Origin: a virus | Lineage: Duplodnaviria; Heunggongvirae; Uroviricota; Caudoviricetes | IMG/VR virus record: IMGVR_UViG_2671180577_000008 | Direction: 5' to 3' (one strand) | Length of the DNA stretch: 4,556 nucleotides | Part shown: positions 1-4,556 of the stretch, piece by piece | Position numbering within the stretch: position 1 is the first letter of the stretch | Layout of the letters: every line of letters starts with the position of its first letter | Notes under the pieces: generated by a model | What the model was told of the DNA's origin: nothing | The model's input: only the letters and a program-made list of their open reading frames with translations | Database searches by the model: none | Translations under genes and position numbers: made by a program

Positions 1-296
1 CCAGCTGTTTAATGCGCGGATCCGGAGCATCGTATGAATCCGGCAGCGGAAGCCCTTCACCGTAAGCCATGGCATTGGACTGCCCGGCCAGTACGATGAC
101 GTAGTACCAATCCGGCTCAGATGAAGGGCCGACCTGTGGCTCTCCTTCAATAGCCACCGCCTGCATCAGTGTGTACGGCGTAATGGCAACCGGTCCGCCG
201 TATGGCTGCCAGCCCTCTTTCAGTTTGTGTGTCAGCTTTTCCGCAAGGTCTGACGGCGACGCCGCCCTGATAACATCGTAATGTTTAATCGACATC
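1..296 (-). CDS. Prophage NanS-p-like sialate (9-O-acetyl-Neu5Ac) O-acetylesterase, N-terminal ~98 codons only (DUF1737-like N-terminus followed by the start of an SGNH/DUF303 esterase domain); the gene continues beyond position 1
   Basis: Minus-strand ATG at 296-294 preceded by GGAG 7 nt upstream. Translation: MSIKHYDVIRAASPSDLAEKLTHKLKEGWQPYGGPVAITPYTLMQAVAIEGEPQVGPSSEPDWYYVIVLAGQSNAMAYGEGLPLPDSYDAPDPRIKQL..., containing the GQSN(A/M)xG esterase block. Position ahead of the lysis module matches nanS-p paralogs of O157 prophages. Open frame runs to the window edge. Confidence 0.7.
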
Positions 297-381
297 GAAT
301 TTCTCCCGTGTAGAGGAACAGAGTTAAAAAGCCGGAAGCGGAATCAAATCACAGGATGACCATCTGCCAGTGGCTGGTCGT

Positions 382-408
382 AAAAAAAAGGCCGCGCCAT
401 GCGCAGCC
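382..408 (-). terminator. Rho-independent terminator (minus strand) between the moron cassette and the nanS-p-like gene
   Basis: Minus-strand RNA GGCUGCGC-AUG-GCGCGGCC: 8-bp GC-rich stem (one G-U pair), 3-nt loop, followed directly by U8 (plus-strand A8 at 382-389). No T-tract on the plus-strand side, so unidirectional. Confidence 0.6.
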
Positions 409-609
409 GAAAATAAAGGGATAACGATGATAGTTTGAGAAAAACAGAAATAACACTTTTGTGGCAAAGCATGGTGCCGGGTGCCTCCCGGTGAATTCAG
501 TATCAGCACCTGAATCCGCGATTACCCCATATTCCTTCTTGCTGATTGCCCCACCGCACAGGGGGATTCACCATGCAGAAGTGTTTTTAATAAACAGCAA
601 ACAAAAAAA

Positions 610-777
610 TCAAGCATTATGCAGGCTGTTTCTTTTTATCACCGGCCACAGCAATACCACAATGCCGCAGACCAGCACCCCATCCGCCAGCACCGACATG
701 ATTCTGCTGGTGAAATCCACCATCACCACCAGAAACAGCAGGAGTGCAGCCACAGTCAGGCGCAGTTTTACCGTCAC
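610..777 (-). CDS. Small hydrophobic protein (55 aa, two predicted transmembrane helices), translationally coupled to the upstream TerB-like gene; function unknown
   Basis: Not in the supplied ORF track as such. Minus-strand GTG at 777-775 overlaps the TerB-like stop (GTGA) with GGAG 8 nt upstream; stop TGA at 612-610. Translation: MTVKLRLTVAALLLFLVVMVDFTSRIMSVLADGVLVCGIVVLLWPVIKRNSLHNA. Alternative internal ATG at 723 (37 aa) has no usable SD. Start assignment is uncertain. Confidence 0.4.
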   Translation of the reverse strand: MTVKLRLTVAALLLFLVVMVDFTSRIMSVLADGVLVCGIVVLLWPVIKRNSLHNA

Positions 778-1206
778 AGGTAATTCTCCAGACGAAGACC
801 CAGAACACCGGCAATCTCTTCCAGCACCTTGCGCTCTTCCGGCTCAATTTCGCCGTCTGCCTCCGCAATGGCCACCGCCACATCCAGCACATCTTCCGCT
901 TCACGCGTATCGTGTTTCACATCCTCGATCTCACGTAACGCCGCACGACGACCAGTTTTAAAGTTCGTATCCAGCTGACCGATAATGGTTGCGCTAATCG
1001 CATTAATTTCTGACGTAAACGCGTACAGCGCAGGCTGATTACGCAGTACCTGTTCGATCTTCGCTTTCTAGGAAGCCTCACATTCACCATCTGCATAGGC
1101 CACCAGGTAGGCGGCGTTAATCACCACCTGTGCCAGATCGCGTTTTTCAAACTTTTTAATTTCCGTTGCCGCTCTGCGGGCTTTTTTTACCAAAAATACC
1201 AAACAT
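774..1206 (-). pseudogene. TerB-family (tellurite-resistance TerB-like) gene disrupted by a +1 frameshift in an A7 homopolymer (1182-1188) and an in-frame amber codon (TAG at 1070-1068); intact length would be ~143 aa
   Basis: ATG at 1206-1204 with AAGGAA SD 7 nt upstream. Frame A gives MFGIFGKKSPQSGNGN then stop (1158-1156). The +1 frame continues protein-like: ARRAATEIKKFEKRDLAQVVINAAYLVAYADGECEAS-TAG-KAKIEQVLRNQPALYAFTSEINAISATIIGQLDTNFKTGRRAALREIEDVKHDTREAEDVLDVAVAIAEADGEIEPEERKVLEEIAGVLGLRLENYL-stop(776-774). The repeated xADGExxxxE blocks and the C-terminal VAIAEADGEIEPEERKVLEEIAGVLGL are as recalled for the TerB fold. The other two frames are closed around both lesions. Confidence 0.6.
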
Positions 1207-1288
1207 CGTGACGTTCCTTTGGGTGGGTGAGCCAACGCCCGGGAGCGATCTGCCCACAGAGAAAGTCACACTGACCACTCCGTAAGCT

Positions 1289-1298
1289 CCCCCCCCCC
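1289..1298. repeat. Homopolymeric C10 tract (G10 on the coding strand of neighbouring genes), 83-92 nt upstream of the TerB-like start codon
   Basis: Direct read: ctcc cccccccc ga, ten consecutive C at 1289-1298, in the intergenic region between the argO-like tRNA and the TerB-like gene. Confidence 0.9.
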
Positions 1299-1341
1299 GA
1301 AAGGCTCTGTGGTTGGTATGCGCCGGGCGTGGCGCAGATAC

Positions 1342-1365
1342 AAAAAAGGCCCGCAAAAGCGAGCC
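1342..1365 (-). terminator. Rho-independent terminator immediately downstream of the tRNA cluster (minus strand)
   Basis: Minus-strand RNA GGCUCGC-UUUU-GCGGGCC (7-bp stem with one G-U pair, 4-nt loop) followed by U6 (plus-strand A6 at 1342-1347), 17 nt after the argO-like 3' end. Confidence 0.55.
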
Positions 1366-1381
1366 GGGAAAATAAGTGTAG

Positions 1382-1455
1382 CGCGTTGTACTGGAGTCGA
1401 ACCAGTGACCGATTGCTTAGAAGGCAATTGCTCTGTCCTGCTGAGCTAACAACGC
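1382..1455 (-). tRNA. argO: tRNA-Arg, anticodon UCU (reads AGA); prophage argO-type; CCA not encoded
   Basis: Minus-strand sequence GCGTTGT-TA-GCTC-AGCAGGACA-GAGC-A-ATTGC-CTTCTAA-GCAAT-CGGTC-ACTGG-TTCGACT-CCAGT-ACAACGC-G folds as a canonical 74-nt cloverleaf: 7-bp acceptor, 4-bp D stem, 5-bp anticodon stem, loop CU-UCU-AA, T-loop TTCGACT, discriminator G. Confidence 0.85.
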
Positions 1456-1468
1456 AGAATACCGATAA

Positions 1469-1544
1469 TGGACCACCACCGGGGACTCGAACCTCGCACA
1501 CTCAACTTAAAGGGTTGACGCTCTTTCCTGATGGCTAGTGGCGG
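1469..1544 (-). tRNA. argN: tRNA-like gene, argN-type by position and backbone but degenerate: anticodon loop CC-UUU-AA (UUU with C33), weakened D stem; possibly a pseudo-tRNA
   Basis: Minus-strand sequence CCGCCAC-TA-GCCA-TCAGGAAA-GAGC-G-TCAAC-CCTTTAA-GTTGA-GTGTG-CGAGG-TTCGAGT-CCCCG-GTGGTGG-T-CCA. Acceptor pairs 7/7 (one G-U), encoded CCA, T-loop TTCGAGT. Only 2 of 4 D-stem pairs form, one A-C mismatch in the T stem, C instead of the near-universal U33. Backbone aligns block-by-block with E. coli tRNA-Arg(UCU) as recalled (TAGC, AGAGC, CTTCTAA versus CCTTTAA, GGTTCGAAT versus GGTTCGAGT). Confidence 0.5.
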
Positions 1545-1545
1545 T

Positions 1546-1621
1546 TGGTGGCCCTTGCTGGATTTGAACCAGCGACCTGGCGATTATGAGTCGCTCGCTC
1601 TCACCACTGAGCTAAAGGGCC
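1546..1621 (-). tRNA. ileZ: tRNA-Ile2 (anticodon CAU, lysidine-type, reads AUA); prophage ileZ-type (tools often label it tRNA-Met); CCA encoded
   Basis: Minus-strand sequence GGCCCTT-TA-GCTC-AGTGGTGA-GAGC-G-AGCGA-CTCATAA-TCGCC-AGGTC-GCTGG-TTCAAAT-CCAGC-AAGGGCC-A-CCA, a 76-nt cloverleaf, near-identical in layout to E. coli ileX as recalled. Confidence 0.85.
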
Positions 1622-1630
1622 GGGCGCAGG

Positions 1631-1659
1631 ATAATAACGTTACGAAATCAATGTTGCAA
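1631..1659 (-). promoter_or_regulatory. Candidate sigma70 promoter for the tRNA cluster
   Basis: Minus strand TTGCAA (1659-1654), 17-bp spacer, TATTAT (1636-1631); predicted start ~7 nt downstream, within a few nt of the mature ileZ 5' end at 1621. Confidence 0.45.
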
Positions 1660-1722
1660 GCATACAAAAATCACCCTTATCTCCTCCACCAGCGCATTCA
1701 CCATGTCTATCCGAGATAAGTG

Positions 1723-1757
1723 ACACAACAAAACCCGCTTGTGGGCGGGTTTTGTTT
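1723..1757 (-). terminator. Intrinsic terminator hairpin (candidate tR'); T-rich on both sides so potentially bidirectional
   Basis: Plus 1730-1753 aaaacccgc-ttgtgg-gcgggtttt: GC core CCCGC/GCGGG extended by A/U pairs. The minus-strand RNA is followed by UUUUGUUGUGU, the plus-strand RNA by UUUUGUUUGCUUUU. Lies ~45-75 nt downstream of the candidate pR' start. Confidence 0.55.
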
Positions 1758-1798
1758 GCTTTTGCCATCACGTACAAAATCGGCAAAATATCAGATTT
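1723..1798 (-). ncRNA. Predicted short (~70-76 nt) terminated pR' leader transcript, analogous to lambda 6S RNA / the Stx-phage StxS sRNA; candidate only
   Basis: Defined only by the candidate pR' (-10 at 1810-1805, start near 1798) and the tR' hairpin ending near 1723. No coding capacity in the interval. Confidence 0.3.
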
Positions 1799-1804
1799 GC
1801 ATGA

Positions 1805-1833
1805 AATATATGCCTTTCAATCTACTTTTGCAA
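1805..1833 (-). promoter_or_regulatory. Candidate late promoter pR' (with associated Q-utilisation region), overlapping the 3' end of the Q gene
   Basis: Minus strand TTGCAA (1833-1828), 17-bp spacer, TATATT (1810-1805); immediately downstream of the Q stop codon (1819-1817) and upstream of the tR' hairpin, the expected lambdoid arrangement. Confidence 0.45.
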
Positions 1834-2506
1834 CACTTTGCTTTGAAAATGCCGCCTTTTGTTTTGAACGTGTTCTCATTACAAATAATAAAGCCTCACT
1901 ATCCAGTCGGTGAAAAATGTGTTTCATTGCAACCCAGTGACGAGTAAATGTTTTGGACCAGTTTTTAGTTGTCACTCCCGCCAGTAATGCCAGCTCCTGA
2001 TATTCATAACCTTCCCCACCAAAAAGTTCTGCTTTTACTGCCTGCGCCGCCAGCCAGATTAATTTTTTCAGGCGTTCCTGCGTTTTCCCAGCAATTTTTC
2101 TGGTACCGGATTGAGTATTAAATTCATTCCACGCCCACTGTGTTATCGCGATCTGATATTCCCAACAAATACTCCCGCTGTAACACCACAACAACCAGGC
2201 TTTATGATGTTCTTCAAGAGACAGAACAGCCCGCCGCCACGATGATGTCGAAAACTCAACCGGACTGACCAGAGGAATTGACGTCACCTTCGCCAGCGAT
2301 TGCTTTCCCGGGATTGGTGGATTATCCCGCGTTATCATTTTTCCAGTCACTTCATCGCGGTACCGGATTTTTTTTCGCCTGTAACGCCCTGTATCGAACA
2401 TGGCATTCTCCTGCCAGGCTTCAAGCTGACCTTTTGTTGCCCCACTCAAATCAGCGGTGGCGATAATGAGCTGCTCACGCACAAACTGTAAATAGTGGTT
2501 ATTCAT
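1817..2506 (-). CDS. Late-gene antitermination protein Q (229 aa), probably Q82/QuuQ-like; called from gene order, not from a recognised motif
   Basis: ORF track 1817..2512 (GTG); preferred start is ATG at 2506-2504, which overlaps the rusA stop as ATGA, with GGAG 5 nt upstream. Sits between rusA and pR'/tR'/tRNAs/late genes. Protein MNNHYLQFVREQLIIATADLSG... has no lambda-Q-type paired CxxC zinc finger, so it is not lambda-type Q. Confidence 0.6.
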   Translation of the reverse strand: MNNHYLQFVREQLIIATADLSGATKGQLEAWQENAMFDTGRYRRKKIRYRDEVTGKMITRDNPPIPGKQSLAKVTSIPLVSPVEFSTSSWRRAVLSLEEHHKAWLLWCYSGSICWEYQIAITQWAWNEFNTQSGTRKIAGKTQERLKKLIWLAAQAVKAELFGGEGYEYQELALLAGVTTKNWSKTFTRHWVAMKHIFHRLDSEALLFVMRTRSKQKAAFSKQSVAKVD

Positions 2507-2868
2507 GCGCACTCCAGTTCTGTGATTTTTATCCCCAGCCGCCCACCAGGAACGAGCTGACCGCGCACAATATTGATTTCATCAAACTGCTCGTCGTCTA
2601 TGAGAAGTCCGGCATGCGTCAGCACATCCAGTGGTGCTTTCAGGATATTGTCCAGGTCACGACGGCGCTTATCCGGTGGCTCTGCAATAATCTTTATCAC
2701 CAGCCTTCCGGACAGGTTTAATTTCAGCCGCTGCTGGCGAACAATTAGCGCCACATCACGGCGATAACTCTTTCCGGCTTCCGAGATGAAATACGTATTG
2801 CCATGACGTCGCCAGTAGGTATTCACCGTCGGCGGGTAAGGCAAAACAAATTCTATCCGTTCAGTCAT
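2503..2868 (-). CDS. rusA: RusA-family Holliday-junction resolvase (121 aa)
   Basis: Translation MTERIEFVLPYPPTVNTYWRRHGNTYFISEAGKSYRRDVALIV...AEPPDKRRRDLDNILKAPLDVLTHAGLLIDDEQFDEINIVRGQLVPGGRLGIKITELE carries the RusA signature blocks (LPxPPSxN, DRRRRDLDN, DDxQ) as recalled from DLP12 RusA. ATG at 2868 abuts the upstream stop (TGAATG). Confidence 0.85.
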   Translation of the reverse strand: MTERIEFVLPYPPTVNTYWRRHGNTYFISEAGKSYRRDVALIVRQQRLKLNLSGRLVIKIIAEPPDKRRRDLDNILKAPLDVLTHAGLLIDDEQFDEINIVRGQLVPGGRLGIKITELECA

Positions 2869-3924
2869 TCATGCTTTCCACTTCAGGACACCCGAATTTC
2901 TCGCGTGCATTAAAAAACGAATCAGCAACAACAGCTGGCTGCCGTGTTTTTCTTCAAAATCTTTTACCCCAGCGTGCAGTTCGTTATGACATTTACGGCA
3001 CAGCGGAATAACAAACAAATCATCAGCCTTTGTTCCCATCCCTCCCAGTCCATGACCAATGATGTGATGCGGATCATCTGCCTGATTACCGCACGTCATG
3101 CATTTCTGCGTTTTTACCCAGCGCGTGTATACAGGCATCTCTTCCCGTTGTGGTTTCTGGCGCTGGAGATACTGAGCCGGTGACTCCGGATCAACGGCAA
3201 TGCTGACCACCGTCTTTTCCTGTGGCGGGTTTTGCTGGTGGGCGTGAGGCAGCGGCGCAAGATTTTTTGTGCGCTGCTTCAGTATGATGGTGGCGGTCTG
3301 CTCTCCCGGTACGATGTCGCTTTCACGGTACATTGAGCGGATTTTTTCCGCACGCAACCCCAGCGAACGACGTAATACCGCTTCCGGTAGCGCGTCCGCC
3401 ACCTGATTGCGGACCGCCCACCAGGATAATTCAGCCAGAGATAATTCACGCTCCTGCGTACCGCTTATTGCGTGACCGATGACGTCAATCATCCATGCTG
3501 ACAGGTTTTGATGAGCAAGTTGCTCGAGTGATTCGGATGTCTGGTCACGCAGCTGGTTGTCGCAGTGCCAGCACAACACCATTGCGCCGGTACCATAACG
3601 GTGAATAACGGTTTCACTGTGATGATAGTCACCATGAGGCCACTGGCAGGATTTGACATGACGCAACAGCCAGTCAGACAGTGCACCAGCGCCACCAACA
3701 GCACGAATCACACGCTCATTGCTGAAAAACGGCAGTAATGATTTATCCTCCGCCAGCGGCTGGCGAACGGCAGGGACGATGCCGGACGGCAGACCGCGCA
3801 TGCTTTTCGGTTCCGGCTCCACAAGCACTCGAGGGTTATGGAATACCTGCATGGATTCACGGCCTGGTTTAAGGACCACCAACCCAAGTTCCGGTACCGG
3901 AACAGGTCGAAGTAATACCCGCAC
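2869..3924 (-). CDS. DUF968 / YdfU-family prophage protein (351 aa) with two Cys/His-rich HNH-like (putative nuclease/zinc-binding) motifs
   Basis: Long minus-strand ORF. GTG start at 3924 with GGAGG SD 4 nt upstream, 1 nt after the upstream TAA; alternative ATG at 3852. Motifs: CQWPHGDYHHSETVIHRYGTGAMVLCWHCDNQL and C-terminal CMTCGNQADDPHHIIGHGLGGMGTKADDLFVIPLCRKCHNELH. Stop TGA at 2871-2869 directly abuts the rusA ATG. Confidence 0.65.
   Translation of the reverse strand: MRVLLRPVPVPELGLVVLKPGRESMQVFHNPRVLVEPEPKSMRGLPSGIVPAVRQPLAEDKSLLPFFSNERVIRAVGGAGALSDWLLRHVKSCQWPHGDYHHSETVIHRYGTGAMVLCWHCDNQLRDQTSESLEQLAHQNLSAWMIDVIGHAISGTQERELSLAELSWWAVRNQVADALPEAVLRRSLGLRAEKIRSMYRESDIVPGEQTATIILKQRTKNLAPLPHAHQQNPPQEKTVVSIAVDPESPAQYLQRQKPQREEMPVYTRWVKTQKCMTCGNQADDPHHIIGHGLGGMGTKADDLFVIPLCRKCHNELHAGVKDFEEKHGSQLLLLIRFLMHARNSGVLKWKA
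3888..3903. repeat. Perfect 16-bp palindrome GTTCCGGTACCGGAAC inside the 5' end of the DUF968 gene (codons ~8-13)
   Basis: Direct read; the sequence equals its own reverse complement (CCGG-flanked GGTACC core) and lies 21-36 nt downstream of the GTG start. Confidence 0.9.
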
Positions 3925-3925
3925 G

Positions 3926-4204
3926 TTACCTCCAGATGCGTTGCTGGAATGTGCGGGACGGACGCGGTGGGCGCTCGGAGTACGGCAGCCTGACGTAGAT
4001 TATCCAGTGACGATAATCGAGGCTGAGGGCTTTCCTAAACTCATACCCACGTCTGCGGTAGTTCTGAATCAGCCATTCGGCCTGTTCTTCAGTGCATGGG
4101 GCGTGCCGGAACCAGTCAGATTTGAATGCATGAGAACGCCGCCCGTGCCTGCTGGCAAAGACGGCTGAATTATCAGAATTGTGTAGTCTGGAATTTTGCG
4201 CCAT
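3926..4204 (-). CDS. Hypothetical prophage nin-region protein (92 aa), basic and Arg/Trp-rich
   Basis: ATG at 4204 with GGAGA SD ~6 nt upstream; stop TAA at 3928-3926 one nt before the DUF968 GTG (coupled). Translation MAQNSRLHNSDNSAVFASRHGRRSHAFKSDWFRHAPCTEEQAEWLIQNYRRRGYEFRKALSLDYRHWIIYVRLPYSERPPRPSRTFQQRIWR. No family recognised. Confidence 0.5.
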   Translation of the reverse strand: MAQNSRLHNSDNSAVFASRHGRRSHAFKSDWFRHAPCTEEQAEWLIQNYRRRGYEFRKALSLDYRHWIIYVRLPYSERPPRPSRTFQQRIWR

Positions 4205-4273
4205 CGGCTTTCTCCGGTGGCACAGTGTTACTCAACAGGGGTTCAGCCCTGCGCTGAATTGTAGATGAATTCA

Positions 4274-4405
4274 CTAATCTTCAAAAGCAGAAAAACCAGC
4301 CTTAATCCCAGCTTCTTTCAGAGACGGCAACGATGTGACAAATTCATTTGCACGCAAAATAAAACCATCCGTCACAAGCCCATCCACAAAATGAATTAAC
4401 GCAGC
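4274..4405 (-). pseudogene. Possible 3' remnant (last 43 codons) of a prophage gene truncated by the IS629-like insertion
   Basis: Minus-strand frame open from the IS boundary (4405) to TAG at 4276-4274: AALIHFVDGLVTDGFILRANEFVTSLPSLKEAGIKAGFSAFED. The same frame continues into IS sequence only as unrelated residues. No start codon or SD in the segment; it could also be noncoding. Confidence 0.3.
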
Positions 4406-4556
4406 TGAACCGCCCCGGGAATCCTGGAGACTAAACTTCCTGAGAAAGAGGTAAACAGGATGACTAAAAATACTCGTTTTTCCCCTGAAGTCCGTCAACG
4501 GGCAGTCCGTATGGTTCTGGAAAGTCAGGGCGAATATGACTCACAATGGGCGACAA
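4406..4556 (+). mobile_element. IS629-like (IS3 family; IS629/IS1203) insertion sequence, left end only; element continues beyond the window
   Basis: Terminal TGAACCGCCCCGGGAATCCTGGAGACTAAACTTCC... begins at 4406 (IS3-family TG terminus) and is followed by the orfA start; matches the IS629 left end as recalled. Confidence 0.75.
4460..4556 (+). CDS. IS3-family transposase OrfA (IS629 orfA), N-terminal 32 codons; 3' partial
   Basis: ATG at 4460 with AGAGG/CAGGA SD upstream. Translation [32 protein letters not shown], the helix-turn-helix N-terminus recalled for IS629/IS1203 OrfA. Open to the window end. Confidence 0.8.

What the first reader, a model, noticed from the sequence alone, without database searches (positions are those of the whole stretch)
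610..1206. The stx slot of a Stx-phage-like late region holds a TerB-like gene plus a coupled small membrane ORF
Gene order on the minus strand is Q - pR' - tR' - ileZ/argN/argO tRNAs - cargo - nanS-p-like esterase. In Stx phages the cargo position is stxAB. Here it holds a TerB-family gene (774-1206) whose stop overlaps (GTGA) the start of an unlisted 55-aa two-helix hydrophobic ORF (610-777). Like stx, the pair would be expressed mainly under Q antitermination on prophage induction. TerB-domain proteins recur in stress and anti-phage contexts, so a TerB plus membrane-partner pair in the toxin slot is a candidate induction-linked moron of unknown function. The TerB-like gene is disrupted in this copy, so the useful target is any intact allele.
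Basis: partly seen in the sequence, partly recalled or inferred. Interest (0 to 1): 0.6.

Follow-up and report, generated by a model that had tools for sequence, protein, structure and literature searches.

The report
Known phage tciA–tciB cassette, decayed copy
The stretch is a broken copy of tciA–tciB, a phage gene pair already named and annotated (a TerB-like protein plus a tiny membrane protein). It sits where Shiga-toxin phages carry their toxin genes, so the finding is real but not new; the one unlisted item is a conserved structured RNA leader in front of the pair.

Summary
**Observation: confirmed.** On the minus strand the order is Q, promoter-like site, terminator, tRNAs, a TerB-family gene (774-1206), an overlapping 55-aa membrane ORF (610-777), then the nanS-p-like esterase.

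**Identity: already known.**
- The pair is tciA/tciB, named in phage P1 and annotated under those names in the same slot of phage JLK-2012.
- Families are Pfam TerB plus DUF3927; PHROGs files both as morons; RefSeq annotates both.
- It occurs in 840 of 5,426 complete E. coli genomes, with a median of six copies per genome.
- Against a Stx2a phage, the flanks are 96% identical and only stx2AB versus leader+tciAB differ, so the swap is clean.
- A DUF3927 ORF follows tciA in 98 of 103 related loci.

**Function:** unknown experimentally. P1 tciABC score as non-essential in a CRISPRi screen.
- My best guess is a membrane-docked TerB module that acts during lytic growth.

**Extra features:**
- An STnc100 sRNA lies directly after tciB.
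- A ~140-nt leader that sequesters the Shine-Dalgarno site precedes tciA. It shows strong covariation, has no Rfam 15 match, and also occurs before other phage accessory genes.

The parts
1817..2512 (-). Q antiterminator gene (phage-82-like type), backbone upstream of the slot
   Evidence: Pfam PF06323 E=1e-90; RefSeq 'bacteriophage antitermination protein Q' in L001
1805..1833 (-). promoter-like hexamers (TTGCAA-17-TATATT), candidate pR'
   Evidence: consensus scan; function inferred from position only
1727..1756 (.). GC-rich hairpin with U-rich flank, candidate tR'
   Evidence: scan (scored on the + strand). The same palindrome reads CCCGC-loop-GCGGG-UUUUGUU on the minus strand. Inferred.
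1546..1621 (-). tRNA with CAU anticodon (ileZ-like; RefSeq calls it tRNA-Ile)
   Evidence: ARAGORN, Rfam 72.5 bits, annotation in L001
1469..1544 (-). degenerate argN-like tRNA remnant
   Evidence: ARAGORN calls Lys-ttt; no Rfam hit; not annotated in L001/L002; intact Arg-tcg in most related loci
1381..1455 (-). tRNA-Arg (UCU), argO-like
   Evidence: ARAGORN, Rfam 68.1 bits
1348..1365 (-). terminator-like hairpin after the tRNAs (GGCTCGC-TTTT-GCGGGCC + T6)
   Evidence: scan; shared with Stx phages
1204..1345 (-). Conserved structured 5' leader of tciA. Elements: P0 hairpin 1320-1335; P1 1305-1312 with 1254-1261; anti-SD CCUUU 1300-1304; S strand 1286-1298 (here damaged to G10-AGC); GGCUCACCC 1225-1233; SD AAAGG 1216-1220. 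The left cargo junction with Stx phages lies at about 1331.
   Evidence: covariance model R1 125.9 bits, E=2e-35; covariation counts; no Rfam family; junction
774..1206 (-). tciA (TerB family) pseudogene: +1 frameshift in the A-run (T-run 1182-1188 on the + strand) and amber at 1068-1070
   Evidence: phrog_632 E=1e-64
610..777 (-). tciB (DUF3927), 55 aa, two hydrophobic helices, intact; GTG start overlaps the tciA stop (GTGA)
   Evidence: Pfam PF13064 E=3e-17; phrog_1470 E=6e-30; alignment A3; hydropathy
433..605 (-). STnc100-family sRNA directly after tciB; homology with Stx phages resumes here (right cargo junction at about 594)
   Evidence: Rfam RF02076 100.8 bits against a gathering score of 47; same position in L003/L007/L008; junction
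390..408 (-). terminator-like hairpin before the esterase gene
   Evidence: scan
1..295 (-). 5' end of the nanS-p-like SASA carbohydrate esterase (DUF1737 N-domain), backbone downstream of the slot
   Evidence: Pfam PF08410 E=1e-16; RefSeq annotation in L001

Best explanation
**What it is**
Window 610-1206(-) is a decayed copy of the phage tciA-tciB cassette. TciA is a stand-alone TerB-fold protein of 143 aa. TciB is a DUF3927 inner-membrane protein of 50-55 aa with two helices. The cassette comprises its own ~140-nt structured leader, tciA and tciB. It is the common non-toxin occupant of the Q-tRNA-[cargo]-STnc100-nanS-p slot of EHEC-type lambdoid prophages, and it replaces stxAB there.

**How it most likely works (inferred)**
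1. In intact copies the late pR' transcript, made terminator-resistant by Q, reads through tR' and the post-tRNA terminator into the cassette.
2. Translation of tciA is gated by the leader, in which an invariant CCUUU pairs with the Shine-Dalgarno AAAGG.
3. tciB is translated by coupling at the overlapping stop and start codons.
4. TciB anchors or recruits the amphitropic TerB protein at the inner membrane.
5. There the pair acts during lytic growth. It either buffers membrane stress or excludes competing phages and colicins, echoing the phage-inhibition and colicin-resistance phenotypes of the ter operon. Tellurite resistance as such is unlikely.

**This copy**
TciA cannot be made here (frameshift plus amber, and a damaged leader helix). 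At most tciB, the sRNA and the tRNAs remain functional.
For: **Identity (shown)**
- Pfam TerB and DUF3927; PHROGs 632 and 1470; solved TerB 2JXU.
- About 40-42% identity over the full length to P1 TciA, and 50% to P1 TciB.
- GenBank names tciA/tciB in the same slot of JLK-2012.

**Slot (shown)**
- Stx2a_WGPS2 against FORC_043: 96.1% identity up to about 49 nt past argO, an unrelated cargo, then 96.7% again from STnc100.
- At most 2 of the 128 TciA-positive phage records can carry a Stx-phage name, while one search lists 66 Stx-named phage records in the same collection.

**Coupling (shown)**
- A DUF3927 ORF overlaps or abuts the tciA stop in 98 of 103 loci, down to 40% TciA identity.
- The pair also occurs in jumbo phages, Schitoviridae and phage LMessi.
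- Its presence in virulent phages argues for a role in lytic growth.

**Late expression (inferred)**
- No sigma-70-like promoter at 1207-1347(-), and terminators on both sides of the cassette.

**Leader (shown as a structure; function inferred)**
- 94% of cells paired, against 32-49% for slid controls.
- 19 of 34 pairs have changes on both sides, against 9.5±1.9 in shuffles. Five of these lie in the SD/anti-SD helix, which the covariance model did not encode.
- Folding pairs the SD with p about 0.9-1.0 in many homologues.

**Membrane-module idea (by analogy)**
- TerB domains partner membrane proteins in the Bunzi, Shango and Dionysus defence systems.
Against: - No experiment on any TciA or TciB was found.
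- P1 tciA, tciB and tciC score as non-essential in a CRISPRi screen (PMC10695390).
- No physical TciA-TciB interaction was tested.
- TerB occurs without DUF3927 in Pseudomonas PMBT3 and Vibrio D520. DUF3927 occurs without TerB in phage 434 and in one E. coli prophage. The partnership is therefore not obligatory.
- PADLOC models for defence proteins do not match.
- In P1 the pair lies in the C1-controlled ban operon, not a Q-dependent late operon, so its regulation differs between phages.
- Many E. coli copies are pseudogenes, which suggests weak selection in resident prophages.
Confidence: 0.55

Rival explanations
1. tciAB is an anti-phage (superinfection-exclusion or abortive-infection) module. 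TciA would be a TerB 'membrane surveillance' sensor and TciB a small membrane effector that depolarises or blocks entry, analogous to TerB-containing defence systems.
For: TerB domains occur in the validated defence systems Bunzi, Shango and Dionysus, the last pairing a TerB-like protein with a pore-forming membrane protein. The ter operon has a phage-inhibition phenotype (established knowledge, named in the P1 annotation). The pair sits in a prophage moron slot.
Against: No PADLOC match apart from a marginal PDC-S48 hit at E=0.009. The pair is also carried by strictly virulent phages and jumbo phages. Many prophage copies are pseudogenes. No test has been reported.
Confidence: 0.25
2. tciAB modulates lysis timing by acting on the holin or on the proton-motive force, because it usually sits just upstream of the lysis cassette.
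For: In Pantoea, Pseudescherichia and Buttiauxella prophages and in phage LMessi the pair lies 270-1050 nt upstream of a class II holin gene. In E. coli only nanS-p separates it from the holin. TciB resembles small two-helix holin-like proteins in size and topology.
Against: In P1, jumbo phages and Schitoviridae the pair is far from the lysis genes. TciB has no Pfam or PHROG link to holins.
Confidence: 0.1
3. The pair confers tellurite or colicin resistance on the lysogen, that is, classical lysogenic conversion as the annotation name implies.
For: Family name and homology to the ter-operon TerB. [quoted passage not shown]
Against: No terC, terD, terE or terZ gene accompanies it in any locus. 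Published opinion is that a lone terB is unlikely to give resistance (PMC8421299; PMC3728262). No promoter for lysogenic expression was detected.
Confidence: 0.05
4. In this window the region is simply an inert relic, and nothing in 610-1206 is expressed as functional protein.
For: There is a frameshift, an amber codon and a damaged leader helix. The same dead allele is present as an exact 61-mer in 186 complete genome records. Premature termination should weaken coupled translation of tciB.
Against: tciB is intact, has its own GGAG, and stays full-length in most amber alleles. This rival concerns only this copy, not the family.
Confidence: 0.5

Closest known systems
Phage P1 tciA-tciB-tciC (GenBank AF234172)
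   Same: TerB-family TciA (about 40-42% identity over the full length) directly followed by DUF3927 TciB (50% identity). tRNA genes lie nearby. Function is assigned only by homology.
   Different: P1 has a third small membrane gene, tciC, which is absent here. P1's copy lies in the C1-controlled ban operon rather than behind Q. P1 lacks the structured leader (no R1 hit).
Escherichia phage JLK-2012 (JQ347801), tciA/tciB
   Same: The same slot, Q-tRNAs-tciA-tciB-yjhS(nanS-p)-S-R-Rz. TciA is 96% identical. It has the same leader and the same STnc100.
   Different: Its tciA is intact. It has a different Q type and a different tRNA set (Asn, Thr, Gly). The tciB C-terminus differs.
stxAB moron of Stx phages
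   Same: Identical backbone position and flanks (methylase, ileZ-argN-argO, post-tRNA terminator, STnc100 region, nanS-p), presumably under the same Q-dependent transcription.
   Different: The cargo is unrelated: AB5 toxin versus a TerB protein plus a membrane peptide. The tciAB cargo brings its own SD-sequestering leader, which Stx phages lack.
TerB of the terZABCDE operon (Klebsiella TerB, PDB 2JXU)
   Same: Same domain and size. The paired DG-x5-E acidic motifs are conserved (YADGECEASE and EADGEIEPEE).
   Different: No other ter genes are present. The partner is DUF3927, not TerC. Sequence similarity is distant (E=6e-7).
TerB-containing defence systems (Bunzi, Shango, Dionysus)
   Same: A TerB-type protein teamed with membrane proteins, with a proposed 'membrane surveillance' role.
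   Different: No PADLOC model matches. There is no helicase, ATPase or pore-forming-toxin partner. tciAB is encoded by phages, not by defence islands.
STnc100 / PasD prophage sRNAs (Rfam RF02076)
   Same: The element at 433-605 is a full-length member, upstream of the sialate esterase gene as described for PasD2.
   Different: It belongs to the backbone shared with Stx phages rather than to the cargo.

Membership tests
TerB family (Pfam PF05099) | Match to the family profile above the curated cut-off | tested here: met
   46.5 bits against a cut-off of 24.4, residues 30-137 of the repaired protein
TerB family (Pfam PF05099) | Full-length similarity to a solved TerB structure | tested here: met
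   2JXU_A, E=5.7e-7, query residues 15-137 against chain residues 21-144. The fold itself was not predicted here.
TerB family (Pfam PF05099) | Two repeated acidic D-G-x5-E motifs | tested here: met
   D39, G40, E46 and D117, G118, E123/E124 are invariant in alignment A2. The window's amber codon replaces E46.
ter operon (tellurite resistance system) | Co-occurrence with terC, terD, terE or terZ | tested here: not met
   No ter genes in the window or in the annotated loci L001-L008
ter operon (tellurite resistance system) | Tellurite, colicin or phage-inhibition phenotype | not testable with these tools
   Needs MIC and plaque assays
P1-type tciAB(C) cassette | TerB-family TciA homologue | tested here: met
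   About 40% by tblastn and 42% in the alignment, over the full length, to P1 TciA; phrog_632 E=1e-64
P1-type tciAB(C) cassette | DUF3927 (TciB) gene immediately downstream, with overlapping or abutting stop and start | tested here: met
   PF13064 at 62.6 bits; GTGA overlap in the window; 98 of 103 loci
P1-type tciAB(C) cassette | Third small membrane gene tciC | tested here: not met
   P1 TciC (35 aa) has no counterpart. The STnc100 sRNA follows tciB here.
Moron in the Q-to-lysis slot of lambdoid phages (as stxAB) | Same backbone junctions as stxAB | tested here: met
   Flanks 96.1% and 96.7% identical to Stx2a_WGPS2, with only the cargo differing
Moron in the Q-to-lysis slot of lambdoid phages (as stxAB) | Transcription dependent on Q and prophage induction | not testable with these tools
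   Only indirect evidence: no promoter-like site in the leader, and terminators on both sides
Known anti-phage defence systems (PADLOC-DB 2.0) | Match to a defence protein model | tested here: not met
   Only PDC-S48 at E=0.0094 for TciA; nothing for TciB
Rfam RNA families (for the tciA leader) | Match to any of 4,227 covariance models | tested here: not met
   No hit on 1204-1345 at E<=1, nor on intact leaders at E<=10 or at gathering score

The most novel reading that the evidence does not exclude
The ~140-nt leader carried by the cassette (window 1204-1345) may be an undescribed riboswitch-like or factor-responsive translational switch. It is pseudoknotted and locks the Shine-Dalgarno site.

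It is shared, as a portable 5' UTR, by accessory genes of lambdoid and jumbo phages: tciA, P22_AR_N and ANT antirepressor-like genes, an HNH endonuclease, and tail-tip-like genes. On this reading tciAB is a signal-gated membrane module rather than a passively co-transcribed moron.

The weaker claim is that this is a genuine, conserved cis-acting RNA structure absent from Rfam 15. I put that at roughly 0.7. The specific claim that it senses a ligand or signal is what the probability given here refers to.
Probability: 0.15. Interest if true: 0.8.

Novelty: already known. Interest (0 to 1): 0.3.

Why it matters
**The gene pair**
- It matters little as a discovery. It is a named, widely annotated phage moron, and this copy is dead.
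- It is a clean example of cargo exchange at the toxin slot of Stx-type prophages.
- It is very abundant in EHEC (median six copies per genome), yet nobody appears to have tested what it does. Intact alleles are easy to obtain.

**The leader RNA**
- It is more useful as a lead. If it is a real switch, it would explain how lambdoid and jumbo phages control translation of otherwise unrelated accessory genes.
- It would also give a handle (reporter fusions, ligand or factor screens) on the signal that TerB-type modules respond to. That question has been open since the ter operon was described.

Tried and rejected
**Allele counting**
- I tried to count dead and intact alleles in E. coli with 61-nt allele-specific queries. 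The exact TAG 61-mer is in 186 records. Background SNPs make the remaining identity bands uninterpretable.
- IMG/VR scans for TAG and GAG each returned 83 stretches. That looks like a cap, so no frequencies can be drawn; I used the loci only to survey allele combinations.

**Database searches that added nothing**
- NCBIfam: only a sub-threshold DjlA match (28.7 bits against 162), reflecting DjlA's TerB-like segment.
- PADLOC: nothing usable.
- Promoter scan: no candidate moron promoter upstream of tciA.

**Leader structure**
- An alternative nested fold (Ha GAGCC/GGCUC, Hb, Hc) was tested. Ha and Hb keep their pairing potential (97% and 93%), but Hc fails: its helix, counted together with the inner hairpin, is only 71% paired. 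I therefore keep that fold only as a possible 'ON' conformer.
- The window's own leader folds only marginally better than shuffles (z=-1.87). That fits its damaged helix.

**Literature**
- Searches for tciA/tciB function, DUF3927, TerB plus riboswitch, and the leader's sequence strings found nothing relevant.
- The P1 genome paper is not held.

**Not run**
- The large protein-database searches, structure prediction and fold search. Pfam, PHROGs, PDB and RefSeq annotation already settled identity.
Full report
**1. What is in the window**

All features below lie on the minus strand.

| Feature | Coordinates | Basis |
|---|---|---|
| DUF968 gene | 2869-3924 | Pfam |
| RusA | 2503-2868 | Pfam |
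| Q antiterminator (PF06323, E=1e-90) | 1817-2512 | |
| Promoter-like hexamers | 1805-1833 | |
| GC-rich hairpin | 1727-1756 | |
| Three tRNA-like genes | 1381-1621 | |
| Terminator-like hairpin | 1348-1365 | |
| TerB-like reading frame, in pieces | 774-1206 | |
| 55-aa GTG ORF | 610-777 | |
| Terminator-like hairpin | 390-408 | |
| Start of a DUF1737/SASA esterase | 295 | |

- The middle tRNA (1469-1544) is degenerate. ARAGORN calls it Lys-ttt, Rfam does not hit it, and RefSeq omits it in the nearest relatives.

**2. The two lesions**

- The intact homologue in phage JLK-2012 is 143 aa and starts MFGIFGKKARRA.
- A nucleotide alignment (A1) shows an extra A in the window's A-run: A7 against A6, at T-run 1182-1188 on the + strand.
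- The same alignment shows GAG>TAG at codon 46 (1068-1070).
- RefSeq's pipeline hides the frameshift. It starts at a TTG at window 1202 and reports only an internal stop.
- The amber codon replaces an invariant glutamate of the first DG-x5-E motif.

**3. Identity**

- The repaired protein matches Pfam TerB at 46.5 bits (cut-off 24.4).
- The 55-aa ORF matches DUF3927 at 62.6 bits (cut-off 25).
- PHROGs places them in phrog_632 ('tellurite resistance', E=1e-64) and phrog_1470 ('TciB-like inhibition of cell division or resistance to colicin', E=6e-30). Both are in the moron category.
- The solved Klebsiella TerB (2JXU) aligns over the whole length at E=6e-7.
- TciB has two hydrophobic stretches, basic ends, and invariant D21 and D32.
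- The names come from phage P1. There tciA, tciB and tciC lie next to tRNA genes in the ban operon, and their function is assigned 'by homology' only.
- PADLOC has no match.
- NCBIfam gives only a sub-threshold DjlA hit.

**4. It is already annotated, in this very slot**

- GenBank JQ347801 (phage JLK-2012, from O55:H7) reads Q, three tRNAs, tciA, tciB, yjhS, S, R, Rz.
- RefSeq annotates 'tellurite resistance TerB family protein | DUF3927 family protein' at this locus in hundreds of genomes.
- The 597-nt pair is found in 840 of 5,426 complete E. coli genomes. In 803 genomes a match covers at least 80% of it. The median is six places per genome and the maximum is ten.
- Intact alleles exist in JE86-ST02 and FORC_043.
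- The closest relatives of the window, including an O157:H7 strain, carry the internal stop.
- The exact 61-mer with TAG is in 186 records.
- In IMG/VR loci the amber occurs together with the A7 frameshift or with a replaced 5' end, rarely alone. A7 also occurs with GAG.
- tciB stays full-length in most amber alleles.
- This pattern suggests decay and exchange among co-resident prophages.

**5. The stx-slot claim holds at nucleotide level**

I compared Stx2a_WGPS2 with the FORC_043 prophage.
- They are 96.1% identical through the methylase gene and ileZ-argN-argO, to about 49 nt past argO.
- Then 1,324 nt (stx2AB) face 746 nt (leader, tciA, tciB) with no similarity.
- Identity resumes at 96.7% in the STnc100 region and continues into nanS-p.
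- In the window the junctions fall near 1331 and 594.
- At most 2 of the 128 TciA-positive phage records can carry a Stx-phage name. One search lists 66 Stx-named records sharing the downstream intergenic segment.

**6. The two ORFs travel together**

- Of 103 loci recovered with TciA from IMG/VR and from one genome per species, 98 have a DUF3927 ORF overlapping or abutting the tciA stop.
- Four of the five exceptions are cut by contig ends.
- The pairing holds down to 40% TciA identity, for example in contigs labelled Rosenbergiella, Erwinia, Citrobacter and Pseudomonas.
- The pair is also present in Machinavirus and Erskinevirus jumbo phages, in the virulent Schitoviridae phage FSL SP-076, and in phage LMessi between Q and the holin.
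- More distant TerB genes in Pseudomonas PMBT3 and Vibrio D520 lack it.
- DUF3927 occurs without TerB, behind an uncharacterised 231-248-aa protein, in phage 434 and in one chicken E. coli isolate.
- In E. coli the usual context is ileZ-argN-argO upstream and nanS-p and the holin downstream. In other genera the pair sits just before a class II holin.

**7. Function**

- I found no experimental study.
- A P1 CRISPRi screen scores tciA, tciB and tciC as non-essential (PMC10695390).
- Authors who noted lone phage terB genes doubted a role in tellurite resistance (PMC8421299; PMC3728262).
- TerB domains have since been found in the defence systems Bunzi, Shango and Dionysus. There they accompany membrane proteins, and 'membrane surveillance' is proposed.
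- My preferred reading is inferred, not shown. TciB docks the TerB protein at the inner membrane, and the pair acts during lytic growth.
- Carriage by virulent phages supports this reading. The position next to the lysis genes in lambdoid phages supports it too.
- The rivals are superinfection exclusion, lysis timing and classical resistance conversion.

**8.

*(a) An sRNA after tciB.*
- Rfam finds a full-length STnc100 sRNA at 433-605(-), 100.8 bits against a gathering score of 47. It begins five bases after the tciB stop.
- The same element follows tciB in other loci.
- A 2026 preprint relates STnc100 to PasD and lists TerB among the conserved neighbours of PasA and PasC.

*(b) A conserved leader before tciA.*
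- The ~140 nt between the post-tRNA terminator and tciA are conserved far beyond what the proteins would predict. They are conserved in E. coli, Pantoea, Pseudescherichia, Franconibacter, Buttiauxella, Citrobacter and Enterobacter prophages, where TciA identity falls to 41-44%. They are also conserved in jumbo phages and in a metagenomic lineage.
- The conserved elements are:
  - a hairpin P0;
  - a helix P1 (CCACAGAG/CUCUGUGG; CCGUAGAG/CUCUACGG in jumbo phages);
  - a variable hairpin P2;
  - a long helix in which CCUUU-C-RG-GGGUGAGC pairs with GCUCACCC-N-CY-N-AAAGG, so that it buries the Shine-Dalgarno sequence.
- On a MAFFT alignment of 32 distinct sequences, 93% of cells pair, against 38-55% for slid partners.
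- On a model-based alignment of 46 distinct sequences, 94% pair against 32-49%. There, 19 of 34 pairs show changes on both sides, against 9.5±1.9 in shuffles (0 of 500).
- Five of those 19 pairs lie in the SD/anti-SD helix, which was not part of the model used to align.
- G·U pairs are frequent, so the structure fits the mRNA strand only.
- Thermodynamic folding pairs the SD with CCUUU at p about 0.9-1.0 in many homologues.
- P1 and the long helix interleave as a pseudoknot, or they are alternative conformers.
- A second nested fold that frees the SD keeps partial support.
- No Rfam 15 family matches, and no paper in the library contains the sequence.
- The covariance model hits the window at 1204-1345 (125.9 bits).
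- It does not hit Stx phages, P1 or phage 434. The leader therefore belongs to the cargo, not the backbone.
- Divergent members precede other accessory genes:
  - a P22_AR_N antirepressor-like gene inside the lysis cassette of the same prophages;
  - an ANT/KilAC gene;
  - an HNH endonuclease gene;
  - tail-tip-like genes.
- In the window, GGGGGUGAGC has become G10-AGC (C-run 1289-1298 on the + strand). This tract varies from G6 to G12 among alleles. The leader of this copy is therefore damaged too.

**9. Verdict**

- The subject is an already named and widely annotated cassette, and this copy is a pseudogene.
- Interest in the finding as submitted is low.
- The leader RNA is the only element that looks undescribed, and it deserves separate follow-up.

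Noticed in passing
window 1204-1345 (-): Conserved, covarying, pseudoknotted leader upstream of tciA that sequesters the Shine-Dalgarno site. No Rfam 15 match. Found in lambdoid prophages of many Enterobacterales, in jumbo phages and in a metagenomic lineage.
   Followed up: yes
L001 9387-9530; L229 8787-8934; L267 1295-1441(-); L391 6770-6917; L342 8225-8348; L092 7444-7563: Divergent members of the same leader family precede unrelated accessory genes: P22_AR_N and ANT/KilAC antirepressor-like genes, an HNH_3 endonuclease gene, and Phage_Tail_Tip-like genes. The leader therefore looks like a portable 5' UTR.
   Followed up: partly
window 433-605 (-): Full-length STnc100-family sRNA (RF02076, 100.8 bits) begins 5 nt after the tciB stop. 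Its 5' part is the first sequence shared again with Stx1 and Stx2 phages downstream of stxB.
   Followed up: partly
window 1469-1544 (-): The middle tRNA of the ileZ-argN-argO trio is degenerate here. ARAGORN calls it Lys-ttt, Rfam does not hit it, and RefSeq does not annotate it in the closest genomes. Most related loci keep Arg-tcg.
   Followed up: partly
window 1289-1298 (C-run on the + strand): The poly-G tract in the leader varies among alleles: G5-U-G in intact leaders, and G6, G7, G8, G10, G11 or G12 elsewhere. A U>G change seems to have created a slippage-prone run inside the S helix.
   Followed up: partly
window 1200-1206 and L001 5199: RefSeq's pipeline starts the pseudogene at a TTG (window 1202) and reports only 'internal stop'. 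This masks the A-run frameshift relative to the conserved ATG start.
   Followed up: yes
IMG/VR loci L113-L192: The same GAG>TAG amber is found with different second lesions: the A7 frameshift, or a replaced 5' end. About 14 loci also have a shortened 43-aa tciB. This suggests spread of the dead allele by recombination among co-resident prophages, which carry a median of six copies per genome.
   Followed up: partly
L004 (P1), L003 (JLK-2012), L280/L281/L285-L287 (jumbo phages), L099: tciAB is flanked by tRNA genes in otherwise unrelated phages: Asn/Thr/Ile in P1, Asn/Thr/Gly in JLK-2012, Ile/Arg/Arg in EHEC prophages, and Trp/Cys in jumbo phages. The reason is unknown.
   Followed up: no
L005 3112-4344 (phage 434); L009 2138-3125: DUF3927 occurs without TerB, preceded by a 231-248-aa protein with no Pfam match. 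In phage 434 it is followed by another small membrane protein, in the same Q-to-lysis slot.
   Followed up: partly
window 4460-4556 (+): This is the start of an IS3-family transposase ORF ([19 protein letters not shown]...). I recognise it from memory as IS629/IS1203-like. It abuts the prophage early-right region. Most close relatives match the window only up to 4406; the single full-length match (O55:H7 DEC5E) is in two pieces.
   Followed up: no
L009 4966-5109: Weak hit of the leader model (12 bits, E=0.27) overlapping the start of a Rha-family regulator gene. It may be another remote member or it may be chance.
   Followed up: no

What the first reader, a model, noticed from the sequence alone, without database searches (positions are those of the whole stretch)
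1182..1188. TerB-like gene frameshifted at an A7 homopolymer
ATG at 1206 reads MFGIFGKK and then stops 8 codons later, while the +1 frame continues as a clean TerB-like protein. An A6 run would restore one 143-aa ORF. This is the signature of a slippage-derived 1-nt insertion, or of a homopolymer sequencing error. It could even be a switchable on/off tract.
Basis: seen in the sequence. Interest (0 to 1): 0.4.

Follow-up and report, generated by a model that had tools for sequence, protein, structure and literature searches.

The report
Twice-broken prophage TerB/TciA pseudogene
A small accessory gene (tciA, TerB family) in an E. coli lambdoid prophage is dead twice over, from an old inherited extra A in an A-run plus a downstream stop codon, so it is an ordinary pseudogene and neither a sequencing error nor an on/off switch.

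Summary
T7 at 1182-1188 is A7 on the minus strand. The ATG at 1206 reads MFGIFGKKSPQSGNGN and then stops. Intact homologues (143 aa, phage JLK-2012 TciA, PHROG 632) have A6 at this spot.

After one A is removed, the frame still holds a TAG at 1070-1068 (codon 46), where intact genes have GAG. An A6 tract would therefore not restore a 143-aa ORF.

The A7 is not a sequencing error. The exact 81-mer occurs in 554 complete E. coli genome records.

It is not a switch either. On the window's flanking haplotype the counts are A7 554, A6 4 and A8 0. On the other common haplotype they are A6 103 and A7 0. None of 30 haplotypes from about 84 gene copies mixes run lengths.

A7/GAG copies exist, and A6/TAG appears only in recombinants. 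The slip therefore came first, once, and the nonsense mutation followed.

RefSeq already flags this gene as a pseudogene ("internal stop"), starting it at a TTG in the shifted frame. The finding is ordinary and of low interest.

The parts
774..1206 (-). tciA (TerB-family moron) pseudogene, from the ancestral ATG to the TGA stop. It is 433 nt; the intact gene is 432 nt.
   Evidence: Pfam TerB at 43.9 bits. PHROG 632 full length. 94.6% nucleotide identity to phage JLK-2012 tciA. RefSeq relatives are flagged as pseudogenes.
1182..1188 (-). A7 tract (T7 on the + strand), a +1 insertion relative to the A6 of intact alleles, at codons 7-8.
   Evidence: The exact 81-mer is in 554 complete-genome records.
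1156..1206 (-). Residual ORF from the ancestral ATG: 16 codons (MFGIFGKKSPQSGNGN) plus TAA at 1158-1156.
1215..1219 (-). Shine-Dalgarno-like AAGGA, 8 nt upstream of the ATG at 1206 and 12 nt upstream of the TTG at 1202.
   Evidence: Read directly from the sequence. Conserved in L004-L006.
1200..1202 (-). TTG in the TerB frame, used by PGAP as the start. Here it gives a 44-aa product, MVFLVKKARR...ECEAS.
   Evidence: PGAP CDS 4175-4603 in L001 equals window 774-1202. The 44-aa ORF is called on 184 contigs.
1068..1070 (-). TAG nonsense codon at codon 46; intact alleles have GAG (Glu).
   Evidence: The TAG 81-mer is in 186 records; the GAG version with the same flanks is in 2.
774..920 (-). Largest leftover ORF, a 48-aa C-terminal fragment starting at a GTG.
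   Evidence: It is called as a protein on 992 contigs and corresponds to phrog_3920.
610..777 (-). tciB-like DUF3927 gene, intact. Its GTG start overlaps the tciA TGA stop (GTGA).
   Evidence: Pfam DUF3927 at 62.6 bits. phrog_1470. Same arrangement in JLK-2012.

Best explanation
This is a decayed copy of tciA, a 143-aa TerB-family accessory gene of lambdoid prophages. It sits between the Q antiterminator/tRNA block and the esterase and lysis genes. One slippage event lengthened an A6 run at codons 7-8 to A7 on one ancestral allele. Ribosomes starting at the well-placed ATG therefore stop after 16 residues. That allele was inherited and spread among prophages by descent and recombination. A GAG-to-TAG change at codon 46 later arose on the A7 background. 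With both lesions, no start codon gives a full-length TerB protein: ATG gives 16 aa, TTG gives 44 aa, and the largest leftover ORF is 48 aa. Shown here: both lesions, their stability, and their linkage to haplotype. Inferred: the order of the two events, loss of function, and late-operon expression.
For: The A7 and the 16-codon ORF are in the sequence. The TAG lies in the repaired frame. Intact 143-aa homologues have A6 or AAAAAGAAA, and GAG at codon 46. Among 97 sampled copies: A6/GAG 44, A7/TAG 34, A7/GAG 16, A6/TAG 2, and no A8 or A9. None of 30 haplotypes mixes run lengths. All A7 haplotypes share one 5' SNP haplotype, and the A6/TAG haplotype resolved there carries the V14-type 5' end joined to a window-like 3' part, which looks like a recombinant. 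In complete genomes the T14 flank gives A7 554, A6 4, A8 0, and the V14 flank gives A6 103, A7 0. The TAG 81-mer is in 186 records against 2 for GAG with the same flanks. PGAP marks the gene as a pseudogene in close relatives. The exact repaired protein of this haplotype is absent from a 15-billion-protein collection. This copy of the prophage shows other decay: a degenerate middle tRNA and an IS629 insertion.
Against: The A7 may not have been a null when it arose. An in-frame TTG 4 nt after the ATG opens a 142-aa ORF in A7/GAG alleles, which NCBI annotates as intact on hundreds of contigs, and 16 of the 50 A7 copies whose codon 46 could be read keep that ORF open. The excess of nonsynonymous private changes on A7 alleles (5N:2S against 7N:13S) is not significant (Fisher p = 0.19). 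No expression data were available.
Confidence: 0.9

Rival explanations
1. The A7 is a neutral N-terminal variant and not a disabling frameshift. Translation starts at the TTG (1202-1200) and gives a 142-aa TerB protein, MVFLVKK... instead of MFGIFGKK.... On this view the TAG is the only inactivating lesion, as the PGAP note 'internal stop' implies.
For: PGAP places the CDS start at the TTG and reports only an internal stop. A7/GAG alleles are listed as intact 142-aa proteins on 306 and 184 contigs. About a third of A7 copies keep the ORF open. Only five N-terminal residues change, and they stay hydrophobic.
Against: The ATG has a near-ideal 8-nt spacing from AAGGA, while the TTG is a weak codon at 12 nt and sits just behind a competing out-of-frame ATG (read from the sequence). 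The M-F-G-(I/F)-F N-terminus is kept in more distant homologues, including Evi, PPyecE and a Klebsiella protein. A7-private changes lean nonsynonymous and include Y37C and D117E in the EADGE motif. The outcome for this window is the same either way: no full-length protein.
Confidence: 0.25
2. The A7 is a homopolymer sequencing or assembly error, and the real genome has A6.
For: Homopolymer indels are a common error type. Two assemblies show A6 on the TAG background next to other frameshifted genes (L101 and L102), which shows that such errors do occur at this tract.
Against: The exact A7 81-mer is in 554 complete-genome records from many laboratories and in 50 of 97 sampled copies, mostly IMG/VR. 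A7 is fully linked to a specific SNP haplotype, which random error would not produce.
Confidence: 0.02
3. The A-run is a phase-variable on/off contingency tract, or a site of programmed frameshifting or transcriptional slippage that still yields TerB.
For: The tract lies early in the coding region. RNA polymerase and ribosomes are known to slip on A-runs (general knowledge: dnaX, IS3-family elements).
Against: Only lengths 6 and 7 are seen, and each is fixed on its own haplotype. Reaching the TerB frame needs a +1 shift, whereas A-run slippery sites favour -1. Intact homologues encode one ORF, some with the run broken as AAAAAGAAA, so the shift site is not conserved. In this window the TAG at codon 46 blocks any rescued frame.
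Confidence: 0.03

Closest known systems
TciA of lambdoid phages (Escherichia phage JLK-2012 gp79; PHROG 632 'tellurite resistance') and tciA of phage P1
   Same: 94.6% nucleotide identity to JLK-2012 tciA, with the same Q - tRNAs - tciA - tciB - esterase order. Full-length match to PHROG 632. Weaker DNA similarity to P1/P7 tciA/terB.
   Different: This copy carries A7 instead of A6 and TAG instead of GAG at codon 46, so it is not an intact member. The function of TciA is untested. P1 tciA is non-essential in a CRISPRi screen (PMC10695390).
TerB of the terZABCDEF tellurite-resistance operon (Pfam PF05099)
   Same: The repaired translation matches the TerB domain above Pfam's cut-off.
   Different: It is a stand-alone phage moron paired with a 55-aa DUF3927 membrane protein. 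No other ter genes are nearby.
Homopolymer contingency (phase-variable) loci of Neisseria, Haemophilus and Campylobacter
   Same: A homopolymer near the 5' end of a coding sequence whose length sets the reading frame.
   Different: There is no length polymorphism within a haplotype, the tract is short (A7), and a second inactivating mutation lies downstream.
RefSeq/PGAP pseudogene 'tellurite resistance TerB family protein, internal stop' (e.g. C6991_RS01730 in NZ_CP027555.1)
   Same: The same locus at 99.8% identity, with the same A7 and TAG.
   Different: PGAP starts the CDS at the TTG and so does not report the frameshift relative to the 143-aa ancestral form.

Membership tests
TerB domain family (Pfam PF05099) | Sequence match to the TerB profile above the gathering score | tested here: met
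   43.9 bits against a cut-off of 24.4, residues 31-138 of the repaired conceptual translation.
Phage TciA (PHROG 632) | Full-length alignment to the 143-position family profile | tested here: met
   1-143/143, E 1.2e-68.
Phage TciA (PHROG 632) | Uninterrupted ORF encoding the protein | tested here: not met
   A +1 frameshift at codons 7-8 and a TAG at codon 46. It is a pseudogene of the family, not a functional member.
Phage TciA (PHROG 632) | Partner gene tciB immediately downstream, with overlapping stop and start | tested here: met
   DUF3927/phrog_1470 ORF at 610-777 with a GTGA overlap. Same layout in JLK-2012.
Phase-variable contingency locus | Tract length varies among otherwise identical or closely related sequences | tested here: not met
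   0 of 30 haplotypes are mixed. T14 flank: A7 554, A6 4, A8 0. V14 flank: A6 103, A7 0.
Phase-variable contingency locus | One tract length restores a full-length ORF | tested here: not met
   The A6 version of this allele still has the TAG at codon 46.
Programmed frameshift / transcriptional slippage gene | Shift site and two-frame layout conserved among homologues | tested here: not met
   Intact homologues are single ORFs, and some break the run as AAAAAGAAA.
Programmed frameshift / transcriptional slippage gene | Detectable frame-corrected mRNA or protein | not testable with these tools
   This needs cDNA deep sequencing or a tagged-protein blot.
Sequencing artefact | Variant absent from independent assemblies | tested here: not met
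   The exact A7 81-mer is in 554 complete-genome records.

The most novel reading that the evidence does not exclude
The A7 allele may not be a simple null. It could be a translational down-tuning variant, giving a TTG-initiated 142-aa TerB or rare slippage-corrected transcripts. It could also be a null whose spread across many EHEC prophage types was favoured by selection: it is present in 554 of the 680 records that hold any copy. In this window the TAG would then be the later, final inactivation.
Probability: 0.15. Interest if true: 0.3.

Novelty: already known. Interest (0 to 1): 0.1.

Why it matters
It matters little biologically. It is one more decaying accessory gene in a mosaic, partly defective EHEC prophage, and RefSeq already flags it as a pseudogene.

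There is a modest point for annotation. PGAP's choice of a TTG start hides an old frameshift, so hundreds of A7/GAG alleles are listed as intact 142-aa TerB proteins. Leftover 44-aa and 48-aa fragments also populate protein databases, and the 48-aa fragment matches the whole of a 48-position PHROG family (phrog_3920).

The case also shows that a single frameshift at a homopolymer should not be called a switch before checking downstream lesions and the variation of tract length across a population.

Tried and rejected
- **PADLOC:** no credible defence-system match for TciA or TciB.
- **Literature:** searches on TciA, TerB and prophages gave only annotation-level mentions and the P1 non-essentiality result. 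I found no functional study of the lambdoid tciA.
- **Relaxed selection:** the test on A7 alleles (private changes 5N:2S against 7N:13S) gave p = 0.19, which is not significant.
- **Amber suppression:** I checked whether an adjacent phage tRNA could read the TAG. The anticodons are tct, ttt and cat, with no CUA, and the middle tRNA fails the Rfam tRNA threshold.
- **Source strain:** O55:H7 DEC5E is the only full-coverage match, but its IS element sits at a different position, so the window is not from that assembly.
- **A8 query:** no exact match.
- **A6 on the window's flank:** 4 records were in the exact-match band and I inspected 3. One (L100) is annotated as an intact 143-aa gene in a different prophage. 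The other two (L101, L102) carry the TAG and lie next to other frameshifted genes, so they are probably assembly errors.

Full report
**Context**

The window is the late-regulatory region of an E. coli lambdoid prophage, with the genes on the minus strand. In order they are:
- a 92-aa hypothetical gene (3926-4204);
- DUF968 (2869-3924);
- RusA (2503-2868);
- antiterminator Q (1817-2512);
- three tRNA-like genes (1381-1621);
- the TerB-like gene (774-1206);
- a DUF3927 gene (610-777);
- the start of a DUF1737/SASA esterase (2-295).

An IS629-type element begins at about 4406/4407. Close relatives are chromosomal prophages of EHEC-type strains, 99.6-99.8% identical over window 1-4406.

**Checking the observation**

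The + strand has T7 at 1182-1188. On the minus strand, the ATG at 1206 reads MFGIFGKKSPQSGNGN and stops at TAA 1158-1156. The adjacent frame carries a TerB-family sequence (Pfam PF05099, 43.9 bits; PHROG 632 'tellurite resistance', 1-143/143, E 1e-68).

I aligned the gene with the intact 432-nt genes of phage JLK-2012 (annotated tciA), phage Evi and PPyecE_EH1910. The only indel is in this run. JLK-2012 has GGT AAA AAA GCC (A6), and the other two have AAAAAGAAA, all read from the same ATG. The +1 insertion is therefore real.

The statement that A6 would restore one 143-aa ORF is wrong. The repaired frame contains a TAG at 1070-1068, codon 46, where all three intact homologues have GAG. The gene carries two lesions.

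**Is it a sequencing error?**

No. The exact 81-mer around the A7 (window 1146-1226) occurs in 554 complete-genome records. A7 is also present in 50 of 97 gene copies, most of them retrieved from IMG/VR with a pattern that allowed A6 to A9. The TAG 81-mer is in 186 records.

**Is it a switch?**

No.
- With the window's flanks, the counts are A7 554, A6 4 and A8 0.
- With the other common flank (Val14 haplotype), the counts are A6 103 and A7 0.
- Among about 84 full-length copies that fall into 30 haplotypes, with the run and the first base of codon 46 masked, none mixes run lengths or codon-46 states.
- All A7 haplotypes share one 5' SNP haplotype.
- I inspected three of the four A6-on-T14 records. 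One (an 86-24 derivative, L100) is annotated as an intact 143-aa gene in another prophage. The other two (L101, L102) keep the TAG and sit beside other frameshifted genes, which points to homopolymer assembly errors.
- A7/GAG alleles are common (16 of 97). The A6/TAG haplotype that could be resolved joins a Val14-type 5' end to a window-like 3' part.

The simplest history is one A6-to-A7 slip, spread by descent and recombination among prophages, followed by a GAG-to-TAG change on that background.

**Consequence in this window**

The ATG has an AAGGA 8 nt upstream and yields 16 residues. A TTG at 1202-1200 in the TerB frame yields 44 residues. The largest remaining ORF is a 48-aa C-terminal fragment (774-920). 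No start codon gives a full-length protein.

The downstream tciB-like gene (DUF3927) is intact. Its GTG start overlaps the tciA stop (GTGA), and a GGAG lies 8 nt upstream of it, so it may still be translated. That last point is an inference.

**What databases say**

PGAP marks the gene as a pseudogene with an 'internal stop' only, because it starts the CDS at the TTG, which maps to window 1202. NCBI lists A7/GAG alleles as intact 142-aa proteins beginning MVFLVKK, on 306 and 184 contigs.

Whether that form is actually made is open. Three things argue against it:
- the TTG is a weak start codon with poor spacing from AAGGA, and an out-of-frame ATG lies just before it;
- the MFG(I/F)F N-terminus is conserved in more distant homologues;
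- private changes on A7 alleles lean nonsynonymous (5N:2S against 7N:13S), although the difference is not significant (p = 0.19).

**Function of the family**

[quoted passage not shown] P1 tciA was non-essential in a CRISPRi screen (PMC10695390). PHROGs classes it as a moron, and PADLOC finds nothing.

The gene lies downstream of Q, of a promoter-like site where pR' would be expected (1833-1805), and of a terminator-like hairpin (1365-1348). Expression with the late operon is a reasonable inference, but I did not test it.

**Verdict**

This is a real, stably inherited frameshift plus a nonsense mutation in a known phage accessory gene. It is already flagged as a pseudogene in RefSeq and is of low interest.

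Noticed in passing
window 1289-1298 (+ strand C10; G10 on the minus strand), about 83-92 nt upstream of the tciA ATG: Unlike the A7, this homopolymer really does vary. It is 9, 10 and 11 in three near-identical chromosomes and 6-12 across the fetched loci; other haplotypes have G5TG or G6. It could be a hypermutable leader or promoter tract, or assembly noise.
   Followed up: partly
window 1469-1544 (-): ARAGORN calls the middle tRNA Lys(ttt). It fails the Rfam tRNA gathering score, and PGAP leaves it unannotated in relatives. Alignment shows a diverged copy of the tRNA-Arg (TCG) found at this position in an 86-24 prophage, so it is probably a pseudo-tRNA.
   Followed up: partly
window 433-605 (-): Rfam match to the sRNA STnc100 (RF02076, 100.8 bits against a gathering score of 47), between tciB and the esterase gene.
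   Followed up: no
window about 4406-4556 (+), and the ORF remnant 4274-4406 (-): An IS629-type element begins here; its OrfA starts [16 protein letters not shown] at 4459. Homology to relatives ends at 4406. The insertion interrupts a hypothetical gene that is intact in relatives (L001 7675-7935).
   Followed up: partly
protein databases; window 774-920 (-) and 1071-1202 (-): The 48-aa and 44-aa leftovers of the broken gene are called as proteins on 992 and 184 contigs. The 48-aa fragment matches the whole of phrog_3920, which is 48 positions long. A7/GAG alleles are annotated as intact 142-aa proteins starting at a TTG.
   Followed up: partly
L101 (NZ_CP157165.1) and L102 (NZ_AP042673.1): These two assemblies show A6 on the TAG background. 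Their neighbouring esterase genes are also flagged as frameshifted, which suggests homopolymer assembly errors in those records.
   Followed up: no
window 1833-1805 (-), 1659-1631 (-), 1365-1348 (-): Promoter-like sites lie just after Q, where pR' would be expected, and just before the first tRNA. A terminator-like hairpin lies between the last tRNA and tciA.
   Followed up: no
window 2368-2375 (T8 on the + strand; A8 on the minus strand, inside Q): This homopolymer is longer than the one flagged and lies inside the intact Q antiterminator ORF, without any frameshift.
   Followed up: no

What the first reader, a model, noticed from the sequence alone, without database searches (positions are those of the whole stretch)
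1066..1072. Amber codon in the TerB-like gene lies in CTAGG, consistent with 5mC deamination at a Dcm site (TGG to TAG)
The in-frame TAG (minus 1070-1068) sits in plus-strand CTAGG (1068-1072). An ancestral CCAGG would be a Dcm site whose methylated inner C deaminates to T, a known hotspot normally corrected by very-short-patch repair. That change would turn a Trp codon (TGG) into amber. Protein-like sequence continues in the same frame on both sides, so this is a point nonsense mutation rather than a true gene end. Together with the frameshift it points to a decaying gene.
Basis: inference. Interest (0 to 1): 0.4.

Follow-up and report, generated by a model that had tools for sequence, protein, structure and literature searches.

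The report
Glu-to-amber nonsense mutation in prophage TerB pseudogene
The in-frame TAG is a real, widespread nonsense mutation in a prophage TerB-family gene, but it arose from a conserved glutamate codon (GAG) and not from tryptophan at a Dcm methylation site, so this is an ordinary, already-annotated pseudogene.

Summary
Minus-strand TAG (1070-1068) lies in plus-strand CTAGG (1068-1072) and interrupts a TerB-family (PF05099) gene whose reading frame continues on both sides. RefSeq annotates the same allele as a pseudogene with an 'internal stop'.

The interpretation does not hold. Of 116 homologues with a residue at this position, 112 have Glu. These come from E. coli, Klebsiella, Salmonella, Serratia, Pantoea and Erwinia phages. 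The Glu also aligns with a Glu in the solved TerB structure 2JXU.

In DNA the intact allele reads TCC-GAG, which is plus-strand CTCGG and not a Dcm site. On identical 49-nt flanks, GAG occurs in 151 complete E. coli genome records, TAG in 577 and TGG in none. The lesion is therefore GAG to TAG, a G:C to T:A transversion that 5mC deamination cannot produce. The CTAGG context comes from the conserved preceding Ser codon TCC.

Two rare Trp (TGG, CCAGG) alleles exist in draft assemblies. Each is identical to a different amber haplotype (1 difference in 1072 nt; 2 in 1743 nt). They most likely derive from amber, the reverse of the proposed direction. CTAGG to CCAGG is the change that Vsr/VSP repair is reported to promote.

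No suppressor tRNA is in the window. Interest is low.

The parts
774..1206 (-). TerB-family (PF05099) gene, here a pseudogene. The ancestral ATG is at 1206-1204, the PGAP-style TTG start at 1202-1200, and the TGA stop at 776-774.
   Evidence: Translation. Pfam TerB 41.9 bits. PGAP 'internal stop' pseudogene in identical copies. Match to the TerB structure 2JXU, E=5.7e-7.
1068..1070 (-). In-frame amber codon TAG at codon 46 (ATG numbering). It replaces the conserved Glu codon GAG; the mutated base is 1070 (coding G to T, plus C to A).
   Evidence: Allele counts.
1068..1072 (+). CTAGG pentamer created by the mutation. Intact alleles read CTCGG, which is not a Dcm site; the two rare Trp alleles read CCAGG.
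1071..1076 (-). Ala44-Ser45 codons GCT-TCC. The TCC codon supplies the 'GG' of plus-strand CTAGG. The synonymous GCT (base 1074) was linked to every amber and Trp allele examined and is also found on some Glu alleles.
   Evidence: TAG always with this background, 67/67; GAG on it 11/53.
1182..1188 (-). A7 homopolymer (T7 on plus) at codons 7-9. It is +1 relative to A6 alleles that start at the ATG (MFGIFGKKARR...). With A7 the ATG frame ends after 16 codons, and the body is in frame only with the TTG at 1202.
610..777 (-). Intact DUF3927 gene (55 aa). Its GTG start overlaps the TerB TGA stop (GTGA), so it is probably translationally coupled (inference).
   Evidence: (PF13064, E=3.3e-17).
1381..1621 (-). 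Prophage tRNA cluster upstream of the gene: Ile2-type (CAU) at 1546-1621, a degenerate argN-like tRNA at 1469-1544, and Arg (UCU) at 1381-1455. None has a CUA (amber-suppressor) anticodon.

Best explanation
The window is the late-region 'moron' slot of a lambdoid prophage of EHEC/EPEC-type E. coli. On the minus strand the order is DUF968, RusA, Q antiterminator, tRNAs, TerB-family gene, DUF3927, STnc100 sRNA, then the start of the DUF1737/SASA esterase. The TerB-family gene carries a single-base nonsense mutation at codon 46, Glu GAG to amber TAG (coding-strand G to T at window 1070). This cuts the protein after 45 residues, before most of the TerB domain. The mutated Glu is the conserved acidic residue that follows the first 'ADG' motif of the domain. 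The mutation most likely arose once, on a GCT-TCC-GAG background. It was then spread across many prophages and serotypes by prophage recombination, and it persists because these genomes usually carry several paralogous copies, including intact ones. It is not a Dcm/5mC deamination event: the ancestral plus-strand pentamer was CTCGG, and the change is a transversion. The CTAGG context is a by-product of the conserved Ser TCC codon. Shown here: the sequence, the ancestral state, the allele frequencies and the haplotype relations. Inferred: single origin, relaxed selection through redundancy, loss of function, and possible polarity on DUF3927.
For: Glu is found at this column in 112 of 116 homologues across genera. 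The exceptions are 2 Trp and 2 misaligned or frameshifted sequences. Glu46 aligns with a Glu of Klebsiella TerB 2JXU. Intact alleles read GCA/GCT-TCC-GAG. For the exact 49-mer in 5,426 complete E. coli genomes, TAG occurs in 577 records, GAG on identical flanks in 151, and TGG in 0. In an IMG/VR sample capped at 120 matches, TAG occurs 67 times, GAG 53 and TGG 0. TGG-specific scans of IMG/VR and JGI metagenomes found 0, and a GGG-specific scan found 0. An intact O157 allele (WP_001303509.1) differs from a reconstructed basal amber haplotype (a composite of sampled amber haplotypes) by only the GAG/TAG base and one synonymous base over 487 nt. Amber is always linked to the same local background, 67 of 67, and sits on 10 gene haplotypes. 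One genome (O145 RM9872) holds both an amber and an intact Glu copy, and gene-carrying genomes have a median of 4 copies. PGAP calls the allele a pseudogene with an internal stop.
Against: No formal recombination-aware ancestral reconstruction was done. The IMG/VR census was capped at 120 loci. An exact full-length Glu twin of an amber haplotype was not found; the closest is 1 extra synonymous difference. Loss of function is inferred, because no expression or phenotype data exist for this gene. The A7/TTG-start question leaves open whether even the Glu alleles on this background are efficiently translated.
Confidence: 0.9

Rival explanations
1. An ancestral Trp codon TGG (plus CCAGG, a Dcm site) lost its inner 5-methylcytosine by deamination, escaped VSP repair, and became TAG.
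For: The product sequence CTAGG is what such an event would leave. Trp/CCAGG alleles do exist in two draft assemblies, and each differs from an amber allele only at this base, or at this base plus one other.
Against: Glu, not Trp, is the family-wide residue, and GAG on identical flanks is common (151 records). TGG is absent from 5,426 complete genomes, IMG/VR and JGI metagenomes. TGG is two steps from GAG, and the GGG intermediate was not found. The Trp allele L004 carries markers private to a derived amber sub-lineage: 1110C occurs in 0 of 55 Glu alleles and 1024A in 1 of 55. The two Trp alleles sit on two different amber haplotypes, so this model would need Trp to have been ancestral on both and then nearly extinct.
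Confidence: 0.04
2. The amber is not inactivating. It would be read through, either by a suppressor tRNA (host or prophage encoded) or by context-dependent readthrough, which would explain why the allele is so common.
For: The allele is very widespread (577 records). It sits directly downstream of a prophage tRNA cluster. The reading frame downstream is otherwise open.
Against: None of the three tRNA-like genes in the window has a CUA anticodon; they are CAU, UCU and a degenerate UUU-like copy below the Rfam threshold. Near-amber-private nonsynonymous changes (S61Y at 1024, 22 of 33 amber against 1 of 55 Glu alleles; K to R at 1156, absent from all 55 Glu alleles) are compatible with relaxed constraint. 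High frequency is explained by hitch-hiking on a successful, recombining prophage module with redundant paralogues.
Confidence: 0.04
3. The stop is a natural gene boundary or an artefact, meaning either two separate conserved ORFs or a sequencing error.
For: None beyond the presence of a stop codon.
Against: Homologues are single ORFs of about 141-148 aa spanning the site. There is no start codon or ribosome-binding context after the stop; the next in-frame start is a GTG 50 codons downstream. Identical sequence occurs in hundreds of independent complete genomes.
Confidence: 0.01

Closest known systems
TerB family (Pfam PF05099; solved example Klebsiella pneumoniae TerB, PDB 2JXU); annotated in lambdoid phages/prophages as 'TciA/TerB-like protein'
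   Same: The Pfam match is above the gathering score. It aligns with 2JXU over residues 15-137, including the Glu at the mutated position. It has the same gene neighbourhood (Q, tRNAs, TerB, DUF3927, SASA esterase, holin) as hundreds of E. coli prophages. The RusA/TerB neighbourhood is also described for Pas sRNA loci (bioRxiv 10.64898/2026.05.13.724894).
   Different: This copy is interrupted by an amber codon at Glu46 and has the A7 N-terminal variant. The function of the prophage TerB-like proteins is not established. It is only distantly related to ter-operon TerB (E=5.7e-7).
Dcm-site 5-methylcytosine deamination hotspots (CCWGG to CTWGG; classic lacI and lambda cI amber hotspots), normally countered by Vsr very-short-patch repair
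   Same: The mutant sequence CTAGG is the pentamer such events leave, and the mutation is an amber codon.
   Different: The ancestral pentamer was CTCGG, not CCAGG, and the base change is C to A on that strand, not C to T. This is a look-alike and not a member.
Vsr-promoted CTAGG to CCAGG mutation (Doiron et al. 1996, as cited in PMC2715241; proposed cause of CTAG depletion in E. coli, the latter from my own knowledge of Bhagwat & McClelland 1992 and Merkl et al. 1992)
   Same: The two rare Trp alleles differ from their amber twins by exactly CTAGG to CCAGG. [quoted passage not shown] CTAGG and CTAG are scarce in the window.
   Different: There are only two events. A transition bias alone could give the same outcome.

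Membership tests
Dcm/5mC deamination hotspot mutation | The mutant site reads CTWGG | tested here: met
   Plus 1068-1072 = CTAGG
Dcm/5mC deamination hotspot mutation | The ancestral site reads CCWGG (a Dcm recognition site) | tested here: not met
   Intact alleles read CTCGG (codon GAG) on identical flanks in 151 complete-genome records. CCAGG occurs in 0.
Dcm/5mC deamination hotspot mutation | The change is a C-to-T (G-to-A) transition at the inner C | tested here: not met
   The change is G to T on the coding strand and C to A on plus, at 1070. The inner-C position 1069 is T in both the Glu and amber alleles.
Dcm/5mC deamination hotspot mutation | The ancestral amino acid is Trp (for TGG to TAG) | tested here: not met
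   Glu in 112 of 116 homologues and Trp in 2
Dcm/5mC deamination hotspot mutation | The host expresses Dcm methylase | not testable with these tools
   The host genome is not given and the window holds no dcm gene.
TerB family (PF05099) | Profile match above the curated threshold across the domain | tested here: met
2JXU E=5.7e-7.
TerB family (PF05099) | Uninterrupted ORF encoding the whole domain | tested here: not met
   TAG at codon 46. PGAP annotates it as a pseudogene with an 'internal stop'.
Nonsense-mutation pseudogene | In-frame stop at a position where homologues have a sense codon, with homology continuing downstream | tested here: met
Suppressor-decoded or programmed-readthrough amber | A cognate CUA-anticodon tRNA is available | tested here: not met
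   The window tRNAs have anticodons CAU, UCU and a degenerate UUU-like one. Host chromosomal suppressors are not testable.
Vsr/VSP-promoted CTAGG to CCAGG conversion (for the rare Trp alleles) | The derived allele is CCAGG on an otherwise identical CTAGG haplotype | tested here: met
   L005 against L137 shows 1 difference in 1072 nt, and L004 against L136 shows 2 in 1743 nt, one of them this base.
Vsr/VSP-promoted CTAGG to CCAGG conversion (for the rare Trp alleles) | Dependence on Vsr endonuclease | not testable with these tools
   This needs a genetic reversion assay in vsr+ and vsr- hosts.

The most novel reading that the evidence does not exclude
The Glu-to-amber mutation accidentally created a CTAGG pentamer, which mimics a deaminated Dcm site. 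In natural E. coli populations this amber has changed to Trp (CTAGG to CCAGG) at least twice, on two different haplotypes. This may be driven by Vsr very-short-patch repair 'correcting' T:G replication errors toward C. If so, it would be a natural-population example of VSP repair acting as a directional mutator that erases CTAG and re-opens a pseudogene.
Probability: 0.25. Interest if true: 0.35.

Novelty: already known. Interest (0 to 1): 0.12.

Why it matters
It matters little on its own. The gene is one decayed copy of a multi-copy prophage accessory gene of unknown function, and RefSeq already flags it as a pseudogene. The useful result is a correction: a CTAGG-embedded amber is not evidence of Dcm-site deamination unless the ancestral codon is checked. 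Here the ancestor was Glu/GAG and the context was inherited from the neighbouring Ser codon. A minor curiosity is that the only sense variants found at the amber (two Trp alleles) are the change expected from Vsr-biased repair. That could be tested cheaply with a reversion assay.

Tried and rejected
1. I looked for TGG/CCAGG alleles as possible ancestors. There were none in complete E. coli genomes, IMG/VR or JGI metagenomes, only two singleton proteins from draft assemblies. They were rejected as ancestors because each has an amber twin and one carries amber-private markers.
2. I looked for a GGG (Gly) intermediate that would allow GAG to GGG to TGG to TAG. None was found in IMG/VR or among the proteins.
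3. I searched for an exact full-length Glu twin of a basal amber haplotype. The best is 99.8%, differing at the site itself after substitution plus synonymous 1074. The exact parent haplotype was therefore not recovered, only an exact 49-nt match.
4. I searched the deposited phage genomes for the amber allele. There were only 4 distant hits (TciA/TerB-like, 93-94% identity) and no amber allele. The allele was seen only in prophage or UViG sequence.
5. I looked for a suppressor tRNA in the window and found none.
6. A literature search for this TerB/DUF3927 prophage gene found no functional study. The only mention is as a neighbour of Pas sRNA loci.
7. I considered assembly collapse as the source of the Trp calls. 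This was rejected because mixing GAG and TAG copies cannot produce a G at codon position 2.

Full report
OBSERVATION. The plus strand at 1068-1072 is CTAGG, and the minus strand reads TAG at 1070-1068. Translating the minus strand from 1235 to 774 in one frame gives LAHPPKGTSRCLVFLVKKARRAATEIKKFEKRDLAQVVINAAYLVAYADGECEAS*KAKIEQVLRNQ...GLRLENYL*. Replacing the stop with a sense residue gives a protein that matches Pfam TerB (PF05099, 41.9 bits, cutoff 24.4) across residues 34-138, which spans the stop.

The same allele is annotated by PGAP as 'tellurite resistance TerB family protein, pseudogene, internal stop' in several complete E. coli genomes. The exact 49-mer around the stop occurs in 577 complete-genome records, so it is not a sequencing error.

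CONTEXT. All genes lie on the minus strand.
- A 92-aa ORF at 4204-3926.
- DUF968 at 3924-2869.
- RusA at 2868-2503.
- Antiterminator Q at 2512-1817.
- A tRNA cluster at 1621-1381.
- The TerB-family gene at 1206-774.
- DUF3927 at 777-610.
- An STnc100-family sRNA at 605-433.
- The start of a DUF1737/SASA esterase at 295-1.

This is the late-operon accessory slot of lambdoid prophages of EHEC/EPEC-type E. coli. The best whole-window matches are O55:H7 DEC5E (99.6%, full length) and many O111:H8 strains.

WHAT THE ANCESTRAL CODON WAS. A homologue search returned 171 proteins, of which 120 were listed. I aligned the 120.
- 112 of the 116 with a residue at this column have Glu (...GECEAS-E-KAKIEQ...). 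These include sequences from Klebsiella, Salmonella, Serratia, Pantoea, Enterobacter and Erwinia/Salmonella jumbo phages.
- Two have Trp (P0001, P0007). Both are singleton clusters from draft assemblies.
- The remaining two are misaligned or frameshifted.
- The Glu also aligns with a Glu in the solved Klebsiella TerB structure 2JXU.

In DNA, intact alleles read GCA/GCT-TCC-GAG-AAA, which is plus-strand CTCGG and not a Dcm site.

Allele-specific 49-mers, identical except at the codon, were searched against 5,426 complete E. coli genomes.
- TAG had exact matches in 577 records.
- GAG had exact matches in 151 records.
- TGG had exact matches in 0 records.

A degenerate-pattern scan of IMG/VR, capped at 120 loci, gave TAG 67, GAG 53 and TGG 0. 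TGG-specific scans of IMG/VR and of the JGI metagenome collection found nothing. A GGG-specific scan, testing the only route from GAG to TGG that avoids TAG, also found nothing.

An intact O157 allele (WP_001303509.1 in FDAARGOS_293) differs from a reconstructed basal amber haplotype (a composite of sampled amber haplotypes) over 487 nt only at the GAG/TAG base and one synonymous base, 1074.

The mutation is therefore GAG to TAG. On the coding strand this is G to T at window 1070, and on plus it is C to A. That is a transversion, which cytosine or 5-methylcytosine deamination cannot produce. The 'GG' of CTAGG comes from the preceding Ser codon TCC. That codon is TCC in every Glu, amber and Trp allele I compared directly; the collection scans fixed it in the search pattern. 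The Dcm-like context is thus an automatic by-product of any TAG at this codon.

DIRECTION OF THE TRP ALLELES. The Trp allele in L004 (GCA_023642445.1) is identical to the window's gene except TGG for TAG. It carries 1110C, which is absent from all 55 sampled Glu alleles, and 1024A, which is present in 1 of 55. Both are markers of a derived amber sub-lineage.

Over 1,743 nt, L004 differs from the amber copy in complete genome 2013C-3342 at only two bases, one of them this site. The second Trp allele, L005 (GCA_016184505.2), lies on a different haplotype about 16 differences away. It is identical over 1,072 nt to the amber copy of complete genome 2013C-4830 except at this base.

Three facts point the same way. 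Glu is ancestral. TAG is one step from GAG and TGG is two. Each Trp allele is a singleton beside an amber twin found in complete genomes.

On the plus strand that change is CTAGG to CCAGG. [quoted passage not shown] 1996). With only two events and a general transition bias, this remains a lead and not a demonstration.

POPULATION PICTURE. Amber was completely linked to one local background (67 of 67), which suggests a single origin. It now sits on 10 gene haplotypes, including ones with a different N-terminal segment. It is found in O157:H7, O55:H7, O26, O103, O111, O121 and O145 strains. This pattern is consistent with the mosaic recombination typical of lambdoid prophages.

Gene-carrying genomes hold a median of 4 copies. 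O145 RM9872 has both an amber copy and an intact Glu copy. Redundancy plausibly relaxes selection on any one copy (inference). Near-amber-private nonsynonymous changes (S61Y at 1024, which the window carries and which occurs in 1 of 55 Glu alleles; K to R at 1156 in other amber copies, absent from Glu alleles) fit relaxed constraint, but they are too few to test. The amber allele was not found in any deposited phage genome.

THE 'FRAMESHIFT'. The window has A7 (minus strand; plus T7 at 1182-1188). Homologues in other genera and some E. coli alleles start MFG.F.KK.RR from the ATG with A6. With A7 the ATG frame stops after 16 codons, and the gene body is in frame only with a TTG at 1202-1200. 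PGAP uses that start (MVFLVKKARR...). A7 is the majority state of this N-terminal type in E. coli and is also present in alleles annotated as intact. It is a real +1 change relative to the conserved N-terminus. It is not specific to this copy, and its effect on expression is unknown.

SUPPRESSION. ARAGORN finds three tRNA-like genes with anticodons CAU, UUU and UCU. Rfam confirms only the outer two. The middle one is a diverged copy of the tRNA-Arg (argN-type) seen intact in other prophages. None has a CUA anticodon. The host chromosome cannot be checked.

MECHANISM. The shown result is truncation of a TerB-family protein at residue 45 of about 143 by a Glu46 amber mutation. The rest is inferred: loss of function, possibly reduced translation of the overlapping (GTGA) DUF3927 gene, a G:C to T:A transversion origin (for example oxidative damage to guanine, but unspecified), and persistence by hitch-hiking and redundancy.

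VERDICT. The pseudogene reading is supported. The feature is an ordinary, already-annotated pseudogene, and interest is low. The only mildly novel angle is the apparent recurrent amber-to-Trp (CTAGG to CCAGG) change, which is compatible with Vsr-biased repair.

Noticed in passing
window 433-605 (-), with a terminator-like hairpin at 408-390 (-): There is a strong match to the Rfam sRNA family STnc100 (RF02076, 100.8 bits against a gathering score of 47) just downstream of DUF3927 on the same strand. A 2026 preprint (10.64898/2026.05.13.724894) links STnc100 and PasD sRNAs to this prophage neighbourhood (RusA/TerB/esterase).
   Followed up: partly
window 1469-1544 (-): ARAGORN calls a 'tRNA-Lys(ttt)' between the Ile2-type and Arg(UCU) tRNAs. 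It falls below the Rfam tRNA gathering score, and PGAP does not annotate it in near-identical genomes. Alignment shows it is a diverged copy of the tRNA-Arg (argN-type, UCG anticodon loop) that is intact in other prophages. It has changes in the D-arm and the anticodon stem-loop, and it contains the window's only other CTAG (1535).
   Followed up: partly
window 1182-1206 (-): An A7 run shifts the conserved ATG-initiated N-terminus (MFGIFGKKARR) out of frame. PGAP rescues the ORF with a TTG start 4 nt downstream (MVFLVKKARR). A7 is the commonest state of this N-terminal type in the E. coli alleles sampled, also in copies annotated as intact. Either the TTG start works or most copies are N-terminally damaged.
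   Followed up: partly
window ~4407-4556 (+), ORF start at 4459: The window's right end is the start of an IS3-family transposase orfA ([16 protein letters not shown]...). Only O55:H7 DEC5E matched the window through this junction. O111-type relatives instead continue into a hypothetical gene, hokD and paa. An IS insertion has therefore replaced the upstream prophage segment in this lineage.
   Followed up: partly
L005 2019-2150 and L137 720-851 (DUF3927 homologue of window 777-610): On the second Trp/amber haplotype, the downstream DUF3927 gene is shortened to 43 aa by its own TGG-to-TAG change (CTG-TGG-CCG to CTG-TAG-CCG). Its context, GGCCACAG on the other strand, is not a Dcm site either.
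   Followed up: no
window 1024 and 1110 (-): Two lineage markers characterise the window's amber haplotype. 1024A (Ser61Tyr) occurs in 22 of 33 amber alleles and 1 of 55 Glu alleles. 1110C (synonymous) occurs in 7 of 33 amber alleles and 0 of 55 Glu alleles. They are useful for tracing this pseudogene lineage.
   Followed up: yes
window 1348-1365 (-): A terminator-like hairpin with a T-run lies between tRNA-Arg and the TerB-family gene. Expression of TerB/DUF3927 would presumably need Q-mediated antitermination or a promoter of its own.
   Followed up: no

Follow-up and report, generated by a model that had tools for sequence, protein, structure and literature searches.

A damaged tRNA-Lys(UUU) allele, probably in decay, in the argN slot of a lambdoid prophage tRNA operon

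The second gene of the tRNA cluster in the DNA analysed here (the window, 4,556 nucleotides in all) is probably a crippled tRNA-Lys, or a pseudogene of one, that comes from an Arg-derived Lys lineage, is still transcribed, and decodes poorly or not at all. Its annotation should name a prophage tRNA-Lys(UUU) gene in a damaged allelic form, not argN and not a clean tRNA-Lys. We regard it as a modest case of tRNA gene switching followed by decay, not as a miscoding tRNA, and the pattern across the whole slot that it occupies (slot 2 below) matters somewhat more than the window itself. The gene probably belongs to kinds that are already known, namely the prophage tRNA, the alloacceptor-shifted tRNA gene and the young tRNA pseudogene.

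Results

The window comes from a lambdoid prophage, of which it is the late-regulatory region. Along the minus strand it carries DUF968, RusA, Q, the tRNA cluster, a TerB-like gene, DUF3927 and a SASA-family esterase; over its full length it is 99.6% identical to E. coli O55:H7 DEC5E, and the tRNA cluster is 100% identical to PPompW prophages of STEC. ARAGORN finds three tRNAs in the window, with anticodons CAT, TTT and TCT, and a single nucleotide separates the CCA of the first, ileZ, from the 5' end of the second, the slot-2 gene (Table 1). The cluster looks like a self-contained operon that late transcripts would be able to read through, since it has its own promoter-like site and a terminator-like hairpin, the latter being the likely end of the operon, and since a pR'-like site lies upstream; all of these are consensus matches only. 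The same promoter-like sequence is found in the Ile-Lys-Thr-Gly cluster of another locus (L031).

Table 1. Positions of the tRNA operon and neighbouring features in the window
Feature	Position	Strand	Basis or detail
Antiterminator Q gene, upstream of the tRNA operon	1817..2512	minus	ORF; RefSeq annotation of the identical DEC5E region
pR'-like late-promoter site (1833-1805, at the Q end) and tR'-like hairpin (1756-1727)	1727..1833	minus	Consensus scan
Sigma-70-like promoter TTGCAA-17-TATTAT, directly upstream of ileZ	1631..1659	minus	Consensus match only
ileZ-like tRNA-Ile2 (anticodon CAT), CCA encoded	1546..1621	minus	ARAGORN (1621-1546); Rfam 72.5 bits; PGAP tRNA-Ile
Slot-2 tRNA-like gene, 76 nt	1469..1544	minus	ARAGORN tRNA-Lys(ttt) (1544-1469); Lys(UUU)/C33 allele, U12 deleted
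Slot-2 acceptor wobble G3.U70	1542/1475	minus	
Slot-2 U12 deletion site	between 1534 and 1533	minus	
Slot-2 anticodon UUU	1511-1509	minus	C33 = 1512; loop CCUUUAA
Slot-2 T-stem mismatch A51.C63	1494/1482	minus	
Slot-2 encoded CCA	1471-1469	minus	
argO tRNA-Arg(UCU), CCA not encoded	1381..1455	minus	ARAGORN (1455-1381); Rfam 68.1 bits; PGAP tRNA-Arg
Terminator-like hairpin and T run, just past argO	1348..1365	minus	Consensus scan

The 76-base sequence is a real tRNA-derived gene of a prophage tRNA operon. A first-pass annotation had described a tRNA shape between ileZ-like and argO-like genes, with a good acceptor stem, an encoded CCA, and a C33 and UUU anticodon in its loop, and all of this was read correctly. 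From 5' to 3' the gene is CCGCCAC UA GCCA UCAGGAAAG AGC G UCAAC CCUUUAA GUUGA GUGUG CGAGG UUCGAGU CCCCG GUGGUGG U CCA. Pairing is complete in the acceptor stem (7/7, one of them G.U) and the anticodon stem (5/5) and reaches 4/5 in the T stem, and in the Rfam alignment only two of the four D-stem positions form standard pairs. The D stem can alternatively be drawn as 3 bp with a bulged A23, and weak D stems are tolerated by some tRNAs, an observation that speaks against decay. The conserved tRNA nucleotides U8, A14, G18G19, T54-Psi55-C56 and A58 are present, and U33 is absent, its place taken by C. The discriminator is U73, and the LysRS anticodon determinants U34, U35 and U36 are all present.

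Detection of the gene is marginal. The Rfam tRNA model (RF00005), the kind of covariance scoring that the first-pass annotation had proposed as a check, gives 28.2 bits (E = 1.4e-4) on a 91-nt stretch, just under the gathering score of 29; a scan of the whole window at E<=1 did not report the gene, which was lost by the filters and appeared once the 91-nt stretch was scanned alone. That score, together with exact recurrence across records, argues that the gene is not a chance match. The exact allele is present in 222 complete E. coli records, 11 phage records and 13 viral-contig loci of IMG/VR, a public viral metagenome collection; with so many exact genome records and few further lesions, the distribution fits recent spread and is compatible with retained function. 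ARAGORN still detects the allele up to 102% of its default threshold, and with each tRNA caller tried the gene comes out at the detection threshold or under it. PGAP/RefSeq annotation lacks it in DEC5E and in all six 100% matches listed, and the DDBJ records of the PPompW prophages annotate it as tRNA-Lys, so that the pipelines disagree. That the default ARAGORN call stands, and that the DDBJ records say tRNA-Lys, are observations against decay. The unconstrained minimum free energy (MFE) fold is not a cloverleaf (z-score -1.36), which is uninformative for a mismatched tRNA.

The closest named relative by position is the argN gene of Stx-converting phages, whose ileZ-argN-argO cluster sits upstream of stx. 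The window gene resembles argN of Stx2a_F349, phage 2851 and Nil2 in occupying the slot between ileZ and argO downstream of Q with identical flanks; in contrast to those clusters, no stx gene follows it. In Stx2 phage Stx2a_F349 (AP012530) the annotated argN has the anticodon UCG in a CUUCGAA loop, not UCU. The description of the window gene as argN-like therefore holds for homology and slot, while the tRNA-Arg(UCU) backbone proposed for it should be UCG; by an Arg anticodon with C35 it falls outside argN, since its anticodon is UUU. Between the two phages' clusters ileZ is identical, argO differs by one base, and the middle genes, about 84% identical overall, differ at 12 sites that all lie within positions 7-47. 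Going from Stx argN to the window, position 33 changes from U to C and the anticodon from UCG to UUU (C35 to U, G36 to U), the stem pairs 7:66, 27:43 and 30:40 are altered (U7 to C, U27.G43 to U-A, G30-C40 to A-U), U12 is lost, and there are two substitutions each in the D loop and the variable loop. The 3' 30 nt are identical in the two genes and include A51.C63, G3.U70, U73 and CCA. Even the Stx argN scores only 43.0 bits with the Rfam tRNA model. The window gene thus departs from Stx argN in an internal patch, which suggests that alleles with a common T arm have recombined; it combines a 3' end of the Stx-argN type with an interior of the Lys type.

The source of that interior became apparent from complete E. 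coli genomes, in which a search with the middle gene returned alleles that are 96-97.5% identical and that PGAP annotates as tRNA-Lys. These lie in a different cluster downstream of Q, with the order Ile(CAU)-Lys(UUU)-Thr(UGU)-Gly(UCC). The intact 77-nt allele reads CCGCCAC UA GCUC AUCAGGAAA GAGC G UCAAC CCUUUAA GUUGA GUGUG CGAGG UUCGAGU CCCCG GUGGCGG U CCA; it shares the C33/UUU loop and the A51.C63 mismatch with the window gene, has an intact D stem and a G3-C70 pair, and scores 44.4 bits, comparable to the 43.0 bits of canonical argN. It occurs exactly in 279 complete E. coli records and is found in the isolated phages vB_EcoM-606R7 and vB_EcoS-689R5, as well as in PhiR47_1 (98.7%). The window gene is the same as this prophage tRNA-Lys (as in EC12, AR_0118 and APEC O1) except at two sites: U12 is missing, so that the D stem is broken, and U70 stands in place of C70. 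The downstream neighbours also differ, being argO for the window copy and Thr-Gly for the intact gene. The window gene therefore has the anticodon arm UCAAC-CCUUUAA-GUUGA of the Lys(UUU)/C33 family and lacks its intact D stem GCUC/GAGC, and these comparisons place it in a sublineage of the argN slot that has gone over to Lys(UUU); it is no isolated case of a decaying argN.

Several features suggest how this sublineage arose. Double changes that keep the pair separate the Lys from the Arg sublineage among 48 distinct 77-nt alleles, at 7:66 (C-G/U-A), 27:43 (U-A/C-G) and 30:40 (A-U/G-C), and since substitutions in three stem pairs are fully compensated, the Lys lineage appears to have evolved as a working tRNA. 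A count of pair-preserving against pair-breaking changes in derived Lys alleles (about 6:3) does not differ from what random transitions would give and was dropped as evidence. One argN allele (L167) has the anticodon UCU, from which UUU is one step away. A well-formed Lys relative (L146), of which 13 E. coli records contain exact copies annotated as tRNA-Lys, has U33, G51, the loop CUUUUAU and Watson-Crick pairs in all stems, and its cloverleaf is the MFE fold. When the viral contigs were scanned with a 17-mer of the U33 Lys anticodon arm, L146 was the one true relative among the hits, the other nine being chance matches to unrelated DNA. Judged by the argN-type alleles, U33 and G51 are retained in the U33 form, and C4, G26 and A38 in the C33 form. 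Because the argN-type alleles share U33 and G51, the Lys ancestor would have had both, so that C33 and A51.C63 look derived; this polarity is a parsimony argument with the argN-type alleles as reference, and it could be obscured by recombination.

The lesion that sets the window allele apart is the loss of U12. The U12-A23 pair is invariant in all 48 of the other distinct 77-nt slot-2 alleles, and the deletion is therefore derived. It costs 16 bits under the covariance model (44.4 to 28.2). The first-pass annotation was right that the D and T stems are impaired, the former being broken and the latter carrying A51.C63, although what it called mere mismatches includes a single-nucleotide deletion specific to the allele. 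ARAGORN's detection ceiling falls from 122% of the default threshold in the U33 form to 112% in the intact Lys allele, 102% in the window allele and 98% in DEC5E, whose copy has an added U8C and is not called at default. Forced into a cloverleaf, the window allele has -15.4 kcal/mol against -23.3 kcal/mol for its MFE fold, compared with -22.3 and -25.0 kcal/mol for the intact allele. G10:C25, C11:G24 and U12:A23 are exactly the pairs that TsaBD, the t6A enzyme of bacteria, contacts by shape, and the enzyme needs 36-UAA-38 (PMC13276492). Judging from these contacts, an ANN-decoding tRNA with the D stem of the window allele is likely to be poorly t6A-modified. The suggestion of a decaying pseudo-tRNA is thus plausible for a gene at or below the callers' thresholds, but the UUU anticodon and C33 on which it partly rested are no private lesions: they are the norm of the Lys family, in alleles that PGAP annotates as tRNA-Lys, and this goes part of the way to the finding of a functional norm that the first-pass annotation had said would overturn its reading.

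We also compared slot 2 with its neighbours across 225 clusters, found in IMG/VR contigs by two separate anchors, the ileZ 3' end and the Lys anticodon arm, and supplemented with the other loci retrieved. Slot 2 has at least 57 alleles in these clusters and ileZ has 14, of which one accounts for 205 of the 225 (91%); the remaining neighbours have 17 alleles in 83 copies (argO), 12 in 94 (Thr) and 9 in 87 (Gly). On these counts no other position of the operon is under so little constraint as slot 2, and its turnover takes place beside a nearly invariant ileZ. The intact Lys-C33 allele makes up 69 copies and the window allele 14, plus one with the extra U8C (DEC5E). The U12 deletion stands in a Thr context in two copies (L049, L097), and complete E. 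coli genomes yielded no copy with the deletion next to Thr-Gly, the best match (99.1%) being the intact allele; the combination is rare. About 20 further copies are Lys alleles with U8C, C4U and C11U, argN(UCG) has many variants, about 25 copies are a scrambled 80-nt remnant, and others have lost the anticodon arm or are argN/argO fusions. Slot 2 therefore offers a natural series of tRNA gene evolution, with a switch from Arg(UCG) to Lys(UUU), mosaics, stepwise decay and scrambling. Speaking against decay, polymorphism within the Lys type is only slightly higher than that of the neighbouring host-like genes, the top allele having a share of about 60% in the Lys type and 67-71% in Thr and Gly.

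The first-pass annotation had also tied the cluster to toxin genes since lost, for which we find no support. At loci with enough flank, stx adjoins 9 of 35 argN(UCG) clusters and none of the 63 Lys-type clusters, and most clusters of any type are without stx. A role of the cluster in serving stx is rejected on these counts; since stx is mostly absent, the cluster appears to belong to lambdoid phages generally and to be no accessory of the toxin.

Codon use and identity elements bear on what the gene could contribute. In the window's ORFs (924 codons) AUA occurs 10.8 times, AGA 7.6 times, AGG 8.7 times and AAA 40 times per 1000 codons. The first three frequencies are several-fold above those typical of E. 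coli, and that of AAA is ordinary. Supply of rare codons can therefore explain ileZ and argO, but not Lys(UUU). ArgRS relies on C35 as its major anticodon determinant, plus A20; for LysRS the main determinant is U35, joined by U34 and U36 and, with less weight, A73. Residual charging of the window copy would be by LysRS and would produce a redundant Lys tRNA reading AAA and AAG.

Discussion

We propose that the operon downstream of the late antiterminator Q runs from the promoter-like site through ileZ, slot 2 and argO to the terminator-like hairpin, and that a sublineage of the argN slot switched from tRNA-Arg(UCG) to tRNA-Lys(UUU) with compensated stems, as a working tRNA. Decay would then have proceeded from the well-formed U33 form to the common form with C33 and the A51.C63 mismatch, next to the window allele, which lost U12 of the D stem and has the Stx-argN-type 3' end (G3.U70, with argO downstream), and from there to copies such as that of DEC5E with the further U8C. 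The window copy is most likely still transcribed and excised by RNase P and 3' processing; excision is to be expected because its acceptor stem, T arm and CCA are intact. As a decoder it is probably poor or dead, a young tRNA pseudogene, because it combines a D stem of 2 bp (or 3 bp with a bulge), C33 and a T-stem mismatch.

The switch resembles alloacceptor recruitment, in which a tRNA gene changes its amino-acid family by anticodon substitution and keeps its body. It differs from the experiment of Saks, Sampson and Abelson in 1998, who reportedly turned E. coli tRNA-Arg(UCU) into tRNA-Thr(UGU) by an anticodon shift, in being natural, in lying on a mobile element, in being accompanied by compensated stem changes and in being followed by decay. 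Our literature search on ileZ, argN and argO found nothing relevant, and that on lambdoid tRNA genes only the SfI paper; an eLife 2023 paper on anticodon-loop mutations of phage tRNAs mentions neither position 33 nor prophages.

Since codon supply fails for the Lys switch, overlap with the targets of tRNA-cleaving defences is a testable alternative. It is possible, though we consider it unlikely, that the window allele is a working tRNA-Lys(UUU) whose D arm has 3 bp and a bulged A23, and that the prophage benefits from having a Lys tRNA of its own, which may be uncleavable by tRNA nucleases of the host or of competitors, such as PrrC or AriB of PARIS; such escape could follow from an anticodon stem-loop that differs from that of host tRNA-Lys. 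AriB cuts host tRNA-Lys(UUU) at U36AAUC|A41, substitutions at 39 and 41 confer resistance, and T5 tRNA-Lys escapes AriB via changes at these two positions (PMC12409363). At this site the slot-2 gene reads U36AAGUU41, a difference from the host at 39-41 known by sequence comparison only. Phage tRNA-Lys genes also rescue phages from PrrC170 (PMC11555353). A working gene is further suggested by the ARAGORN call as tRNA-Lys, by the acceptor stem, anticodon stem, T loop, G18G19, A14, U8 and 36-UAA-38 motif that it retains, and by the failure of codon rarity to account for a Lys tRNA. A second UUU tRNA arose independently in a related cluster, where the slot-3 Thr(UGU) gene acquired this anticodon through G35U in four loci (L061, L075, L085, L089) and six E. 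coli genomes and is annotated by PGAP as tRNA-Lys. Downstream of Q, other lambdoid phages have genes for Asn(GUU), which codon bias does not explain, and for Thr(UGU) (PMC3636060); both of these are AriB targets as well.

These points have to be set against the damage. The U12-A23 pair is invariant elsewhere and is one of the three D-stem pairs that TsaBD contacts (PMC13276492), the score is 16 bits lower than that of the intact allele, position 33 has C where the anticodon U-turn needs U33, a base conserved in bacterial tRNAs (PMC13276492), and position 73 is U in place of the A73 discriminator of tRNA-Lys. Moreover, the neighbouring prophage Thr gene retains the host AriB site UAAUC|A, so the cluster does not in general consist of escape variants. 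The idea that the whole Ile-Lys-Thr-Gly cluster is made of nuclease-escape variants is rejected on this account, and also because the UUU-anticodon Thr variant is only 2 nt from chromosomal tRNA-Thr genes.

A broader version of the same idea, that the Lys(UUU) sublineage as a whole is a counter-defence tRNA, a Lys decoder on an Arg body in which C33 and the changes at 39-41 are adaptive and the window allele works, seems to us distinctly unlikely. The sublineage is like the tRNA-Lys(UUU) of T5 (PMC11464382, PMC12409363, PMC11555353) in being phage-borne, in having an anticodon that nucleases target and in an anticodon stem altered at 39-41. Unlike the T5 gene, it resides in a temperate lambdoid prophage and has an Arg-derived body, and the copy at hand is damaged; the resemblance is no more than a lead. 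Were it true, tRNA-based nuclease evasion would extend from virulent T5-like phages to temperate lambdoid prophages, and tRNAs for codons that are not rare (Lys UUU, Asn GUU, Thr UGU) downstream of Q would be explained. The host cleavage site kept by the Thr gene and the damaged state of the window copy both run against it.

The slot-2 gene might instead have ceased to decode and kept its acceptor/T-arm minihelix as a signal that separates ileZ from argO in the polycistronic transcript, with RNase P cutting at the slot-2 5' end, one nucleotide past the ileZ CCA, followed by 3' trimming. RNase P does separate polycistronic tRNA transcripts in E. coli. The tight spacing to ileZ fits such a role, as does the confinement of the differences from Stx argN to positions 7-47 with an identical 3' end, and the acceptor stem, T stem and CCA survive even in the scrambled 80-nt alleles and in those that lack the anticodon arm. 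However, recent internal deletions or patch recombination would leave the ends in place just as well, acceptor-stem lesions occur in some of the scrambled copies (L145, L214), and the argN/argO fusions (L158, L182, L224) amount to outright loss of the slot; we hold this reading to be very unlikely.

That the gene gives an Arg-charged tRNA which miscodes at Lys codons, as the first-pass annotation had raised, can be dismissed as extremely improbable: its body comes from a tRNA-Arg and retains the ArgRS determinant A20, but C35 has given way to U35, the three main LysRS determinants of the established identity rules are in place, and the same anticodon arm stands in at least 279 + 222 complete E. 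coli records, which is hard to square with toxicity.

Upstream of the operon that we take to hold a decaying tRNA-Lys, the pR'-like site and the tR'-like hairpin would yield a short leader RNA, and weak sub-threshold Rfam matches to isrK and OrzO-P fall at 1727-1800.

A second UUU tRNA derived from the Thr gene

A change in a tRNA-Thr gene is a second, independent path to a prophage tRNA with a UUU anticodon. In the Ile-Lys-Thr-Gly cluster, a related prophage tRNA cluster downstream of Q, the third gene (slot 3) is a thrU-like tRNA-Thr(UGU) gene, and in four loci of our census (L061, L075, L085 and L089) it carries a G35 to U substitution. In the resulting gene, which is also found in six E. 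coli genomes (for example NZ_CP024232, O6:H16), a Thr body with A73 bears a clean CUUUUAA loop whose anticodon is UUU; its PGAP label is tRNA-Lys. The slot-2 Lys allele in loci with this Thr-derived gene carries both U8C and U73G.

The non-rare-codon tRNAs found 3' of Q in lambdoid phages, in the literature (PMC3636060) or in the loci examined here, comprise Lys UUU, Thr UGU and Asn GUU. When the literature and the loci were compared, this set coincided with the published targets of AriB, the nuclease of the PARIS defence system (PMC12409363).

Variation at the argN position

Slot 2, the argN position between ileZ and argO, is occupied in the window by the U12-deleted Lys(UUU)/C33 allele. The copy of this allele in E. 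coli O55:H7 DEC5E has an additional U8 to C change and received no ARAGORN call at the default threshold. The TerB-family gene beside the DEC5E tRNA cluster is interrupted by an internal stop and is a pseudogene in that genome.

Even the "canonical" argN of Stx phages, represented by Stx2a_F349 and also present in other Stx phages, is imperfect: it contains U7.G66, G3.U70 and A51.C63, and reaches only 43 bits against the Rfam tRNA model. It shares an identical T arm and 3' end with the Lys-type allele, whereas the T stem is fully paired in other argN alleles. The Stx-phage gene looks like a mosaic, with its 5' part from argN and its 3' part from the Lys-type allele.

Slot 2 has also been rearranged. 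In L158, L182 and L224, the 5' half of argN is fused to the 3' half of argO at the CCUUC common to both anticodon loops, with the deletion of one tRNA; ARAGORN made no call for this fusion gene. A scrambled remnant of 80-81 nt (CCGCCATTAGCTTATCAGGAAGAGCAGACGACACGATAACAGGG...) occurs in L151, L156, L160, L028 and about 20 other loci. In this remnant the D and anticodon domains are replaced, but both the acceptor and T stems and the CCA are kept.

Other features of the window

Coordinates of the features discussed
Feature	Sequence	Position	Strand	Basis or detail
STnc100 sRNA family match	window	433-605	-	Rfam, 100.8 bits (gathering score 47), E = 6e-22
10-C run	window	1289-1298	+	intergenic, between tRNA-operon terminator and TerB-like gene
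argO	window	1381-1455	-	CCA not encoded; CUA after discriminator G
ileZ and slot-2 gene	window	1469-1621	-	3' CCA gene-encoded in both
pR'-like (late-promoter-like) site at Q end, then 13-bp hairpin	window	1727-1833	-	consensus scan
argN of Stx2a_F349	L002	3095-3171
Slot-2 gene of DEC5E	L001	4466-4541 region

The strong STnc100 match lies 3' of the tRNA operon, with DUF3927/TerB-like genes on one side and an esterase gene on the other. The segment that starts at the end of Q resembles the short leader RNA and the late terminator (tR') of lambdoid phages, and weak, sub-threshold Rfam matches to isrK and OrzO-P fall over the same ~70 nt. Slippage could change the length of the C10 homopolymer.

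Follow-up and report, generated by a model that had tools for sequence, protein, structure and literature searches.

The question raised by this locus is what a short segment at the end of a phage Q antiterminator gene (positions 1833-1723, minus strand) does for the prophage that carries it. The segment belongs to a stretch of 4,556 nucleotides (IMG/VR record IMGVR_UViG_2671180577_000008, Caudoviricetes), the whole of which is called the window here. The original prediction, made from the letters of the sequence, was that a compact pR'-tR' unit lies downstream of Q and gives rise to a terminated leader RNA of about 70 nt. This proposal is borne out by the family of the Q protein, by the pause element at the beginning of the transcribed region, by the terminators found at the same place in relatives and by the IsrJ RNA of Gifsy-1. 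The segment is very probably the late-gene control cassette of a lambdoid prophage of the phage 82 type, with a predicted terminated leader of approximately 72 nt. The anatomy of the sequence, the family of Q, the conservation of the cassette and its homology to the isrJ locus were established directly in the present work, and these are set out below before the mode of action is considered.

Genomic context and distribution of the locus

All the features of the cassette, and the genes of the window taken in their order, lie on the minus strand. The genes for a DUF968 protein (3924-2869) and for RusA (2868-2503) are followed by the gene for a Q antiterminator of the phage 82 family (1817..2506, 229 amino acids), which ends with a TGA stop codon at 1819-1817. 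On the 3' side of Q are found, in this order, three tRNA genes, a TerB-family gene, a DUF3927 gene, an STnc100-like RNA region and the start of the DUF1737/nanS-p gene. For the small mechanically called ORFs at 1720-1947 and 1752-1913 on the plus strand and at 1640-1786 on the minus strand, the Pfam search gave no match.

The surroundings of the cassette are 99.2-99.6% identical to PPompW prophages of E. coli O145:H28. A 121-bp region containing the cassette was matched in 1,819 of 5,426 complete E. coli genomes, and O157:H7 strains carry it at three places each. One of the O157:H7 copies is the Sakai prophage Sp12, which has the gene order of the window and in which the equivalent of the leader runs from 2241063 to approximately 2240991 on the minus strand of NC_002695.2. 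The leader with the hairpin version found in E. coli (type A) is present in about a quarter of the complete E. coli genomes, again with three copies in O157:H7.

Several other features of the window were noted on the way. The TerB-family accessory gene (774-1235, minus strand) is interrupted by an in-frame stop codon near 1068-1070, and for the O157:H7 copy of this gene RefSeq gives a pseudogene flag and an internal stop. A strong match to the Rfam STnc100 model (100.8 bits, for a gathering score of 47) was obtained at positions 433-605 of the minus strand, in the interval that separates the DUF3927 gene from nanS-p. Convergent prophage sRNAs were reportedly described at this site by Tree et al. 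in 2014. The early side of the prophage segment adjoins an insertion sequence, with the orfA of an IS3-family transposase starting at 4459 (4400-4556, plus strand).

Candidate late promoter and pause module

The Q ORF matches the Pfam family PF06323 with an E value of 1e-90 and is 76% identical to the Q protein of phage 82 over all 229 residues. A consensus scan places a candidate late promoter pR' at 1805..1833 on the minus strand, made of a -35 hexamer TTGCAA (1833-1828), a 17-bp spacer (1827-1811) and a -10 hexamer TATATT (1810-1805). The stop codon of Q lies inside this spacer, which agrees with the earlier claim of a promoter overlapping the end of the gene. The two hexamers match the consensus at nine of the 12 positions, and sites of this quality number 10 in the window versus 4.3 +/- 2.4 in shuffled sequences. 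A match of this kind is not significant by itself and, for this reason, the case rests on the comparison with relatives: the fixed register of the site on the Q stop codon in approximately 40 loci, together with the agreement with the positions described for pR' of phage 82, lifts the putative promoter above chance.

The comparison with phage 82 was made through published positional descriptions of its late promoter and through the end of its deposited Q record, and the likeness reported here rests on these two sources. The last bases of that record are TTGCAAAACTGGATTAA, and the record ends with ATATTGCAAAACTGGATTAA, from which it follows that the same -35 region TTGCAAAA stands at the same register on the stop codon of the phage 82 Q gene. 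In phage 82 the Q-binding element lies between the -35 and the -10 (PMC4914094), and by analogy the element of the window would be expected in the spacer at 1827-1811. Only 11 bases of the spacer can be compared between the two, of which eight are identical and three differ (AAGTAGATTGA versus AACTGGATTAA). Among the relatives, four classes of spacer were found.

Transcription is predicted to start at the first A of an AAA run, 7 nt past the -10, at position 1798 of the minus strand with an uncertainty of 1798-1801. In the alignment with the Rfam isrJ model, the first base of the model falls on position 1801, which is 2-3 nt upstream of this predicted start. Slippage at the A-run has been reported for the phage 82 promoter, as far as can be told from a title cited in PMC5001585, and such slippage could account for the more upstream start of the isrJ model.

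The late promoter of phage 82 has a -10-like pause element that is nearer to the consensus than that of lambda and is accompanied by an extended -10 (PMC5001585). It has GCC at +15 to +17, followed by an AT-rich stretch, and polymerase pauses at +25/+26, with U at +25 (PMC5001585). Counted from a start at 1798, the minus strand of the window matches this description position for position, and a pause module is thereby predicted at 1773..1793. It consists of TG at 1793-1792 (+6/+7), a -10-like TATTTT at 1790-1785 (+9 to +14), GCC at 1784-1782 (+15 to +17), the AT-rich GATTTTG at +18-24 and a predicted pause at U +25 and A +26 (1774-1773). The extended -10-like element, the GCC and the U at +25 thus stand where PMC5001585 places them in pR' of phage 82.

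On the opposite strand, the consensus of a CII box (TTGYN6TTGY) is found at 1828-1841, where it overlaps the palindromic -35 hexamer TTGCAA, and again at 1752-1765. The curated record of phage 434 annotates a CII site and the -35 of paQ at the equivalent spot. The signal is statistically weak, with three matches in the window versus 1.46 expected.

Putative terminator and predicted leader RNA

By sequence and by fold, a putative intrinsic terminator tR' occupies 1723..1756 of the minus strand. Its stem-loop, AACAAAACCCGC-CCACAA-GCGGGTTTTGTT, covers 1756-1727 and is followed by GTGT. The GC core pairs 1749-1745 with 1738-1734, an A-rich run precedes the hairpin, and the U-rich tail TTTTGTTGTGT corresponds to 1733-1723. 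If the count begins at the GC core, seven of nine positions in the minus-strand tail TTTTGTTGT are T. The consensus scan reported this hairpin on the plus strand only. This is an artefact of the scan, in which the A/U pairs are counted into the stem and no T-run is left after it. The predicted start at 1798 and the foot of the hairpin are 42 nt apart. The original prediction had placed a GC-rich hairpin with a U-rich tail within about 50 nt of the promoter and the RNA ends near 1798 and 1723; the hairpin is where it was said to be (1756-1723), and both ends agree to within approximately 3 nt with those placed in this analysis.

The RNA that would result is a terminated leader of about 72-76 nt of the IsrJ type (1726..1798, minus strand), a prediction drawn from the fold, from a sub-threshold match to the isrJ model and from the homology with Gifsy-1. 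A 72-nt RNA covering 1798-1727 folds into two hairpins with -25.8 kcal/mol (z = -4.65), and none of 200 shuffled sequences folds as well. The first hairpin spans 1760..1788 on the minus strand (+11 to +39), is present in both the minimum free energy and the centroid structures, and is closed by UUUUGCC/GGCAAAA with three inner pairs.

The U-tract of the terminator deserves attention. Among 78 close relatives in IMG/VR, T7 or T6 is found in most, while the interrupted form TTTTGTTGTG is found in eight of the 78, and in the window the tract is broken by a G after four U. With the interrupted tract, a crude terminator score of the d'Aubenton-Carafa type falls from approximately 22 to approximately 5, a change of which only the direction is meaningful, since the same score is negative for the proven IsrJ terminator. 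The interruption and the lower score indicate that termination may be leaky: in this allele, weaker termination may allow more read-through into the tRNA genes.

Conservation among relatives

Relatives of the cassette were gathered by BLAST and by a 23-base degenerate pattern that covers the promoter and the initial transcribed region. The pattern matched 32 stretches in contigs representing one genome per species, 29 of them in Enterobacteriaceae or in DNA of enterobacterial appearance, including Citrobacter, Enterobacter, Kluyvera, Raoultella, Leclercia, Scandinavium, Siccibacter, Huaxiibacter, Pseudocitrobacter and others. The three further matches, in metagenome-assembled genomes that are not enteric, were set aside as chance matches. 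The block is also found in phage 434, PhiR47_2 and Gifsy-1, as well as in Klebsiella, Enterobacter and Salmonella phages.

Taken together, approximately 40 loci, spread over more than 10 enterobacterial genera, have the cassette in one fixed register relative to the Q stop codon. Where the upstream sequence is long enough, almost every locus has a Q82-family gene whose end lies 14-17 nt inside the motif. The Q82-family genes at these loci are 57-100% identical, with a Q match that is partial in a few. The blocks TTGCAAAA and AAATCTGATAT are almost invariant across the relatives. A terminator was recognized clearly by a simple script in 37 of 41 units, and by eye in the other four. Among the close relatives of Q in IMG/VR for which enough sequence is available, the cassette is present in all 78.

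The leaders that follow the invariant part fall into two length classes, of approximately 53 nt (phage 434 and loci L017, L036 and L049) or of 70-82 nt. In the long leaders, the first hairpin extends from +11/+13 to +36/+39 and occurs in three unrelated sequence versions; it is absent from the 53-nt class. Both the terminators and the first hairpins behave as modules that are swapped among relatives and are not homologous to one another. From 24 leaders aligned with MAFFT, RNAalifold retrieved no more than a part of the terminator, a result that is uninformative given that the modules are swapped and non-homologous, which also precludes a column-wise test of covariation.

The tRNA genes and the downstream terminators

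The three tRNA genes that follow the cassette (1381..1621, minus strand) were identified with ARAGORN, Rfam and alignment as a tRNA with a CAU anticodon (Ile2/Met type), a diverged argN-like middle gene and a tRNA-Arg with a UCU anticodon. They are preceded by a promoter-like site of their own, TTGCAA-17-TATTAT (1631..1659, minus strand), found by the consensus scan and followed by a GC-rich discriminator, CCTGCGCCC. After the tRNA genes, the scan finds a second putative intrinsic terminator, GGCTCGCTTTTGCGGGCC followed by TTTTTTGT (1339..1365, minus strand), that is conserved in Sp12 and Sp5. A third, GGCTGCGCATGGCGCGGCC followed by T8 (382..408, minus strand), lies before nanS-p.

In the Stx2 phage Sp5, the promoter-like site, the tRNA genes and their terminator form one module that stands behind an unrelated Q and pR'. 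The conservation of the module in this setting fits with the tRNA genes having a promoter of their own. Both statements made earlier about this region hold: two further terminators do stand between the cassette and nanS-p, called by the scan at 1365-1348 and 408-390, and the separate promoter of the tRNA genes is supported by the site at 1659-1631 and by the conservation of the module in Sp5.

The middle tRNA gene (1469-1544, minus strand) was called as tRNA-Lys with a UUU anticodon by ARAGORN, and was not reported by the Rfam tRNA model at E <= 1. It is a diverged argN with small deletions relative to the argN of Sp12 and Sp5, and may be a pseudo-tRNA or a retargeted tRNA.

The isrJ locus of Gifsy-1

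The relative that bears most on the nature of the leader is found in the Salmonella prophage Gifsy-1, where the block TTGCAAAACTGGATTAAAACGGCTATATTTTATGTAAATCTGATATCG runs directly into the Rfam isrJ element (100.3 bits). The Gifsy-1 cassette (L002:1501-1607) was compared with positions 1833-1727 of the window. IsrJ is a 74-nt RNA for which coordinates have been listed and whose expression has been followed by primer extension. The isrJ model (RF01393) aligns with the window over its full length (1801-1729) with 20.5 bits, and with PhiR47_2 with 30.4 bits. The score of the window does not reach the gathering score of 37 and the leader is, therefore, not a member of the Rfam isrJ family. As judged from position and architecture, it is a homologue of IsrJ.

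Between Q and the promoter, Gifsy-1 carries a P1-like insert, in which the Rfam models C4 and c4-a1b1 cover the region of IsrK. Since this c4/antirepressor module, with IsrK inside it, lies between Q and the promoter, it is isrJ and not isrK that takes the position of the late leader in Gifsy-1. On the evidence of the sequence, isrJ is the Gifsy-1 copy of the cassette formed by an 82-type late promoter, its pause site and its terminator. In the searched papers that mention both IsrJ and antitermination, isrJ is not called the late promoter, nor was a description of IsrJ as the late leader of Gifsy-1 found.

The cassette itself is textbook biology, of which the window holds a further copy. The modestly new point is that IsrJ can be explained as a by-product of an 82-type late promoter. 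An RNA associated with Salmonella virulence would thereby have a simple origin, in transcription that begins at the Gifsy-1 late promoter and stops at its terminator. The explanation also bears on how the phenotypes of isrJ deletions are read, given that such deletions remove the late promoter and the terminator as well. The late-gene switch can now be placed in a class of prophages that is very common in E. coli, with several members in O157:H7 and O145:H28, which tells annotators where Q would act and what it would gate: the tRNA genes, the accessory genes, nanS-p and, beyond the window, the lysis genes.

Proposed mode of action and alternative explanations

From this anatomy we infer the activity of the promoter, the pause, the loading of Q and the efficiency of termination, together with the presence and the level of the RNA in the host. 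In the proposed mechanism, a constitutive sigma70 promoter pR' would overlap the last codons and the stop codon of Q, with the Q-binding element carried in its spacer. RNA polymerase would start at approximately 1798 with sigma70 retained, and sigma70 would re-bind the extended -10-like element TGaTATTTT (+6 to +14), causing polymerase to pause at about +25. When Q is absent, polymerase would escape from the pause and terminate at the hairpin and U-tract (+43 to +75), leaving a two-hairpin leader RNA of approximately 72 nt. When Q is present, the paused complex would be modified and would read through tR' and the terminators at 1365-1348 and 408-390. Transcription would thereby extend into the tRNA genes, the accessory genes and nanS-p and then, as in related prophages, into the lysis genes beyond the window.

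Other explanations of the same segment were weighed against this one. That the promoter hexamers match the consensus by chance, and that the hairpin serves as an early-operon terminator after Q or as a bidirectional insulator, is exceedingly improbable. The abundance of nine-of-12 matches in the window (10 versus 4.3 expected) would allow it, as would the A- and U-rich flanks of the hairpin, which could terminate transcription on both strands, in line with the plus-strand call of the scan. Nonetheless, this explanation is already contradicted by conservation: the promoter and the initial transcribed region are near-invariant across E. coli, Klebsiella, Enterobacter, Citrobacter and Salmonella, whereas the identity of Q drops to 57-65%. 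Moreover, the block reproduces the pause element of pR' of phage 82, and its copy in Gifsy-1 is a mapped transcription unit. Very unlikely, too, is a promoter that would mainly drive the tRNA genes in the lysogen by read-through of a leaky terminator, with the hairpin acting as an attenuator instead of a tight Q-gated stop. The tRNA genes are only about 105 nt downstream and the U-tract of the window (TTTTGTTGTGT) is weakened in comparison with the T7 or T6 of most relatives, but the strong U-tract is kept in most alleles, many relatives have no tRNA genes after the cassette, and the tRNA module, equipped with its own promoter-like site, discriminator and terminator, is maintained behind an unrelated Q and pR' in Sp5.

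A role of the leader as a trans-acting sRNA, bound by Hfq or ProQ and directed at host or prophage mRNAs in addition to its role in cis, in the manner reported for StxS and proposed for IsrJ, has more in its favor, although it is still considered unlikely. The fold gives a compact leader with strong structure, in which the 5' tail is free and the terminator is preceded by an A-rich linker. In Gifsy-1, IsrJ is stable and abundant, the deletion of isrJ lowers invasion and the translocation of effectors, and a copy on a plasmid complements the defect; IsrJ is among the listed ProQ-associated sRNAs and is described by Rfam as an Hfq-binding RNA. StxS, moreover, sets a precedent for by-products of pR' that gain targets, and O157:H7 genomes carry three copies of the leader. 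Against this, the sole part that is conserved across genera, from +1 to approximately +17, is already explained by the pause element at the DNA level. The first hairpin, the linker and the terminator are swapped or missing among relatives, so that no further conserved seed is visible, and no target of IsrJ is known in the literature. The Hfq-CRAC list for O157 Sakai, which excluded peaks less than 100 nt from a gene, has no EcOnc entry at the equivalent position of Sp12. The K-12 transcriptome annotation is of no use for this comparison, given that the Q of the Qin prophage (YdfT) is unrelated. A more specific form of this proposal, in which the E. coli leader with the type A hairpin would be a constitutive, chaperone-bound trans-acting sRNA on host virulence or stress genes and the EHEC counterpart of IsrJ, is judged decidedly doubtful. 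With it would go a broader claim, in which all RNAs of the IsrJ type would be by-products of 82-type late promoters and would share a 5' seed, AAAUCUGAUAU, set by the pause element in the DNA.

Comparison with known late-promoter RNAs

The original prediction described the leader as resembling 6S and StxS. This stands as an analogy of origin and fails for the sequence, which has no blastn similarity to those RNAs, for the family of Q and for the processing of the RNA. Like StxS, the leader would be a by-product of a constitutive, Q-antiterminated pR' that stops at tR', and it is found immediately after Q, ahead of accessory genes. StxS (EcOnc15), however, goes with the 144-residue Q of Stx1 and Stx2a phages, which is unrelated to the 229-residue PF06323 protein of the window. 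It is a 74-nt 3' fragment cut by RNase E from a 258-nt pR'-tR' precursor, whereas in the window the primary transcript itself is predicted to be approximately 72 nt. Binding of StxS to Hfq and its targets rpoS and stx1B have been demonstrated. Comparison with the Q-stx1 intergenic region of Sp15 by blastn gave only a 27-nt terminator-like match (E = 0.017). With a Q of another family and no shared sequence beyond a generic terminator stem, the leader was rejected as a member of the StxS group.

With lambda 6S, which is made in lysogens, the leader shares the character of a terminated late-promoter transcript, and a sigma70-dependent pause and a Q-binding element, both known at lambda PR', are predicted in the window. 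In lambda, by contrast, termination occurs at +193 (PMC4914094), giving a leader of approximately 190 nt, the pause is at +16/+17 (PMC5001585) and Q belongs to a different family. A blastn comparison with the pR'-tR' region of lambda (44.5-45.2 kb) gave no significant match, and the leader is not assigned to lambda 6S.

HnrS (EcOnc10-12), a multicopy prophage sRNA that was named recently, was considered on account of the three near-identical copies of the cassette in O157:H7. It is a 66-nt RNA with 15 nt of complementarity to the end of mazF, located in the late genes of Sp9, Sp10 and Sp12. The complement of mazF is absent from the window even when three mismatches are allowed. In Sakai Sp12 the complement is flanked by the Rz and terminase genes, approximately 6.7 kb from Q, and HnrS was thus rejected; a BLAST search of phages with the mazF complement gave no useful match. 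EcOnc49 of Sp9 and EcOnc33 of Sp6 were likewise rejected as equivalents, the former because the Q of Sp9 is different and the latter because of its position after nanS-p.

Short late-promoter RNAs of a similar kind are listed for phages 21, phi80, 82 and P22 in the StxS paper (PMC7547250), where the late promoter of phage 82 is cited as giving a short terminated RNA in the absence of Q. The locus of the window shares with phage 82, whose late promoter is a system of the Roberts and Hochschild laboratories, the family of Q (76% identity), the -35 region TTGCAAAA overlapping the end of Q, and the layout of the initial transcribed region, with the extended -10-like element, GCC at +15-17 and U at +25; it differs at three of the 11 comparable bases of the spacer, where the Q-binding element is expected. 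With IsrJ it has in common the promoter and the first 15 or so transcribed bases (84% identity over 51 nt, E = 1e-9), the length class (74 nt for IsrJ versus approximately 72 nt), the position downstream of a Q82-family gene and, by the folds, the two-hairpin architecture of 5' tail, hairpin, A-rich linker and terminator. The sequences of the first hairpin and of the terminator are unrelated between the two, and only Gifsy-1 has the c4/antirepressor module between Q and the promoter. Given the match of the cassette and the homology with Gifsy-1, IsrJ and the phage 82 leader are the closest known relatives of the RNA predicted here.

Follow-up and report, generated by a model that had tools for sequence, protein, structure and literature searches.

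Introduction

Experiments on the Qin prophage of E. coli K-12 have established that its Rem protein acts as an antirepressor against DicA, a repressor of the CI type (Ragunathan et al. 2023, PMC10448788). Ectopic rem raised dicBp expression 165-fold, and filamentation under these conditions was dependent on DicB and DicF; in a K-12 rem deletion, DicF accumulation and spontaneous dicBp, stationary-phase, urea and heat induction were all unaltered (PMC10448788). Among the related PPompW prophages, lysis genes are deleted, and all PPompWs of O145:H28 that were examined have been reported as defective through lesions other than the one described here (PMC8112680).

The whole stretch of DNA analysed here, 4,556 nt in length and referred to as the window, carries the 3' half of a rem gene of this type that is joined directly to the left end of IS629. 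The features needed below, written in window coordinates, are as follows.

1817..2512, minus strand: Q, late-gene antiterminator (from the ORF list; annotated Q in relatives that are 99.9-100% identical)
2503..2868, minus strand: rusA, Holliday-junction resolvase (NCBIfam PRK09786 RusA, E=1.8e-24; so annotated in relatives)
2869..3924, minus strand: ydfU-type DUF968/HNH-like protein, 351 aa (Pfam DUF968, E=1.6e-63)
3926..4204, minus strand: 92-aa ORF, function unassigned, phrog_1212; first gene after rem, 69 nt beyond the rem stop codon; 'hypothetical protein' in all relatives
4274..4405, minus strand: 3' remnant of rem, antirepressor gene (stop codon TAG and codons 43-85, AALIHFVDGL...AFED); own start codon and promoter absent
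4403..4405, no strand: predicted left copy of the target-site duplication (TSD), AGC (CAGC if 4 bp), for a simple insertion only; its partner would lie past the right IS end, outside the window
4406..4556, plus strand: left end of IS629 (IS3 family), IRL/orfA-proximal, clipped by the window edge; 151/151 vs IS629 of LC567828

Identity of the truncated gene

The minus-strand TAG (4274-4276) closes a frame of 43 sense codons (4277-4405). Over 3900-4405 the window is 100% identical to ten records of IS-free PPompW prophages of STEC O145:H28, in which the same frame is an intact gene of 85 codons, annotated rem, and the break in the window lies precisely at the boundary of codon 42 (G) and codon 43 (A). 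The full-length 85-aa Rem of these relatives is 72% identical to K-12 Qin Rem (b1561); the 43-aa remnant is 80% identical to residues 40-80 of K-12 Rem over 41 aa (BLASTP, E=1e-21) and matches phrog_340 (E=1e-10), and a frame left open for 43 codons by chance was rejected on these two matches. No model matched Rem in the copies of Pfam and NCBIfam used for the profile searches; a recorded 37-aa product, the same as window 4277-4387 except for a GTG start read as Met, carries PF27490:Rem. Proteins of the Rem family are about 83-86 aa long and the window keeps codons 43-85 only, so that the ORF is incomplete. Homologues of Rem are present in the isolated temperate phages mEp460_ev081, HannyBb and PhiR42_1.

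The gene order hok - rem - small ORF - ydfU - (rusA) - Q is conserved; its downstream half lies in the window and the hok side was seen in relatives only. Q, rusA and ydfU are co-oriented with rem in the window, and O and P lie upstream in relatives. On homology and gene order the truncated gene is thus rem, which by its kinship would encode a DicA antirepressor. The preliminary description had proposed a truncated gene in the nin region and had not recognised which gene it was. Both proposals are borne out: the site falls in the P-to-Q (nin-equivalent) interval, upstream of the 92-aa ORF, DUF968/ydfU, rusA and Q in phage transcription; the fragment has clear homologues; and comparison with the IS-free relatives places the junction inside the ORF, not between genes.

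The junction destroys rem, since the C-terminal 43 of 85 codons alone remain, with neither start codon nor promoter. The frame of the remnant stays open for 31 codons further into IS629, to a TTG at 4498, which gives a 74-aa fusion product; this frame has neither an ATG nor an obvious Shine-Dalgarno sequence, and the product was absent from the protein and contig collections. Exact-product look-ups of the 74-aa and 33-aa ORF variants, and of the rem N-terminal fragments predicted for 3-, 4- and 5-bp TSDs, gave no record. Inactivation of rem without an IS was seen in one contig (L008 9640-10120; GCA_000187305.3, AETY01000157.1), where a frameshift leaves a 37-aa product that matches the C-terminal part found in the window.

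The IS629 end

The terminus of IS629 begins exactly at 4406 (TGAACCGCCCCGGGAATCC...), and the window from this position reads TGAACCGCCCCGGGAATCCTGGAGAC... The segment 4406-4556 matched, at 151/151 positions, the IRL/orfA end of the annotated IS629 copy of LC567828 (PPompW_EH2201), 151 of 1310 bp being visible; the IS1203-type copy of O55:H7 DEC5E differs from the IS part of the window at 6 positions (ca. 96% identity). The terminal inverted repeat starts with TGAACCGCCCCGGG, is about 25 bp long and imperfect (IRL vs IRR, 23/25 positions match), and IRL corresponds to window 4406-4430, the same as the annotated IRL. The ATG of orfA is located at 4460, all 32 visible codons are the same as those of the annotated OrfA, and the window edge precedes the frameshift site and orfB. 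The initial assignment of the insertion to IS629 is confirmed. Elements of the IS629 family are laid out as orfA (HTH), a programmed -1 frameshift and orfB (DDE transposase). In the window the transposase genes face away from the phage genes, i.e., against phage rightward transcription. The right edge of the window (4556) lies 151 nt inside IS629 and resembles the end of a short-read contig within a multicopy repeat; the absence of the right IS end from the window may be due to this.

The nearest IS-free backbone was that of UTME-6 (99.9% over window 1-4405); the best matches, at 99.8-99.9%, were non-O157, those with a serotype being O111:H8, and all of these genomes are rich in copies of the IS629 family. 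An O157:H7 or Shigella background had been suggested from the presence of IS629; with non-O157 relatives that carry many IS copies, and with a flank 100% identical to O145:H28 PPompW, this is too narrow. ISEc20 (IS110 family), which stands beside the tRNA cluster in O145:H28 PPompW and in strain EPSSH018 (L001 1-1398), is absent near window ~1300, and the prophage of the window is therefore not from the O145:H28 PPompW/EPSSH018 sub-lineage.

Consequences for the DicA switch

The junction very probably represents IRL of IS629 joined at codon 42/43 of rem in a Qin/PPompW-type lambdoid prophage, with loss of Rem-dependent derepression. The regulatory module of UTME-6, the 99.9% relative over 1-4405, includes a repressor of 135 aa that shares 63% identity with DicA, a cro-like gene with a frameshift, YdaT, ydfC, dicB, hokD and paa; the gene order is hokD - rem - 92-aa ORF - ydfU - rusA - Q. 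Antirepressor activity is established for K-12 Rem only and would be transferred by analogy to the allele of the window type (72% identical); likewise, a DicA-like repressor and early genes on which Rem could act are present in the relatives and would have to be retained in the prophage of the window as well.

By this analogy the prophage would no longer be able to make Rem, the protein that relieves DicA repression in K-12 Qin; Rem-dependent derepression of the early operons, i.e., of dicB/dicF-type toxic genes, of replication genes and, further on, of Q, would be lost, and the element would be confined more strictly to repression as a cryptic prophage. With the gene identified as the antirepressor gene rem, the direct consequence concerns the lysogeny switch and not polarity alone. 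A secondary effect, still hypothetical, may be that the insertion, or a deletion linked with it, separates the 92-aa ORF-ydfU-rusA-Q block from its normal promoter; this could be pR, acting with antitermination, or a promoter-like sequence that immediately precedes rem.

The K-12 rem deletion left the forms of induction named in the Introduction unchanged, so the loss of Rem may lack a phenotype under most conditions. The relatives are already badly degraded, as by the frameshift in cro of UTME-6, and the insertion may therefore simply be neutral decay. Gifsy-type antirepressor genes have a LexA box upstream; none was found upstream of rem in the IS-free relatives.

What lies beyond the IS

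For a simple insertion the two arms of the target would be related as in the uninterrupted ...acgcagc/tccact... of the IS-free relatives; with the 3-4 bp duplications made by IS629 (PMC3271280), the product is predicted to read ...GCAGC-IS629-AGCTCCACTC... The junction 4405/4406 was absent from 5,426 complete E. coli genomes, GTDB representatives, IMG/VR, JGI metagenomes and phage records, and the expected right junction had no match in IMG/VR. That the 5' half of rem stands just beyond the IS is unproven, and related junctions, taken as a guide, split about evenly between insertion and deletion joint.

There is nearly an even chance that the junction is the endpoint of an IS629-associated deletion or rearrangement, in which case unrelated prophage DNA such as exo or DUF977 would follow the IS, the prophage would have lost the 5' half of rem together with hok, paa, the genes for replication and the immunity region, and Q would be physically cut from every early promoter. 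Junctions with the same orientation as that of the window (IRL beside the 3' part of rem) pass into truncated exo/DUF977 with no TSD in E2 (+15), O121:H19 (+17) and O145:H28 (+75; positions in nt, the junction of the window being 0); 2014C-4423 (+21, opposite orientation) is also joined to exo, likewise with no TSD, and in S1-CAM-02-A (+17) the IS at the rem junction is truncated. An IS joined to exo/DUF977 without a TSD means that the whole early region has been deleted. The five related junctions of the window's orientation comprise three deletion joints, one truncated IS and one simple insertion. A matching TSD of 3-4 bp was present at 21/47 IS629 sites in O157 genomes (PMC3271280), and IS629 together with the IS-excision enhancer yields adjacent deletions of from a few nucleotides to >40 kb (PMC9943667). 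Against a deletion stand the five related events that are clean insertions and the closest backbone relatives (UTME-6 and the O111:H8 genomes), which retain the entire early region; the window itself gives no view past the IS.

Essentially the same rem-to-exo joint was observed in O121 RM8352 (L011 3024-4333; gcaaac/IS/taccgctgaag) and in 2014C-4423 (L015 2328-3637; gcaaacagat/IS/gctgaag), with opposite IS orientations and with both flanks shifted by 4 nt; the IS has seemingly been re-inserted or inverted in place.

Simple transposition with polarity as the main effect is rather unlikely. It would require a complete 1310-bp IS629 inside rem, flanked by a 3-bp AGC duplication and directly followed by the 5' half of the gene; early transcription would stop in the IS, no Q would be made and late development would not take place. 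Simple insertions in rem or its leader are known from EH2201/UTME-3 (TSD TTA), Z1323HEC0108 (ATG) and DEC5E (GTT), and those of 28RC1 and NE1092-2 are also simple; among the five related junctions of the window's orientation, only one is of this kind.

The arrangement of the genes is favourable to polarity: Q overlaps or abuts rusA, so that the 92-aa ORF, ydfU, rusA and Q form one tight block, with the IS upstream of it. No terminator-like site was found between rem and the 92-aa ORF; no outward promoter from IRL toward the phage genes was detected, and close to the junction no internal promoter was convincing. Phage transcription would read IS629 on the strand that is antisense to the transposase genes and probably untranslated; this strand contains 29.7% C vs 24.2% G, with many windows in which C exceeds G, which is compatible with Rho loading on a heuristic basis only. 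Against this, the terminator scan of IS629 gave one weak hairpin on the strand that the phage would transcribe, the total on both strands (2 found vs 1.6 expected in shuffles) being at chance level.

A further argument comes from the region upstream of rem in the IS-free relatives, where hok and rem are separated by a strong intrinsic terminator (3' end of hok, AACCCGCTTCGGCGGGTT with a T-run) that precedes the start codon of rem by about 135 nt. Between this terminator and rem, about 83 nt before the ATG, there is a promoter-like TTGAAG-18-TAGAAT.

L001 4784-4767 and 4744-4715, minus strand: hok terminator and promoter-like site, respectively (equivalent to window ~4683-4614 were no IS present)

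The spacer of the TTGAAG-18-TAGAAT site holds an inverted repeat, TTCCGG-N6-CCGGAA, and the site may, by its sequence, be a regulated promoter of rem itself. With a strong terminator already upstream of rem, a transcript from pR could get as far as Q only if it were resistant to termination in the first place. Adhya, Gottesman and de Crombrugghe are said to have found in 1974 that antiterminated lambda transcription reads through IS-induced polarity; if the pR transcripts are antiterminated, they would override the polarity of the IS in the same way. If, instead, the local promoter feeds the rem-to-Q block, any interruption of rem severs the block. Defects of other origin in all the examined O145:H28 PPompWs (see Introduction) also speak against polarity as the main effect. 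Uncoupling of Q from early transcription, as put forward in the preliminary description, is plausible and has no computed support.

An assembly artefact, i.e., a short-read contig wrongly extended into multicopy IS629 with rem intact in the real genome, would fit a window that stops exactly 151 nt into a repeat with up to about 40 copies per genome and a junction found in no other record among the collections searched, yet it is hardly credible, given that the break is placed precisely at the canonical IS629 terminus (TG...), as made by transposition and unlike a random mis-join, that finished genomes contain nearly identical junctions at distances of 7 to 25 nt, and that a contig ending shortly inside an IS would be the normal sign of a genuine insertion in short-read assemblies.

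Cluster of IS ends in rem

Positions of IS ends were counted from the conserved TTAACGCAGC (window 4396-4405; matching sites in L002-L007 and L011-L016), the junction of the window being set to 0. In the finished E. coli genomes and the window, IS629/IS1203 ends were mapped to ten different positions within rem or its leader: -7, 0, +15, +17, +21, +25, +75, +84, +141 and +164 nt; the junction of the window prompted the search for the cluster, yet it is counted as one of the ten. Six of these positions share a stretch of 33 nt; the ends occur in both IS orientations and in two rem alleles, and position +17 was hit in two lineages with different IS variants. The lineages include O157, O55, O145 and O121 as well as poultry and human isolates (commensals). 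Independence of the events was judged from the junction sequences alone.

A census of junctions was made with chimeric queries, and genomes with at least 80% coverage were counted; the ydfU and Q controls were neighbouring segments of equal size.

rem-side flank with IRL: 48/5,426 genomes
rem-side flank with IRR: 11 genomes
ydfU interior with IRL (control): 0 genomes
Q interior with IRL (control): 3 genomes (1-2 events)

The alleles of Q are more variable than those of rem, and the Q control therefore samples fewer prophages. Two explanations of the cluster were tried and rejected: a target sequence in rem resembling the inverted repeat, which might attract IS629, gave a best match of 10-11/20 only, and base composition distinguishes rem (45-47% GC) from ydfU (52-58%), but Q is equally AT-rich without comparable events.

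It is possible, if doubtful, that rem and its leader form a previously unreported hot spot for insertion of the IS629/IS1203 family and for IS-bounded deletions; no publication that links IS629 with rem or with antirepressors was found in the literature searched. Repeated hits in rem suggest either a target preference of IS629 or recurrent loss of the antirepressor during domestication of the prophage. If the cluster is real, it would reflect a strong local target preference of IS629 that is still undescribed, or convergent selection for removal of the antirepressor; under selection, Qin/PPompW-type prophages that carry paa, nleG and other cargo would be locked into a harmless cryptic state. 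The ends are grouped in the middle of the gene and not spread along the ORF, which favours local target preference over selection for a knock-out.

Other features of the window

Three tRNA genes are situated just downstream of Q (1381-1621, minus strand; Arg-tct, Lys-ttt and Met-cat by ARAGORN). The calls differ between sources: PGAP gives Arg and Ile only in the relatives, and GenBank phage records give Arg, Lys and Met. The group is the tRNA cluster typical of Stx-type lambdoid phages. Directly after the stop codon of Q there is a promoter-like TTGCAA-17-TATATT (1833-1805, minus strand), followed by a GC-rich hairpin with a 13-bp stem (1727-1756) and T-runs on both strands; such an arrangement would be expected of the late promoter and terminator pR'/tR', on which Q acts.

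A gene of the TerB family (774-1202, minus strand) contains an in-frame stop (...GECEAS*KAKIE...) and is thus a pseudogene; a DUF3927 ORF (610-777) comes next. Both are located downstream of Q and of the tRNA genes, in the position of stx in Stx phages. The N-terminus of an esterase of NanS-p/SASA type (...VLAGQSNAMAYGEG...; 2-295, minus strand) extends past the window's left edge; UTME-6 has a truncated copy of this esterase gene and lacks most late genes.

Significance

The lesion is an ordinary IS knock-out and, taken alone, routine decay of a prophage of EHEC/EPEC type. As judged from its sequence, it is a new allele of rem whose type of lesion is already known, LC567828 having the annotation 'rem ... 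interrupted by IS629' at a site 7 bp away. What is gained is a function for the 43-codon frame, a remnant of an antirepressor: the lesion bears on the inducibility of the prophage and on the expression of toxic genes of dicB/dicF type, not merely on polarity. IS629 sites serve in strain typing; the exact junction was in none of the searched collections and may therefore serve as a marker of a strain or lineage. Wider interest is confined to the possible hot spot in rem.

Comparison with known systems

The classical polar insertions of IS1 and IS2 in gal and in the early operons of lambda resemble the window in that an IS lies within a transcription unit, ahead of late-regulatory genes that are essential. 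For IS629 of the window polarity is hypothetical: the scan gave no intrinsic terminator above chance, and antiterminated phage transcription reportedly overrides IS polarity.

The deletions of the O145:H28, O121:H19 and E2 lineages also have IRL joined to the 3' part of rem, in the same orientation and 15-75 nt from the site in the window. They differ from what is visible in the window by a far IS end that abuts exo/DUF977, by the lack of a TSD and by deletion of the genes from hok to the N/cI equivalents.

In PPompW_EH2201 (LC567828) and E. coli UTME-3, rem is interrupted by IS629 as in the window, with a flank 100% identical, an IS identical at 151/151 positions and a site 7 bp away. There, however, the IS is reversed (IRR beside the 3' part of rem), the insertion point lies 7 bp closer to the 3' end of the gene, and the two IS ends can be seen, with a TTA duplication; the EH2201/UTME-3 insertion is an event independent of that in the window.

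K-12 Qin (Rem, b1561) is alike in the protein (72% for the full-length relative, 80% for the fragment), in the location of the gene between hokD and ydfU/Q and in the DicA/DicC/dicB module, which is found in the IS-free relatives. It differs in that its rem is intact, in that it lacks four residues (QSQQ) inserted in the PPompW allele, and in that the repressor of the relatives is 63% identical to DicA.
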